Below, piece by piece: positions 1 to 64,000 of a stretch of DNA of 64,000 nucleotides; position 1 is the first letter of the stretch, and each line of letters starts with the position of its first letter. Under the pieces are notes generated by a model, which worked only from the letters and a program-made list of their open reading frames with translations, was not told where the DNA came from and did not search any database. The stretch comes from Minisyncoccota bacterium (lineage in GTDB: Bacteria > Patescibacteriota > Minisyncoccia > Minisyncoccales > RBG-13-42-11), in contig JADHYE010000002.1 in NCBI GenBank assembly GCA_016782605.1, positions 48,067 through 112,066 on the forward strand. Direction: 5' to 3'. Both the position numbers and the translations under genes were made by a program.

Positions 1-300
1 GACATTAAATAACGGAAGCCTTCTGATATAGTGTTTGCTGCCATCTAGCGGGTCAATGATCCAAGTATAATCTGATTTTCCCCTTATTATTCCTTTTTCT
101 TCTGTATTGATAGTATGCCCGGGAAAATTCTTTTTAATCTTATTTATAATTAAATTCTCAACCTTATAATCAATGTTAGTAGCAATATCTTGCCTGTCTT
201 TAAACTTAACAATTTCTATTTTATCCAAATTATCTAAAAGTATTTTGCCGGCTTTTTCAGCTAAATCTATGGTAAATCGCTGAACTAGTTTCAAATTCAT
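1..300 (-). CDS. inositol monophosphatase family protein, N-terminal part (gene runs off the left edge)
   Basis: Own translation from ATG 300-298: MNLKLVQRFTIDLAEKAGK...YTWIIDPLDGSKHY (IMPase WxxDPxDG motif). Its ATG overlaps the stop of the upstream gene (ATGA). Confidence 0.6.
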   Translation of the reverse strand, partial: MNLKLVQRFTIDLAEKAGKILLDNLDKIEIVKFKDRQDIATNIDYKVENLIINKIKKNFPGHTINTEEKGIIRGKSDYTWIIDPLDGSKHYIRRLPLFNV

Positions 301-1280
301 AGTTTAAATAAAGCTTTTGCTAATTTATTAGAATCGTGACGGATAAGGCTTCTTTTTAAAATATCTCCGGGAACGTGCTTTGTCTCTTTTCTGCTTAAAA
401 AATCTCTCCTGATTACTTTAAAATAGCTGTCTTTCAAATCGTCAACAACCGGAAACTCTTTCACTTTCTTATATTTTTCCAAAGCGCTCTTTGCCATGGA
501 TTTTGTATTAATCAAAACATAGTCTAAACAATCACGTCCTAAATATTTTTCCAAAACCTGAATATGGTCTTTGGCAGTAAAACCGAATGTCTGGCCGTAT
601 CTTGTCATTAAGTTCATAACGTATGCTACCTTAGCTTTGGTTTTTTTAAGCGCACCGGATATTCCTTCTGTTAGTAATCCGGCTATTATGCTGGTATATA
701 AATCGCCAGGCCCGATAACAACCAAATCTGCGTTCAAAATCGCTTTTTTTGCTTCATAATATATTTTAGCTTTTGGCTTCAAAAAGACTTTCTTAATCTT
801 CAATTTACCATTATGTTTGGGCCCATCAATTAAATGCTCTCCGACAACTTTCTTTCCGTTTTCATAAATTGCCACTAAATTTGAATCAGTCAAAGTCACT
901 GGCAAAATTCTTCCTTTAATTTTAAGAATCTGGCTTGTTTTTTTAATCGCTACCACCTGAGAACCAAAAATGTCAGATAGAGCAGCTAAAAACAAATTGC
1001 CAAAGGTCATGCCTTTTAACCCATTTCCTTTTGAAAAGCGGTAAATAAAAAGCTTTCTTAACGATTGTTCTTTGCCTTCTTCAGCCAAAGCAACAAAGCA
1101 CTGCCTTATATCGCTGGTCGGCAACAAACCTAATTCATCGCGAATAACCTTGTTACTTCCTCCTGAGTCGGTCATTGAAACAACGGCTGAAAGGTCAACC
1201 GGATATTTCTTTAAACCGGAAAGAACCGTAAAAGAACCGGTTCCGCCCCCAATAACAACGATTTTCTTAGTTTTTGACAT
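297..1280 (-). CDS. yvcK: YvcK/CofD-like gluconeogenesis factor family protein (UPF0052)
   Basis: 327-aa ORF. N-terminus KKIVVIGGGTGSFTVLSGLK and SMTDSGGS are typical of this family. Confidence 0.8.
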   Translation of the reverse strand: MSKTKKIVVIGGGTGSFTVLSGLKKYPVDLSAVVSMTDSGGSNKVIRDELGLLPTSDIRQCFVALAEEGKEQSLRKLFIYRFSKGNGLKGMTFGNLFLAALSDIFGSQVVAIKKTSQILKIKGRILPVTLTDSNLVAIYENGKKVVGEHLIDGPKHNGKLKIKKVFLKPKAKIYYEAKKAILNADLVVIGPGDLYTSIIAGLLTEGISGALKKTKAKVAYVMNLMTRYGQTFGFTAKDHIQVLEKYLGRDCLDYVLINTKSMAKSALEKYKKVKEFPVVDDLKDSYFKVIRRDFLSRKETKHVPGDILKRSLIRHDSNKLAKALFKL

Positions 1281-1320
1281 AAATCAATTTTTATATTAAA
1301 CTAAAAATACCTTTAAGTCA

Positions 1321-1440
1321 AAAACCGAGTTCCGCGACAGCGGAATGAAGGTGAAGAAGACGACTTCGTCGTCTTCGCCAAAAACCGAGTTCCGCGACAG
1401 CGGAATGAAAGCGAAGAAGAGGATTTATCCTCTTCGACTA
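1321..1440 (+). repeat. E-family modular hairpin element, tandem 2 x 60 bp
   Basis: 1321-1347 and 1381-1407 are identical (aaaaccgagttccgcgacagcggaatg). Each unit has hairpin ttccgc-gaca-gcggaa, then a second hairpin that differs with compensation (gaagacgac/gtcgtcttc versus gaagagga/tcctcttc). Confidence 0.85.
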
Positions 1441-1452
1441 CAAAATTCGACT

Positions 1453-2712
1453 ATGACTGACAAATTTTTAATACAAGGAGGTATTCCTCTTTCTGGAGAA
1501 GTTGAAATCTCAGGTTATAAGAATTCAGCCGGCGCTATTTTGGCGGCTGTTTTGCTTTCCGAAGAACCTTCTGTTATTGATAACCTTCCCCAGGTAACCG
1601 ATGTTTCAAACCAGATTGAAATTCTAAGGCAAATGGGCGCAGAGATAGAACAATTGAGTCCGAGAAAAATAAGAATCAATCCAAAAAACATAGACCCTGA
1701 AAAAATCCCGGCAGACCTCTTTGAAAAAATGAGGGTTTCTGTTTTATTCATCGCTCCTTTAGCTATAAGGTTTAAAAAATTCAAAATCCCCCATCCTGGC
1801 GGAGACAAAATAGGTTTAAGACCGATTACCACGCACTTGGAAGCTCTTGAAAACTTCGGAATAAAAACAGAAGAAAAAGACGGCTTTTACCATTTCCAAG
1901 CACCAGAAAGAATAGAAGGAAAGAAAATAGCCTTAAAGGAGTTTTCAGTGACTGCCACGGAAATCCTAATGATGTTAGCTAGTAGAGCCCAAGGAAGAAC
2001 TAAAATTGAGATTGCTGCTGCTGAACCACAAGTCCAGGATTTAGGAATGTTTCTGAGGAAAATGGGCACGAGTATAGAAGGAATCGGCACTCATACTATT
2101 GAAATTGAAGGAAAAGATAAATTATCAGGCGCTGAATTCTCATTATGCCCTGATTTATTGGAAGCCGGAACTTTTTTCATCGCCTTTGCCTTAACTGGCG
2201 GCGAAGGGAAGATAAAGAATGTAAATCCAGACCATATGACCTTTTTCCTGGGAAAAATGAAAGAGATAGGAGTGAATTTCGATATTATAAACAATGAAAT
2301 TTCAGTTAAGAAATCATTTAATTTTAAACCGGCCAAAATCCAAGTTCTTCTTTATCCCGGCTTCCCGACTGATTTGCAGCCTCAAACATCCGTTCTATTA
2401 ACCCAATGCCAAGGCAAGTCTCTCGTACACGACCCGCTGTATGAAAACCGATTCCAGTATTTGCACGAATTAAGAAAGCTGGGAGCTGATATTGAAATAA
2501 CCGACCCTCACCGGGCTCTGATTTTCGGCAAAACAGAATTGATCGGAAATAAAATAAACGCCTCGGATATAAGATCAGGCGCAGCTTTAATCCTGGCGGG
2601 ATTAATCTCAAAAGGCCAAACAACGATTGAAAACATATCCCAGGTTGAAAGAGGACATGAAAATATTGAGGAGAAATTAAAAAAACTAGGAGCTCGAATT
2701 GAAAAGATTTAA
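1453..2712 (+). CDS. murA: UDP-N-acetylglucosamine 1-carboxyvinyltransferase
   Basis: The conserved MurA N-terminus MTDKFLIQGG..LSGEVEISGYKNSA starts at ATG 1453. The track ORF start at 1345 reads through the tandem repeat and was trimmed. Confidence 0.92.
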   Translation: MTDKFLIQGGIPLSGEVEISGYKNSAGAILAAVLLSEEPSVIDNLPQVTDVSNQIEILRQMGAEIEQLSPRKIRINPKNIDPEKIPADLFEKMRVSVLFIAPLAIRFKKFKIPHPGGDKIGLRPITTHLEALENFGIKTEEKDGFYHFQAPERIEGKKIALKEFSVTATEILMMLASRAQGRTKIEIAAAEPQVQDLGMFLRKMGTSIEGIGTHTIEIEGKDKLSGAEFSLCPDLLEAGTFFIAFALTGGEGKIKNVNPDHMTFFLGKMKEIGVNFDIINNEISVKKSFNFKPAKIQVLLYPGFPTDLQPQTSVLLTQCQGKSLVHDPLYENRFQYLHELRKLGADIEITDPHRALIFGKTELIGNKINASDIRSGAALILAGLISKGQTTIENISQVERGHENIEEKLKKLGARIEKI

Positions 2713-2723
2713 TAAATTGAAAA

Positions 2724-2752
2724 TCGTCGAGGAGGCGGTTTTTTTGTTTTTT
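2724..2752 (+). terminator. intrinsic terminator after murA
   Basis: tcgtc-gagga-ggcgg stem (two G-U pairs) followed by tttttttgtttttt. Confidence 0.55.
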
Positions 2753-2764
2753 AGTAAACCCTCT

Positions 2765-2808
2765 GGTCGGACGATGCCTGTCCTGAGCCGCATCGAAGGG
2801 TTAGAACC
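2765..2808. repeat. R-family GC-rich module (GGACGATG[cctgYcctgagYcgcatcgaaggg]TTAGAACC)
   Basis: About 90% identical to 4750-4790 by eye. Starts right after the cysK stop. Contains hairpin cgatgc...gcatcg. Confidence 0.8.
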
Positions 2809-2812
2809 TGTT

Positions 2813-3709
2813 TTACTGATTAAATAAATTTGTGCTGAGATATTTTTCTCCCCTATCTGGAAAAATAACTACAATCTTTCCTGATTTTATTCTTTTGGCC
2901 ACCTCAATAGCTGCATACATTGCAGCACCACTACTCATGCCAACAAAAATTCCTTCTTTTTTAACAATTTGCCTTGCTGTTTCAAACGCATCTTCGGTCT
3001 TTACCATAATTGTTCTATCTATTTTTGATGGGTCATATATTGACGACGCTATCGCTTCTTTCATATTCTTTAATCCTTGAATATAATGACCCCTGACAGG
3101 ATGAGCACTAACAATCTTTATTTTGGGATTCTTTTCTTTTAAATATTTACCCACTCCCATAATCGTGCCAGAGGTTCCAATTGCTGAAACAAAATAATTA
3201 ATATCTCCTTTTGTTTGTCTCCATATTTCCTCTGCTGTTTTCTTATAATGGGTAAGTTTATTATATTCGTTTGAGAATTGGTCTGGCATAAAGTATTTGT
3301 CAGGATTTCTTTCAACCAATTCTCTTGCCTTAATTATTGCTCCATCGGTTCCAAGTTTTGGGTTAGTTAAAATTAATTTTGCTCCAAATGCTAAAATGGT
3401 TTTTCTTCTTTCGATTGAAACCGCTCTACTCATAACGATTTTAACTTTGTAATCCTTTATAGCCCCGAGCATAGCCAAACCAATCCCAGTATTGCCTGAA
3501 GTTGGTTCAATAATAGTCTTATCTTTTGTTAATACCCCTTCTCTTTCTGCTTGTTCAATCATTTCTAAAGCAATCCTATCTTTTACGCTACCCGTTGGAT
3601 TAAACCCTTCTAGTTTTGCATAAATTAAAACATAAGGACTAGGGTTAAGTTTATTAATTTTTACCAGAGGAGTATTTCCAATTGTTTTAAGAATATTTTT
3701 ATACAACAT
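2813..3709 (-). CDS. cysK: cysteine synthase (O-acetylserine sulfhydrylase) family, PLP-dependent
   Basis: 298-aa ORF with IGNTPLVKINKL, PLP-lysine motif SVKDRIA, and GNTGIGLA. Confidence 0.85.
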   Translation of the reverse strand: MLYKNILKTIGNTPLVKINKLNPSPYVLIYAKLEGFNPTGSVKDRIALEMIEQAEREGVLTKDKTIIEPTSGNTGIGLAMLGAIKDYKVKIVMSRAVSIERRKTILAFGAKLILTNPKLGTDGAIIKARELVERNPDKYFMPDQFSNEYNKLTHYKKTAEEIWRQTKGDINYFVSAIGTSGTIMGVGKYLKEKNPKIKIVSAHPVRGHYIQGLKNMKEAIASSIYDPSKIDRTIMVKTEDAFETARQIVKKEGIFVGMSSGAAMYAAIEVAKRIKSGKIVVIFPDRGEKYLSTNLFNQ

Positions 3710-3725
3710 AATTTTAATTTAAGTT

Positions 3726-3754
3726 AAAAATAAAAAATCCCGACTTCCTCGGGA
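3726..3754 (-). terminator. attenuator terminator in the cysK leader
   Basis: Minus strand UCCCGA-GGAAG-UCGGGA followed by UUUUUUAUUUUU, 17 nt before the cysK ATG region. Confidence 0.6.
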
Positions 3755-3782
3755 ATTATTGTTTTAAGCTAATTATTATAAA

Positions 3783-3866
3783 TCAAACAAAACAAACGCT
3801 TCCCGAGGGTATCCCGAGAATGCAACAATAAATATTGTTATTTTTATGCAATCTAATTTCTCCCAT
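3783..3866 (-). CDS. candidate cysK leader peptide MGEIRLHKNNNIYCCILGIPSGSVCFV (27 aa)
   Basis: Own translation. Tandem Cys codons UGU UGC lie at 3827-3822. The ORF covers two copies of CUCGGGA, complementary to the terminator 5' arm. Confidence 0.45.
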   Translation of the reverse strand: MGEIRLHKNNNIYCCILGIPSGSVCFV

Positions 3867-3872
3867 ATTTTA

Positions 3873-3901
3873 ATTTTATCATAATTAAATAAAAAAGTCA
3901 A
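3873..3901 (-). promoter_or_regulatory. sigma70-like promoter for the cysK leader
   Basis: Minus strand TTGACT (3901-3896), 17-nt spacer, TAAAAT (3878-3873). The ATG at 3866 is the 7th nt after the -10 box, which is leaderless geometry. Confidence 0.5.
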
Positions 3902-3910
3902 CCCATCCAT

Positions 3911-4016
3911 CAAAAAACCGCCACCGCCGAAAGGCGGATTGGCGATTTTTATCGTGGCTTGCCCTGAGCAAGCGAAGCGAGTCGAATGGGCTCGCCCTAG
4001 CGGACGATTTTAGAAC
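3911..4016. repeat. R-family element with bidirectional terminator hairpin
   Basis: aaaaaaccgccaccgccgaaaggcggattggcgattttt (GAAA-loop hairpin, A-run/T-run flanks), then gccctgagc..gaatgggc module, then ctagcggacgattttagaac. Close copy at 4661-4790. Confidence 0.8.
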
Positions 4017-4080
4017 TTTAAGCCGGGAGGAGGTGTTTAAGTATCCTGAAGTGGTGCTGGCTCAACTAAGAGAACTGACT

Positions 4081-4096
4081 GGACGATGTTAGAGCC
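4081..4096. repeat. R-family core only (ggacgatgttagagcc)
   Basis: Same 16-mer core as 2768-2808, 4001-4016, 4751-4790, 40924-40939 and 41568-41583, without the inserted module. Confidence 0.6.
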
Positions 4097-4101
4097 CTAA
4101 A

Positions 4102-4123
4102 CAAAAAACCAGCTAATAAGCTG
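4102..4123 (-). terminator. intrinsic terminator
   Basis: Minus strand CAGCU-UAUU-AGCUG followed by GUUUUUUGU. Confidence 0.6.
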
Positions 4124-4285
4124 ATTTCTTGTCCCAAGCAAATCTCTTTCTGAGGCTTACTTGGGGAAGGAAGGGGAAGAAGGATGGGTTCTTATCCTGC
4201 CTAATCGCCCTACATTGCTGTAGAGAAAGTGCAATTACCCTTACGGACCATTGTCCTAACCATGCTTCCCCTTTTGAGGTAAGAG

Positions 4286-4564
4286 TTAACGGAACTTAAT
4301 CTGTTGAGTCATGTCGTTTACTCGGTTTACCATTAAGGTAACTTTGCCCATGAGACGTTTGACGAACTCAAGGAGTTCATCTTTTGTAACGAACTCCATA
4401 ACGTCGTCAGTTAAACCGTCCATCTCTTGAGCAAATTGACCAACTCTCTTCTTTATGTCATTCTCGTCTAGTTTGACTAAACGATGCAACGACGTATCAC
4501 GAAGAAATTGGCCTATTAAGACCTGGCAACCAATCTTATTAAACCGCTCATCAGTCATTTCCAT
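4286..4564 (-). CDS. hypothetical protein (92 aa)
   Basis: ORF preceded by a strong SD (AAGGAGGTGA, 6-nt spacing). No family recognised. Confidence 0.6.
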   Translation of the reverse strand: MEMTDERFNKIGCQVLIGQFLRDTSLHRLVKLDENDIKKRVGQFAQEMDGLTDDVMEFVTKDELLEFVKRLMGKVTLMVNRVNDMTQQIKFR

Positions 4565-4660
4565 GTTTTCTCACCTCCTTTCGTATTGGATTAGAAAGAA
4601 AAACTCTATTTCCTTCTGTCTATATTATATAATATAATTTTATAATTGTCAATCTTAGCC

Positions 4661-4790
4661 AAAAACCCGCCACCGCCGAAAGGCGAATTGGCGATTTTTA
4701 TCATAGCTTGCCCTGAGCGAGCGAAGCGAGTCGAATGGGCTCCCCTGGTTGGACGATGCCTGCCCTGAGTCGCATCGAAGGGTTAGAACC
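4661..4790. repeat. R-family element, full form
   Basis: Terminator hairpin, gccctgagcgagcgaagcgagtcgaatgggc module, then ggacgatg[cctgccctgagtcgcatcgaaggg]ttagaacc. Confidence 0.8.
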
Positions 4791-4831
4791 TGTTTAATAA
4801 AATAAAGACCACTCAATAAAGAATGGTCTAT

Positions 4832-5188
4832 TTATGCAAGGTGTGGGATTGCCAAATATGGTCTGTTCTGAAACCTCTGTCGCATCCGATGGTAATCTAA
4901 CAAGAGAAGGAAAAATTCACGAGGGTCAAGCTCTTTTTTTGCTTCTTCGAAATCTATAGTCTCTTCGTAAAGAAGCCATTCATAATCTCTTGGGTCAGTA
5001 ATTTCATTGTCAGATTCGTTGCAATCTTGACAATAAAATATTGGAACAAGAGGATAACCCATACAATCAAATTTTTTCTCAACAGCTCCTGCTTCAGCCC
5101 ACCAAAGTTCCATGAATTTACCACAGAAGCGACAGTTTTTAGCAATTGGTCGTCTTTTCGTCCTTTTAACTCCAATCTCCAGAGCCAT
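4832..5188 (-). CDS. hypothetical Zn-ribbon protein (118 aa)
   Basis: CRFCG ... CQDC cysteine pairs. Strong SD TAGGAGGT with 8-nt spacing. Hairpin agacca..tggtct lies downstream (4806-4829). Confidence 0.6.
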   Translation of the reverse strand: MALEIGVKRTKRRPIAKNCRFCGKFMELWWAEAGAVEKKFDCMGYPLVPIFYCQDCNESDNEITDPRDYEWLLYEETIDFEEAKKELDPREFFLLLLDYHRMRQRFQNRPYLAIPHLA

Positions 5189-5236
5189 TTTTATCTACCT
5201 CCTAAAAGAACTATAATTTTATATTATTCATTCAGA

Positions 5237-5262
5237 CAAAAAAATCAAGCCCTAGCGGCTTG
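5237..5262 (-). terminator. intrinsic terminator after iorB
   Basis: Minus strand CAAGCC-GCUAG-GGCUUG followed by AUUUUUUUG. Confidence 0.7.
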
Positions 5263-5271
5263 AAATTGTCA

Positions 5272-5295
5272 GCTCCGGAGGTAGGATTCGAACCG
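5272..5295 (-). other. tRNA 3'-end-like fragment (T-loop plus acceptor 3' strand)
   Basis: Minus strand GGTTCGAATCCTACCTCCGGAGC. No matching 5' half, D arm or anticodon arm lies upstream. Confidence 0.35.
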
Positions 5296-5904
5296 CTAAT
5301 TCTTTTTCTTCGCCAACTCAAACGTTTTCAAGTTTAATTCTAGATATTTTTCCGGAATTACTTCTTTAATCGCTTTCTGGATTGATGCTGGTTTCAAAGG
5401 AATTAATCCTTTAAACGCAGCAAAACTTATCAAATAAATTCCGGAAACAACGCTTTTCCCCAGTTTTTCCTGGCAGAGTTTATCAGCTGGAACTACCTTA
5501 ATCTTTTTACTAATTTCCTTTAACTGAAATAAAATTTCAGCTTCAGGCAAAGGTTTTTTCAAAGGAATTGGAATTATAAGCTGATTTATTAAAAAGTTTG
5601 TTTTCGGATTGGCAAAATATATTCCATTTAAAATCTCCTGCTCTTCCAAACCTAAAACCAAATCTGCTTTTCCTTGGGCAACCATTGGAGAAAAGATTTT
5701 CTTTCCGAATCTGATATGCACTTCAACAGAACCACCTCTCTGAGATAATCCGTGCAGTTCAGAAGTCCTAACATCATATCCCTCAAACGTAGCTGCTTCT
5801 GAAATTATCTGCAAAAGAGTAATCAGGCCCTGTCCGCCAGTGCCGACTATGACCATATTGAATTGCCTTGCCCCGTTAGAAATTTGATTTGTTTTCTTAT
5901 TCAT
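5296..5904 (-). CDS. iorB: indolepyruvate/2-oxoacid:ferredoxin oxidoreductase, beta (gamma-domain) subunit
   Basis: MVIVGTGGQGLITLL... matches the pyruvate/ketoisovalerate oxidoreductase catalytic domain. Start is ambiguous: ATG 5904 lies inside element A1, ATG 5856 lies after it. The track start 5937 is unlikely. Confidence 0.8.
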   Translation of the reverse strand: MNKKTNQISNGARQFNMVIVGTGGQGLITLLQIISEAATFEGYDVRTSELHGLSQRGGSVEVHIRFGKKIFSPMVAQGKADLVLGLEEQEILNGIYFANPKTNFLINQLIIPIPLKKPLPEAEILFQLKEISKKIKVVPADKLCQEKLGKSVVSGIYLISFAAFKGLIPLKPASIQKAIKEVIPEKYLELNLKTFELAKKKN

Positions 5905-5949
5905 AATAAATAATTTTATTCCCACGTTAATACGCAATTTCTAACGGGG
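5871..5949. repeat. A-family long-stem element A1
   Basis: ccccgttagaaatt (5871-5884) pairs with aatttctaacgggg (5936-5949). 51-nt AT-rich loop. Confidence 0.8.
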
Positions 5950-5958
5950 TTAACTTTT

Positions 5959-7605
5959 TTAATCATTTTTTGGAACAACGAACTTACAAGGATGTTTAGA
6001 AATAATTACTGAAACTTCATCTTTTGCCACAAACTCTTTTATTGTATTAATGAATTCCTTCTGGTTCACAGGATCAATTGTTTTAACGTGTTTTACGCCG
6101 CAGGCCCTGACTAGCTTCTCAATGCTAATATCTGTCTTTATACCCACAGAAACAGGATGTGGCTGGTGTCCTGTCATAGCAGTGGTTTCATTATTTAGAA
6201 TAATGATTAAAGGATTTGATTTGTTAAAAACAGTGTTTATCAAAGCTGGAATGCCAGAATGAAAGAAAGAAGAATCACCAACAAAAGTAATCAACTTCTG
6301 AGAAGTGGCTTGCCCTGAATTAAATTGAAGGGCTTTTTTAATACCATGGGCAATACCTACTGAAGAGCCCATGCAAGACAAATAATCTTGGAGATTTACC
6401 GGTGAATTGCCAAAAAGCATATAGCAGCCTATCTCTCCTCCAAATATCACCTTATTCACATCAACTGCTTTTTTAATGGCTGAAATAACCAGCCAGTAAG
6501 GACAACCAGGACAAAGCTGCGGAGAGCGCTTTAAAGCTTTAAAATCATATTTTACAGATTTATATTTCCTACCAGTTATTTTCGCGACAGCTTCAACTAC
6601 ATATTCTGGCTTTAATTCTCCAACTACTGGCAGCAAGTTTTTCCCAAAAACCTCCAGTTTGCAGTTAGCTTGCTTAGCCAGCCTTTCTACCTCTTTTTCC
6701 AAATGAGCTTCCAGCTCCTCAACCACTAAAACCTTTTTAAGATTTTTAATAAATGATTTTATTCCTTTTTCTGCCAAAGGATAGGAAAAAGTAAGCTTTA
6801 AAACAGGCAAATCCAGTTTCAGTTCTGTTAATGCTTCTTTTACATATAGATAAGAAACTCCAGAAGTAATAATGCCTATTTTTTGCTTTTTGCCCTCAAT
6901 CTTCAAAAAAGCCTCGGAAAAACTTCTAATCTTTTCTATTTTCTCAAACAATTCCCTTTTCATTTCCAGGACTCTTGGGGGCAAAGTGACGAATCTTTTC
7001 ACATCTTTGATAAATTCTCCTTTTTTCAAAACTTGAGACTTGAGATTTGAGATTTTAACAGGCATTTTCTGATGAGCCACTCTGGTGGTTGTTCTAACCA
7101 TTACTGGAATATTGAACTTTTCTGAAATCTGAAAAGCTAGTTTTACAAAATCCAGACATTCTTGCGGATCTGATGGCTCGAGAATGGGTATATGGATAAG
7201 ATTATCCATTGGCCTGGTGTTTTCCTCTGATTGAGCTGAACTGTGGCAAGAAGGATCATCAGCCACGATAATAACTGTTGGCCCTTTGGTTCCTGTATAA
7301 ACAAAGGGAATTAAAGCGTCCAAACAAACATTTAAGCCAAAGTTCTTCATAGCTACCAATGTTTTCAAACTGGAAAAACTGGCGCCAATGCCAGCTTCCA
7401 AAGCCACTTTTTCATTAGTCGAAAATTCAAAGTAAACGCCAGCATCTTTGGCAATCTTAAAGAAAGTGTTGCCGATTTCCGAAGCAGGTGTCCCAGGATA
7501 AGTTGAAACAAAATTGACGCCTGCTTCCAAGGCGCCTCTAACGATTGCTTCATTACCCAATAAGATAATTTTCTTCCCACCTTCTTTTGAAAGGAGTTTA
7601 TCCAT
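5959..7605 (-). CDS. iorA: indolepyruvate:ferredoxin oxidoreductase alpha subunit (TPP-binding)
   Basis: 548-aa ORF. LLGNEAIVRGALEAGV..STYPGTPASEI N-terminus and a TPP-binding region GDSSFFHSG. Confidence 0.8.
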   Translation of the reverse strand: MDKLLSKEGGKKIILLGNEAIVRGALEAGVNFVSTYPGTPASEIGNTFFKIAKDAGVYFEFSTNEKVALEAGIGASFSSLKTLVAMKNFGLNVCLDALIPFVYTGTKGPTVIIVADDPSCHSSAQSEENTRPMDNLIHIPILEPSDPQECLDFVKLAFQISEKFNIPVMVRTTTRVAHQKMPVKISNLKSQVLKKGEFIKDVKRFVTLPPRVLEMKRELFEKIEKIRSFSEAFLKIEGKKQKIGIITSGVSYLYVKEALTELKLDLPVLKLTFSYPLAEKGIKSFIKNLKKVLVVEELEAHLEKEVERLAKQANCKLEVFGKNLLPVVGELKPEYVVEAVAKITGRKYKSVKYDFKALKRSPQLCPGCPYWLVISAIKKAVDVNKVIFGGEIGCYMLFGNSPVNLQDYLSCMGSSVGIAHGIKKALQFNSGQATSQKLITFVGDSSFFHSGIPALINTVFNKSNPLIIILNNETTAMTGHQPHPVSVGIKTDISIEKLVRACGVKHVKTIDPVNQKEFINTIKEFVAKDEVSVIISKHPCKFVVPKND

Positions 7606-7634
7606 ATAGAATTATTATACAAAATATCACCTGA

Positions 7635-9455
7635 CTATTCCACTGTCACGGACTTTGCCAGGTTTCTCGGCTTATCAACGTCGTTGCCAAGGGCAACAGC
7701 CACATAATAAGCGAAAAGATGCAAAGGAATAACTGCTAAAATAGGAGTTAACATTTCCAAGGTTTTAGGAATGTAAATTACGTCATCAACCAGCTTTTTA
7801 ATGTCTTCATTGCCTTCAGTAGCTATGGCTAAAACCGGTCCTTTTCTCGCTTTAATCTCCTGAATATTGGAAACCACTTTGTCATAAACCGAATCTGAAG
7901 GACAAATGGCGACAGTCGGAAAATCCTCTTCTACCAAAGCCAAAGCTCCATGTTTCAACTCTCCAGCAGCCACTCCTTCTGCGTGCAAATAAGAGGTTTC
8001 TTTTAGCTTTAAAGCTCCTTCCAGAGAAATCGGATAATTATATTTTCTGCCTATAAACCAAAAGTTCTTGAAATCTTTGTATTTCTTTGCTAATGCTTCA
8101 ATCTCAGCGCTTTGGCTTAAAACTCTTCTGGCAAGATCAGGCAATTTTGAAAGTTCAGAAACAATTCTTTTGCCCATTACCAAAGACATATCCCTTTGCC
8201 TTCCCAAATAAACGGTAATCATGGCTAAAGTAGATAATTGCCCCAAAAACGCTTTAGTTGAAGCTACAGCCACTTCCTGTCCTGACCTTGTATAGATACC
8301 AGCTGCTGTTTCCCTGGATTGGCTGGAGCCGACAACGTTCGTAATTCCCAAAGTCAAAGCTCCTTTCTCTTTCATTTCTTTTATGGCAGCTAAAGTATCT
8401 GCTGTTTCGCCTGATTGAGAAACAAATATGCCGGCTGTGTTTTTGTCGATAATCGGCTTTCTATAGCGGAATTCCGACCCCAAATCAACTTCTGCGGGCA
8501 AATTAGCATATTCTTCCAACATATATTCGCCAACCCTAGCTGCATAAGAAGCTGTACCGCAAGCTATTAGAAACACTTTCTTGATTTCCCTTAATTTATG
8601 TTCTGAAGAAGCCAATCCTCCCAGTTTTACATTTCCTTCATCCAATAAAAGTCTTCCCCTGATAGCATTCTCAATAGCTTCCGGCTCATCCATGATTTCT
8701 TTCAGCATAAAGTGAGGGTAGATGCCTTTTTGCGCCTCTTCCGGCGTCCAATCAATTTGGACAAATGCTTTTTCTTTTAAAATATGGAAATTATCCATTT
8801 TTAAAACGGCAATTTCATTGTCGTCTAAATTAATGACTTGCCTGGTATGGGTAATGACAGCTGAAGGGTCAGAGGCAATCAAGATTCCGTCCTGATTAAC
8901 GCCCAAAATCAGAGGAGAAGAAAGACGGGCAGCAACTATTTTACTAGGATCTTTTTTAGCGATAACAACCAGTCCGTAAGTACCTCTTATTTCTCTTAAA
9001 GCCTTTCTAACTGCCTCCTCAAGATTCCCATCAAAATATTTTTCAATTAAATGAGATAAAACTTCAGTATCGGTTTCAGAGCTGAATTTATGGCCTTCTT
9101 TAATCAACTTTTCCTTTAATTCCCGGTAATTCTCAATAATGCCGTTATGAATAGAAAAAATCTCTTTTTTACAGTCCCAGTGCGGGTGAGCGTTTTCATC
9201 TGTCACCCCACCGTGGGTTGCCCACCTCGTGTGTAGAATAAAAGGATTGCCCCTTAACTCCAAATTACTTTCTGCGATTAATTTTTCCAAATCGTCTATC
9301 CTGCCTGCTTTCTTCAAACAGAAAATCTCCTTTTTTTCAGGACTATACCAGGCAACGCCTGCTGAATCATATCCTCGGTACTCCAATCTTCTTAAAACGT
9401 CCAGTCCCACCCTAACATCATTGTTTTTGCCGATGTAACCGACAATACCACACAT
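7635..9455 (-). CDS. glmS: glutamine--fructose-6-phosphate aminotransferase
   Basis: 606 aa. MCGIVGYIG Ntn-Cys start, two SIS domains, C-terminal KSVTVE. Confidence 0.95.
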   Translation of the reverse strand: MCGIVGYIGKNNDVRVGLDVLRRLEYRGYDSAGVAWYSPEKKEIFCLKKAGRIDDLEKLIAESNLELRGNPFILHTRWATHGGVTDENAHPHWDCKKEIFSIHNGIIENYRELKEKLIKEGHKFSSETDTEVLSHLIEKYFDGNLEEAVRKALREIRGTYGLVVIAKKDPSKIVAARLSSPLILGVNQDGILIASDPSAVITHTRQVINLDDNEIAVLKMDNFHILKEKAFVQIDWTPEEAQKGIYPHFMLKEIMDEPEAIENAIRGRLLLDEGNVKLGGLASSEHKLREIKKVFLIACGTASYAARVGEYMLEEYANLPAEVDLGSEFRYRKPIIDKNTAGIFVSQSGETADTLAAIKEMKEKGALTLGITNVVGSSQSRETAAGIYTRSGQEVAVASTKAFLGQLSTLAMITVYLGRQRDMSLVMGKRIVSELSKLPDLARRVLSQSAEIEALAKKYKDFKNFWFIGRKYNYPISLEGALKLKETSYLHAEGVAAGELKHGALALVEEDFPTVAICPSDSVYDKVVSNIQEIKARKGPVLAIATEGNEDIKKLVDDVIYIPKTLEMLTPILAVIPLHLFAYYVAVALGNDVDKPRNLAKSVTVE

Positions 9456-9459
9456 AAAT

Positions 9460-11880
9460 TTAGATTACGATATTGATTAATCTTCTGGGAACGAAAATTA
9501 CCTTTTTAATTTCTTTATTCTGTACCCATTTTTTAACATTTTGACTGGAAATTGCAAGTTCTTTGGCTTTTTCTTCGGAAATATCAGCTTCAACCTCAAT
9601 CTTATCTCTGACTCTACCGTTAACCTGAACAACTAAAGTTATCATATCGTCTTTAATCAGTTTCTTGTCGTATTTCGGCCAAGATTGCTTATGGATTGAA
9701 TCCTTATTCCCTAACTGCCCCCAAAGCTCTTCAGTAATATGCGGCGCAAAAGGAGCTAAAATAACCAGGAATAAAGAATAATAAGAAAGAGAAATCTTTT
9801 CTTCTATTTCAAAACGATTGGCTAATATCATTAAAGCTGAAACTGCTGTATTGAATTTGAAATCTTCCAAATCCTCATTTATTTTTTTAATTGTTTTGTG
9901 AACCAGCTTCTCCAATTCTTGGCTATTAATTCCTTTTTCCTGATTCACTTTAAAACTTAATTTCCATATTTTATCTAAAAACCTATAACAACCCTTCAGC
10001 CCATTAATATTCCAATTGATCGCCTGATCAAATGGTCCCATAAACATTTCATAAAGTCTCAAGCTGTCAGCGCCAAAGCTTTTAACAATGTCATCGGGAT
10101 TAATAACGTTACCGAAAGACTTTGACATTTTTCTGCTGTCTTCAGCCAAGACTATGCCGTGCGAAGTCCTTTTTTTGTACGGTTCAGGTCCTGGAACGAC
10201 GTCGATATCGTAAAGAAATTTGTACCAAAAACGAGAATACAGCAAATGCAAGGTAGTATGTTCAAACCCTCCATCGTACCAGTCAACCGGCAACCAATGT
10301 TTCAATTTCTTTTTATCGGCTATTTTTTTATCATTTCCAGGATCAGTATAGCGAATGTAATACCAATTAGAACCTGCCCAGTTAGGCATGGTATCTGTTT
10401 CTCGTTTGGCGGGCCCTTTGCATTTCGGACATTTTACATTAACCCATTCTTCAATTTTGGATAAAGGTGATTCTCCTGTTCCTGTTGGCTGGTATTTTTC
10501 AACATATGGGAGTTCAATCGGCAATTCCTTTTCTGAGACAGGAACTGCTCCGCATTTTTCACAATGGATAATCGGAATCGGCTCTCCCCAGTAATGCTGC
10601 CTGGAAAAAACCCAATCACGTAGTTTGTAATTTATTGCTTTTCTGCCGACTTTCCTTTTCTCAAACCACTCAGTAATTTTTTTTATTGCTTCCCTCGACG
10701 TCAGGCCATCAAATTTCCCAGAGTTCACTAAGATTCCCTCTTCCGGACAACATACTTCCAAGTTTTTTACTTTTCCCCAAAGTTCATCGTCTTCCGGCCT
10801 TAAAGAAACTTTCAAGGGAATATTATATTTTTTAGCCATTTCAAAATCTCTTTGATCATGGGCATCGGCAAAAACAGCACCAGTCCCGTAATGCGCCAAC
10901 ACAAAATCTGCTATCCATATCGGTATTCTTTCATCAGTAGCAGGATTAATTGCATATGCGCCAGTAAATGCGCCATTTCTCTCTTTTTCCAGCTCGATAC
11001 GCTCTAATTCGTTTTTCTTGGCTGTTTCTTTAATATATCTTTCCACCTCTGCTTTTTGCTCCTCTGTAGTAATTTCTTTTACCAGCTTGCTCTCAGGGGC
11101 TAAAATTAAATATGTGCCAGAAAAGATAGTGTCAACACGAGTGGTAAAAACCGTTACCGTTTTATCGAATTTTTCAATTTTAAAATCAACTTCAGTCCCG
11201 TAACTCTTGCCAATCCAGTTAATCTGCTGGATTTTGATTTTTTCAAGGTAATCAACCTTATCCAAATCCTCAATCAATCGATCGGCATATTTTGTTATCT
11301 TCAATAACCATTGTTTAATCGTTTTCTGCTCGGTTTGCGCGCCGCAACGCTCACACTTACCACCTATCACTTCCTCGTGAGCCAAACCGATTTTACAAGA
11401 AGGACACCAATTAATAGGAATTTCTGCCTGGTAAGCCAATCCCTTTTTGAATAGTTGTAAAAATATCCACTGAGTCCACTTGTAATATTTTGGGTCGGTG
11501 GTATTTATTTCCCGACTCCAATCAAAAGAAAGACCCAAAGATTTCAACTGCCTTTTGAAATTGGCAATGTTCTTTTCAGTGGCTGTTTTCGGGTGAACGC
11601 CTGTTTTTATGGCATAGTTTTCAGTCGGCAGACCAAAAGCATCCCAGCCAATGGGATATAAAACATTAAAACCCTCCATTCTCTTTTTTCTAGCTACTGC
11701 ATCTAACGCAGAATAGCTGCGGCAGTGGCCAACATGAAGGCCGTCTCCCGAAGGATAAGGAAATTCAATTAGAATGTATTGTTTTGGCTTTTTCGAAGAA
11801 TCCACTGCCTTATAAAAGCCACTTTCTTCCCAATATTCCTGCCATTTTTTCTCAATTTTCTGATGATTATAAGCTTCCAT
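9460..11880 (-). CDS. leuS: leucine--tRNA ligase
   Basis: 806 aa with HVGH and KMSKS motifs. Confidence 0.95.
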   Translation of the reverse strand: MEAYNHQKIEKKWQEYWEESGFYKAVDSSKKPKQYILIEFPYPSGDGLHVGHCRSYSALDAVARKKRMEGFNVLYPIGWDAFGLPTENYAIKTGVHPKTATEKNIANFKRQLKSLGLSFDWSREINTTDPKYYKWTQWIFLQLFKKGLAYQAEIPINWCPSCKIGLAHEEVIGGKCERCGAQTEQKTIKQWLLKITKYADRLIEDLDKVDYLEKIKIQQINWIGKSYGTEVDFKIEKFDKTVTVFTTRVDTIFSGTYLILAPESKLVKEITTEEQKAEVERYIKETAKKNELERIELEKERNGAFTGAYAINPATDERIPIWIADFVLAHYGTGAVFADAHDQRDFEMAKKYNIPLKVSLRPEDDELWGKVKNLEVCCPEEGILVNSGKFDGLTSREAIKKITEWFEKRKVGRKAINYKLRDWVFSRQHYWGEPIPIIHCEKCGAVPVSEKELPIELPYVEKYQPTGTGESPLSKIEEWVNVKCPKCKGPAKRETDTMPNWAGSNWYYIRYTDPGNDKKIADKKKLKHWLPVDWYDGGFEHTTLHLLYSRFWYKFLYDIDVVPGPEPYKKRTSHGIVLAEDSRKMSKSFGNVINPDDIVKSFGADSLRLYEMFMGPFDQAINWNINGLKGCYRFLDKIWKLSFKVNQEKGINSQELEKLVHKTIKKINEDLEDFKFNTAVSALMILANRFEIEEKISLSYYSLFLVILAPFAPHITEELWGQLGNKDSIHKQSWPKYDKKLIKDDMITLVVQVNGRVRDKIEVEADISEEKAKELAISSQNVKKWVQNKEIKKVIFVPRRLINIVI

Positions 11881-11882
11881 TG

Positions 11883-12734
11883 TTAAATATTGAATAATTT
11901 CTTAGCATTTTCAGTAGTTACTTCCAATATTTCTTCATAGCTCAATTTCCTAATTTTAGCAATTCTTTCAGCAACGTATTTTACATATATTGGCTCATTG
12001 CGGCCGATCATGGGAGGCGGCGTCAAGTAGGGGCAATCTGTCTCAACCAAAATCTTATTAAGCGAAATTTTCTCAATAACTTCGTCCAAATTCAACTTAA
12101 AAATTATTCCGTTGAATCCGAGATAAAAACCCATATCAAGATATTTTTCAGCTTGCTGCCAATCCCCAGAAAAACAATGAATAACTCCTTGCAATTTACC
12201 GCCATACTGCCCGAGTATTTCAATAAGTTCATCGTGTGCCGTGCGGCAATGGAAAATTATCGGAAGATTCAATTCTTTAGCCAAATCAATCTCTTTTAAA
12301 AACGTTTCTCTCTGTTTTTCTTTAAATACTTCCAGCTTTGTTTTGGTCTTCGGCCGATAATAATAATCCAGGCCTATTTCGCCGATAGCGACCACCCGTC
12401 TCTTCGACGGGCCGCCGATGAGGCGGCTTTCTGATTTTGCTAATGCTTTATACTTCTCGTAATCAAAATCTTCGTTTTGCGTCTTAAAAGCTATTTCTTC
12501 CGTATCTAGCTTTGTCTTAAAGATTCCTTCAGCTAAATGAATCGGATGAAGACCGATAGCGGCATATACGCCTTGTTCATGCTTTTCAGCCATTTCAACC
12601 GCTCTTTTTGACGTTTCGTAAGTTGAGCCGACGTTTATTATCCAAACATCGTTATCTAAAGACCGACGAATCACTTCGTCGGCATCATCTTTGTAAGCAT
12701 TAAAATTAAGATGAGCGTGGGTGTCAATCATCAT
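11883..12734 (-). CDS. tatD: TatD family metal-dependent hydrolase
   Basis: MIDTHAHLN, AIGEIGLDYY, ETDCPYL motifs. Contains an extra GC-rich segment at 12396-12428. Confidence 0.85.
   Translation of the reverse strand: MMIDTHAHLNFNAYKDDADEVIRRSLDNDVWIINVGSTYETSKRAVEMAEKHEQGVYAAIGLHPIHLAEGIFKTKLDTEEIAFKTQNEDFDYEKYKALAKSESRLIGGPSKRRVVAIGEIGLDYYYRPKTKTKLEVFKEKQRETFLKEIDLAKELNLPIIFHCRTAHDELIEILGQYGGKLQGVIHCFSGDWQQAEKYLDMGFYLGFNGIIFKLNLDEVIEKISLNKILVETDCPYLTPPPMIGRNEPIYVKYVAERIAKIRKLSYEEILEVTTENAKKLFNI
12396..12428 (-). repeat. twin GC hairpins inside the tatD coding sequence
   Basis: cccgtc-tcttc-gacggg directly followed by gccgcc-gatga-ggcggc. Encodes SRLIGGPSKRR just before the conserved VVAIGEIGLD. 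Confidence 0.5.
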
Positions 12735-14134
12735 TATATTCTCGGAAATAAAGGTATGCTTTTTTCACTTTTTAAATGCTCAAGTATCTTTTCAGAAGTT
12801 TCTGGCAAAAATGGTTTCAATAAAGAAGCGATTTCGTTAATAGTAAACAGCAGGTTGTTTAATATCGCTTTTTGGTTATCAGACTGCTCCCAAGGCCTTT
12901 CTTTTTCAATATATTTGTCGCAAAAACTGATTAATTCCCAAATAACGGCCAAGGCTTCATTAAATTTGAATTCGTCTAGCGCTTTCTTGTATTCTTTCTT
13001 GCTTCTATCGATTGCTTTCTGAAAACCTTTGTCTGAAAGCTTGCCAGGAACAGATAATTTCAGGCTCTGTGCGATTTTAACCACTCTGGCCACCAAATTA
13101 CCTATACCGCTGGCTAAATCCGAATTATATCTCTGTTCAAACTTATCATAGGTAAAATCGCCGTCCTCGGTCGAAGGAATCTCGCGCAAAAGAAAATATC
13201 TGACAGCATCTACGCTATATTTTCCGACTAATTCAAAGGGACCAATAACATTTCCCAGGCTTTTTGACATTTTTTTTCCGTCAGCAGTGATAAAGCCGTG
13301 GACGAATATATTCTTCGGCCTTTCCAAGCCAGCAGCAAAAAGCATGGCTGGCCACATTAAAGCGTGGAAACGGAATATATCCTTGCCAAGGCAGTGGACA
13401 TCAGCTGGCCAATATCGATGAGGAAAAAGATAATTAAGCAAAGCCTCAAACCAAACATATGTTATTTGATCGGGATCATCAGGCACTGGTATCCCCCATT
13501 TTGAACTGTCTTTAGACCGGGAAACACTGATATCTTCTATCCCCTGGTTGATGAAACTTAAAATTTCATTCTTTCTGCTTTCCGGAATAATTTTAATTTT
13601 ATCTTTCTCTATCTCTTTTTTCACTAAAGAAGCATATTTTGAAAGTTTGAAAAAATAATTCTCTTCCTCAACCGGTTCCGGCTTATTATCGTGGTTAGGG
13701 CATTTTCCATTTACCAAATCTTTTTCTTTAACAAAAGCTTCGCAGCCAACGCAATAAAGCCCCTTGTATTTCTTTTTATAAATATCTCCCTTTTTGACCA
13801 GTTGATTCCAAAACTTTTCAACTGTCGGCCAGTGCCTTTTCCTATCAGTCGTCCTGATGAAATCATTGTTGGAAATATTTAAAACTTTTGTTAAAGCCCT
13901 ATATCTCTCAGAAATTTCATCAACAAAAACAATTGGCGCTTTCCCTTGTTCTTCAGCCTTCCTTTCAATTTTTAACCCGTGCTCGTCCGTCCCGGTCAGA
14001 AAGAAAACATCCTTTCCCAAAATTCTCTGATAGCGAGCCAGTACGTCTGTCTGGACCAATTCTAAAGCAAAGCCGATATGCGGCAAAGCATTTGTGTAGG
14101 CAATACTGGTTGTGATATAAAATTTATTCTTCAT
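12734..14134 (-). CDS. metG: methionine--tRNA ligase (short form)
   Basis: 466 aa. PHIGF (HIGH variant), KMSKS, and CxxC knuckles. Confidence 0.92.
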   Translation of the reverse strand: MKNKFYITTSIAYTNALPHIGFALELVQTDVLARYQRILGKDVFFLTGTDEHGLKIERKAEEQGKAPIVFVDEISERYRALTKVLNISNNDFIRTTDRKRHWPTVEKFWNQLVKKGDIYKKKYKGLYCVGCEAFVKEKDLVNGKCPNHDNKPEPVEEENYFFKLSKYASLVKKEIEKDKIKIIPESRKNEILSFINQGIEDISVSRSKDSSKWGIPVPDDPDQITYVWFEALLNYLFPHRYWPADVHCLGKDIFRFHALMWPAMLFAAGLERPKNIFVHGFITADGKKMSKSLGNVIGPFELVGKYSVDAVRYFLLREIPSTEDGDFTYDKFEQRYNSDLASGIGNLVARVVKIAQSLKLSVPGKLSDKGFQKAIDRSKKEYKKALDEFKFNEALAVIWELISFCDKYIEKERPWEQSDNQKAILNNLLFTINEIASLLKPFLPETSEKILEHLKSEKSIPLFPRI

Positions 14135-14808
14135 CGTACAATAATAACGAATTCTCCTTTTATTTTATCATTTTGAACGTCTTTTATCACTTTTTCGATG
14201 TTCCCGCGGTAAATTGTTTCAAATTTCTTGGTCAGTTCGCGGCAAACCACCACCCTCAATCCTTTATCCATATTTTTCAATTCTTCCAATGTTTTTATAA
14301 TCCTGTAAGGCGATTCATAAAGAATTACCGGGTATTTTGAATTGACCGCTTCTTCAAAAAACTTCTTTCGTTTGTTTTTTACCGGCGGAAAGCCCAAAAA
14401 CAAGAATCTGTCAGTCGGAAATCCGGAAACCGAAGCAGCTGCAATCACAGCTGAAGCTCCGGGCACAGGAATAATCTTAACCTTATCCCCCAAGCTTTTT
14501 GCTACTTCATCAATCAATAAATTTCCTGGATCAGAAATGCCAGGAGTCCCAGCATCCGAAACAAGGGCCAAATTCTTGTCTGCCTTTAATAAATCAACAA
14601 TATAGTCTGTTTTATTGAGTTTTGAATGCTGGTGATAGCTTATTGTTTGTTTTTTAATGCCATAGGAATCCAATAATATTTTGGTTTTCCTGGTGTCTTC
14701 GCACAAAATTAAATCAACCTCCGATAAAATGCGGAGGGCTCTTTTTGAAACGTCTTCTAAATTCCCGATGGGAGTAGCAATAATGTAAAGAAATGCCATT
14801 TTATGCAA
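14131..14808 (-). CDS. rsmI: 16S rRNA (cytidine1402-2'-O)-methyltransferase
   Basis: LYIIATPIGNLEDVSKRAL..CEDTR is typical of the RsmI tetrapyrrole-methylase fold. Start is possibly ATG 14799. Confidence 0.85.
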   Translation of the reverse strand: MHKMAFLYIIATPIGNLEDVSKRALRILSEVDLILCEDTRKTKILLDSYGIKKQTISYHQHSKLNKTDYIVDLLKADKNLALVSDAGTPGISDPGNLLIDEVAKSLGDKVKIIPVPGASAVIAAASVSGFPTDRFLFLGFPPVKNKRKKFFEEAVNSKYPVILYESPYRIIKTLEELKNMDKGLRVVVCRELTKKFETIYRGNIEKVIKDVQNDKIKGEFVIIVR

Positions 14809-15838
14809 CCGCTTCTTCTGAACTTATGCGGTCTTTTCTTTTTTTGAAAAAATCACTGATGAATTCAAAAAAGATTCCGGCTAAAGGAATTGCCAGGATA
14901 GCGCCTAACAATCCCCAAAGCTGTCCGCCAATCAATAAAGCGATTAAAACCAAAACTGGCGGCAATCCGATGAATTTTTTGCTCAAAATCGGAGTAAGAA
15001 TATTTCCCTCTATCTGCTGGATCAGAAAGAAAACAATCAGAATGAATATGGCTTTTAACCAGTCCTCCAAGAAAACCAAAATAGCAATTACTCCTCCAGC
15101 CAATACCGGACCAATAATGGGAATAATGTTGGTGATGCCGGCAAACAAACCCAAACTGAAAGCGTAATCAATCTTAAACAGTTTTAAAGCGAGAAAAGAA
15201 GCCAATCCCACGAAAAAGCAGCATAAAACCCTTGTACCGAACCATCCTGAAATCTTCTGCTGAGATCTTTCCCAAACGCTTACTGCATAATCCTCGTTTT
15301 TCTTCGGGAAAAAAAGCCTGATCGCTCTTTCTGCCCATTTGCCTTCCAGAGAAAAGAAAAAAGCAAGGGAAAAAATGGTAAAAGCGGAAAAGATTCCACC
15401 GAAAACAGCTGAGAGAGCAGTAAAAATATTCGAAGAAGCGCCTAATAACCAATTTTCAGAAGAGGCAATGAAACTTTCAAAGCTTTCAAAAGCTCCTATA
15501 CCCAGCCATTTTAAAGGCGGAGTTATTTTTTCAAAGTATTGCGAGAAAAGTTCGGCGAACTGCCTGATTTCAGGGATAAAAGACAAAGATATCAAATATA
15601 TTGCTCCCCCAAAAAAGCCGAAAATCAAAACATAGACCAAACCGGTAGCCAGAACGCGGTGAACTCTTCTCCTTTGCAGGAAATCTATTGCCGGATTGAA
15701 CAAAACCGAAATAATCAAAGCGAAAATGATCAAAATCAAAATATCCCTGATTTCATAAAGGAGATAAATGATAAGAGCGGCCAAAGCAACCTTTAAAATG
15801 CTCCTCCAGGAAATATCCAATAGTTTTTCGCTGTTCAC
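14801..15838 (-). CDS. AI-2E family transporter (PerM-like permease)
   Basis: 345 aa, multi-TM, family-like C-terminal half. The GTG start overlaps the last nt of element A2. Confidence 0.75.
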   Translation of the reverse strand: MNSEKLLDISWRSILKVALAALIIYLLYEIRDILILIIFALIISVLFNPAIDFLQRRRVHRVLATGLVYVLIFGFFGGAIYLISLSFIPEIRQFAELFSQYFEKITPPLKWLGIGAFESFESFIASSENWLLGASSNIFTALSAVFGGIFSAFTIFSLAFFFSLEGKWAERAIRLFFPKKNEDYAVSVWERSQQKISGWFGTRVLCCFFVGLASFLALKLFKIDYAFSLGLFAGITNIIPIIGPVLAGGVIAILVFLEDWLKAIFILIVFFLIQQIEGNILTPILSKKFIGLPPVLVLIALLIGGQLWGLLGAILAIPLAGIFFEFISDFFKKRKDRISSEEAVA

Positions 15839-15970
15839 CCCGTTAGAAGTCTGTCTTTATATGGCTTTAAACCAATTTCAGACATCCTTTGTTTTTTGAT
15901 TATACCCCGTTATTGCAGAACAGAAAAAATTTTAATTTAAATTTTTTCTGACAAAGACTTCTAACGGGGT
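15837..15970. repeat. A-family long-stem element A2
   Basis: accccgttagaagtct (15837-15852) pairs with agacttctaacggggt (15955-15970). An extra half-site accccgtta lies at 15904-15912. The loop holds a TATAAT (minus strand, 15904-15899). Confidence 0.85.
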
Positions 15971-17239
15971 TCATAATTTTAGCAACTTTTGAAATTTTTC
16001 TTTGTCTTTAAAGGGGCCGATTAAAGCCAGATTCAACTTATCATTTCTGAAAATCTCTTTGGCTACTTTCAGAATATCATTCTGGCTGACTTTATCAATC
16101 ATCTGGCATTGTTTTTCCGGAGTATCAATATTGCCCTTTAATATTTCCTGTTCGCCAAAATATGTTGCCCAAGCTTCAGAAGTTTCTAACCCCAAATAAA
16201 GATGACCTTTTATATTGTCTTTGGCTTTTTGAAGCTCTGCTTTTGATACTTTTTTTTCTTTTAGTTTTCGGTATTCCTTAATAATGACCTTAATTGCATC
16301 TACTGTTCTTTTATTGTCGAGTCCGGTATGAGTAATTAGATATCCTGAATCAGTATATGCTTCAGCCATTGCTCTAACATGGTAAGCCATACCCCTCTTT
16401 TCCCTGATTTCGGTAAAAAGCCTGGAACTCATATTCCCGCCCAAAAGATTGGCTAATACTGCTAAAGGATATCTTTTTTGAGAAAAAATATTATAAGCTC
16501 TCACGCCCAAAGCTAAGTGAGTCTGATCTGTTTCTTTTGTTTGAATCAGAACTTGCGGAGTTTTTTGCTTTTCAACTACGGGCTTTTTAGACAAAGTTTT
16601 ATTCTTTTTAAATTTATCGAAAAACTTCTTTAATTTAAAAATTGCTTCTTTTTCTGAAAAATTTCCAGCTAAAACTATAACTGCATTCTTTGCGTTAAAT
16701 TGATTTTTAGAATATTTTATTACGTCCTCTCGAGAGATTTGCCTTACTGTTTCTTTTTCTCCTGAAATCATCCAGCCAGCCGGCTGATCTCCATATAAAA
16801 GTTTTTCCCAGAGCTCTAAAATATATGCCTGCGGCATATCAAGAGACATGTTAATTTCTTCAATAATTGTCTTCTTTTCCTTTTCAACGGCTTTCTCTTT
16901 AATAAGGGGATTGAAAATCATGTCTGAAATGATATCGCAAGAAAGTTCAAGGTGCTTTGAATCAACTTTTGTCCAAAAACCCATTAATTCCTTGCCAGTA
17001 TAAGCATTAATAATGCCGCCAACCTTATCTATCTCTTTGGCAATATCTGTGGGATTTGGCCGTTTCTTTGTCCCCTTAAAAACTATATGTTCCAAAAAAT
17101 GAGAAATACCGTTAATTTTCTTAGTTTCATATTTTGTTCCAGCGCCAAATAAAACAAGTAAGGTCAAAACCCGCGTATTTTCCATTGGGTAAGTAATAAT
17201 GCGTAATCCGTTCTTTAAAACGGTTTTCTTTAAAGCCAT
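15971..17239 (-). CDS. M16 family (pitrilysin/insulinase-like) zinc peptidase
   Basis: 422 aa with the HFLEH inverted zinc motif. Confidence 0.85.
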   Translation of the reverse strand: MALKKTVLKNGLRIITYPMENTRVLTLLVLFGAGTKYETKKINGISHFLEHIVFKGTKKRPNPTDIAKEIDKVGGIINAYTGKELMGFWTKVDSKHLELSCDIISDMIFNPLIKEKAVEKEKKTIIEEINMSLDMPQAYILELWEKLLYGDQPAGWMISGEKETVRQISREDVIKYSKNQFNAKNAVIVLAGNFSEKEAIFKLKKFFDKFKKNKTLSKKPVVEKQKTPQVLIQTKETDQTHLALGVRAYNIFSQKRYPLAVLANLLGGNMSSRLFTEIREKRGMAYHVRAMAEAYTDSGYLITHTGLDNKRTVDAIKVIIKEYRKLKEKKVSKAELQKAKDNIKGHLYLGLETSEAWATYFGEQEILKGNIDTPEKQCQMIDKVSQNDILKVAKEIFRNDKLNLALIGPFKDKEKFQKLLKL

Positions 17240-17245
17240 AAAAAG

Positions 17246-18610
17246 TTATTTTCCCAGCTTATTCTTAAAAAGCTCAACTAAGTCTTTTGTTTTTACTCTT
17301 TCTTGTTTCATAGTGTCGCGGTTACGGACGGTCAAGTCATCATTTTTTAAAGTTTCAAAATCTATGGTTAAACAGAAAATCGTACCAACCTCGTCTTGAC
17401 GGCGATATCTTCTGCCTATTGAACCTAATTCATCGTACTGACAAACAAAATGAGGCTTTAAAAGTTGATAAATCTCTTTGGCTTTTTTGGTTAACTCCTG
17501 CTTGTTTTTAACCAAAGGAAGAACTGCTATTTTCACCGGCGCCAAACTTTTATCCAGCTTAAGTGTCACCTCCGTTTCTTTTGTCGATTCTGTTGTTTTC
17601 GTCCTGCCGCCTTTTGTTTCGGAATAAGCGTCAATTAAAAAAGTCAAAAAGCTTCTGTCGGCGCCAGCTGAAGTTTCAATGATGTAAGGATAGTACTTTT
17701 CTTTTATTTCCTCGTCAAAGTAGCGCAAATCCTGCCTGGAATGCTTTGCGTGGTTTGATAAATCCCAATCCCCCCTGTCGTGGATACCTTCAATTTCTTT
17801 CCAACCGAAAGGAAACTTATATTCAATGTCAGCCGCTCTTTTGGCGTAATGCGCCAGATCTGATTTTTCCACTTCTCTAAAGCGCAAATTCTCTTTTTTC
17901 ACGCCAAGCTTTAAATACCAATCCATTCTTGATTTTTTCCAGTTTTCAAAGAATTTGTCAGCTGTTTTCGGATGGCAAAACCACTGCATTTCCATCTGTT
18001 CAAATTCTCGAGTTCTATAAACGAAGTTACCCGGAGTAATCTCATTCCTAAAAGCTTTGCCGATCTGAGCTATACCAAAAGGAACTTTCAGGCGCATCGA
18101 ATTTAAAACATTAAGAAAATTAAGATATATCCCCTGGCAGGTTTCCGCCCTCAGATAAGTAGCAACTGCTTCATTTTCAAGAGAACCGACGAAAGTTTTC
18201 ATCATTAAATTGAATTTCTTCGCTTCTGTCAGTTCGCCGCCGCATTCTGGACACCCCGCACCAGAACCTTCGGTTCGGTACGGGGCAGGCTTTTTATTCT
18301 GGATTTCATCTAATTTAAATCTCTTGTGGCATTTCTTGCATTCAACCAGCTCATCGGCAAATCCGGCACTCAAATGGCCTGAAGCCTGCCAAACTTGAGG
18401 AGACATTAAAATAGCTGCATCCAAGCCGACAATATTCTCCTGCTTTTTTGTCATCTCATCCCACCAAGCTTTCTTGATATTATTCTTCATTTCCGTTCCC
18501 AAAGGCCCGAAATCATAGCAAGAACCAAAACCGCCGTAAATCTCTGAAGATTGAAAGATAAAACCACGCCTCTTGGTCAATGAAATGATTTTTTCCAAAA
18601 GATTTTCCAT
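17246..18610 (-). CDS. glyQS: glycine--tRNA ligase (alpha2 type)
   Basis: RRGFIFQSSEIYGG and the class II core. Start is probably ATG 18610 (MENLLEKI), 1 nt after the upstream stop. The track start is 18640. Confidence 0.92.
   Translation of the reverse strand: MENLLEKIISLTKRRGFIFQSSEIYGGFGSCYDFGPLGTEMKNNIKKAWWDEMTKKQENIVGLDAAILMSPQVWQASGHLSAGFADELVECKKCHKRFKLDEIQNKKPAPYRTEGSGAGCPECGGELTEAKKFNLMMKTFVGSLENEAVATYLRAETCQGIYLNFLNVLNSMRLKVPFGIAQIGKAFRNEITPGNFVYRTREFEQMEMQWFCHPKTADKFFENWKKSRMDWYLKLGVKKENLRFREVEKSDLAHYAKRAADIEYKFPFGWKEIEGIHDRGDWDLSNHAKHSRQDLRYFDEEIKEKYYPYIIETSAGADRSFLTFLIDAYSETKGGRTKTTESTKETEVTLKLDKSLAPVKIAVLPLVKNKQELTKKAKEIYQLLKPHFVCQYDELGSIGRRYRRQDEVGTIFCLTIDFETLKNDDLTVRNRDTMKQERVKTKDLVELFKNKLGK
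18254..18289 (-). repeat. D-family palindromic element inserted in frame in glyQS
   Basis: Minus strand CCTGCCCCGTACCGAACC-GAA-GGTTCTGGTGCGGGG, 36 nt. Encodes PAPYRTEGSGAG between the KCHKRF and CPECGG zinc knuckles. Confidence 0.8.
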
Positions 18611-18611
18611 A

Positions 18612-20288
18612 TTAGCGAACAATGCTCTTTTCATAGCCAACGCTTGAATCGTCCGGCAAACCAGTATTAATTGAAGGGCTGGTAGTCTGCAAGGTTTCGC
18701 CAGTCCACTGGTCCTGACCGCTGATCCTTGCTTCGTTAATTAAGACAGGTGTCTGGCCCATCTGGCTTGAATCCGGCCAAAAGGAAATCTGGAATGAAAT
18801 ATTTGGCGCTTGATTCAAAATTCCCTGGCCGGCTGACAAATCTCCGATGTTCCAAACTATTTCCTTGGATTGGGAATCAAAAGTGAAATTGTTTTTTTGT
18901 TCTTCCGGAAACATCTTGCCCGTCAAACTGACATTGCTAGGTAAAGTAGCTTTGACCTTAACGTCTTTCATATCGTTGTAATAATTCTTAACCTGCCAGG
19001 AGATTGTGTAGGTGGTTGATTGTCCGACAGTCGGCGGAAGAGGGCCTGAGTTTCCAAAAACCTCATCATTAAAATACCCTTTTTGGAAAACAGCCAGTTT
19101 TGAATTAACTTTGTTGGTGAATATTTCTTTGACCTGACTCAAAAAGATCGTTGAAGTAATCTGCGGATTCGCCTCTGACGGGCTTTTAATTTCCTGGAAG
19201 TCTTTCAATTTTATCCAGAATTCAACCTTGCCTTCTTCCTGCGGATGCAAGAACTGAAGCTTGCTTACTCTTCTCCAGTCCCAAATTATGGAATTATCGC
19301 CCGAAGTGAAATCGCCGTCCAGAGTCTTGGTAGTAACAAAATCAAACGAAGAGCCGCTTAAGGTAACCAGCATGAACATATCGTTCAAAGCTTCTTCGCC
19401 AATGTTCTTGAAGAAAATCTCATAATGGAGCAAATCGCCCGGGTTAGCGACAAACTTCGGATTACCGTTGATTTCCTGAGTGATGTACAAAGTGGGCTTA
19501 ATAATAGATATTCCTTTTGACACATCCCTCAAAATAATGAAGTTGCCGTCTTTCCAGCTGCCCAGCTTCGCCCTAAAAATCTTTTCTTCTCCGATGGTAC
19601 CGGAAAGCTTGCCTGAAATTTGGATTCTACCTCCCTGGGTTTTATTCAAAAGGCCGATTTCCCATTCTGTTTTTTCCAGAGACTTAGGGTTAGAATCGAC
19701 AAACTCAAAACCCGAAGGATATTCAACCATTATCCTCAAGTCGGAAAGCGGATAATCGATATTCGAGAAATAATTCAAATTAAGGCTGAATATTTTACCA
19801 GATTCAATTTTTGCCGGCAAATCAAATTCCAAATTAAGAGGAATTTTCTTGATTATTGTCGTGAATGAAGTTTTTGATGTATAGCGGGCTCTTAAATTCT
19901 TTGGAGAATAACTCAGAGAAACCTTAGCTTCCTTAACTTCTCCTTCCTTACCCATAAGCCGTCCTTTAAAAATGAAAGTTTTTTCCTGACCGGGATAAAT
20001 CGCTCCTCCCAGTTCTTCTGACTTTTTAACCACCCTTAAAGAGGTATAGTCTGTGGGCACAGCATACTCAGGATAGTCAAAAATTAACTCGGGCTCTTCC
20101 AAATTAACATTCCCGTTGTTCTTATATTTGACAACGTATTCAATCTCCTGAAGCAATTCTGTTTCTTCCGGTCCCAGAATCTCAAACTTCAAGACTTCTT
20201 TCGAATAAACGTTTCTCTGGTAATAATAAAAACCGATAATCCCTACGACTACCGCCAAAACGATGATAAAAATAGTAAGTTTTCTCAT
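18612..20288 (-). CDS. membrane-anchored hypothetical protein, probable surface/beta-sandwich repeat protein
   Basis: 558 aa with an N-terminal TM (LTIFIIVLAVVVGIIGFYYY). The rest is beta-rich and repetitive. No enzyme motif was seen. Confidence 0.6.
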   Translation of the reverse strand: MRKLTIFIIVLAVVVGIIGFYYYQRNVYSKEVLKFEILGPEETELLQEIEYVVKYKNNGNVNLEEPELIFDYPEYAVPTDYTSLRVVKKSEELGGAIYPGQEKTFIFKGRLMGKEGEVKEAKVSLSYSPKNLRARYTSKTSFTTIIKKIPLNLEFDLPAKIESGKIFSLNLNYFSNIDYPLSDLRIMVEYPSGFEFVDSNPKSLEKTEWEIGLLNKTQGGRIQISGKLSGTIGEEKIFRAKLGSWKDGNFIILRDVSKGISIIKPTLYITQEINGNPKFVANPGDLLHYEIFFKNIGEEALNDMFMLVTLSGSSFDFVTTKTLDGDFTSGDNSIIWDWRRVSKLQFLHPQEEGKVEFWIKLKDFQEIKSPSEANPQITSTIFLSQVKEIFTNKVNSKLAVFQKGYFNDEVFGNSGPLPPTVGQSTTYTISWQVKNYYNDMKDVKVKATLPSNVSLTGKMFPEEQKNNFTFDSQSKEIVWNIGDLSAGQGILNQAPNISFQISFWPDSSQMGQTPVLINEARISGQDQWTGETLQTTSPSINTGLPDDSSVGYEKSIVR

Positions 20289-20392
20289 ATACCGAGTTTT
20301 TATTTATAAGTTCGATGAGATAAATCTCATCTCTCACTCAATTCATATTTATCTCTCGAACGCGAAATGAAATAAATATTTCATTGAGCAAA

Positions 20393-20426
20393 CGAAGGTG
20401 AAGAAGAGGACTAAGGCCTCTTCGCC
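20393..20426 (+). repeat. E-family partial copy
   Basis: cgaaggtgaagaagagg-actaagg-cctcttcgcc shares gaaggtgaagaag plus a hairpin with 1347-1379. Confidence 0.55.
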
Positions 20427-20444
20427 TTTAATTATATTAGCAAA

Positions 20445-21173
20445 TTATTGGGTTTCCTTCAAAATCTCGGAAAAATAATAATTAGATATTTCCTTTAATG
20501 AATCTAAATCTTCTTTTTCGACTTTTAATCTTGGTAAAGCTGATAAGTCCTTTTTTAACAAAATTCTGATTAATTTTATCGCATTCAGGCTTATCGGATT
20601 TTCCAGTTTTTCAGTTTTGCCGCAGTTATTGCATATCAGCCCTCCTTTTTTAAAACTGAAATAGATTTTCTCTGGAATTAGCTTTTTATTACAAGAAGCG
20701 CAGCGATAAAATTCAATCTGATAGCCCAATAAAGAAAGAAAATTCCAAAGAAAATAATGATAAACTAAATTGCGTGTTTCGGTTTTTATCTTCCGATCAT
20801 TCAGCTTTTCAAAAGTTTCTTTAATTAACCACCAGAGTTTTTCGTCCGGTTCCTGACCCTTCAGCAAGCTATCTGAAATTTCAGCAATCTTGAAAGCAAT
20901 AGCTACAGATTTTAGGCTTTTTCTCAATTTGCCAAAACTTTCAATCAAAATCGCATCTGTCAAAGTTTTATAAGCTTTGCCCTGAATAAACTCAATTTCC
21001 GAAAGATAGAAAAGTTCCAGGCCAGCTCTTAACTTTGATGTAATTTTCCTTTCCGCTCTGGCCAATAATTCCAATTTGCCGAAATCTTTGGTAAAAAAAG
21101 TGAAAAGACGATCCGCTTCTCCGACATCTTTCTTTTTTAAAATGAATCCTTGTGTCCGGTAGTGGGTAAACAT
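20445..21173 (-). CDS. recO: DNA repair protein RecO
   Basis: 242 aa. N-terminal OB region (GFILKKKDVGEADRLFTFFT) and a CxxC...CxxC zinc module. Confidence 0.85.
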   Translation of the reverse strand: MFTHYRTQGFILKKKDVGEADRLFTFFTKDFGKLELLARAERKITSKLRAGLELFYLSEIEFIQGKAYKTLTDAILIESFGKLRKSLKSVAIAFKIAEISDSLLKGQEPDEKLWWLIKETFEKLNDRKIKTETRNLVYHYFLWNFLSLLGYQIEFYRCASCNKKLIPEKIYFSFKKGGLICNNCGKTEKLENPISLNAIKLIRILLKKDLSALPRLKVEKEDLDSLKEISNYYFSEILKETQ

Positions 21174-22025
21174 TTAAAATTTCTCGATAACTTCTTCAAA
21201 AGAATCCAAACGCTCTTTCAGCTTTGGATGCACCTGATATTTTTTAAGTTCCTCTATCTGTTTTTTGACTGAGTCGATAAAATTATAAAACGACTCTTCC
21301 TGTCTTTCTGGATTATCCAAATTGTTTTTTATTTCTTCTTCTGACATTGAAAGATAAAAAAGCGGAATGTTATTGATGTTCCCCTTTTTTAACTCCATTT
21401 TGCCAGCCTTTTTTTCTAAAAAAATGCCGTATCTAAGGTTGGCTCCGCCTTTATACCGGTTTATTTCAGAAACTTTATTCTTTTTCTTTTCAAACGTTTC
21501 TCCACTATTAACTCCTACCTCATCAAAGGCGCAAACTATATTTCCGGTTTCTCTTTCTAAAATTATATTGTCTATATTATTTTCAAAGTCATCATATTCT
21601 GAAGTTCTGGTTACAATAAAATCTTTCCTTAATTTTTTATGAAAAATAGAAGTTGTCAACATTTCAAAAACCTCGCCCGTAGATACACCCTTTAATGCTT
21701 CTTCTTTAGGATGAGCCCATGCCGATAAATTTCTGCCAATATCCGCTTCTTTAAATCTCTTTTTTAAATCTTTAACGCGCGCCTTGTGCGATTCAACCAA
21801 TGAATCCCCATGAGTTTTTCTGAAATCATCCATATTAATCCTTGCTTTTTCGTTAATAGGAATACCCTCTTGTCTCAATTCCTCAAACATTTTCTTCATG
21901 TAATCCTTTAACTCTCTTATCCTGTCTTTTTTTTCGCCCCGTTCTTGCTGCTTTTCCAATACTTCGCTCTCATTTTTCTCAAATTCAGGAGTTGGTTTTA
22001 TAAGTTGTGGTTCTTTTTCTAACAT
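21174..22025 (-). CDS. hypothetical protein (283 aa)
   Basis: Long ORF abutting recO. Charged, no recognisable motif. Confidence 0.55.
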   Translation of the reverse strand: MLEKEPQLIKPTPEFEKNESEVLEKQQERGEKKDRIRELKDYMKKMFEELRQEGIPINEKARINMDDFRKTHGDSLVESHKARVKDLKKRFKEADIGRNLSAWAHPKEEALKGVSTGEVFEMLTTSIFHKKLRKDFIVTRTSEYDDFENNIDNIILERETGNIVCAFDEVGVNSGETFEKKKNKVSEINRYKGGANLRYGIFLEKKAGKMELKKGNINNIPLFYLSMSEEEIKNNLDNPERQEESFYNFIDSVKKQIEELKKYQVHPKLKERLDSFEEVIEKF

Positions 22026-22026
22026 A

Positions 22027-24900
22027 TTATATTTTTTTAATCACCAGTAATATATTCTGCCCGCCAATTGCAACTTCTTTTTCCATATCAAAACCTTCTT
22101 GTGCCTCTCCTGAAATCAAATCTTTTACCCTAGCTTCCTTTAAAATAAAATCCCTATTTTTAGCTAAAATATTACCAAGTTCGCCACTGCCAGAATAGCT
22201 TACTAAGATTTCATCTTTCGGTTTTAAGCCGGCTTTCTTTCTCATTTCCTGAATGTTTCGGATCAATTCTCTGACTGTTCCTTCTTCTTTCAGTTCCGCG
22301 CTAATCTCAGTATCTAATTCCACTTCTTTCTTTATCTTATTGTCAAAAACCACTTCTTTTACATTTACCTCCTCTTTTATTAAATCCAGTAATCCTGAAT
22401 CAAATTTTAATTTCACGTTTTTTACCTTCAAGCTCTGTAAGGGCTGTCTTGTTTTAATGCCGACCGAAGCTCTTTCTGTCAAAGTTAAAGCAACTATCTC
22501 TCTAACTTTTTGCATTTTCTCTTCAAGGTCATTCATAATATATTTTTTATTAACTCCTGGCCATTCGATTAAATGAACTGATTCTGGCATTCCGTCTTTT
22601 TTGAACTTCTGGTAGTTTTCTTCGGCAAAAAACGGCATTATCGGAGCTATTATGTTCAATAAATTAACAATAATACAGTAAAGGGTTTGAGAAGCTTCTC
22701 TTTTTTCTTCCGGATTATCCGGTTTTTGGAAGCGCTTTCTCGATCTGCGGATATACCACAAAGACAAATCATTTATGAAAAAATCTTCAATGGCCAAGGT
22801 CGCTGACATTACGTCGTAACCATCCAAATCCTTTGTCACCTTGGCTATTAAATTGTTCAAACGGGAAAGAATCCAAGTATCCAAGCAGTTCTTGCTTTCA
22901 ACAATATTTTCTTTATCAGAATATTCTTCGGCAGAAATGTAAGTAGTAAAGAATTCAATGGAATTGTATAAAGTCAAAAGTTTCCTTTTCGTCTCTTCGG
23001 CAAGCTTGTAGCCAAAATTAAGATTATAAGCCGGATTCTGCTTGGCATAAAGCCATCTCATAGGATCTGCTCCTATCTTCTCAACCGCTTCGTCAAACCA
23101 AATGGCATTACCCTTGGACTTGTGCATCTCTTCCCCTTTTTCATCGCGAACCAACGCGTATCCGAAAATCGTTTTTGTCGGATTTTTCTTTTCCAAAACC
23201 ATACTCATAACAATCAAAGAATAAAACCAGTTTTTGAATTGGCCGGGGAAAGACTCGCAAATCAAATCAGCCGGAAACCATTTTTTCCAATAATTCTTGT
23301 CAGTGGAATATCCCATGGTGGAAAAGGAAACAATTCCAGCATCCAGCCACGGATTGCCGACGTCAGGAATACGGGAAATTAATTTGCCGCATTTTGAACA
23401 TTTGATTTTAACTTTATCCACCCATGGCCGATGAGGAGAATTTCCCTCAAAATCCTGCCAGCCTTCAACTGCTCTTTTTTTCAATTCTTCTTTTGAACCA
23501 ATAACTTCAAAATGTCCGCAGGAACATTCAAAAATCGGCAAAGCTAATCCCCAATATCTTTTTTTAGAAATCAGCCAGTCCTGCATATTCTTTAACCAAT
23601 CCAACTCTCTTTCCAAACCGAAAGAAGGCAACCATTTTATCTTTTTAACTATATGCATCAATGGCTTTCTCAGTTTCTCCATGGAAATATACCATTCATC
23701 AACTAAACGGAATATCAAATCTTCCTTACAGCGCCAACAGGTCGGATACCGGTGCTTGTAATTTTCAATTCGGTAAACAACATTCTTGTTTCTTAAATCA
23801 TCAAAAATCATTTCATTAACTTCTGCTGCCAGATTTCCGGTTAAAAATCCGAATCCTTCTTTATATCTGCTTTCATCATTTAAAGGATCAATGACAGGAA
23901 GATTGAATTTCTTGCCGAGCTGAAAGTCCTCTTGTCCACAACCAGGAGCAATATGGACGATACCCGTTCCTTCTTCTTCTGAAACTTCATCCCACAGTAT
24001 GACTTTATGTTTAAAATTACCTAAAGTCTCTTTAACTGCCGGCAATTCGTCAAACATTCCCCCGTACTCCAACCCTTCCAAATCTTTTCCCGGAAACTCT
24101 CTGATTATTTCTAACTTCCCGAAAATTCCTGCTTTGTCTTTTTGCAAAATGAGAATATCGTTGTCTTCACTCTTAATTTCGGTATAAATCAATTTCGGAT
24201 TTACAGCTATTGCCACGTTCGCTGGCAACGTCCAAGGAGTAGTTGTCCAAACCAAAAGATATGTCTTTTCTTGCCCAATAACAGGCAACTTAACAAAAAC
24301 TGATCTATGGGTGATTTCCTGGTATTCTTCTGTTAAAATCTCGTGCTGGGAAATGGCTGTGCCACAACGAATGCACCAGGGAACAACGTCTCTTCCTTTG
24401 TAGAGCAGTTCGTCTTTCCAGCATTTCTTTAAAAAATTCCAAATAGCGTAGTTGTTATCATCAGACATCGTATAATATGAATTATCCCAATCCATCCACT
24501 GGCCCAATCTGATTGACTGTTCTGTTTGAACTTTAGAATACTTCCTGACCCTTTCTTTACATTTGTTGACAAAATTGGCTATGCCGTATTTTTCAATGTC
24601 TTTTTTGTTTTTAAATCCGAGCTCTTTTTCCACTTCTACTTCAACCCAAAGACCCTGGCAGTCAAAGCCGTTCTGAAACCTCTGATCAAAGCCCTGAAGA
24701 GCCTTGTATCTCTGGAAAACGTCCTTGTAAGTCCTTCCCCAGGCATGATGAACACCCATCGGATTGTTGGCGGTTATCGGACCGTCCAAAAAAGACCATC
24801 GTTTCTTATCCTGGTTTTTCTTTCTCAGTTTTTCAAAAATCCTGTTCTCCTGCCAAAATTTCAGTATTTTCTGCTCTATTTGGGGGAAATTTAATTCCAT
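22027..24900 (-). CDS. ileS: isoleucine--tRNA ligase
   Basis: 957 aa with a class I core and KMHKSKGN (KMSKS variant). Confidence 0.95.
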   Translation of the reverse strand: MELNFPQIEQKILKFWQENRIFEKLRKKNQDKKRWSFLDGPITANNPMGVHHAWGRTYKDVFQRYKALQGFDQRFQNGFDCQGLWVEVEVEKELGFKNKKDIEKYGIANFVNKCKERVRKYSKVQTEQSIRLGQWMDWDNSYYTMSDDNNYAIWNFLKKCWKDELLYKGRDVVPWCIRCGTAISQHEILTEEYQEITHRSVFVKLPVIGQEKTYLLVWTTTPWTLPANVAIAVNPKLIYTEIKSEDNDILILQKDKAGIFGKLEIIREFPGKDLEGLEYGGMFDELPAVKETLGNFKHKVILWDEVSEEEGTGIVHIAPGCGQEDFQLGKKFNLPVIDPLNDESRYKEGFGFLTGNLAAEVNEMIFDDLRNKNVVYRIENYKHRYPTCWRCKEDLIFRLVDEWYISMEKLRKPLMHIVKKIKWLPSFGLERELDWLKNMQDWLISKKRYWGLALPIFECSCGHFEVIGSKEELKKRAVEGWQDFEGNSPHRPWVDKVKIKCSKCGKLISRIPDVGNPWLDAGIVSFSTMGYSTDKNYWKKWFPADLICESFPGQFKNWFYSLIVMSMVLEKKNPTKTIFGYALVRDEKGEEMHKSKGNAIWFDEAVEKIGADPMRWLYAKQNPAYNLNFGYKLAEETKRKLLTLYNSIEFFTTYISAEEYSDKENIVESKNCLDTWILSRLNNLIAKVTKDLDGYDVMSATLAIEDFFINDLSLWYIRRSRKRFQKPDNPEEKREASQTLYCIIVNLLNIIAPIMPFFAEENYQKFKKDGMPESVHLIEWPGVNKKYIMNDLEEKMQKVREIVALTLTERASVGIKTRQPLQSLKVKNVKLKFDSGLLDLIKEEVNVKEVVFDNKIKKEVELDTEISAELKEEGTVRELIRNIQEMRKKAGLKPKDEILVSYSGSGELGNILAKNRDFILKEARVKDLISGEAQEGFDMEKEVAIGGQNILLVIKKI

Positions 24901-25033
24901 ACCCTGTATATCAACATCCAGGCATTTTCAATGCGAAAACATCCTGAAGATTGTTTTTATTTAATAATATATTCAACATAATAACTTTAATTAAACTTTT
25001 AATGCGAAGCATTCTGGATGTTGTATTACGGGG
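24901..25033. repeat. C-family long-stem element C1
   Basis: accctgtatatcaacatccag (24901-24921) pairs with ctggatgttgtattacgggg (25014-25033), with a 3x3 internal loop. Small hairpins gcatt-ttc-aatgc and aatgc-gaa-gcatt sit just inside each arm. The element fills the whole gap between the upstream stop and the ileS ATG. Confidence 0.8.
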
Positions 25034-25037
25034 CATA

Positions 25038-25613
25038 TTAATTAACCTTTCTTAATTCACCCACTTTGATAAAGTTTTTTTTGTAGAAAACCTCTTTTAA
25101 AAGCTTCTGATTGCTTATCTTCTTGATTATGCCCTCAAACAGCCACAAAGGATCGCCGTGACCGACAATTAAAATTTTCTTGTTTTTGTATTTTCTATCA
25201 ATATCATTTAAAAAACTGAGCATTCTCTTTTTAAGGTCAGCCCAGCTCTCTCCCTCAGGGGGCCTTTTAGAAAACTTTCTTTTCTTGTAATTGAAAAACT
25301 TGTAATATTCTTCTTTAAGTCTGCCGTGAAAAACGCCAAGATTTACGTCTCTAAGCCTTTTGTCAAAATTTATTTTCTTAATATTTAATTCTCTTGAAGC
25401 GATTTTTGCGGTTTCTTTTGTCCTGTAAAAATCAGAAGAATAAATGAAATCTATTTTTTCTTTTTTAATTCTTTTCAAACTTCTTTTTACCTGATCTTTC
25501 CCTTTTTGTGTCATTTTAATCGAGAAATTGTCCCTCAAAGGATAAATAAATCTCTTTTTTTTAACCTGATAAACGTTTTCTCCGTGCCGTATAATAAAAT
25601 AATGGTTATTCAT
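25038..25613 (-). CDS. histidine phosphatase (phosphoglycerate mutase-like) family protein
   Basis: YFIIRHGE catalytic RHG motif and ILIVGHGD. ATG 25613 is preferred over track start 25646, which overlaps argS. Confidence 0.75.
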   Translation of the reverse strand: MNNHYFIIRHGENVYQVKKKRFIYPLRDNFSIKMTQKGKDQVKRSLKRIKKEKIDFIYSSDFYRTKETAKIASRELNIKKINFDKRLRDVNLGVFHGRLKEEYYKFFNYKKRKFSKRPPEGESWADLKKRMLSFLNDIDRKYKNKKILIVGHGDPLWLFEGIIKKISNQKLLKEVFYKKNFIKVGELRKVN

Positions 25614-25617
25614 ATAA

Positions 25618-27171
25618 TTACATCTTTTCCGGAGCAGAAATGCCAATTAAAGACAAAACACTCTTTAAGATTATTTTAGTTGCCAAAGATAATCCCAAAC
25701 GAGCTTCAGACAAATGAACGTCTTCTGAAATGACCCGGCAATCATGGTAAAACTGATGGAAGGAAGCAGCTAAATCCAAAGCATATTGAGGAATCCTTTG
25801 AACCTGATAATCTTTTGCCGTATCTTCAATGATTTCCGGAAACTTAATTAATTGTTTGATAAGCCCTAATTCAGACGGATGATTCAAAAGTTTCAAGTTC
25901 TTAATCGCTGGCTTTAATTTATGATTCTCATTTTTCAGTTTCCTTAAAATACTGCAAATTCTGGCATGAGCATACTGTACATAATAAACAGGGTTTTTAT
26001 CTGACTGGTCTTTGGCCAATGCTACGTCAAATTCCATCTGGGTATCGGGCGACTTCATTAAATATATGAATCTGACTGCGTCTGCGCCGGCTTCGTTAAT
26101 CAGCCATTCCAAGGTTATCACTTTCCCCTTTCTTTTGGACATCTTTTCTCCTTTTAACCTGACAACCTGGGTTATCAGAAAAACCAGCTCCCCTTTGTAA
26201 TCAAGTATCCTACTTACTGCTTTTATCTTGTTAACGTGCCCTTGATGGTCAGCGCCCCAGATATTGATTATTTTGTCGTATTTCCTATCAAACCTGTCTT
26301 TGTGATAGGCAATATCAGGTAAAAGGTAAGTAAAGTCTCCTGTTTCCCTGACAATAACCCAGTCTTTTGAATCGCCAAAAGCTGAAGTTCTTAGCCATTG
26401 GGCGTTGTCTCTCTCGTAGACCAAGCGCTGTTTTTTAAGCCAATCATATATCTTAGTTATCTTTCCTTTTTGATATAAATCTTTTTCTTCAGAAACCCAG
26501 AAATCAAACCTAATCTTCAGTTTCTTCTCAATAAAATCTTTAATGTCTTTTTGGACTGCCTGAGCCAAAAAAGAACCCGCATCCCTTTCATTCTTGCACT
26601 TGCTGATTTCTGGCTTTAATTTATTTATCTTTTTCTCAAGGTATTCATTCAAATAAGTTGTCCCTTCTCCCAAAGCTGTTTTGCCCAATTCCTTAATCTG
26701 GGAGCTGCTTTTGGCATCATTAGCATAGTGAGAGCGAAAAACCTTAAACCCGCTCTTTTTAAAAACATTGGCCAATGTTTCACCTAAAAAAGCGCCTCTA
26801 CCATGACCGATATGCAATTCTCCTGTGGGATTGGCGCAAATATATTCAATGTCTATTTTTTTATTTTTGCCGATTTCTAAGTTTCCGAATTTATCTTCCT
26901 TTTTTAAAATTTCTTCGGCTTTGTTTTGTAAATACTCTTTTGAAAGAAAAAAATTGATAAAGCCGTTTTTCACTTCAATTCTATCTAAAATGTCGGATTT
27001 TATATTGTCAGCTATCTCCTGAGGATCCTTTTTTAGCACCATTGCCACGTTGCTCGTATAATCGCCAAAAGCAGGCTCTGTTGGCCTGTCTATTTTAACT
27101 TCAACTTCCTGTTTGTACAGCTTTTTTATCGCTTTTTCAAGCAAATTTTTGACCTCATTTCTGGCTGTCAT
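25618..27171 (-). CDS. argS: arginine--tRNA ligase
   Basis: 517 aa with ANPTGELHIGHGR and a C-terminal DALR-type anticodon-binding region. Confidence 0.93.
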   Translation of the reverse strand: MTARNEVKNLLEKAIKKLYKQEVEVKIDRPTEPAFGDYTSNVAMVLKKDPQEIADNIKSDILDRIEVKNGFINFFLSKEYLQNKAEEILKKEDKFGNLEIGKNKKIDIEYICANPTGELHIGHGRGAFLGETLANVFKKSGFKVFRSHYANDAKSSSQIKELGKTALGEGTTYLNEYLEKKINKLKPEISKCKNERDAGSFLAQAVQKDIKDFIEKKLKIRFDFWVSEEKDLYQKGKITKIYDWLKKQRLVYERDNAQWLRTSAFGDSKDWVIVRETGDFTYLLPDIAYHKDRFDRKYDKIINIWGADHQGHVNKIKAVSRILDYKGELVFLITQVVRLKGEKMSKRKGKVITLEWLINEAGADAVRFIYLMKSPDTQMEFDVALAKDQSDKNPVYYVQYAHARICSILRKLKNENHKLKPAIKNLKLLNHPSELGLIKQLIKFPEIIEDTAKDYQVQRIPQYALDLAASFHQFYHDCRVISEDVHLSEARLGLSLATKIILKSVLSLIGISAPEKM

Positions 27172-27221
27172 ATTAGTTATTTTAGCTTATTTCATTTAAA
27201 AATTAAAGGATTTAATGTTAA

Positions 27222-27286
27222 ACCCCGTTAGATATTAATAAAATAATGAATCAATCTTAGGTGTTTACAACTTTATCTAACGGGGT
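27222..27286. repeat. A-family long-stem element A3
   Basis: accccgttagata (27222-27234) pairs with tatctaacggggt (27274-27286). Confidence 0.8.
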
Positions 27287-27298
27287 AAACTTAAATTA

Positions 27299-35506: not shown

Positions 35507-36153
35507 CTTTTTCTCTTTTTATGGAATCTTTTTTCCAAAACTTCTATAAATTCCAATAAAACATCATCGTCAAAAAATTCTCTTGCCCACAACCACCAAG
35601 GAGCCAAGGGAGGATTTTTGTACTTTTCCCAGTATTCATAAGCCTGTAAAAAGTTTTCCATTCTGTCTGCCTGATGGAAAAATCTTCCTTCCGGAGTCAA
35701 TTTTTTTTCGTAATCCAACCAGATATTCCTTATCTCGTTTTTCAAATCGGCTGGCAATTTTGCGATAAGTTTTTCCAATCCTTTTTTCTCTCTCTTATAT
35801 TTGCCAGCAGCAATCTTTTCCTTTTCAGCATCTGAGAATCTCGGCCAGGTTTTCATCAACTTTTTAAGCTGTTTTTTGTTCTTCGGCAAGATTGAGTCGT
35901 ATGGAGTTGTGTCTCCAGCATATATTTCGCACAAATCATGGACAAGAGCAATTTTTATAAGCTTTTCCATATTAATGCCCTTTTTCTTCCTGCCCAAAAT
36001 CCATCCTAATATGGCTGCGCGAAAAATATGCTCGGCAATGCTTTCCGGGTTTTTAATCTGGTTTATCACCCACCCTTTTCTATCTTTTCTCTTTAATTTG
36101 CCAACTTTAATTAAAAAATTGAGTACGTCTTTCATACTAATTAAATTTATCAT
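35503..36153 (-). CDS. HD domain phosphohydrolase (YfbR-like)
   Basis: ESIAEHIFR ... ALVHDLCEIYAGD HD motif. Confidence 0.8.
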   Translation of the reverse strand: MINLISMKDVLNFLIKVGKLKRKDRKGWVINQIKNPESIAEHIFRAAILGWILGRKKKGINMEKLIKIALVHDLCEIYAGDTTPYDSILPKNKKQLKKLMKTWPRFSDAEKEKIAAGKYKREKKGLEKLIAKLPADLKNEIRNIWLDYEKKLTPEGRFFHQADRMENFLQAYEYWEKYKNPPLAPWWLWAREFFDDDVLLEFIEVLEKRFHKKRKR

Positions 36154-36215
36154 ATTCCAGCTAAATAAAAAAGAGAGTCAAAACCCTCTCAAAACCAAAA
36201 TGAGACAAAATTCTA

Positions 36216-36692
36216 TCAGCTAATTCTGTATTTTATCTTCTTAATCTTGTAAGTTGTATGAATTGGAGAAGAAACAACAACCGCTTCTCCGGCCTTGTGC
36301 CCCAAAAGAGCTATGCCAACAGGTGATTCATTGGAAATTTTGCCGGTAGAAGGATTGGCTTCCAGAGATCCGACAAGAGTGAATTCATCAGTCTGCCCGC
36401 CAACTTCAACTGAAATGGTCGCTCCCAAATCAACAATATTTTGCTTTTCTTTGCGGGGAGATTTGATTAAAGTAGCGTTCTTAATAATGCTGTCTATCTC
36501 TAATATCCTCGACTCCAGAAAACTGACATCTTCCTGGAAAACAAGATATTCGGGATTCAAATCTTCGGACTGCAAAACCTTAGGAGATTCTCCTCTGGTT
36601 TTAGCAAGCTTAAGCTCTTTTAAGCTCTTGTATTCATTCTTTATCTTTTTCAGTCCTTCTTTGGTTAGATAAAACTTTTTTTCTTCTGGCAT
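36216..36692 (-). CDS. greA: transcription elongation factor GreA
   Basis: 158 aa. LTKEGLKKIKNEYKSLKE coiled-coil, then a C-terminal FKBP-like domain (ISNESPVGIALLGHKAGE). Confidence 0.9.
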   Translation of the reverse strand: MPEEKKFYLTKEGLKKIKNEYKSLKELKLAKTRGESPKVLQSEDLNPEYLVFQEDVSFLESRILEIDSIIKNATLIKSPRKEKQNIVDLGATISVEVGGQTDEFTLVGSLEANPSTGKISNESPVGIALLGHKAGEAVVVSSPIHTTYKIKKIKYRIS

Positions 36693-36780
36693 CGAAGTAA
36701 ATAATTAATTGTTTACGAGATGAGAGATGAATTTTAATTCATCGAACATCGAAATAAATTAATTCATTGAACATGTTTTT

Positions 36781-36805
36781 AAAAACCCCTCTTGGTTGAG
36801 AGGGG
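36781..36805 (-). terminator. terminator-like hairpin inside the greA leader
   Basis: Minus strand CCCCUCU-CAACCA-AGAGGGG-UUUUU. An upstream GAGAGGGG (36845-36838) can pair with its 5' arm. Confidence 0.5.
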
Positions 36806-36962
36806 AGGTAGTTTTAAGTTAAGTTATTTACTAATAATCCCCTCTCAGCAGTTAATTTTTCCAAAGGCCAAAACAATGGTAGTAGAGACCTTTTTTAAAA
36901 TTGACCAAACTTTATAGGGATTATGTGTCATGATTTTTCTTTATCGAATACTATCTCTTTTA

Positions 36963-36990
36963 ATCATAGGAGATTCAGAATTCTTGTCAA
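36963..36990 (-). promoter_or_regulatory. sigma70-like promoter upstream of the greA leader
   Basis: Minus strand TTGACA (36990-36985), 16 nt, TATGAT (36968-36963). Confidence 0.5.
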
Positions 36991-37018
36991 CCCCTGGCCC
37001 CTGTCCTATATGTCCTAC

Positions 37019-39595
37019 TTAGAATAATGTTTTTTGCTTCAATAATTTCTTGCTTTCACCCTGATCAAAAATCCTGATCTTGCCGAAAACTCCGTCATAT
37101 CCTGGCTCTTTGTTTACCCTCCCCTCTCTTACTCTTAATATTCCTTCTGCAATCTCAGGCAAAGCAGCTGATTTCAGCCTTTCTGGCGAAGTATTGAGAA
37201 GAATCTCAAATTCAGAGCCGAATTCCTCAATCAGGCTTTGGTATGTTTTTTCTACTTGTTTGCTAGCTACGGTCATACCCAAGGTATCAGCAACAATTTC
37301 TACTAGGGGAACTAAACTTTTAAAAGGTATTGCATTTTCCGGCTCAAATCCTTCTTTTTTATCAGACAACGCATCAACCCTGTTTAAAACTCCGACGGTT
37401 AACGGCTTGCCGCAAACCGGACAGATACCGTTGTATTTTTTGGTTTCTGTGGGAGATAATCTGACCTCGCAGTTCCGGTGTCCGTCAAAATGATATTTGC
37501 CTTCTTCCGGAAAAAACTCAATAGTGTATAAAAACTTCTTTGGATCTTTGGTTTTAATCGCTTCGACAATTGATTGATAGCTTAACTCTGTATCAAAAAC
37601 ATTGGCTTCCCTGCCTATCTTCCTTGGACTATGCGCATCGCTGTTTGAGATAAGGGCTGTTTTTCGGCCGTCTGGCATACGCCAAAGCATGTCTGGAGAA
37701 GCGCTCAAACCTGTTTCCATTGCATAAATGTATTTTGATAAATCTTCAAAACATTCTTCAATTGAATCAAATCCTGATTTTGAACCGAAAATGGCGAACC
37801 ATGGGGTCATGCAATTATGAACCGCAGCAAACTCACTAAGATAAGAATTGTCTCCTTCAACTTCTAAATTATAAACTTTACCTTTATACTTTTTAACTTT
37901 AATGTCTAATACTGGTAAATAAATATTTTTCTTGTCTATCCAGCAATGCCTTCGTTCTAATTTATAATTGAATTTTTTGAATTCAAGAGTTTTTAGCAAT
38001 CCAAACAAATCTTCAAAAAATGATAATTGCCTAAATATAAATGAAGAATGTTGGGCTTTAATAATCCTATTTTCCTTTTTATATAAATGAGCATATTTTT
38101 TATTAAATACTTCTTTGGTTTGTTCATAAATAGAAGGAATAATTCCTAGTCGAAGCAGAATAATCTTCATTTGATTCATGAGTTCCCTAGAAGAAGTAAC
38201 GCCACCATCGCCTCGCCACCATCCCCTAAAAACCTCTACTTGTTTTTCCAATGGTAAATTTAACATCCAAGAAGGCAAACACTTGGTATAAGCTTTTCTA
38301 AACTCAGTACTATTATAAAAAATCTGGCTAAAAACTTTTGCTAAAATTTTTGAGAAATAGATAATTTCCACAGCATTTACATCTTTCCTTCTATACAAAC
38401 GAGGTGAAGAAAGGCCAAAAACTTTCTTCATCAATAATTTTACATCCTTAATATATTTATTCTCATTATAATGAAAACAAAACGAAACCGAATCTCTATT
38501 ATCTGCATAACCCTCCGAAAGATAATATCCTACTAATCTACAAAATTCTTTATCTATCTTTATTACATTGTTTAATTTCTTGTCAACTCTTCCTTTAGTA
38601 CAACTTATTTTATCTTGATAAACTTTAAATAATTTTCCAGAAAGATAACTATTAAGTTTAATCTCTTCTATGTTTTTTGTAATATTATTGAACCTTGGAA
38701 AAATAAGGATATCGCCCTTTTTTACTTCTTTCGCTTGGACCCATTGCGGTTTATATTCTTTAAAATAGGGATGTTTGCACCCTCTACTTTTGTGATAAGA
38801 ACAATTTGGCTTACAGATAGTATGTGAACAATTTTTACAGTCCTTATAACTTTTAATTATATAGAATGGATGCTCTTTCGTTGTTTTCAGGCCAATTCTA
38901 AAATTATACGGTCTTATATTATAAACTGGTCCCTTATAAGGTCTAGTATAGATTTGTTTAACTTTCTTCAATCTTCCTTGGTGAGTATAAACTTTATCAC
39001 CAACAGAAATATCTTTTATCGGTTTAACCCCAAGATTGCTATGTAAAAAAGTATCAGGCGGTAAACAATGAGCAGGTATAACTAAGCAGTCTTCTGAAGC
39101 GCTTAAAACAATCTTTGCCAATTCTTTGGCATCCAGTCCCAGAATCGGCCTGCCGTCTGATTTTAAATTGCCGATCCAGCCCAACTGAACGTTAATCTTT
39201 TCTACTGCCTCAAAAGAAGGAGCTAAGATCAAAATATGAATTTTCCTGACTCTGTTGTTAGTCAAAGAGGATAAATCCTCTTTTTCACCCTTCGCTGCGG
39301 CTCGGGTTTTAGAATAAATGCAGCTTATTTCATTGGTCAGGATAAAACGCGTACCGTTATCCTGTTTTTTCATTTTAAAAAGCCCGAGTTCTGCGGGCTC
39401 TAATTTATCTTTTAAAGATTTAAACCACTCCGGATGGCTGAAGTCGCCAGTCCCTAAAACCTTAATGCCCTTGATCTTCGCCCACTTATCAAGATTTTCC
39501 AAATCCATGTCCCTAGAAGTGGCTCTCGAATATTTGCTGTGAATGTGAAAATCCGCTATGAACTTCATCCCAATAAAGCTGCCCAAAATAGGCAT
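37019..39595 (-). CDS. EndoQ-like PHP-domain endonuclease interrupted by an intein
   Basis: Exteins: FIADFHIHSKYSRATS, LGTGDFSHPEWF, VIPAH|CMTPWFAIFGSKSGFDS, and C-terminal zinc finger CPVCGKPLTVGVLNRV. Extein total is 440 aa. Confidence 0.8.
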   Translation of the reverse strand: MPILGSFIGMKFIADFHIHSKYSRATSRDMDLENLDKWAKIKGIKVLGTGDFSHPEWFKSLKDKLEPAELGLFKMKKQDNGTRFILTNEISCIYSKTRAAAKGEKEDLSSLTNNRVRKIHILILAPSFEAVEKINVQLGWIGNLKSDGRPILGLDAKELAKIVLSASEDCLVIPAHCLPPDTFLHSNLGVKPIKDISVGDKVYTHQGRLKKVKQIYTRPYKGPVYNIRPYNFRIGLKTTKEHPFYIIKSYKDCKNCSHTICKPNCSYHKSRGCKHPYFKEYKPQWVQAKEVKKGDILIFPRFNNITKNIEEIKLNSYLSGKLFKVYQDKISCTKGRVDKKLNNVIKIDKEFCRLVGYYLSEGYADNRDSVSFCFHYNENKYIKDVKLLMKKVFGLSSPRLYRRKDVNAVEIIYFSKILAKVFSQIFYNSTEFRKAYTKCLPSWMLNLPLEKQVEVFRGWWRGDGGVTSSRELMNQMKIILLRLGIIPSIYEQTKEVFNKKYAHLYKKENRIIKAQHSSFIFRQLSFFEDLFGLLKTLEFKKFNYKLERRHCWIDKKNIYLPVLDIKVKKYKGKVYNLEVEGDNSYLSEFAAVHNCMTPWFAIFGSKSGFDSIEECFEDLSKYIYAMETGLSASPDMLWRMPDGRKTALISNSDAHSPRKIGREANVFDTELSYQSIVEAIKTKDPKKFLYTIEFFPEEGKYHFDGHRNCEVRLSPTETKKYNGICPVCGKPLTVGVLNRVDALSDKKEGFEPENAIPFKSLVPLVEIVADTLGMTVASKQVEKTYQSLIEEFGSEFEILLNTSPERLKSAALPEIAEGILRVREGRVNKEPGYDGVFGKIRIFDQGESKKLLKQKTLF
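37814..39067 (-). mobile_element. intein with a LAGLIDADG homing-endonuclease domain (418 aa, residues 177-594)
   Basis: Starts with Cys (AH|CLPPDTF) and ends VHN|C. Contains LVGYYLSEGYADN and FRGWWRGDGG dodecapeptide motifs. Boundaries checked codon by codon. Confidence 0.8.
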
Positions 39596-39635
39596 CCGAA
39601 AACTAGACGGAAAAATAGCTTCCAGTATGTTTTAT

Positions 39636-39899
39636 CTATAGCCTGAAAACCTTGTATCCTTCGTGGACTCTCTGAGGAACCTTAATTCCCACAGAATTGC
39701 CTCTGCTGGCTTCCCTGACTTTCTGGTGGTCCACTTCCATGGAATCGACCTTATGTTCAAAATCAGTGTCTCCGCCGACTATCCTGATAGTGTCTCCTAT
39801 CCTTAATCTGTCTGAAACCTCAATCACCGCTACTCCGATGTGGCCGAAAAAGTGGGTAATTCTGCCTATTAATTTTCCTTCTCTTTTTTCGTCTGCCAT
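39636..39899 (-). CDS. small translation-factor-like beta-barrel domain protein
   Basis: 87 aa. The IGRITHFFGHIGVAVIEV..LRIGDTIRIVG pattern recalls EF-Tu domain-2-like small proteins. Confidence 0.55.
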   Translation of the reverse strand: MADEKREGKLIGRITHFFGHIGVAVIEVSDRLRIGDTIRIVGGDTDFEHKVDSMEVDHQKVREASRGNSVGIKVPQRVHEGYKVFRL

Positions 39900-39938
39900 A
39901 TTTTTAAAATGTATTTATATATATGCGACCTTTAAAAG

Positions 39939-40505
39939 CTATTTAGCTTTGTATTTTGGATTTGATTTTTTCTCTCTTTTTATCAAGGCAATGACTTCTT
40001 CAACCAGTTTCTTAGGATCTTCATCATAAACAATCTTTGCCACTTTTCGGTGGGGACCGGTAATAATTGACCTTATCTTATCAGCTGTTCCGCCTGTTCC
40101 CTCTAAAATGCCTATCGGCTTTTGGATTTCAAAAGCAGTGGTAAATTCGTGCAACGTGCCCATTCTGCCGCAGATGATGATTACTGCATCTGCTGACTTT
40201 GTCATAAGAGTGTCTCTGCCCACGTAATCTGCTCCGGTGTAGATCATAACGTCAAAAGGCTCTAAAGGCAGCTTGTAGGTTTTCAAATGGGCGGCTTCTG
40301 AAGTGGCCGGCGAAAAGCCAACGTTAAACCCGCCAGCTTTCTTGCAACCCAAAGCAGCAAAGTAAGGAACACCGGTAGTGGCTCCGGTAACAAGTACGCA
40401 CTTTTTTTTGGCGATTTCCCGGCCAACCTCTTCAGACACTTTTCTAATATTTCTGCAGCAATGGCTGGTTCTGGCCGCGCCCGAAACAACGATTTTGTAA
40501 TTCAT
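39939..40505 (-). CDS. LOG/TIGR00725-family Rossmann protein
   Basis: 188 aa with VVSGAAR..VLVTGATTGVPYFAALG and GGTADKI. Confidence 0.7.
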   Translation of the reverse strand: MNYKIVVSGAARTSHCCRNIRKVSEEVGREIAKKKCVLVTGATTGVPYFAALGCKKAGGFNVGFSPATSEAAHLKTYKLPLEPFDVMIYTGADYVGRDTLMTKSADAVIIICGRMGTLHEFTTAFEIQKPIGILEGTGGTADKIRSIITGPHRKVAKIVYDEDPKKLVEEVIALIKREKKSNPKYKAK

Positions 40506-40581
40506 ACCCGGTTAGTAGAAATTCGACTAAACTTTGTTTATTATCACTGCTCCGGCAGTGATCGAATTTTCACTACCGGGC
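40506..40581 (-). repeat. B-family structured element B2 (abuts the ATG of the LOG-family gene)
   Basis: Its reverse complement aligns with B1: gcccggtagtgaaaattcgat / cactgccggagcagtg / A-rich linker / gtcgaatttctactaaccgggt, then ATG 40505. Confidence 0.8.
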
Positions 40582-40645
40582 ATAAGCTATTCTTATTTTA
40601 ACACAACTCTTTAAATTAAAAAATCCCACACAAGCCGGATTCTTT

Positions 40646-40726
40646 ACCCCGTTAGAGAATTAGATGTCAAATAATTTATCATTGGTTATTTTAAACTAAA
40701 ACCCGCCAGAGGTTCTCTAACGGGGT
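40646..40726. repeat. A-family long-stem element A5
   Basis: accccgttagagaa (40646-40659) pairs with ttctctaacggggt (40713-40726). Confidence 0.8.
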
Positions 40727-40923
40727 TTAATAAGGGGGAATAGCTCTTGGCGAACTTGATTATTTACCCGAGTCTAAATGGACATTGTTAGGCAGCTGCT
40801 GTTATCTCCTTCATCAAAAACTATTTGTCCTTTTGGGCAAAAAACCCGCACCCCCTCACTTTTAATTTTAATTGAGTGGTGTTTTTTGTCAAGATTTTGT
40901 TGATTTGCTCGTCTGGGGCTATG

Positions 40924-40939
40924 GGACGATGTTAGAACC
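40924..40939. repeat. R-family core (ggacgatgttagaacc)
   Basis: Same 16-mer as in the 2.7-4.8 kb region. Confidence 0.6.
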
Positions 40940-41012
40940 TATTGGCAAAATAAAAAAGGCCGCTGGGCAAACCATACGGCTCTTTTTGATTTTCTGTATC
41001 GCGCAAGCGTAT

Positions 41013-41195
41013 TCAATTATTGCTGTTACACCTACACGGCAATACATTCAACGATGGCATGATGCCATAAGCTTCTGGGTTTAGCGTGCCGTGACATTTA
41101 GAGCAGAATTTTGCTCCGCAACTGTTACATTCATGGTCATCAACCTCGCCGGTACGACAAACAGGACAACTTCCTTCACAACCACAATCTGACAT
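41013..41195 (-). CDS. Cys-rich mini-protein (60 aa, 10 Cys)
   Basis: CGCEGSCPVC..CNSC..CSKC. Strong SD AAGGAGGG. Downstream hairpin plus T-run near 40958-40995. Confidence 0.6.
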   Translation of the reverse strand: MSDCGCEGSCPVCRTGEVDDHECNSCGAKFCSKCHGTLNPEAYGIMPSLNVLPCRCNSNN

Positions 41196-41214
41196 AATAC
41201 CCTCCTTTTAGGTC

Positions 41215-41445
41215 TTAGGAAAAATCTTCACCGCCACACTCTTTACACCCTGGTCCGTCCAATGCTGTACGTGAACCGCAAAAAGGACAAAATGCATTCC
41301 ATAATGGTCCGCCCTCAAATAATAAACTATCTCCAGGAATTGGCACTCCCTGAAAGCAATGAGGCCCATTATGTTCCTTTTTGAGAACGCACAACTTTTC
41401 TCCACTTGCAAGACCGCATCTCTCAATATTTGTCGAAACTGCCAT
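41215..41445 (-). CDS. Cys-rich Zn-ribbon mini-protein (76 aa)
   Basis: CPFCGS...CKECGG. Strong SD GGGAGGT at 8-nt spacing. Confidence 0.6.
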   Translation of the reverse strand: MAVSTNIERCGLASGEKLCVLKKEHNGPHCFQGVPIPGDSLLFEGGPLWNAFCPFCGSRTALDGPGCKECGGEDFS

Positions 41446-41520
41446 AACTTATTACCTCCCTAACAAAGTGTACTATATTCCAAAATTATCAAATTCCATA
41501 AAAAAATCAAGTCCTCTTTC

Positions 41521-41583
41521 AAAAAACCGCCCTCTGTGCGAAGCGGCGGATATCGACTCGTTCTAGCGGATAATTTTAGAACC
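41521..41583. repeat. R-family element (terminator hairpin plus ctagcggataattttagaacc)
   Basis: Begins 3 nt after the methyltransferase stop (minus sense). ccgcc...ggcgg hairpin with A/T-run flanks. Confidence 0.65.
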
Positions 41584-41586
41584 AAA

Positions 41587-42276
41587 CTACTTCTCCGCAA
41601 TTAAAAAGTGGTGATAAGTAGGGTATTTTAACGTATCTATTCCGTATATCTTTTTTATCTGTTTTACTTCTTCTTTTGTTTTATTAATAACTTTTTTAAC
41701 TTTATATTTTTTAAATTCTACCTCCTTCATTATTTTATTTATAGTTTCTTTAGTATGAAAACATTGCCATTGGCCAGAATCAAAAACTCTAAATTCTTTC
41801 TTATCAAATCGAGGTTTCGTATTATAAATCTTCATTAATTCTATAACTGCTTCAAAAGAAGGTAAAAAAGCCACAAATCTGCCCTTAGGTTTCAATACTC
41901 TATATACCTCTTTAACTATTCTATAAACCTCTTTTCTTTTTTCGGGAAGAATTGAATTAACGGATACTACTGTATCAAAAGTACCCTTACTAAATGGAAG
42001 ATTTCTGCTATCAGCAAGTTTATATTCTAAATTCGGATGGGAAAATAAATGAACAGCTACTTCCAACATTTTTTTACTAAAATCTGTAGCTGTTACTTTA
42101 TTCTTTTGTCTTATCAACTCTCTATTCAAATAAGGCACTGAGCCTGTTCCTAAATTCAAAACCCTGCCTTTCTTTATTACTGCTAAGATTTGTTTTTTCC
42201 TTTGAGGTACTTTCGTCAACGAAAGTACCTCTTCTTCATACTTATTGGCGAATTTGTCCCAAATTTTTTTTGACAT
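41587..42276 (-). CDS. class I SAM-dependent methyltransferase
   Basis: VLNLGTGSV (motif I) and PFSKGTFDTVVS. Confidence 0.8.
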   Translation of the reverse strand: MSKKIWDKFANKYEEEVLSLTKVPQRKKQILAVIKKGRVLNLGTGSVPYLNRELIRQKNKVTATDFSKKMLEVAVHLFSHPNLEYKLADSRNLPFSKGTFDTVVSVNSILPEKRKEVYRIVKEVYRVLKPKGRFVAFLPSFEAVIELMKIYNTKPRFDKKEFRVFDSGQWQCFHTKETINKIMKEVEFKKYKVKKVINKTKEEVKQIKKIYGIDTLKYPTYHHFLIAEK

Positions 42277-42310
42277 AGATAAAAATTAATACCTTTTTAT
42301 TATTTTACCA

Positions 42311-42338
42311 AAAAACCGCCTGACTGGCGATTTTATTT
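42311..42338 (-). terminator. terminator after the tRNA locus
   Basis: Minus strand CGCC-AGUCA-GGCG followed by GUUUUUUGG. Confidence 0.55.
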
Positions 42339-42339
42339 G

Positions 42340-42519
42340 TGCCCCCAGCAGGAATTTCACCCCGCACCTTTTTAATGTGTCCCCACTCCGATTCGAACGG
42401 AGATTATAACCTCCGGAGGATTATGCTTTATCCATTAAGCTATGGGGACATAAAGGTGCGGGGCAGGCCTGCATTTTAAGTTCCGGAAACTCATGTTCTA
42501 TCCATTAAACTATAGGGGC
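42340..42519 (-). tRNA. interrupted tRNA-Arg(CCG)-like gene (5' 52 nt + 108-nt insert + 3' 20 nt), possibly a pseudogene
   Basis: 42519-42468: GCCCCTA-TA-GTTT-AATGGATA-GAAC-A-TGAGT-TTCCGGA-ACTTA-AAAT-GCAGG. 42359-42340: TGAAATT-CCTGC-TGGGGGC-A. Acceptor pairs 7/7 and T-stem 5/5, but the T-loop is non-canonical. Confidence 0.65.
42378..42449 (-). tRNA. tRNA-Arg (anticodon CCG), canonical 72 nt, nested inside another tRNA gene
   Basis: GTCCCCA-TA-GCTT-AATGGATA-AAGC-A-TAATC-CTCCGGA-GGTTA-TAAT-CTCCG-TTCGAAT-CGGAG-TGGGGAC-A. All stems pair. CCA is not encoded. Confidence 0.9.
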
Positions 42520-43232
42520 TTTTTAGTGATTATATAAATATTACCCTCTTTAGATTTTTTATTTCTAAAACCGCCTATTTTCTTTGTTTTTAAACCCGAC
42601 TGTTCAGCTAATTCTTTTAGTTCGCTTTTCGTAAAAAAGTGAACGTAGCGCAAGAGAATATTGCGCCAAGGAATGAAAAAATCTTTAAAATCGAGCTTTG
42701 ATTTTCCTAAAATTTTTAAGACAAAACATTTTAAAAAATTTAAAAATCTTTTGTACCGACCGGTTAGAATCATATCAATCGGATTTAAGTTCCAAACAGT
42801 TAAAATTAACGTTCCTTTGGGCTTCATGATTCTTTTTATCTCTTCTAAAAATTTGAGGCGCAATTCTTTAGATGGAATATGATGCAATACGGCAATACAT
42901 AAAACTCTATCGAAAAGATTATCCGGAAATGGTAAATTAAAAGCAGACGAAACTAGAAAATTACCGTTAGGATACTTGTTTTTCGCAATTTCAATTAATC
43001 TTTCTGAAAAATCTATTCCAGTATAGTCAACTTTTTTGTCGTTAAATATTTCAAAAAATCTCCCATTTCCACAACCTAGATCTAAAACTTTATCTCCGAC
43101 AAAAATGTGTCGCAAGAACCATTCTTTCTCTTTAAGAGGAACGAAACTTCTAGTCTTTGACCAGTCCTCAGCAATCAAGTTATAATCTTCCTTAGTTTTA
43201 TTTAATAAATATTGAGCAAAATCTTTATCCAT
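42510..43232 (-). CDS. class I SAM-dependent methyltransferase, Trm9/Methyltransf_11-like
   Basis: YNLIAEDWSKTRSF..W, LDLGCGNGRF, LCIAVLHHIP. Its last 10 nt overlap the 5' acceptor of the outer tRNA. Confidence 0.7.
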   Translation of the reverse strand: MDKDFAQYLLNKTKEDYNLIAEDWSKTRSFVPLKEKEWFLRHIFVGDKVLDLGCGNGRFFEIFNDKKVDYTGIDFSERLIEIAKNKYPNGNFLVSSAFNLPFPDNLFDRVLCIAVLHHIPSKELRLKFLEEIKRIMKPKGTLILTVWNLNPIDMILTGRYKRFLNFLKCFVLKILGKSKLDFKDFFIPWRNILLRYVHFFTKSELKELAEQSGLKTKKIGGFRNKKSKEGNIYIITKKPL

Positions 43233-44763
43233 GGATTATAAAGAATTAATAATCAGAGAAATTATTAAAAATCGGGTAAAAAACCGAAATGATTTAGCTA
43301 AAATCAAGAGAAAAGCTGCCAAAAACCACAAAATCCCTTGTCCAGATAACATTTCTCTATTAAAAACTTACCACGAATTAACTAAAAAGAAAAAGATAAA
43401 AAAATCACCACTTTTGGAGTTTTTATTAATAACAAGGCCGATTCGTTCTTTATCCGGTATAGTTAACATTTCAGTTCTCACCAAACCCTACCCTTGTCCT
43501 GGCAAATGCCTTTATTGCCCACAAGAAGTAAATATCCCCAAAAGCTATGTTTCAGGGGAACCAGCCGTAGAAAGAGCTAAAAAACTGCATTATGACCCGT
43601 ATTTACAAACAAAATTAAGAATTGAGATGCTGGAAAACGAAGGACATCCCACTGATAAAATCGAACTGAGAATTGTCGGTGGCACCTGGTCTTTCTACCC
43701 TAAAAAATACCAGGAATGGTTTGTCAAAAGATGCTTTGACGCCTGTAATAAAAGAAAAAACAAAACCTTAAAAGAGGCTCAAACAATCAATGAAAAAGCA
43801 AAACACAGAATAGTCGGATTGTCCATCGAAACAAGGCCGGATTTCATAAACGAAAAGGAAATCACACATTTAAGAGACTTAGGAGCAACAATGGTTGAAT
43901 TAGGAGTGCAAACGATTTATAACGACATTCTCGACATAAACCTAAGAGGACACAAAGTAAAAGAAACAATTTCAGCAACAAAGCTTTTAAAAGACGCTGG
44001 TTTTAAGGTTCTTTACCAGATAATGCCCAATCTACCAGGTTCCAACATCAAAAAAGACGAAGCAATGTTCAAAGAATTATTCAAAAACCAAGATTTTCAG
44101 CCAGATCTCTTAAAGATATATCCTTGCGCACTTTTAAAAGAAGCTCCTCTATATAAATTATGGAAAAAGAAAAAATATAAGCCATATACAGAAAAACAAC
44201 TAATAAATCTAATTAAAACAATAAAAAAGAAAATCCCTTCATATATAAGAATTCAAAGGATAAGCAGGGATATTCCTTCTTCGCGCATTATCGCTGGTCC
44301 GGCCAAAATCTCTAATATCCGCCAGATTCTAAAAAACCAAAATCTACACTGTAAATGCATAAGATGCAGGGAAGTAAGAGATAACTACAAAACAAAAGAA
44401 AAATTGTATTTATTCAAAAAAGAATATAAAGCTTCCAAGGGCAAAGAAATATTTCTGAGCTTTGAAAACAAAAATAGAACAAAGCTTCACAGTTTACTCC
44501 GTTTAAGGAAAACTTCAGAAAACAAAGCAATTATCCGCGAAGTCCACACTTTCGGGCAACAAATACCGATAAGCGAACGTCAAAGCTCAATATCCCCCCA
44601 GCACCATGGACTGGGCAAGAAACTAATTAAAGAAGCTGAAAGAATTACCAAAAAAGAACTCAATTTAAAAAAAATCAGCGTTATTGCCGCTGTCGGAGCA
44701 AGAAACTATTTCAAAAAATCAGGGTATAAGCTGGAAAACACTTATATGGTTAAGATTCTTTAA
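43231..44763 (+). CDS. elp3: Elp3-family radical SAM/GNAT tRNA wobble-uridine modification enzyme
   Basis: 510 aa. Radical SAM CPGKCLYCP (Cx3Cx2C), TIM-barrel region, C-terminal GNAT motif QHHGLGKKL. Confidence 0.85.
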   Translation: MDYKELIIREIIKNRVKNRNDLAKIKRKAAKNHKIPCPDNISLLKTYHELTKKKKIKKSPLLEFLLITRPIRSLSGIVNISVLTKPYPCPGKCLYCPQEVNIPKSYVSGEPAVERAKKLHYDPYLQTKLRIEMLENEGHPTDKIELRIVGGTWSFYPKKYQEWFVKRCFDACNKRKNKTLKEAQTINEKAKHRIVGLSIETRPDFINEKEITHLRDLGATMVELGVQTIYNDILDINLRGHKVKETISATKLLKDAGFKVLYQIMPNLPGSNIKKDEAMFKELFKNQDFQPDLLKIYPCALLKEAPLYKLWKKKKYKPYTEKQLINLIKTIKKKIPSYIRIQRISRDIPSSRIIAGPAKISNIRQILKNQNLHCKCIRCREVRDNYKTKEKLYLFKKEYKASKGKEIFLSFENKNRTKLHSLLRLRKTSENKAIIREVHTFGQQIPISERQSSISPQHHGLGKKLIKEAERITKKELNLKKISVIAAVGARNYFKKSGYKLENTYMVKIL

Positions 44764-44807
44764 CCCTACGTTCTTCAGCTTTCTTCGTGCTTTTATATAT
44801 AAACCTG

Positions 44808-45002
44808 CTAGGCGTCCGGTAAGCCAATTTCCCTCTTTTCGCTCTTTTTGATGAATAATTCTTCATTTTTTTGCTTTACAAGACTTTTGTACAGTTCATC
44901 AATCAATCTTTCATGCTCTTTCGAACTTAAACTATCCCGGCGAATCCGGGCTTTTTCAAAACGAATATATTTGCACAGTGATTTTGGCAGTTTCTTTTTC
45001 AT
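44808..45002 (-). CDS. small basic hypothetical protein (64 aa)
   Basis: ORF only. Lys/Arg-rich. Confidence 0.4.
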   Translation of the reverse strand: MKKKLPKSLCKYIRFEKARIRRDSLSSKEHERLIDELYKSLVKQKNEELFIKKSEKREIGLPDA

Positions 45003-45015
45003 GAAATATATAAGA

Positions 45016-46326
45016 TTATTCCCCTTTATTATTTTTCTTTTTATTTAACAACTCGAATTCTTCCCTGACTATCTGCCTGTCATCCCAGGCTATTTTCTCG
45101 TCTCTAGCCACGCACATCCACGGTTCGCAGCCTTTACCGGTAATTACTACTGTATCACCTTCTTTAGCTAATTTCAAAGATTTCTTAATCGCTTTCCTGC
45201 GATCTAAAACTTTAAAAACTTTTGATTTTTGCTTTTTGGATTTTGAACTTGCAATGCCGGAAAAAACTTCTTCCAAAATTTTCTTCGGATCTTCATCATA
45301 CGGGTCTTCATCAGTCAGAATAATCTCGTCGCAGTACTTGGCGGCAATTTCTCCCATTTTCGGCCTCTTCCATTTATCCCTACCTCCGCCAGCTGAACCG
45401 AGAAGACAGATTAATCTTTTTCCTTTTAATGACTGGTAAACTTTTTCGAGAGCATCGGGAGTATGAGCATAGTCAACAATAACTTTGAAAGGGTCATCAA
45501 TAACAATTTCCATTCTGCCTGGCATTTTTTCAATCTTTTCTAAAATTGCTTTGCAGGAGGGCAAATTAATTTCTTCTGATAATCCTACGCAAATAGCTGC
45601 CAAAGCGTTAAAAAGATTAAACTGCCCCAATAATTTCAAATCAACTCTAACATCTTTAATTTCTTTTAAAATTTTTGCTTTTTTATCAATAAGCTTTATC
45701 TCCTGTTTTTTGTTTTTGATCCCGTAAAGATATTTTTTCTCGGCAGGAAATGTTAAAAAATAGTCTTTATTCTCATCATCTGAATTAATAATATGTATTT
45801 TTCTAACGGCTTTGAAAAGCTGTCCCTTGGTTCTGCGATAATTTTCAAAACTGCCGTGCCTTTCAATGTGTTCTGGCGCCAAATTGGTAAAAACCGCTGT
45901 CTTAAAATCAATAAACTTATGGCGATGCTGCAAAATACCTTCTGAGGTTACCTCCAATATCGCGTATTTGCAGCCGTAATCCAACGCCTCCCTTAAAAAT
46001 CTCTGGATTTGAAAACGGCCTGGCATTGTCATTTTCAACATGTTAGGCCTTTCATTGCTGTTTATCTTAAACCTTATCGAGGAAAGGGAAGCGGTTTTAT
46101 GGCCGGCTTCTTGGAAAATGCGATGGCAAAAATCAACAACCGTTGATTTGCCCTTAGTACCGGTTATGCCGATAATCGTCATTTTCTTCCCAGGAAAGCG
46201 ATATAAAAGAGCACCCAAAAAAGCGAGTAAAAAATGATACCAGTCAATTAAAAAAGAAGGTGTAATTTTTTTGATCAATTCCTTCATAATTTTCTTCTCT
46301 TCATATTCTAGACAAATTATCTCCAA
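45016..46326 (-). CDS. Mur ligase family protein (MurE-like)
   Basis: GITGTKGKST P-loop and Mur ligase middle/C-terminal pattern (DYAHTPDAL). Start is possibly ATG 46287. Confidence 0.75.
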   Translation of the reverse strand: MEIICLEYEEKKIMKELIKKITPSFLIDWYHFLLAFLGALLYRFPGKKMTIIGITGTKGKSTVVDFCHRIFQEAGHKTASLSSIRFKINSNERPNMLKMTMPGRFQIQRFLREALDYGCKYAILEVTSEGILQHRHKFIDFKTAVFTNLAPEHIERHGSFENYRRTKGQLFKAVRKIHIINSDDENKDYFLTFPAEKKYLYGIKNKKQEIKLIDKKAKILKEIKDVRVDLKLLGQFNLFNALAAICVGLSEEINLPSCKAILEKIEKMPGRMEIVIDDPFKVIVDYAHTPDALEKVYQSLKGKRLICLLGSAGGGRDKWKRPKMGEIAAKYCDEIILTDEDPYDEDPKKILEEVFSGIASSKSKKQKSKVFKVLDRRKAIKKSLKLAKEGDTVVITGKGCEPWMCVARDEKIAWDDRQIVREEFELLNKKKNNKGE

Positions 46327-46400
46327 AATAAAAGGGGCGAACTAAAATGTAAGCAGCTTGAAAATAAAGATAATTTAAGATAAAAATAAGCAGGATGTTC

Positions 46401-46470
46401 ACCCCGTTTAGAAATTTTAACTGAATGGGGTTATACTGAAATACTATGCGCCAAAAATTTCTAACGGGGT
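46401..46470. repeat. A-family long-stem element A6
   Basis: accccgtttagaaatttt pairs with aaaatttctaacggggt (1-nt bulge). The loop holds TATACT and the uvrB ATG. Confidence 0.8.
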
Positions 46471-48404
46471 TTAAAATTGTCTCAAAATTCAAACCGACCG
46501 GCGATCAGCCGGAAGCAATAAAGAAATTGGTAAAAAACTTAAAAACTGGCATAAAACACCAGGTGCTTTTGGGTGTTACTGGCTCTGGCAAAACCTTTAC
46601 CATGGCCAAAGCAATTGAAAAGATCCAAAAGCCGGTATTAATTATTTCACATAATAAAACATTGGCTGCCCAATTATATCAGGAATTCAAAGAATTCTTC
46701 CCGAAAAACGCTGTCCATTACTTTGTTTCGTATTACGACTATTATCAGCCAGAAGCCTATATTCCACAAACAGATACATACATTGAAAAAGACGCCAAAA
46801 TTAACAAAGAAATAGACAGACTAAGGCATGCAGCTGTCCAAGATCTGTTATCAAGAAAAGACATCATTATTATTGCTTCGGTTTCCTGTATTTATAACAT
46901 CGGTTCGCCAGAAGACTACCAGCAGGTTTCCTTAGAAATAAAAACAGGCCAAAAATCAAAAAGAAAAGATCTGCTTTCCTGCTTAACCTCTCTCCAATAC
47001 CAAAGAAATGATATTGATTTTAAACCAGGCACTTTCAGAATTAGAGGCAACATAATCGAAATCTATTCTGTAACCGGAGAAGAAATCATACAGATTGAGC
47101 TTTCAGGCGACAGAATTGAAAGTATAAAAAGCAAGAATAACATTATTGATTCCAAGTATAAAAACATTAATTCTTTTAAATTGTTCCCTGCTCATTTCTG
47201 GGTTACTCCCCAGGAAAAGCTGAATATCGCCATTGAAAACATAAGATTAGAATTGCAGGAACAATTAAAAAAACTAAAAAAGCAGAAAAAATTAGTTGAA
47301 TGGCAAAAACTAAATCAAAGGACAAATTACGACCTGGAAATGATGAAAGAAACCGGCTTTTGCCACGGCATTGAAAATTATTCCAGCCATTTGGAATTTA
47401 GAAAACCAGGATCCCCTCCTTATGCTTTAATTAATTACTATCCGAAAGACTTCTTGGTTTTTATTGACGAATCCCATATAACTATCTCACAGCTTCGAGC
47501 AATGGCTGTTCAAGACAGAATAAGGAAAAAAACTTTAATTGATTACGGATTCAGATTACCTTCAGCCATCGACAATCGGCCATTAAAATTCGCCGAATTC
47601 GAAAAAAGTATTAATCGAACAGTCTATGTTTCAGCTACGCCAGGAGAATATGAGAATTTAAAAATAAGGAACGATAAATCAAAACTGCTGGTTGAACAGC
47701 TGGTCAGGCCAACAGGACTATTAGAACCCTCAATTGAAATAAAACCGACCAAAAATCAGGTAAAAGACTTAATCGAAGAAATAAAAAAAAGAATAACAAA
47801 AAAGCAAAGAGTTTTGGTTTTAACCCTTACCAAAAGGCTGGCTGAAGCTGTTTCTGCTTATTTGACTGAAGAAGGAATTAAATCTAAATGGCTACATTCG
47901 GAAATTAAAACCATGGAAAGGCCAGAGATTCTTAAAAACCTGAGAGAAGGAAAATACGACGTTCTGGTCGGTATTAATCTTTTAAGAGAAGGATTGGATT
48001 TGCCGGAAGTATCCTTAATCGCCATTTTAGACGCTGACAAAGAAGGCTTTTTAAGGTCAGAAACTACTTTAATCCAGACAATGGGAAGAGCTGCCCGCCA
48101 TTCTGAAGGACATGTTATTCTTTATGCCGATAAAATTACCGGCTCCATGGCTAGAGCCATCAAAGAAATCGAAAGAAGGAGAAAAATCCAGGAAAATTAC
48201 AATGAAAAACACAAAATAACCCCCGAAGCAATCGTTAAAGCAATCAGAGACTGGCCATTCAATAAAAAAGAAGATACTGCTGTGGAATTCGGCCCGATCA
48301 GAGACATCAAGCTTTTGGAAAAAGAAATGAAAACAGCTGCTAATAACCTGGATTTTGAAAAAGCAGCTGAAATTCGCGACCTAATTAAAAAGCTGCGAAA
48401 ATGA
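46446..48404 (+). CDS. uvrB: excinuclease ABC subunit B
   Basis: 652 aa with FKPTGDQPEAI, GVTGSGKT and the C-terminal UVR domain. Confidence 0.95.
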   Translation: MRQKFLTGFKIVSKFKPTGDQPEAIKKLVKNLKTGIKHQVLLGVTGSGKTFTMAKAIEKIQKPVLIISHNKTLAAQLYQEFKEFFPKNAVHYFVSYYDYYQPEAYIPQTDTYIEKDAKINKEIDRLRHAAVQDLLSRKDIIIIASVSCIYNIGSPEDYQQVSLEIKTGQKSKRKDLLSCLTSLQYQRNDIDFKPGTFRIRGNIIEIYSVTGEEIIQIELSGDRIESIKSKNNIIDSKYKNINSFKLFPAHFWVTPQEKLNIAIENIRLELQEQLKKLKKQKKLVEWQKLNQRTNYDLEMMKETGFCHGIENYSSHLEFRKPGSPPYALINYYPKDFLVFIDESHITISQLRAMAVQDRIRKKTLIDYGFRLPSAIDNRPLKFAEFEKSINRTVYVSATPGEYENLKIRNDKSKLLVEQLVRPTGLLEPSIEIKPTKNQVKDLIEEIKKRITKKQRVLVLTLTKRLAEAVSAYLTEEGIKSKWLHSEIKTMERPEILKNLREGKYDVLVGINLLREGLDLPEVSLIAILDADKEGFLRSETTLIQTMGRAARHSEGHVILYADKITGSMARAIKEIERRRKIQENYNEKHKITPEAIVKAIRDWPFNKKEDTAVEFGPIRDIKLLEKEMKTAANNLDFEKAAEIRDLIKKLRK

Positions 48405-48407
48405 AAA

Positions 48408-48431
48408 ATCCCCCTTTTCGGGGGATTTTTT
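48408..48431. terminator. bidirectional intrinsic terminator
   Basis: aaaaatccccc-ttttc-gggggatttttt lies between convergent genes. Confidence 0.85.
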
Positions 48432-48437
48432 AATAAA

Positions 48438-49946
48438 TTAAAATTTCTTTTCCCTGCTAAAAAACGATTTCAATCTCTGCCAAAACGATTTCGGCTTCTT
48501 CGTTTGAGATCTTTCTATTTCTTCCTGCACTTCCGCCATTCCGCTGGAAGCGTGGTACTCTTTCCACTTTTTGTAATCTTCTTTTTTTTGTTCTTCCGTA
48601 CGCTTGTCTGATCCTGCTTCTTTTTCTGCCTTTTCTATTTCTTCCTGCACTTCTGCAAGAGGTCCAAAATGCTCTTTCCATTGTTTTATATTTTCTTCAG
48701 GTGACGCCTTTGCCTCAACCGGACTTTGCGTTCCACCTAGCTTCTTTTCAACCTGCGCCATTAAAAACTTAATAAACGGAGTTTCTGTCGGAAATCTCCA
48801 CTGTGTTTTGAATTCTATTTTCTCTTTTTTATTTTTAGTGGCTGCTCCGTTTTTGTCTATAAAATTCTTATCGCCATCTACCAGCCAGGCCTTGCTGTTG
48901 AAAGCGTCGTATTTTACTTTCCAGCCAAGCTTTGCCAGATAACTATCTCTAATTGCTTCATGATTATATTTTTTCCCTGGGACATCTCCAATGCTTTCTT
49001 TAAATTCTTCAAATTGGTTTCTATGCTTTCCGTCTAGGGCCTCTCCATACGTTGCCTTAAGCTGCTCTTTGATTTCCTTGAGTTTATTGGTTTTCTCGGT
49101 TTTCTGTTCAGCAAGAGTTGGTTCTTGGGTTCTTTTTTCGGCCGCCAAAAAATCATTCACTTCCTTTCTCCAGCCCATTGATCTACGCATTTCATTAATC
49201 TCATCTTCCGCCAATCCTTTTTCTAAATAGCGTCTAGCCAACATTGACTCAGCTTTTTTGAACTCTTCGTTTTTTGGACGCTTCTTTCCCCATTCTTGAG
49301 AAGAAAACTTTTGTTCTATTTTTTTCTTTATAGTCTCCACTCCTGCTTCAGCTATTTTTAACTTTGCTTCAATTGTTTTAACTGCAGCTTCTTCCATGTG
49401 AAGTCTTTTCTCAATACCTGCATCTGGTTTTTTTACTGCAGCCAATCTTCTTCTAAGATATTCAATTTTCTCTTTACCTATCCTTATTCTTTCTTTATAA
49501 AATGAGATGTCTTCCTTTTTGGGGGCATGTAATTCAATTTTTTCTTTGGTTTCAGTCTTCTGTTCTTTTTTTTCTTCGGCTGGACTAGCCTTGGTAATTG
49601 TCTCCGCCTTCTGGGATTTAACTGCTTTTTTTGTACCAATACTTTTTTCAGGTTTTCTGTCGGGTTTAGGTTCTTCAACAGCACTTTTCTCTTTATAGCC
49701 ATTCTTTTTGAGGTCCGCTATTTCTTTTGGACCTAAACTAGAAGCGTCTACTTCTACCCCTTCTTTGCTAAATATTCTTTTATCCCCTGGTTGCTTTCGT
49801 TCCACTTGTTCTGTTGTAGAAATATTATCAGGGGATTCATCTCCTGGTGTTATTTTTTTCTTTCTTTTTTCTTCCTCTACTTTTTTCCTTTTTCCAATTG
49901 GTTCTTCCTCTGTTGGGTCTGGCCTATTTTTTATTCTTTCTCCCAT
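48438..49946 (-). CDS. Lys/Glu-rich hypothetical protein with a C-terminal internal repeat
   Basis: 502 aa, low complexity. Repeated W-KE-(H/Y)...AEVQEEIE(K/R) unit. DNA repeat at 48510-48570 versus 48625-48685. Confidence 0.55.
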   Translation of the reverse strand: MGERIKNRPDPTEEEPIGKRKKVEEEKRKKKITPGDESPDNISTTEQVERKQPGDKRIFSKEGVEVDASSLGPKEIADLKKNGYKEKSAVEEPKPDRKPEKSIGTKKAVKSQKAETITKASPAEEKKEQKTETKEKIELHAPKKEDISFYKERIRIGKEKIEYLRRRLAAVKKPDAGIEKRLHMEEAAVKTIEAKLKIAEAGVETIKKKIEQKFSSQEWGKKRPKNEEFKKAESMLARRYLEKGLAEDEINEMRRSMGWRKEVNDFLAAEKRTQEPTLAEQKTEKTNKLKEIKEQLKATYGEALDGKHRNQFEEFKESIGDVPGKKYNHEAIRDSYLAKLGWKVKYDAFNSKAWLVDGDKNFIDKNGAATKNKKEKIEFKTQWRFPTETPFIKFLMAQVEKKLGGTQSPVEAKASPEENIKQWKEHFGPLAEVQEEIEKAEKEAGSDKRTEEQKKEDYKKWKEYHASSGMAEVQEEIERSQTKKPKSFWQRLKSFFSREKKF

Positions 49947-50022
49947 ATTTTTAAAAATTTAATGATTATTAATATAATTTCTCTGTTGAATTATACCAAA
50001 ATTAATTGATTTTGTCAATATA

Positions 50023-52488
50023 TTAGAAAAACCCTTCCTGCATTCTTTTTGAAAGCTCGTCTTCCACGACAGACAAATCTCTTCCATATTTTACCCTGGA
50101 TAACTCTTTAATCAATTCTGCCACTTTTTCGTTTGATTGGCTAGGAGGAAAAGTAACAATATTGAAAGGATTGGAAGTTTCTCCGCCAATCAATAGCCTG
50201 ATAGCGGCATTGCGGTTATCAATATTAACCAGATCATTCTCATCGAAAACCGGCTCAAACTGAGTAACCAAGTATTTGGCGTCTTCCGGTCCCACTCTGA
50301 AGCAGATAATGGAGCCGACATTGCCGAAAATCGCCTTTCTAGTGTCCTCGTCAATCTGGCCGATAAACTGGTGGGCCAAAACCATGGCCAGCTTGTATTT
50401 TCTTGCTTCAGCCAAAGCAGAAGCAATACTGCCAGTAGTGACGTTATGAAACTCGTCTATATACAGATAAAAAGGCTTTCTTTTCTCTTCTTTCAAATCA
50501 GCTCTGGACATGGCAGCAATAAGTATTTTGCCGACGATAATCATACCCAATAAGTACGAATTAATGTCTCCTAATTTTCCCTTGGAAAGATTAACGATAA
50601 GAATCTTGCCCTGGTCCATAATTTCTCTGAAGTTTATTGATGATTGCTGCTGGGAAATAATAGGACGAACAAGGTCATTGGCCGTAAAAACGTTCATTTT
50701 ACTGGTAATGTAAGGCACCATATTCACCAAGGCTGCCTCGCCCCCTGCTTTTTCCGCTTCCTGCTCCCAGAAATTCTTGACCACTATATTCTTGCAACGG
50801 GACAGTTTGTACTTTCTGAAATTGGTATCAGCTAAAACCCTTGGCACCTCGATTAAAGTGGTGCCTGAATCCGGATCTTCCATAACCAGTAAAAGAGCAT
50901 TTCTCATATACTGCTCGAATATAGGACCGCCAAACCCCTGGGCTTTCATATTATATAACTTTTCAAAAATCTCCAGAATTTCATTGACAACGAACGTTTT
51001 TGATTCCGGGTAATTCCGGTCGTATTCAAGTATGTTAAGACCAAGAGGCTTGGCAACATCTCCCGGATTAAAATAAATTACGTCTTCTGCCCTAGAAGCA
51101 GGAATTAGGCCTAAAACGCGCTCAGCTAAATCCCCGTGGGGATCAATCAGGGCTACTCCCTGACCGCCTTCAATATCCTGCCTAAGCATTTCCTGAATTA
51201 ATACGGATTTACCCGTACCTGTCTGACCGACAATGTAAAAATGCCTTTGTCTGTCTTCGTCTGTACCCCTTACTATTCTTTCCTCTGCCCGGAAAGCGCT
51301 CTTTCCGATATTTATTCCTTGCTCTGGAAGGTTGACCGGAGGCGCTACCTGCTTCATTTTAATCCATTTGATATTCGGAGTATGAAGGCTTGAAGCAGGC
51401 AAATGAAAAATCGTCGCCAACTCTCCGGAAGAAAAAACCATGGCTTCGCTCTCATTGAAAAGCCTGAAAGAAAATTTATAAAAAAGCTTTTTCAATTCTC
51501 TTTTAGCTGCGTGCTTGAATTTAAACTGATTTAAAAGAGGGGCGTTGAATTGTTCAAAAGAACTTTCTATTTCTCCGAGCATGCTTTTAGCCCTTATCTC
51601 ATTTTCGGCTGAAACTAAAATCCTTAAATTGACGTCAAATAAAGACTGGGAAGCTTTTGTTGAAATTGAAGCAATGGCTTCCTGCTGGGCCGGACCTATC
51701 TCCGTTCTATTAAAGGCATCTTCCGGTTTTTTATCGTTTTTCGGAGCAAAAGTTTTACTCATGTCAGCAAAAAATCCAGATTTTTTAGCCTCAGCCATAG
51801 CTGTATCGAAGTTTTTTCCCGATTGCAAAGATTGTACCGCTTCAAAAGCCTGCTTTTTGATTGATTTTTTACTCGACCTGAAAAGAATCTGGACAGCCGC
51901 TCCCTCCCCTTCTTTCTTTAATTTGGTAAGCGTACTGGTTATTGATGACAAAGGATCAACCTGGAAGTCCTTGTAGCTTTTAATCGGCAAAATGGCTAAA
52001 TTGCTCAAAGAAGCTTTGCTGCCGACAGAAGCGCCCTCCGGATTAAAAATATTGTAATCTTCAATCGACTGGACCTGGGCTCTCGGCCAAAAACCGAGAA
52101 TCTGCTTTTCCATTATTTGGGAAAACTTGCGCGGGCAGGCAACATAAAAGAATATTTCTTCTTTGGCGTGATGAACGGCAATTTCAAAAACGAAATATGG
52201 GTTGCCGAACAAAAAACGGGAGAATGCATTTTCCTCCCGAATGCCTGCCAAAGATGAAAAAAACTGTTCGCCGAGTTTTAAATAATCCTGCAAAGGCATC
52301 TCTTTTTCTTTGTCTATTTTCCCCTCATAAGGCAAGGTAATCAAAAATAAAGAAAGATTCATGCCCTGATTAAGGAAAAATCTTTCCCTTTTTCTGCCGA
52401 GCAAAGAATTAAAAATCAAAAGTAGCACCAAGAAAGCGATTCCCGCCAAGATGAGAACTAAGATTTGCGGATTTAAAAATATTTCCAT
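50023..52488 (-). CDS. membrane-anchored TraD/VirD4-like (FtsK/HerA superfamily) P-loop ATPase
   Basis: N-terminal TM. Walker A VGQTGTGKS, Walker B FYLYIDEFHNV, and VLAHQFIGQ. Confidence 0.7.
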   Translation of the reverse strand: MEIFLNPQILVLILAGIAFLVLLLIFNSLLGRKRERFFLNQGMNLSLFLITLPYEGKIDKEKEMPLQDYLKLGEQFFSSLAGIREENAFSRFLFGNPYFVFEIAVHHAKEEIFFYVACPRKFSQIMEKQILGFWPRAQVQSIEDYNIFNPEGASVGSKASLSNLAILPIKSYKDFQVDPLSSITSTLTKLKKEGEGAAVQILFRSSKKSIKKQAFEAVQSLQSGKNFDTAMAEAKKSGFFADMSKTFAPKNDKKPEDAFNRTEIGPAQQEAIASISTKASQSLFDVNLRILVSAENEIRAKSMLGEIESSFEQFNAPLLNQFKFKHAAKRELKKLFYKFSFRLFNESEAMVFSSGELATIFHLPASSLHTPNIKWIKMKQVAPPVNLPEQGINIGKSAFRAEERIVRGTDEDRQRHFYIVGQTGTGKSVLIQEMLRQDIEGGQGVALIDPHGDLAERVLGLIPASRAEDVIYFNPGDVAKPLGLNILEYDRNYPESKTFVVNEILEIFEKLYNMKAQGFGGPIFEQYMRNALLLVMEDPDSGTTLIEVPRVLADTNFRKYKLSRCKNIVVKNFWEQEAEKAGGEAALVNMVPYITSKMNVFTANDLVRPIISQQQSSINFREIMDQGKILIVNLSKGKLGDINSYLLGMIIVGKILIAAMSRADLKEEKRKPFYLYIDEFHNVTTGSIASALAEARKYKLAMVLAHQFIGQIDEDTRKAIFGNVGSIICFRVGPEDAKYLVTQFEPVFDENDLVNIDNRNAAIRLLIGGETSNPFNIVTFPPSQSNEKVAELIKELSRVKYGRDLSVVEDELSKRMQEGFF

Positions 52489-52498
52489 CTGTTTTAAA

Positions 52499-52909
52499 CT
52501 AAATTTTTATCACGCCCTGGCTGACCATCATTTCATAATACTTATCAGCCAAAGTATCATGGAAACCATCAATAACAGCGGGGTTATCAATCCTTTTAGA
52601 AACTGAAACAGCTCCTTCTAATCCTTTTTCAAAAACTAAAGATACCAAAGCTTCTATCTGTTTTTCAAAAGAAAGCTTTATTATCTCCTTGACCTCGTCT
52701 CTACCCGACAAAGGAACGTCAGAAGGCGAAAGAGAATGTAATTCCCGTAGTTTCCCTTTAACATCTTCTTTAATAATTCTCTTCCTGAGTTCTGGCGCCT
52801 CATTACCAAGTTCAGTCTCTCTCTCTGAAACCCTTTCCCTTAGCCCCTCGATCTCAGGCAACTTTTCTCTGGAAACGTCAGGATTAAAATTGTATTCTTT
52901 TTCTGTCAT
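52499..52909 (-). CDS. acidic hypothetical protein (136 aa)
   Basis: ORF only. Lies 10 nt upstream of the ATPase. Confidence 0.5.
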   Translation of the reverse strand: MTEKEYNFNPDVSREKLPEIEGLRERVSERETELGNEAPELRKRIIKEDVKGKLRELHSLSPSDVPLSGRDEVKEIIKLSFEKQIEALVSLVFEKGLEGAVSVSKRIDNPAVIDGFHDTLADKYYEMMVSQGVIKI

Positions 52910-52990
52910 TTTTTTATCTTATCACGTCAACAACGTAAAACAAAGCTTCAGATTTGCTTTTTTTATCCTTTTATATTATATTAAACCATT

Positions 52991-53254
52991 ATGCCTATTA
53001 TCAAATCAGCTAAAAAAGCTCTTCGCAAAAGCCAGAAAAGAAGAGCAATCAATGCCGCGAAAACTAGAAAACTAAAAAGCCTCTTAAAAGAGGTGAGGGT
53101 TTTGGTAGCAGAAAAGAAAATTGAAGAAGCGAAAAAGCTTCTACCGCAAATCTATAAAACTTTAGATAAAGCAGCTAAAACCAAACTGATTAAAAAGAAT
53201 ACTGCTTCCAGGAAAAAATCAAGAATCTCAAAATTGATCGCTAAATCCCGCTAA
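52991..53254 (+). CDS. rpsT: 30S ribosomal protein S20
   Basis: MPIIKSAKKALRKSQKRR. TTGCTT-17-TATATT promoter with 8 nt to the ATG. Confidence 0.92.
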   Translation: MPIIKSAKKALRKSQKRRAINAAKTRKLKSLLKEVRVLVAEKKIEEAKKLLPQIYKTLDKAAKTKLIKKNTASRKKSRISKLIAKSR

Positions 53255-54176
53255 GGAATAAATCAAGAGCCACTTCTGAACCGATTTTGCCTGTCTTTAT
53301 CGCCAAATCTGCCTCAAATAACTGCTGGTAGATTTTTTTTAATTCAGCAAAAGAAAACCTGGCTGCCTGCTGGTAGCTTTTTCTAACTACAAAAGGATGT
53401 AATTTCGTTGCCTTTGAAATAGCGTAATATGGCATGCCTTTTTCGATAAGCTCTTTTACCATCAAAAGATTTCTAAATTGGAAATTAATCATTGAAAGAA
53501 GATAAACAGGATTGTCGCCCTTCTCCAAATGCTCGTGGATTAACAATAAAGCCTGTTTTTTGTTTTTAGCAGCGATAGCGTCAATCGTTTTAAAAATATC
53601 GCTTTCAATCTTCGGCTTTACCAGTAACTCCACGTCTTCAACATTAATTCTTTTGCCTTTTTTAAAAGCAGCTAATTTCTTCACTTCATTGGATATCTGC
53701 CAAAGATCATTGCCGGCAAAATCAATGATTTTATCCAAGGCCTCCGGACTGATTTCCGCTTTTAACTTGGCAAACTCCTGTTTTATCCAGTTCTTCAGCT
53801 TTGCTCCCTCCAAAAATTGGAATTCCTGTACTTTAGCTTGTTTTTCCAGGGTTTTTAACAGCTTATCTCTTTCCAAAATCTTAACTTCCTCATAAAGCAA
53901 AATAATGTCTTTTGTATCAAGGAAAAAGCTGAGGCTCTCCAATAATTCTTCTTTGAAATCTTTATTGGAAAAAGAATTTGACAGAACTATCATCTTTTTT
54001 TCGTCAAACATTGAAGTTTGCTGTAATGCGTCTTTAAATTCTTCAAATTTCAAGTTTCCGGCGTCAAAATATATCAAACTCAATCCGCTTTTGTGGATTT
54101 TTTTATAACTATCAATAATCTCTTGCAATTTCTGGCGGCTGCTGTATGTATTTGGGCCGTAAAGCAAAATAATCAT
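53241..54176 (-). CDS. holA: DNA polymerase III delta subunit
   Basis: 311 aa with HolA-like organisation (LLYGPN...NDLWQISNEVKKL). Confidence 0.8.
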   Translation of the reverse strand: MIILLYGPNTYSSRQKLQEIIDSYKKIHKSGLSLIYFDAGNLKFEEFKDALQQTSMFDEKKMIVLSNSFSNKDFKEELLESLSFFLDTKDIILLYEEVKILERDKLLKTLEKQAKVQEFQFLEGAKLKNWIKQEFAKLKAEISPEALDKIIDFAGNDLWQISNEVKKLAAFKKGKRINVEDVELLVKPKIESDIFKTIDAIAAKNKKQALLLIHEHLEKGDNPVYLLSMINFQFRNLLMVKELIEKGMPYYAISKATKLHPFVVRKSYQQAARFSFAELKKIYQQLFEADLAIKTGKIGSEVALDLFLSGI

Positions 54177-54180
54177 ATTA

Positions 54181-54729
54181 TTTCTGGTACTTGAGACAAA
54201 AATGGGCTGACCGGCTATTGATCTTCATTTTAGTGATTTGCCCGCCACAAGAAGAACACTTTTTCTTATGGTAAGCTTAAAGAATTTCATCTGAATAAAT
54301 ATTTCCGATACCAGCGATAATCTTCTGGTCCATTAATAATGGCTTTATCTTAGCATTCGGTCTTTTATTCAAAAGCGATTCAAAAGTCTTCAAATCCATT
54401 GTTAATGGCTCTGGACCAAACTCTTTTTCCATTATCTTACTTTCTTTCACGTTTTTAAACCAGCCGAATTTACGCAGGTCGTTAAAAACTAAGCGAGAAC
54501 CGTCCTGAAAATTAAAAACCTTGCGGGTATGGCGCGAAGGTTCTCCGTTAAAAATCAATTGATCGGTCAGTTTCAAGTGAAAAATCAGGCTGCTGCCGTC
54601 TTTGAAATCAATTATTAAAAGCTTGGCCCTTCTCCGTACTTTAGTAATTTCCTTCCCTGATAATCTTTTGCCGACAATCTTGCGAGACAACTGAAGCCTG
54701 ATGGTTTCTACTTCGGAGAGTTCGGGCAT
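54181..54729 (-). pseudogene. formamidopyrimidine-DNA glycosylase (Fpg/Nei), decayed: internal deletion plus in-frame stop
   Basis: N-terminal MPELSEVE to GIGNIYSDEIL, then TAA (54279-54277). It then continues in the same frame as AYHKKKCSSCGGQITKMKINSRSAHFCLKYQK* (zinc finger). About 70 aa of H2TH are missing. Confidence 0.6.
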
Positions 54730-54735
54730 ACTCTC

Positions 54736-55104
54736 CTATTTTAAAACATTCTTTATCTTTTCGATAATCTCGCCGGGAGTGAAATGCGCCTTGATCAAGA
54801 AATCATTCGCTCCCAGCTTTAATCCTTTTTCTATGTCTTCTTTCTGGCCAAGATTGGAAAGAATAATTACCGGAATCGAAGCTAGATTCTGGTCTGCTTT
54901 CATCTGGGTCAAAACCTCAAAACCGTCAATACCGGGCAGAATAAGGTCCAATAAAATCAAATCTGGATTTTCTTCCTTGATTTTTTTGATTCCGTCTTCC
55001 CCATCTACTGCTTGGGCTATGTCAAAACCTTCTTTAAGCAGTTTTTGGCTGATCAAATCCCTCAGGAATTTATCGTCTTCAATTATTAAAATTTTCTTTG
55101 CCAT
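54736..55104 (-). CDS. single-domain response regulator (CheY-like)
   Basis: 122 aa receiver with DLILLDLILPGIDG. Confidence 0.9.
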   Translation of the reverse strand: MAKKILIIEDDKFLRDLISQKLLKEGFDIAQAVDGEDGIKKIKEENPDLILLDLILPGIDGFEVLTQMKADQNLASIPVIILSNLGQKEDIEKGLKLGANDFLIKAHFTPGEIIEKIKNVLK

Positions 55105-55107
55105 AAA

Positions 55108-55476
55108 TTAACCGATTTGTTTTTTTATTTTATCAACTACTTCTTGCGGGTCAAAATCAGTCTTAATCAGCCAGTCTTTTGCTCCCAGCTTCTGGGCTCT
55201 GTCAATTTCCACGGGTTGTCCGGAATTTGAAATAATAATTACCGGAACATCCTTTAAGGTCGCATCTTGCTGCATTTCCTCCAATACTTCGAATCCTCCT
55301 TTTAAAGGCATGATGATATCCAGCAAAAGAAGGTCTGGCTTTTTCTCTTTTATTAACTTTAACCCTTCTTCACCGTTCCTGGCAACTAAAAGCTCATACC
55401 CTTCTTTGATTAATTTTTTTTCCAGAAGATTAAGAATAAGTTCCTCATCTTCCATGATTGCGATTTTTTGTGCCAT
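55108..55476 (-). CDS. single-domain response regulator (CheY-like)
   Basis: 122 aa receiver with DLLLLDIIMP. Confidence 0.9.
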   Translation of the reverse strand: MAQKIAIMEDEELILNLLEKKLIKEGYELLVARNGEEGLKLIKEKKPDLLLLDIIMPLKGGFEVLEEMQQDATLKDVPVIIISNSGQPVEIDRAQKLGAKDWLIKTDFDPQEVVDKIKKQIG

Positions 55477-55515
55477 ATAATTTATTATACTACTTTATTT
55501 AATATGCTAAAACCT

Positions 55516-57042
55516 TTAATTTTCTTTCACCGGCAAAGTGAAGTGAAAGACGCTACCTTTGTTTAGTTCTGATTCAAACCAGATTTTGCCGCCGTGAGCT
55601 TCGATAATGTTTTTAGTGATGAAAAGTCCGAGCCCGGAGCCTTCTGTCTCCAGTCTTATCACGTTGGGCGCTCGGAAAAACTTGGTAAAAATCCTGTCCG
55701 TTTGGTCTTTCGGAACGCCTACGCCAGAATCCTTTACTGAAAGCTGCACTTCCTTTTTATCACTTTTAAGGTTGATACTTACCTCGCCGCCAGAAGGAGT
55801 ATACCTTATGGAATTATTAAGAAGGTTTTCAATCGCCACTTTTATCTTTTCTTCATCCACCAAAACTTTAGGCATCTTACCAGCCGGTTTCTCAAAGCTG
55901 AATTTAATCTTTTTCTTTGCTATCTCTTCCTTATATGATTTTACCACAAATTGGACCATTCCCCCAATATCAGCCAAAACAGGATTGTAAAGATATCTTC
56001 CCTCTTCAATTCTGGTTACGTCCAGAAGATCATTGATCAAACTGATCATTCTCTCGTTGCTTACGTAAGATTTATCGATAAATTCCCTTTGTTCTTTGGT
56101 GATTTGGCCGAGGTCGCCGTCCAACAACATTCTTAATGTCCATTTTATGGCAGACAAAGGAGTTCTCAGCTGATGGGCAGCCAAAGAAACAAATTCCGTT
56201 TTCATCCTCTCTACTATCTTTTCGCGAGTGATATCATGCAAAATAATCAAAGTTTCAATTCTCTTCTCCCCGCTCATCATTAAAACAGAAGACACCTCTA
56301 AATTCAGATACTCTTTGATTATCAGTTCCTTCCTGAAAACTTCTTTTATCTCTTCGCCTAAAATTTCAGTCAAGGGAAGAAATTCCGGAAAAGAGATTAG
56401 CTCTGCCACTGAACAACCGATAACATCATTTTTTTTGACGCTAAAAAACTTTTCTGCCTGGAGATTAATCAGGGAAAGTTTTCCTTTTCCGTCAAAAACT
56501 AGCAGTCCGTCAGTAAAATTATTCACGATTGACAAGGTTTTATTTCTCTCTGTCTCAACTTCTTTCCTTGCTCCCTCAGTATCCTCAAGAATATTTAAAA
56601 GAGACTTTTGGGTATCGATCAGCTCATTCTCCTGCTTTTTGATATCGGTCAAATCAAAAAGACTGAAAAAATATCCGACAACGTCTCCTTCTTCCCCTTT
56701 TCGCAGCATAGTGGCAGCGCTGACCGAAACTTTTATTCCTGATTTTGTCGTAAGAGAAATCGCCTTTGCCTTGATGAATCCTTTGCCCAAAGTTTCTTTT
56801 ACCAAATACTCAATTTCTTCTGCATTAAATATGTCTTCTATTGATTTGCCAATGCTTTCTTCTATCCCATAGCCAGTAATTTTCTCAAAAGCAGGATTAA
56901 CTTCCAAAATAATCTTGGCCGGACTCAAAAGAAAAACCGGCAAAGGCAAAAAGTTAAAAAGATCTCTTATATAATTTTCTAAAGAGTCTAAATCCTCAAG
57001 TAGGGTAGAAATTTTCTCTGTTTCTTTGTTTTCTATTGCCAT
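55516..57042 (-). CDS. cytoplasmic PAS-domain sensor histidine kinase
   Basis: PAS regions, H-box [14 protein letters not shown], and HATPase N/G boxes. Confidence 0.9.
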
Positions 57043-57638
57043 TTTATTAAAAATTTATGTTCTTTCCCTCCATTAAAAACGCATTCTATTTCTTCGCAAA
57101 CTATCTTCTTGGAGGCTATTACCATCTTTAAAACTCCGGGCACCACCCCTTCAAAGCAGCGGCAATAAACCGGGTGGAGTCTGAAATCTTTTATAGTTAT
57201 AATTGCGTACTTTTTCTTCAAATCGTACTCTTGGACTGCAGCCTGGCCGACAGTAAAATACTGCGACCAGGTTTTTGGAGTTTCTTTGGCGACTTTTTCA
57301 ACTGAAGATAAATATTTCATTAGAAGCTTGATGACCCAAGAAAAATTCATTGCGTATTTACAAAGTTCTTTTATCTTTGCGTCCGACCAATCAAATGTTT
57401 TTTTGATTGCTAATAAAGAAAGGGCTCTCAAGCCTATCGGATAAAAGTCAAATTGACTTATCTTTTTATAATTGATCGGATATCCCAGTCCTTCTAATTC
57501 TTTTTCAATCATTGCCAACCCTTCTTTCCCTTTTTCTCTTAAAACAAATTCTGCATCGTTTTTAAAATGGATCCCCCTCGCCTCTCCTTTGGTTTCCATG
57601 ATTTTTTGGGCAATCTCTTTCGTCAGTTCTACTGCCAT
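57033..57638 (-). CDS. putative ligand-binding sensor protein (DUF2378/H-NOX/V4R-like fold suspected), paralog 1
   Basis: 201 aa, paralogous to the next ORF. Shared KGEARG, FYPIGLR, LLAIK and C-terminal HxFLIKWQ. Overlaps the kinase start. Confidence 0.45.
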
Positions 57639-58237
57639 TTTATTAAAAATTCATGGTATTTGCCTCCTCTAAAAGGACAGTCTGTCTCTTCAAAGTCTAT
57701 ACTCTGTGTTTTAATAAGCATTTTTAAAATTCCACAAAAATATCCGCCCAAATACGTACAGAAGATAGGATCCAAAGCCAAATCCTCTATTTTAACAATG
57801 GCGTATTTCTTTTCTTCGTTAAGTTCAGCCGGCAGCAATTTACTGATTGTATAATGCTTGTCCCAAATCTTCGGGGCTTCTTTTAAAAACACCCTTTGGG
57901 TGGAAAAAAAGTATTTGATGAAAAGTTTGATTATTAAAGAGACCTTTGTGGCAAAAACGCCAATACTTTTTATTTTCTCATCGTCAAAATTAAAAACTTC
58001 TTTTATCGCTAACAAAGAAATAATTCTTAATCCAATAGGGTAAAAATTCATGACTTTGACTTCCTTGTATTTGATAGGGAAGCCTATCTCCTTCAAGTAA
58101 TCCTCAACCTGCTTAAGGCCCTTTTCTCCTTTTTCTTTTAGAATAAACTCTAGGTCGGTTTTCAAAGCAACGCCCCTTGCTTCGCCTTTGGTTTCGAATA
58201 GCTTTTTTGCTGTTTCTTTTATCGATGCCTGGTTCAT
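57629..58237 (-). CDS. putative ligand-binding sensor protein, paralog 2
   Basis: 202 aa with the same architecture. Overlaps paralog 1 by 10 nt. Confidence 0.45.
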   Translation of the reverse strand: MNQASIKETAKKLFETKGEARGVALKTDLEFILKEKGEKGLKQVEDYLKEIGFPIKYKEVKVMNFYPIGLRIISLLAIKEVFNFDDEKIKSIGVFATKVSLIIKLFIKYFFSTQRVFLKEAPKIWDKHYTISKLLPAELNEEKKYAIVKIEDLALDPIFCTYLGGYFCGILKMLIKTQSIDFEETDCPFRGGKYHEFLIKWQ

Positions 58238-58293
58238 ATTTAATAATGTAATTTAATATTTAATTGACGACCTTTTGAAACCAAAAATCTTAC

Positions 58294-59163
58294 TTAATGA
58301 ATTTCTTTTAACTTTTCTTCCAGCCTTTTAATTTCTTTTTTAAGCTCTATCATTTTCAATTCCCGGCCGACAGACAATTTTTGGAATCTTTCCATGTCTT
58401 CTAGCTTTTCTTGAATTTCCCTGGTTCTTTCTTGAATAGTTCCTTCTTGTTCCTTGGTCAATTCTTGCAGTTCTCTGGTTCTGGCATCGACTTTTATTTC
58501 CAGAACGTCTTTGGCCTCTTCAATTTCTTCTTGAGCCTTTATCAATTTTTCCTGTTTTTTACGAAGGTTCTCTGACAGAGTCCCGTAGTTCTCGGCGATA
58601 AAAAGGAAAGCGATTGTCAGCGTCAAAGTCTGAATCAGAATAAAAACAGGATCTTGGTAAGCGCCCTGGGAAATACTGAATACCTCTCTATGGGGCAAGA
58701 TTCCAAAATATTCCAAGGTGGCCAGTTGAAAATAACAGAAAAGGGAGGCGAGACAAAGAACAAAAACCTTCTTTTTCGACAAAACGCTGCTGGCCCAAGC
58801 CAAAATACATAAATAGAAAACCGCTCCTATCCACTCTACTCCCCCAAGATGATGAATAACAACGGTCAAAAATAAAACGTCAAAAATGTTGTTTTTAAAG
58901 TGAAAACTGTATAAATCTTCATGGTTTTTTTTGCGCTTTATGAAATAGCCATGAGAAAGATAAAACAGTATCCAAACAGAAAAGAGTAGAAAGATAAAGT
59001 TAGACAAAGGAACGCCAAAAATAAATCTAGCAGTCAACGCCAAAAGCATACAGGCAGCCAGAACCGCCAAGGTCAAACGAATGTCGTTTTTGACGCCCCT
59101 TAGAGATTCTTTGAATAGAATGTCTTTCGAGTTTGTTTTTTCTTTGTTTGCCATTATTTTCAA
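58294..59163 (-). CDS. multi-TM protein with a C-terminal signalling-helix/coiled coil and no output domain
   Basis: About 6 TM helices, then VDARTRELQE...GRELKMIELKKEI, typical of kinase linker helices. Confidence 0.55.
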   Translation of the reverse strand: MKIMANKEKTNSKDILFKESLRGVKNDIRLTLAVLAACMLLALTARFIFGVPLSNFIFLLFSVWILFYLSHGYFIKRKKNHEDLYSFHFKNNIFDVLFLTVVIHHLGGVEWIGAVFYLCILAWASSVLSKKKVFVLCLASLFCYFQLATLEYFGILPHREVFSISQGAYQDPVFILIQTLTLTIAFLFIAENYGTLSENLRKKQEKLIKAQEEIEEAKDVLEIKVDARTRELQELTKEQEGTIQERTREIQEKLEDMERFQKLSVGRELKMIELKKEIKRLEEKLKEIH

Positions 59164-59177
59164 CCGTTTTTATTATT

Positions 59178-60128
59178 CTACCACAATTTAAGGTTTTCTT
59201 TAATTTTTTCCTGCGGCTTATCAAAATCGGGCAGCCTCCCGACTAGGGTGTAAAATTCAAGTTCTTTTAATATGTCAGCTGCTTTTGCTTTATCGTAATT
59301 TATCCAAGAGCATTTTTCCAAATTGAAATCTATAGGAACGTTTTTTTCAATTTGAGCCAAATCTCTGGAAAGAAAAGCCTGCTCCCTGTATTTGAGAAGC
59401 GTTTCTCTCTGCTTCGGTTTAAGGTTTTTGGCTTTTCCAGAATTTTCCTCAAGTTCTTTATACAAATTATCCAGAGTGCTGAACTTCAAAAGAAGCTCAA
59501 TGGCTGTTTTTTCTCCGATTCCGGTAACTCCCGGGATATTGTCGGAAGCATCTCCCCTCAACGCCTTAAAATCCAATACTTGCTCGGGTAAAAGACCTTG
59601 TAATTTTTCTTTAACCAGGCTTTCGTCATACAGAACAACGTCTTTCACTCCCTTTCTTAAAGCGAAGAGCTTTGTCTGTTTATCAACCAACTGCAAAGCG
59701 TCCAAGTCGCCACTGACAATAATTGTTTCAATCGGCGGAACTATTTGCTTTCTCGGCGATAAAGCAGCAATGGTTCCGATAATATCGTCTGCTTCAAACC
59801 CCTGCTTTTCAAAAATGGGTACATTGAATAATTTTAAAACTTCTTTTATCCTCGGAATCTGCTGGTACAGTTCCTCCGGAGCTTTCGGCCTTTTTGCCTT
59901 GTATAGCTTGTATTTTTTATGCCTGAAGGTCGGTGAAGGCAAATCAAAGCAGGCGGCCATGTAATCAGGATGGAAATCCTTTATCGCTTTGAAAAAAACC
60001 AGCAGAAATCCGTAAACAGCGTTTGTTGTCTCGCCTTTTTCCGTTGTTAAAATGGGCAAAGCGTGAAAAGCCCGGTGGATTATGGAATTGGCGTCAATGA
60101 TTAAAATTCTTTTATGTTCTTTTTCCAT
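59178..60128 (-). CDS. 5'-3' exonuclease (Pol I N-terminal/FEN-like), stand-alone
   Basis: ILIIDANSIIHRAFHAL, H3TH region DNIPGVTGIGEKTA. ATG 60128 is preferred. The track TTG start 60155 reads through element C2. Confidence 0.88.
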   Translation of the reverse strand: MEKEHKRILIIDANSIIHRAFHALPILTTEKGETTNAVYGFLLVFFKAIKDFHPDYMAACFDLPSPTFRHKKYKLYKAKRPKAPEELYQQIPRIKEVLKLFNVPIFEKQGFEADDIIGTIAALSPRKQIVPPIETIIVSGDLDALQLVDKQTKLFALRKGVKDVVLYDESLVKEKLQGLLPEQVLDFKALRGDASDNIPGVTGIGEKTAIELLLKFSTLDNLYKELEENSGKAKNLKPKQRETLLKYREQAFLSRDLAQIEKNVPIDFNLEKCSWINYDKAKAADILKELEFYTLVGRLPDFDKPQEKIKENLKLW

Positions 60129-60129
60129 T

Positions 60130-60276
60130 CCCCGTATATCAACTTCCAGAACCAAACGCCTTTAGGTGCGTTTTAGCCTGTAAGCGGTTATTTAATAATA
60201 ATTTCATATTTACAACCATTTGAGTTATGCCCGGCGTTTGTTTAGAACGCACCTTACTGGAAGTTGTATTACGGGG
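60130..60276. repeat. C-family long-stem element C2
   Basis: ccccgtatatcaacttccag pairs with ctggaagttgtattacgggg. It shows the same 3x3 internal loop as C1 and a compensatory AT to TT/AA change. It overlaps the last 8 nt of tsaE and ends 1 nt before the exonuclease ATG. Confidence 0.8.
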
Positions 60277-60721
60277 CATTTTTTAATTCTATCACGATTT
60301 TTCTCGTATTTTTATTTACGAATTCGAACCTCAGCAGAATGGCGTTCTTCGGTATTATCTTTTTGACTCTGTCTGACCATTCAACAGCGATAATGTTCCG
60401 GGGATCGGAAACAAACTCCTTGAATCCTAAACCAAGCAATTCTCCAGCTTTTTTAATCCTATAACAATCAATATGGATAAACGACCTTCGGGAAGTGGAA
60501 AACTTTTTAATCAGGACGAAAGTAGGACTGAGAACTCTTTCCTTTATCTCAAGGCCTTTGGCAAGGCCCTGCAAAAAAGTGGTTTTTCCTCCGCCCAAAT
60601 CTCCCACCAATCCTAAAACAGTTGCTTTTCCATAGGCTTTTGATTTTAAAATTCTCTTTGCCAAACTTTGTCCAAGCTTTTTTGTCTGAGCCGGACTTTT
60701 TGTAATGAATATGGATTCCAT
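60269..60721 (-). CDS. tsaE: tRNA t6A37 biosynthesis ATPase TsaE
   Basis: LVGDLGGGKTTFLQG P-loop. Confidence 0.88.
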   Translation of the reverse strand: MESIFITKSPAQTKKLGQSLAKRILKSKAYGKATVLGLVGDLGGGKTTFLQGLAKGLEIKERVLSPTFVLIKKFSTSRRSFIHIDCYRIKKAGELLGLGFKEFVSDPRNIIAVEWSDRVKKIIPKNAILLRFEFVNKNTRKIVIELKNAP

Positions 60722-60744
60722 TGATGTTTCAATAGGCGATGATG

Positions 60745-60800
60745 GAAAAGATTTCCCTCATCTTCACCTTCACCCCGCTGTCTGCGGGGTTCGGTCATTG
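60745..60800 (-). repeat. E-family element copy
   Basis: Minus strand accgaa-CCCCGC-agaca-GCGGGG-tgaaggtgaaga-hairpin. Compared with 1321-1379 the first stem covaries (ttccgc/gcggaa to ccccgc/gcgggg). Confidence 0.65.
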
Positions 60801-60848
60801 ACTTTTGGGCGATTTTAAACTAAATTAAACTAACTTACTTAATTTTAA

Positions 60849-60930
60849 ACCAAGTAGTGAAATTTTGACAGAGCTTTTCTAAAGAAAAGCTGTAAAAACC
60901 GCGTAGCGAGTCAAAATTCTACCACTTGGT
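60849..60930 (+). repeat. B-family structured element B3
   Basis: accaagtagtgaaattttgac / agcttttc-taaa-gaaaagct / A-rich linker / gtcaaaattctaccacttggt. Same architecture as B1 and B2, with compensatory changes and the same A-C and G-U positions. Confidence 0.75.
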
Positions 60931-60937
60931 AAACCTT

Positions 60938-62245
60938 ATGGGAGAAAACTTCAAAGACAGTACCAAAGGATTGAAAATTTCTTCGGAAAAAAACAGTGAA
61001 TTCAAAAAGAATATTAAAAATATTTCTGATTTAAAAACGGAAATTGAAAAAGCGACAATCGAGAACGTTTCCGAACTCATAGAAACAATTATGGTTGGCG
61101 CCATCAACTTGGGCGCCTCTGACATCCACGTTGAACCGGAAAAGGACCAAGCTAAAATCAGAACAAGGGTTGATGGTCTTCTGCAGGACGTAACCGTAAT
61201 TGAATACGAACTGTATGAAAGCCTGCTTTCAAGAACAAAGCTCCTGTCTGAAATCAAGATGAATATTAGCGATCGGCCACAAGACGGCCGATTTAGTGTT
61301 TTATTGGAGACTCTGCCCATTGAAATAAGAACATCCACTTTGCCGGCCGAACACGGAGAATCAATTGTTTTGAGAATTTTAAATCCAAAATCCCTGGTTG
61401 ATTTGGAAGCCCTGGGATTAAGAAGCGACTTATTAAATCTTTTTAAAAAAGAAATTGAAAAACCAAACGGCATGATTATCGTAACCGGCCCCACTGGTTC
61501 CGGTAAAACGACCACTCTTTACGCTTTTTTGAAAAAAATCAATAAGCCCGAAATAAAAATAATCACCATTGAAGACCCGATTGAATACCATGTCAATGGC
61601 ATTTCCCAGACCCAAGTAAATCCGTCAAAGGGATATGATTTTGCCTCAGGCCTCCAATCCATTGTCAGACAGGACCCTGACGTCATCCTGGTCGGTGAAA
61701 TCAGAGATCCGAAAACCTGCCAAATAGCCCTGCAAGCTGCTTTGACCGGCCACTTAGTTTTCTCAACCCTGCACACAAACGATGCAGCCGGCACTATTGC
61801 CAGACTTACCAGTTTAGAAGGATCTTTGTCCAATATCGGACCAGCTGTTAATATGGCTGTTGCCCAGAGATTGGTCAGAAAAGTCTGCAAAAAATGCAAC
61901 AAATTAATAACTCCCTCTCCGCATATTTTGGAAAAATTCAAAAAAGAACTGAAAAGCCTGCCGAAAACCGTAAAAATTCCCTCAATCAGCAAAGGGTTAA
62001 AAATCCCCCAGGCCAAAGGATGTAAAGAATGCAATTCCACCGGCTATAAAGGAAGGCTTGGCATATTCGAAGCAATCCTGATTGACGATGAAATGGAAGG
62101 TTTTATTTTAAAAAACCCGTCAATAGCCGCTTTTAAAGAAGAAGCCATAAAAAGAGGCATGATTCCCATGCGCCAGGACGGCCTGATCAAGGTCTTGGAA
62201 GGTCTGACAACAATTGAAGAAGTGGAAAGAGTATCAATTGAATAA
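60938..62245 (+). CDS. pilB: GspE/PilB-family type II/IV secretion (type IV pilus assembly) ATPase
   Basis: GPTGSGKTTTLYA, Asp/His boxes, and a C-terminal CxxC..CxxC. ATG 60938 is preferred over TTG 60926. Confidence 0.88.
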   Translation: MGENFKDSTKGLKISSEKNSEFKKNIKNISDLKTEIEKATIENVSELIETIMVGAINLGASDIHVEPEKDQAKIRTRVDGLLQDVTVIEYELYESLLSRTKLLSEIKMNISDRPQDGRFSVLLETLPIEIRTSTLPAEHGESIVLRILNPKSLVDLEALGLRSDLLNLFKKEIEKPNGMIIVTGPTGSGKTTTLYAFLKKINKPEIKIITIEDPIEYHVNGISQTQVNPSKGYDFASGLQSIVRQDPDVILVGEIRDPKTCQIALQAALTGHLVFSTLHTNDAAGTIARLTSLEGSLSNIGPAVNMAVAQRLVRKVCKKCNKLITPSPHILEKFKKELKSLPKTVKIPSISKGLKIPQAKGCKECNSTGYKGRLGIFEAILIDDEMEGFILKNPSIAAFKEEAIKRGMIPMRQDGLIKVLEGLTTIEEVERVSIE

Positions 62246-62257
62246 TAAGATAAAAAA

Positions 62258-62382
62258 ATAGCCCCAGGGCTGGGGGGACTAGAGTACTAGGGACTAAAGT
62301 TTGAAACCTTTTTGAGGATTCTCCCAGTGAAACCAGGAGGTCCGTCAGGAAGAAAGGTTCCGTCCCCCAGCCCAAGAGCTAT
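62258..62382. repeat. GC-rich long hairpin element (F)
   Basis: atagccccagggctggggggac (62258-62279) pairs with gtcccccagcccaagagctat (62362-62382). The interior folds into further stems. A-run and T-run flanks. Confidence 0.65.
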
Positions 62383-62409
62383 TTTCCAATAAATATATTG
62401 TAACAGATT

Positions 62410-63333
62410 ATGTTATTTTTGTCAAGAGCTGAGGCAAAACCCGGACTATTCTTTTTAGTCTTTTTGTTTACTTTGGCGGCATTTTGCGTACAAGCTGCCG
62501 AAACCGCAGAAAAGATAGATCTCAATACTGCTTCTCTAGAAGAGCTGCAAAAGATAACCGGCGTTGGGCCGGTGATAGGCCAAAGGATAATAGAGGCAAG
62601 ACCCTTTATTTCTGTCCAAGATTTAATAAAGGTGAAGGGAATTGGCGAAATAACTTTGCAAAAAATAATAGATCAAGGGCTAGCCTGGGTATCGGGAGAA
62701 ATACAAACTGAGTCAATTGCTCAAGAATATGAGCCGGTTGTTAATAACGCAAAGCAGCAGCCTCAAGAAAGCTATGCTTCCGGCATTATTATCAATGAGA
62801 TCCTTCCCTCTCCTGAAGGCCAAGACGAAAAAGAAGAATGGATTGAAATATTCAATCAGAATGACTTTGCAACAGATCTTTCTTTTTGGAAAATAACCGA
62901 TGCTATTGGCCAAACAAAAACTTACACTTTTCCTGTTAATACGATGATCAAAGCCAAAGGATTTTTAGTGTTTAATCGGCCAACCACTAAAATTACTTTG
63001 AATAACAGCCAAGATGGGTTATCATTGATTCAGCCGAACGGAAACATAATAGACAGTGTAAATTACGAAAAAGCGCCGCAGGGTCAATCGTACAGCAAAA
63101 TGGAAAATAGCTGGACTTGGAGCACTGTTTTAACTCCGGGTGAAGATAATATGGTTTCATTGCCGACCAGCCAAGATAAAAGCGAACAAGAAGAAGAACA
63201 AATTAAAACCCGACAGATGGCCGCTATCAGCCAGCAAATGCCAAAAACTCCTTTCTCTGTTTTCTTAACTGCTTTGGGCTTTGCCGTTCTTTCCGGAGCA
63301 ATAATCGTCCTTACTAAGAAGAAATTAATTTAA
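62410..63333 (+). CDS. ComEA-like helix-hairpin-helix DNA-binding protein with lamin-tail domain and C-terminal TM
   Basis: LNTASLEELQKITGVGPVIGQRII (HhH x2), then INEILPSPEG..EWIEIFN (LTD), then a C-terminal hydrophobic anchor. Confidence 0.75.
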   Translation: MLFLSRAEAKPGLFFLVFLFTLAAFCVQAAETAEKIDLNTASLEELQKITGVGPVIGQRIIEARPFISVQDLIKVKGIGEITLQKIIDQGLAWVSGEIQTESIAQEYEPVVNNAKQQPQESYASGIIINEILPSPEGQDEKEEWIEIFNQNDFATDLSFWKITDAIGQTKTYTFPVNTMIKAKGFLVFNRPTTKITLNNSQDGLSLIQPNGNIIDSVNYEKAPQGQSYSKMENSWTWSTVLTPGEDNMVSLPTSQDKSEQEEEQIKTRQMAAISQQMPKTPFSVFLTALGFAVLSGAIIVLTKKKLI

Positions 63334-63337
63334 AAAT

Positions 63338-64000
63338 ATGTCAGGCCATTCCCACGCTAAAACAATCAAGCACCAAAAAGAAATAACTGATAAAAAAAGA
63401 GGCCAGATGTTTTCAAAAATGTCCAGGCTGATTTCGGTTGCTGTCAAAGAAGGAGGGACTAAGGTTGAAACCAACTCAAAGCTCAAACTGGCTTTTGAAA
63501 TGGCAAAAAAACTGAATATGCCCAAAGAAAACGTTGAAAGAGCTATCAAGCGAGGGACAAACGAGCCAGCCGGAGAAACTCTGGAAGAAGTTTCATTTGA
63601 AGCTTATGGTCCTGGCAACATTGCCATAATTATTACTGGCATTACTGATAATAGAAACAGAACGCTAGGCGAAGTAAAACAGATTTTGAACCAGTACAAC
63701 GGGAAACTGGTCGGCGAAGGCGCCGTTAAATGGCTTTTTGAGAAAAATGGGGCTATCACAGCTGACTTGGCGTCTCAGAATGAAGAATTAAAAAACAAAG
63801 AAAAGCTGGAAATGGCAGCAATTGAAGCAGGGGCAAAAGACGTTAACTGGCAAGATAATGTTCTAAACATTTATACCAATCCCGAATCCTTAGAAACGAC
63901 AAAAAAAGAATTAGAAGATAAAAACATTAAAATAGATTCCGCTTCCCTGGACTGGCTGGCGAAAGAAGATATTGAAGCAGAGGAACAAATAAAAGAGTCC
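63338..64000 (+). CDS. yebC: YebC/PmpR family DNA-binding regulator (runs off the right edge)
   Basis: Own translation: MSGHSHAKTIKHQKEITDKKRGQMFSKMSRLISVAVKEGG. Confidence 0.85.
   Translation, partial: MSGHSHAKTIKHQKEITDKKRGQMFSKMSRLISVAVKEGGTKVETNSKLKLAFEMAKKLNMPKENVERAIKRGTNEPAGETLEEVSFEAYGPGNIAIIITGITDNRNRTLGEVKQILNQYNGKLVGEGAVKWLFEKNGAITADLASQNEELKNKEKLEMAAIEAGAKDVNWQDNVLNIYTNPESLETTKKELEDKNIKIDSASLDWLAKEDIEAEEQIKES

Follow-up and report, generated by a model that had tools for sequence, protein, structure and literature searches.

A tRNA-Arg(CCG) gene nested in the T-loop of a second tRNA-Arg(CCG) gene, and a putative family of mobile tRNA cassettes in CPR bacteria

In the window, by which we mean the whole 64-kb stretch of DNA that was analysed, a canonical tRNA-Arg(CCG) gene on the minus strand at 42519-42340 splits another tRNA-Arg(CCG) gene in two. 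Judged by its flanking repeats, the inserted segment belongs to a widespread family of "tRNA-in-tRNA" elements in more than 100 CPR species, of which we found no published description. We consider it probable that the segment is a mobile hairpin cassette, which knocked out the resident tRNA-Arg(CCG) of this ultra-small CPR bacterium and supplied a replacement that uses the resident expression signals. On this reading only cognate hits of this kind would survive.

Structure of the nested locus

In the insert (42467-42356, about 110-116 nt), CCTG and a 12-bp arm precede a complete tRNA-Arg(CCG), which is followed by the complementary arm and TGAA. The features of the locus are:

42529..42534, minus strand: TATAAT hexamer inside the end of the methyltransferase coding sequence, lying 9 nt ahead of the outer 5' end, a candidate -10 box for the promoter of the resident tRNA
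42468..42519, minus strand: 5' portion of the outer (resident) tRNA-Arg(CCG), with acceptor 5' strand, D arm, anticodon arm (CCG), variable loop and T-stem 5' strand GCAGG
42464..42467, minus strand: left junction tetranucleotide CCTG, part of the inserted DNA and foreign to the native T-loop, as the closest relative's empty site (L008-L013) shows
42452..42463, minus strand: left inverted-repeat arm CCCCGCACCTTT, made up of the conserved 9-bp core CCCCGCACC and an A/T extension
42450..42451, minus strand: AT, a 2-nt leader that separates the inner tRNA from the stem, read from the sequence
42378..42449, minus strand: inner canonical tRNA-Arg(CCG), the cargo, found by ARAGORN, Rfam and our own tRNA model
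42372..42377, minus strand: 6-nt trailer CATTAA, read from the sequence
42360..42371, minus strand: right inverted-repeat arm AAAGGTGCGGGG, found by inverted-repeat search
42356..42359, minus strand: right junction tetranucleotide TGAA, from the empty-site comparison
42340..42355, minus strand: 3' portion of the outer tRNA, with T-loop remainder ATT, T-stem CCTGC, acceptor TGGGGGC and discriminator A
42307..42327, minus strand: terminator-like hairpin and T run TCGCC-AGTCA-GGCGG-TTTTTT, identified by eye, 13 nt past the outer 3' end

Written out, the outer 5' part is GCCCCTA / TA / GTTT-AATGGATA-GAAC / A / TGAGT-TTCCGGA-ACTTA / AAAT / GCAGG, its first bases overlapping the stop codon of a gene for a 240-aa methyltransferase, and the outer 3' part with the right junction is TGAAATT-CCTGC-TGGGGGC-A (42359-42340). 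The outer halves, the two 12-mers and the inner tRNA all lie on the minus strand exactly where the preliminary description had placed them.

The inner gene was called as tRNA-Arg(CCG) by ARAGORN and scored 60.7 bits against Rfam RF00005 (gathering score 29) and 69.4 bits against our own tRNA model. It has the cloverleaf and the conserved D- and T-loop residues of a canonical bacterial tRNA and lies above the curated threshold, as its earlier designation as canonical implied. The outer 5' part alone scored 24.4 bits with the Rfam tRNA model (E = 0.0066 in a 371-nt region) and 26.5 bits with our own. Our covariance model also found the outer halves; its glocal matches report positions 1-72 and so are uninformative on the break points. 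None of the ARAGORN intron modes found the outer gene in place, and the spliced outer sequence was rejected with default settings and accepted in pseudogene mode only. The T-loop that remains, UGAAAUU, departs from U54-U55-C56-R57-A58 (the closest relative has TTCGATT); the outer gene has no canonical T-loop because U55 and C56 are gone, which upholds the earlier view of TGAAATT as non-canonical. All four outer stems are intact, and the three differences from the closest relative all keep pairing. Intact stems are expected for a recent event and would also fit a retained role.

The two 12-mers form an inverted repeat with 100% complementarity and occur exactly at these two places only in the 64-kb window. 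In the predicted fold of a 201-nt RNA over the locus, the acceptor, D, anticodon and T stems of the outer gene lead into the long stem, which is capped by the inner tRNA (MFE -73.7 kcal/mol, z = -5.25); none of 200 shuffled sequences folds as well. The perfect stem with a looped-out inner tRNA that had been proposed from the letters is thus recovered. Upstream, a consensus scan reports only a weaker match that overlaps the TATAAT hexamer (TTTATA-18-TATAGT, 42538-42509). The hexamer at 42529..42534 may be the -10 box of the resident promoter, which would now drive the inner tRNA. The hairpin at 42307..42327, which the same scan did not flag, might perhaps end the transcript.

Mis-assembly had been named as a concern, and an identical nested sequence spans both junctions in three contigs from three samples (SRR12042682, ERZ24794679 and ERZ24794672; L001/L004, L002 and L003). 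Two further contigs (L005 and L006) could speak for an assembly or chimera artefact, since their first letters, TGAAATT, coincide with the right edge of the insert; set against the three contigs above and against more than 100 analogous loci in other genomes, such an artefact is next to impossible. The junction nodes of SPAdes at k=55 and of Logan at k=31 have the right end (GGTAA) in common and not the left, and the two contigs L005 and L006 start where they do because the assembly graph branches downstream of the tRNA. We also considered these contig ends as a presence/absence polymorphism and rejected it; their match with the insert border is due to chance.

Empty site and origin of the inner gene

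The orthologous locus of the closest relative, a comparison proposed in the preliminary description, holds an uninterrupted tRNA-Arg(CCG) over the same stop codon; the flanking methyltransferase and ELP3 are 90% and 93% identical to their counterparts in the window. Relatives at 60-63% methyltransferase identity likewise have a single uninterrupted tRNA-Arg(CCG) at this site. The closest relative's tRNA and the repaired outer gene are identical at 69/72 positions, differing over positions 1-52 at 7, 22 and 42 only, and the outer 3' portion (42340..42355) is identical to positions 57-72 of that tRNA. Where the relative has the T-loop TTCGATT, the native TTCG is replaced in the window by CCTG-cassette-TGAA. 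The comparison shows that the cassette was inserted into the T-loop of a resident tRNA-Arg(CCG), displacing TTCG.

The inner tRNA has another history. It shares 50/72 positions with the outer gene of the window and 49/72 with the tRNA-Arg(CCG) of the closest relative, and 64/72 with the resident tRNA-Arg(CCG) of a more distant, 60%-identity relative (L020). On these identities the inner tRNA is of foreign origin, a xenolog of the outer gene. The window cassette is also 90% identical, trailer CACATTAAAA included, to a cassette of a distant genome, Parcubacteria DG_74_3 (L250). That cassette also interrupts a T-loop at the syntenic ELP3-methyltransferase locus, but the resident tRNA-Arg(CCG) is another one: the two outer genes are identical at 37/52 positions and the methyltransferases at 49%. 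The outer gene of DG_74_3 is decaying: its anticodon reads CCA in place of CCG, and its acceptor stem has two mismatches. As judged from cassettes shared in this way, the element moves between genomes. The reading favoured in the preliminary description, a palindromic mobile element whose replacement tRNA killed the host tRNA, gains support from the empty site, from the 90%-identical cassette elsewhere and from the repeat family described below.

The repeat family and its insertion sites

A search of JGI metagenomes for the exact 12-mer pair spaced 60-90 nt apart returned at least 120 loci, at which the core CCCCGCACC/GGTGCGGGG encloses assorted cargo of 60-90 nt; chance matches to the 24 specified bases would number about one or fewer by a hand estimate. 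GTDB species genomes, searched for the 9-mer cores around a T-loop motif, also gave at least 120 loci, and 114 of the 120 matches listed enclose a complete tRNA (at least 114 loci). The core is common to at least 240 loci elsewhere when the metagenome and genome searches are taken together. Among the matches listed, the hosts are almost all Patescibacteria and include most CPR classes; some genomes have several nested tRNAs, and presence among close relatives is patchy. The preliminary description, made from the window alone, could not see this family in more than 100 CPR species.

The 108 tRNA-bearing cases that were analysed in detail, the window included, represent 31 anticodons. Leaders between stem and inner tRNA are typically 2-6 nt across the family. 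Beyond the 9-bp core the arms extend by 3-5 further complementary bases, in 40 different sequences; the retention of complementarity while the extension varies suggests that hairpin pairing is under selection. Met cassettes that are 91% identical occupy the T-loop in one genome and the anticodon loop in another.

The usual site of a tRNA-bearing copy is a loop within a resident tRNA of matching anticodon, and the two anticodons agree wherever that of the outer gene survives. When the flanks were aligned to the two parts of the inner tRNA, 59/107 cases exceeded the 95th percentile of mismatched controls. The outer anticodon, where ARAGORN could read it, equals the inner one in 12/12 T-loop cases and in the single D-loop case (1/1); outer and inner anticodons also agree in nine anticodon-loop cases, and among the cases examined none had an outer anticodon that truly differs. 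Inner and outer genes are xenologs across the family: their median identity is 0.73, and the acceptor stems are often wholly different yet perfectly paired. Cognate pairing produced by selection alone would need many lethal non-cognate insertions.

The junctions are stereotyped. In T-loop insertions of other genomes, the left junction is CYYG in 14/15 cases and the right junction is TGAA followed by A58-N-N in 14/15; the window copy has CCTG on the left, TGAA on the right and no direct repeat. Tetranucleotides of this kind make the junction strand-asymmetric whatever the direction of transcription. Insertions that carry a tRNA have lost 0-5 resident bases, generally without target duplication, and the cases of pure insertion lie at a G|T step, including G53|T54T55. 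The junction was modelled as a duplication of 2 bp or 4 bp at TTCGAA/TCGA, as palindromic P-nucleotides and as a copied T-stem 3' strand, and none of these models fits all cases. All family insertions seen are in loops or replace whole arms, a placement that could hint at an RNA-structure constraint.

Several insertions destroy the outer anticodon or replace the whole anticodon arm, many outer genes have acquired extra GC-rich hairpin inserts, and the outer 5' half is lost in two loci (L194 and L247). The outer copies appear from this to be dispensable. Copies without a tRNA resemble MITEs, with perfect 4-bp TNNA direct repeats in 33 of about 105. Sister copies nest in each other, some are next to or upstream of promoters, and one is inside a 16S rRNA gene, where it replaces helix 40 of the CPR 16S rRNA.

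Proposed explanation, rivals and known systems

On the preferred reading, that of a mobile cassette which replaces the gene it disrupts, cassettes would insert into exposed loops of tRNA (and rRNA) genes. The cargo would be transcribed from the resident tRNA promoter through to the terminator-like hairpin downstream, and the inner tRNA would be freed from the precursor by RNase P and 3'-end processing, the GC-rich stem only holding leader and trailer together. The weakest step is the supposition that each tRNA gene is single-copy and essential in these tiny genomes, so that an insertion would be survivable only if its cargo decodes the same codon. After a cognate insertion the cassette could not be lost and would be locked in. 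Copies without a tRNA look like MITEs that might have been moved in trans. In the window, the inner tRNA most likely now does the job of the resident gene, and the outer gene would be a young pseudogene. It is conceivable, if doubtful, that the cassettes go further and are a class of mobile gene not recognised before, self-contained "homing tRNA genes", in which a dedicated mechanism, and not selection alone, finds the cognate tRNA gene and a knock-out-and-rescue drive keeps replacing CPR tRNA sets with foreign genes; the tRNA loop of a folded single-stranded hairpin might, for example, pair with the resident gene while the exposed loop is opened at the G|T step by a structure-specific recombinase or nuclease.

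Other explanations dispense with a mobile cassette. The resident gene could have been copied in place into a hairpin that its T-loop had acquired before, by template switching or tRNA reverse transcription, without horizontal transfer, as the few nested pairs that are nearly identical might suggest (0.97 in L192, 0.95 in L169 and 0.94 in L160). For the window this is rejected because inner and outer genes agree at 50/72 positions against 69/72 for the outer gene and the closest relative; since inner/outer differences are fully compensated in both partners and near-identical cassettes lie inside unrelated resident genes, we hold in-place duplication to be highly improbable. It is also unlikely that the GC-clamp stem is a host device, a signal for processing, stability or recombination with which foreign replacement tRNA genes are installed and expressed, so that the host would renew its tRNA genes from DNA that it takes up. 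Such a role would suit the extreme conservation of the 9-bp core across most CPR classes, the several nested tRNAs of some genomes and the lack of a dedicated mobility gene in the fetched loci, whereas these repeats also flank cargo other than tRNAs, there with target duplications, are patchy among close relatives and have copies upstream of promoters, nested or interrupting 16S rRNA, as is typical of selfish repeats.

The second reading in the preliminary description, in which one transcript yields two working tRNAs, would make the cassette an RNA-level intervening sequence: RNase P and a 3' nuclease would excise the inner tRNA, and the outer halves, held by the stem, would be religated or serve as a two-piece tRNA. 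The intact outer stems and the nested cloverleaf of the predicted fold agree with this, as do the insertions in loops or whole arms with a stem that continues the interrupted helix, and in a minority of cases (Thr at 35/36, Asp at 34/35 and the T-loop of L211) exact removal of CYYG and the cassette restores a perfect tRNA. In the window, however, excision cannot restore U54-U55-C56; the best loop is UGAAAUU, and ARAGORN rejects the product by default. Many sister insertions have cost the outer gene its anticodon or its whole anticodon arm, and older outer copies decay, as in DG_74_3 with its mutated anticodon (CCA) and mismatched acceptor stem and in the lineages that have lost the outer 5' half. 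The junction, moreover, is strand-asymmetric irrespective of transcription direction, and there is no BHB motif. The two-tRNA reading has thus fared poorly and is, in our judgment, quite unlikely. We know of no bacterial tRNA splicing endonuclease.

The preferred cassette reading has partial precedents. Like MITEs and other palindromic elements, such as the Correia elements of Neisseria and the RPE of Rickettsia, the elements are about 85-130 bp long, encode no protein, have terminal inverted repeats and many copies, and occur beside promoters as well as within RNA genes; those copies of the family that lack a tRNA even have 4-bp target duplications. The window element itself has terminal inverted repeats, its termini recur in many copies in other contexts, and a relative has the empty site. 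Unlike MITEs, more than 100 copies carry a complete tRNA, lack a target duplication and lie with stereotyped CYYG...TGAA ends inside a tRNA gene of the same anticodon; to our knowledge, no MITE family carries a tRNA within a same-anticodon tRNA gene. Integrase-driven islands and prophages reportedly integrate into tRNA genes and restore them by a duplicated 3' segment. They too hit tRNA genes, the T-loop or anticodon loop being a frequent site, and bring compensating tRNA sequence, but they are kilobases long, encode an integrase and bring the 3' part only, which leaves a hybrid tRNA and a partial direct repeat. The window element, at about 110-116 nt, has no ORF or integrase and carries an entire tRNA; it has split the resident gene and not duplicated part of it. 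Integron attC sites and the attP(+) of CTX phage (XerCD) are folded-hairpin substrates of tyrosine recombinases, and the integron crossover is at G|TT. They resemble the family in a conserved imperfect hairpin, in the precedence of structure over loop content and in the absence of target duplication, the family's pure insertions being at G|T; they differ in that the family's gene is inside the hairpin loop and not beside it, and the link to a recombinase is a weak adjacency. This resemblance may be taken as a lead and not as membership.

Interrupted RNA genes of other kinds are more distant. Archaeal tRNA introns and the split tRNAs of Nanoarchaeum share non-canonical positions, including the T-loop, and GC-rich complementary sequences that join the halves. 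They depend, however, on a BHB and a splicing endonuclease, regenerate a functional tRNA and have leader sequences unique to each pair, whereas the window host is bacterial (Rfam finds a bacterial tmRNA encoded within the 64 kb), all copies use a single stem sequence and the outer gene of the window cannot be restored. An archaeal BHB intron was rejected for the window, where the predicted junction is an internal loop (CC/CCUG opposite AAAUU/UGAAAUU) without staggered 3-nt bulges. Group I introns interrupt tRNA genes in the same phylum, and such genes are likewise missed by annotation tools, but these introns lie in the anticodon loop (including 35/36), splice themselves as ribozymes and measure a few hundred nucleotides. 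The insert gave no match to Rfam Intron_gpI at E <= 10, is at 116 nt too short for a ribozyme core (P1-P9, usually more than 200 nt), lies in the T-loop and is mostly tRNA; a group I intron was rejected. Intervening sequences (IVS) of rRNA are removed by RNase III without religation. In these and in CPR rRNA insertions the end of a native helix gives way to a longer stem-loop, as in the sister copy at 16S helix 40; unlike rRNA, a tRNA fragmented in the T-loop is unlikely to work.

A carrier was sought in the fetched loci and among viruses. No autonomous copy was found in about 1.7 Mb of fetched loci, where no repeat pair at a spacing of 250-4000 bp had extended complementarity or an ORF. In the same loci no repeat pair encloses an ORF, and no transposase, recombinase or nuclease is tied to the elements. 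Recurrent protein clusters near the elements are housekeeping genes. Genes for Xer-type tyrosine recombinases lie 0.1-1.5 kb from 5 of about 240 loci, a weak enrichment; about one such neighbour is expected by chance on a hand estimate from genome size. The exact repeat pair and the tRNA-cassette pattern had 0 matches in IMG/VR. A phage carrier was rejected after BLAST against phage genomes gave a generic tRNA-Arg match only, and the 120 viral short-hairpin matches listed were discarded because all are in high-GC contigs (median 67% GC), where they are chance or terminator hairpins. With the absence of duplication in the tRNA copies and their strand-asymmetric CYYG...TGAA ends, often at G|T, site-specific insertion of a folded hairpin fits better than cut-and-paste transposition.

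Literature on the repeat sequence, nested tRNAs, CPR introns and split tRNAs, and mobile or replacement tRNA genes describes no such arrangement, group I introns being the nearest, in agreement with the earlier remark that no tRNA within a tRNA had been described. If the proposed explanation is true, tRNA genes of a huge bacterial radiation are being replaced horizontally by cassettes of ~100 nt, which destroy the resident copy, supply their own and so make themselves indispensable. This would be the principle of integrating into a tRNA gene and repairing it in minimal form, and a MITE-sized element could carry an essential gene. For annotation, hundreds of outer halves would be unannotated pseudogenes, and inner genes may pass for vertically inherited ones, distorting tRNA-based phylogeny and integration-site analyses. 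Since the same elements interrupt rRNA, they may explain part of the long-noted rRNA insertions of CPR bacteria. The 9-bp GC clamp CCCCGCACC/GGTGCGGGG is a searchable marker of the family; it must be read by some protein and would thus offer a handle on an undiscovered insertion machinery of CPR bacteria.

The nested tRNA-Arg(CCG) locus and its empty counterpart

The resident tRNA-Arg(CCG) gene at 42519-42340 on the minus strand (the outer gene) is interrupted by a cassette consisting of a second, inner tRNA-Arg(CCG) and two 12-bp inverted-repeat arms. The order and coordinates of the elements in the preliminary description match the sequence exactly:

Starts at 42519, minus strand: 5' three-quarters of the outer tRNA-Arg(CCG), through the T-stem strand GCAGG (from sequence)
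Between the outer 5' part and the inner tRNA, minus strand: CCTG, then the left arm CCCCGCACCTTT, then AT (from sequence)
42449-42378, minus strand: complete inner tRNA-Arg(CCG) (ARAGORN, Rfam)
3' of the inner tRNA, minus strand: CATTAA, then the right arm AAAGGTGCGGGG (from sequence)
Ends at 42340, minus strand: outer 3' part, TGAAATT-CCTGC-TGGGGGC-A (from sequence)

The inner tRNA is the sole gene called in this region by ARAGORN and Rfam (60.7 bits in Rfam). The outer 5' part is still recognizable as a tRNA (24.4 bits in Rfam at a permissive threshold, 26.5 bits with our own tRNA model), and the spliced outer sequence, when run through ARAGORN, fell below normal thresholds and was accepted in pseudogene mode only. 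Within the window, the exact 12-mer occurs at two sites, which are the two arms, and the predicted fold of the region is a nested cloverleaf (z = -5.25). Mis-assembly is ruled out because the arrangement is identical in three contigs from three samples. A candidate -10 box (TATAAT) stands 9 nt ahead of the outer tRNA, where a consensus scan gave only a weak overlapping match; a terminator-like hairpin plus T6, seen by eye and unflagged by the scan, begins 13 nt beyond the last base of the outer gene.

The closest relative found (methyltransferase 90%, ELP3 93%, and LDcluster4 95% identical to those of the window) carries one uninterrupted tRNA-Arg(CCG) in the same place and with the same stop-codon overlap, in six contigs from different samples; the orthologous site, which the preliminary description had singled out for comparison, is thus empty. 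The T-loop of this gene reads TTCGATT, whereas in the window TTCG has given way to CCTG, the cassette, and TGAA. With TTCG restored, the window outer gene is identical to it at 69 of 72 positions, and pairing is kept at all three differences (positions 7, 22, and 42). The site likewise holds one uninterrupted tRNA-Arg(CCG) in more distant relatives, whose methyltransferases are 60-63% identical. The inner tRNA, in turn, matches the gene of the closest relative at 49 of 72 positions and its own outer gene at 50 of 72; its match to the gene resident in a relative with 60% identity is higher, at 64 of 72. These comparisons show that the cassette inserted into the resident T-loop and that the inner tRNA is foreign to the window lineage.

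A full-length bacterial tmRNA (27817-28174, plus strand; Rfam 133 bits) confirms a bacterial host; together with the names carried by homologues of the flanking proteins (Nealsonbacteria, Paceibacteria, or Patescibacteria) and a window G+C of 34-41%, it identifies the host as a CPR bacterium. The tRNA sits between a Trm9/UbiE-like methyltransferase gene, whose stop codon overlaps the first bases of the outer tRNA, and a second methyltransferase gene, with an ELP3-type radical-SAM gene upstream and divergent to the former (42510-44763). This divergent pair keeps its place beside tRNA-Arg(CCG) down to 49% protein identity. The second methyltransferase (229 aa) and two small cysteine-rich ORFs (60 and 76 aa, CxxC motifs; 41013-41445, minus strand) lie between the tRNA and a candidate ncRNA; the closest relative has a SocA_Panacea gene pair in their place, and this spot adjoining the tRNA is variable between the two. 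A perfect 13-bp palindrome (GAGGTACTTTCGT/ACGAAAGTACCTC, 42204-42231) falls within the 229-aa gene, close to where its 5' end lies; the scan flags it as terminator-like on the opposite strand. The candidate structured RNA (ca. 130 nt, GAGGGGGTGCGGG...CCCCCT, plus a short terminal hairpin; 40675-40865, minus strand) is conserved at this position, between tRNA-Arg and LDcluster4, in every relative (comparison loci L014, L015, L018, L020, and L250, just downstream of tRNA-Arg), and a TTGACA promoter box precedes the copies in relatives; it has no Rfam match at the gathering threshold, and its fold z-score is just -2.3. An 858-aa PHP-like (MJ0043_C-type) protein (37019-39595, minus strand) contains an intein with a LAGLIDADG homing-endonuclease domain according to precomputed Pfam tags; the corresponding gene of the closest relative is 424 aa, suggesting that the intein is absent there.

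An inverted-repeat family with diverse cargo

The two arms identify a very large family of elements. When JGI metagenome contigs were scanned for both 12-mers, exact and separated by 60-90 nt, at least 120 loci emerged, where we estimate a chance expectation of about one match or fewer from the 24 specified bases. The loci listed are low in GC (median 41%) and come from groundwater and sediment. Their cargo is very diverse: about one-third share a hairpin core resembling AGCCG-NNA-GGCGGCTTCGCC, others are AT-rich, and six of the matches listed hold complete tRNAs. No ORF was found within the repeat pair in the fetched loci. Perfect 4-bp TNNA direct repeats accompany 33 of ca. 105 mostly non-tRNA copies among the matches listed (TCAA/TTGA 21, TAAA/TTTA 10, TGAA/TTCA 2), and many non-tRNA copies take the form TTGA-element-TTGACA, directly upstream of a promoter-like -35 hexamer. 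Some copies carry another copy in their apical loop, and one with non-tRNA cargo (L113 2695-2804; also L048 and L142) replaces a helix tip around E. coli position 1165 in a CPR 16S rRNA gene, which is 2.6 kb long owing to other insertions. To judge from these sequences, the mostly non-tRNA copies behave like MITEs. Many non-tRNA copies are also embedded in a conserved, imperfect palindrome of larger size (GCGAAG..AAATTT..AAAACCTTTA, element, TGCTCAATTTTGTAGCTAAAA..CTTCGC; L024, L057, L070, L095, L122, L124, L126, L127, and L135, with L053, L080, L085, L092, and L109 reverse-oriented), which could represent a composite element of greater length or a structured RNA (ca. 170 nt).

Searching GTDB, with one genome per species, for the conserved 9-bp cores of the arms around a T-loop motif gave at least 120 matches; 114 of the 120 listed enclose a complete tRNA, the other six being high-GC chance matches. 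The 108 cases examined in detail (window included) represent 31 anticodons. Among the matches listed, hosts cover most CPR classes (Saccharibacteria, Uhr-, Moran-, Portnoy-, Doudna-, Giovannoni-, Nealson-, Levy-, Wolfe-, Buchanan-, and Liptonbacteria, and others), a few MAGs bear other labels, and several genomes have two or three nested-tRNA loci.

Another tRNA, in two parts, usually flanks the cassette. Aligned to its own flanks, the inner tRNA reached a summed score above the 95th percentile of mismatched controls in 59 of 107 cases. Wherever the outer anticodon is readable after removal of the insert, it equals the inner one (12 T-loop cases including the window, one D-loop case, and nine anticodon-loop cases); 13 "other" calls were artefacts of splicing inside a disrupted anticodon loop. 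Cargo and target are thus cognate across the family. Insertion points lie in the T-loop, anticodon loop, or D-loop, and sometimes the cassette stem replaces the whole anticodon arm. Among 15 T-loop cases, the left junction is CYYG in 14 (8 CCCG, 3 CCTG, 3 CACG) and the right junction is TGAA followed by A58-N-N in 14, with the full form GG-CYYG-[cassette]-TGAA-A58-N-N-CC in 13, including the window. In tRNA-Pro(CGG) anticodon loops, TTCG at positions 32-35 is replaced likewise.

Origin of the cargo and fate of the outer genes

Identity between inner and outer genes of nested pairs ranges from 0.54 to 0.97 (median 0.73). Because acceptor stems are often wholly different yet perfectly paired in both partners (e.g., GATTCCG/CGGAATC versus GGGTGCT/AGTACCC), the two are xenologs, which evolved as working tRNAs in separate lineages before they were combined. 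The window cassette is 90% identical, including the trailer CACATTAAAA, to one in Parcubacteria bacterium DG_74_3, which lies in the T-loop of that host's own tRNA-Arg(CCG) at a syntenic ELP3-methyltransferase-tRNA-LDcluster4 locus. The hosts are distant (methyltransferase 49%, ELP3 65%), their outer genes agree at 37 of 52 positions, and closer relatives of the window organism have no insert. Similarly, a 91% identical pair of Met cassettes occupies the T-loop in a Nealsonbacterium and the anticodon loop in another Parcubacterium. The patchy distribution and the near-identity of cassettes that occupy different resident genes are direct evidence that the cassettes are horizontally mobile.

In DG_74_3 the interrupted resident gene has clearly decayed: the outer tRNA-Arg there (L250 ~2500-2700, LJNG01000003.1) reads CCA rather than CCG at the anticodon and is mismatched at two places in the acceptor stem. 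Two related MAGs have no outer 5' half, and many insertions destroy the anticodon itself. Many outer genes also contain further GC-rich hairpins of other types, such as CCTGCCTGCCGGCAGGCAGG in D-loops. The small hairpin families seen in disabled outer genes include CCTGCCTGCCGGCAGGCAGG, GCCCCGTAA...TTACGGGGC, TCCGCC...GGCGGA, and CCCTG...CAGGG (L165, L171, L189, and L233 in outer D-loops; L176, L194, L247, and L230), and in L194 one such hairpin lies even inside the right arm of the cassette. Outer genes of the family therefore seem dispensable. Since no excision of the window insert rebuilds U54-U55-C56, and given the decay elsewhere in the family, we read the window outer gene as a young pseudogene, with intact stems that would reflect recency.

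Insertion, targeting, and relation to known elements

Transcription of the inner tRNA would start at the resident promoter (candidate TATAAT) and end at the hairpin plus T6 downstream of the outer 3' end, and RNase P and 3' processing would free the tRNA. Ordinary homologous pairing is excluded as the cause of cognate targeting by inner/outer identities as low as 55-70%, and for this reason we favor a selection filter, the weakest step of the scheme: cassettes would strike loops of tRNA genes that are single-copy and essential, only a strike by cargo with the same anticodon would survive, and the cassette could not be lost thereafter. A real cognate-sensing mechanism may operate instead.

Non-tRNA copies look like products of trans-mobilized transposition with TNNA duplications, whereas tRNA copies have no duplications; they show CYYG at one end and either TGAA or TAAA at the opposite end, and this order runs with transcription in some copies and against it in others. 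Because both orientations occur, and a G-T wobble becomes an A-C mismatch on the complementary strand, this asymmetry is a DNA-level feature. In the cleanest cases, CYYG plus cassette has entered as a pure insertion at a G/T step (G53/T54 in the T-loop locus L211, G35/T36 in a tRNA-Thr, G34/T35 in a tRNA-Asp). The arms remain complementary beyond the conserved core with 40 different extension sequences, so the hairpin itself is under selection. Integron attC sites are folded-hairpin substrates of a tyrosine recombinase, with crossover at G/TT, and XerCD uses the folded hairpin of CTX phage attP(+); the cassette hairpin and its G/T insertion step resemble such substrates, a likeness that we treat as a lead only. 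Five loci (ca. four independent: L188 2747-3778, L203 3879-4799, L165 872-1789, L172 3165-4082, L095 2-766) have a gene for a XerC/XerD-type tyrosine recombinase at a distance of 0.1-1.5 kb from the cassette, a weak enrichment over the one or so that we estimate by chance from genome size, making a Xer-type recombinase a candidate insertion enzyme and a weak lead.

Several known kinds of tRNA-gene interruption do not fit the locus. A group I intron fails on size and position, and there is no ribozyme; an archaeal BHB intron or split tRNA fails because there is no BHB, the host is bacterial, and the outer gene cannot be restored; and an integrase-type island would bring an integrase and a partial repeat, neither of which is present. 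Among published studies of interrupted tRNA genes from the phylum, the nearest deals with anticodon-loop group I introns (PMC13011429). Our literature search, which included the repeat sequence, turned up no account of either nested tRNA genes or the repeat, a provisional result as subscription journals were mostly outside its scope. The cassette works like a MITE carrying an essential passenger, differing from a strict MITE in that the window copy has no target duplication, and like a minimal tRNA-targeting integrative element whose target is repaired by a whole replacement gene. The empty site, foreign cargo, family, and outer decay bear out the reading preferred in the preliminary description, that a mobile element carrying a replacement tRNA killed the host gene. 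The element is akin to palindromic mobile elements and to tRNA-targeting elements that restore their target, and there is a substantial chance that it inserts and finds its target by a new kind of mechanism. It belongs to a widespread and apparently unreported family, of which the nested locus is one member among many rather than a one-off.
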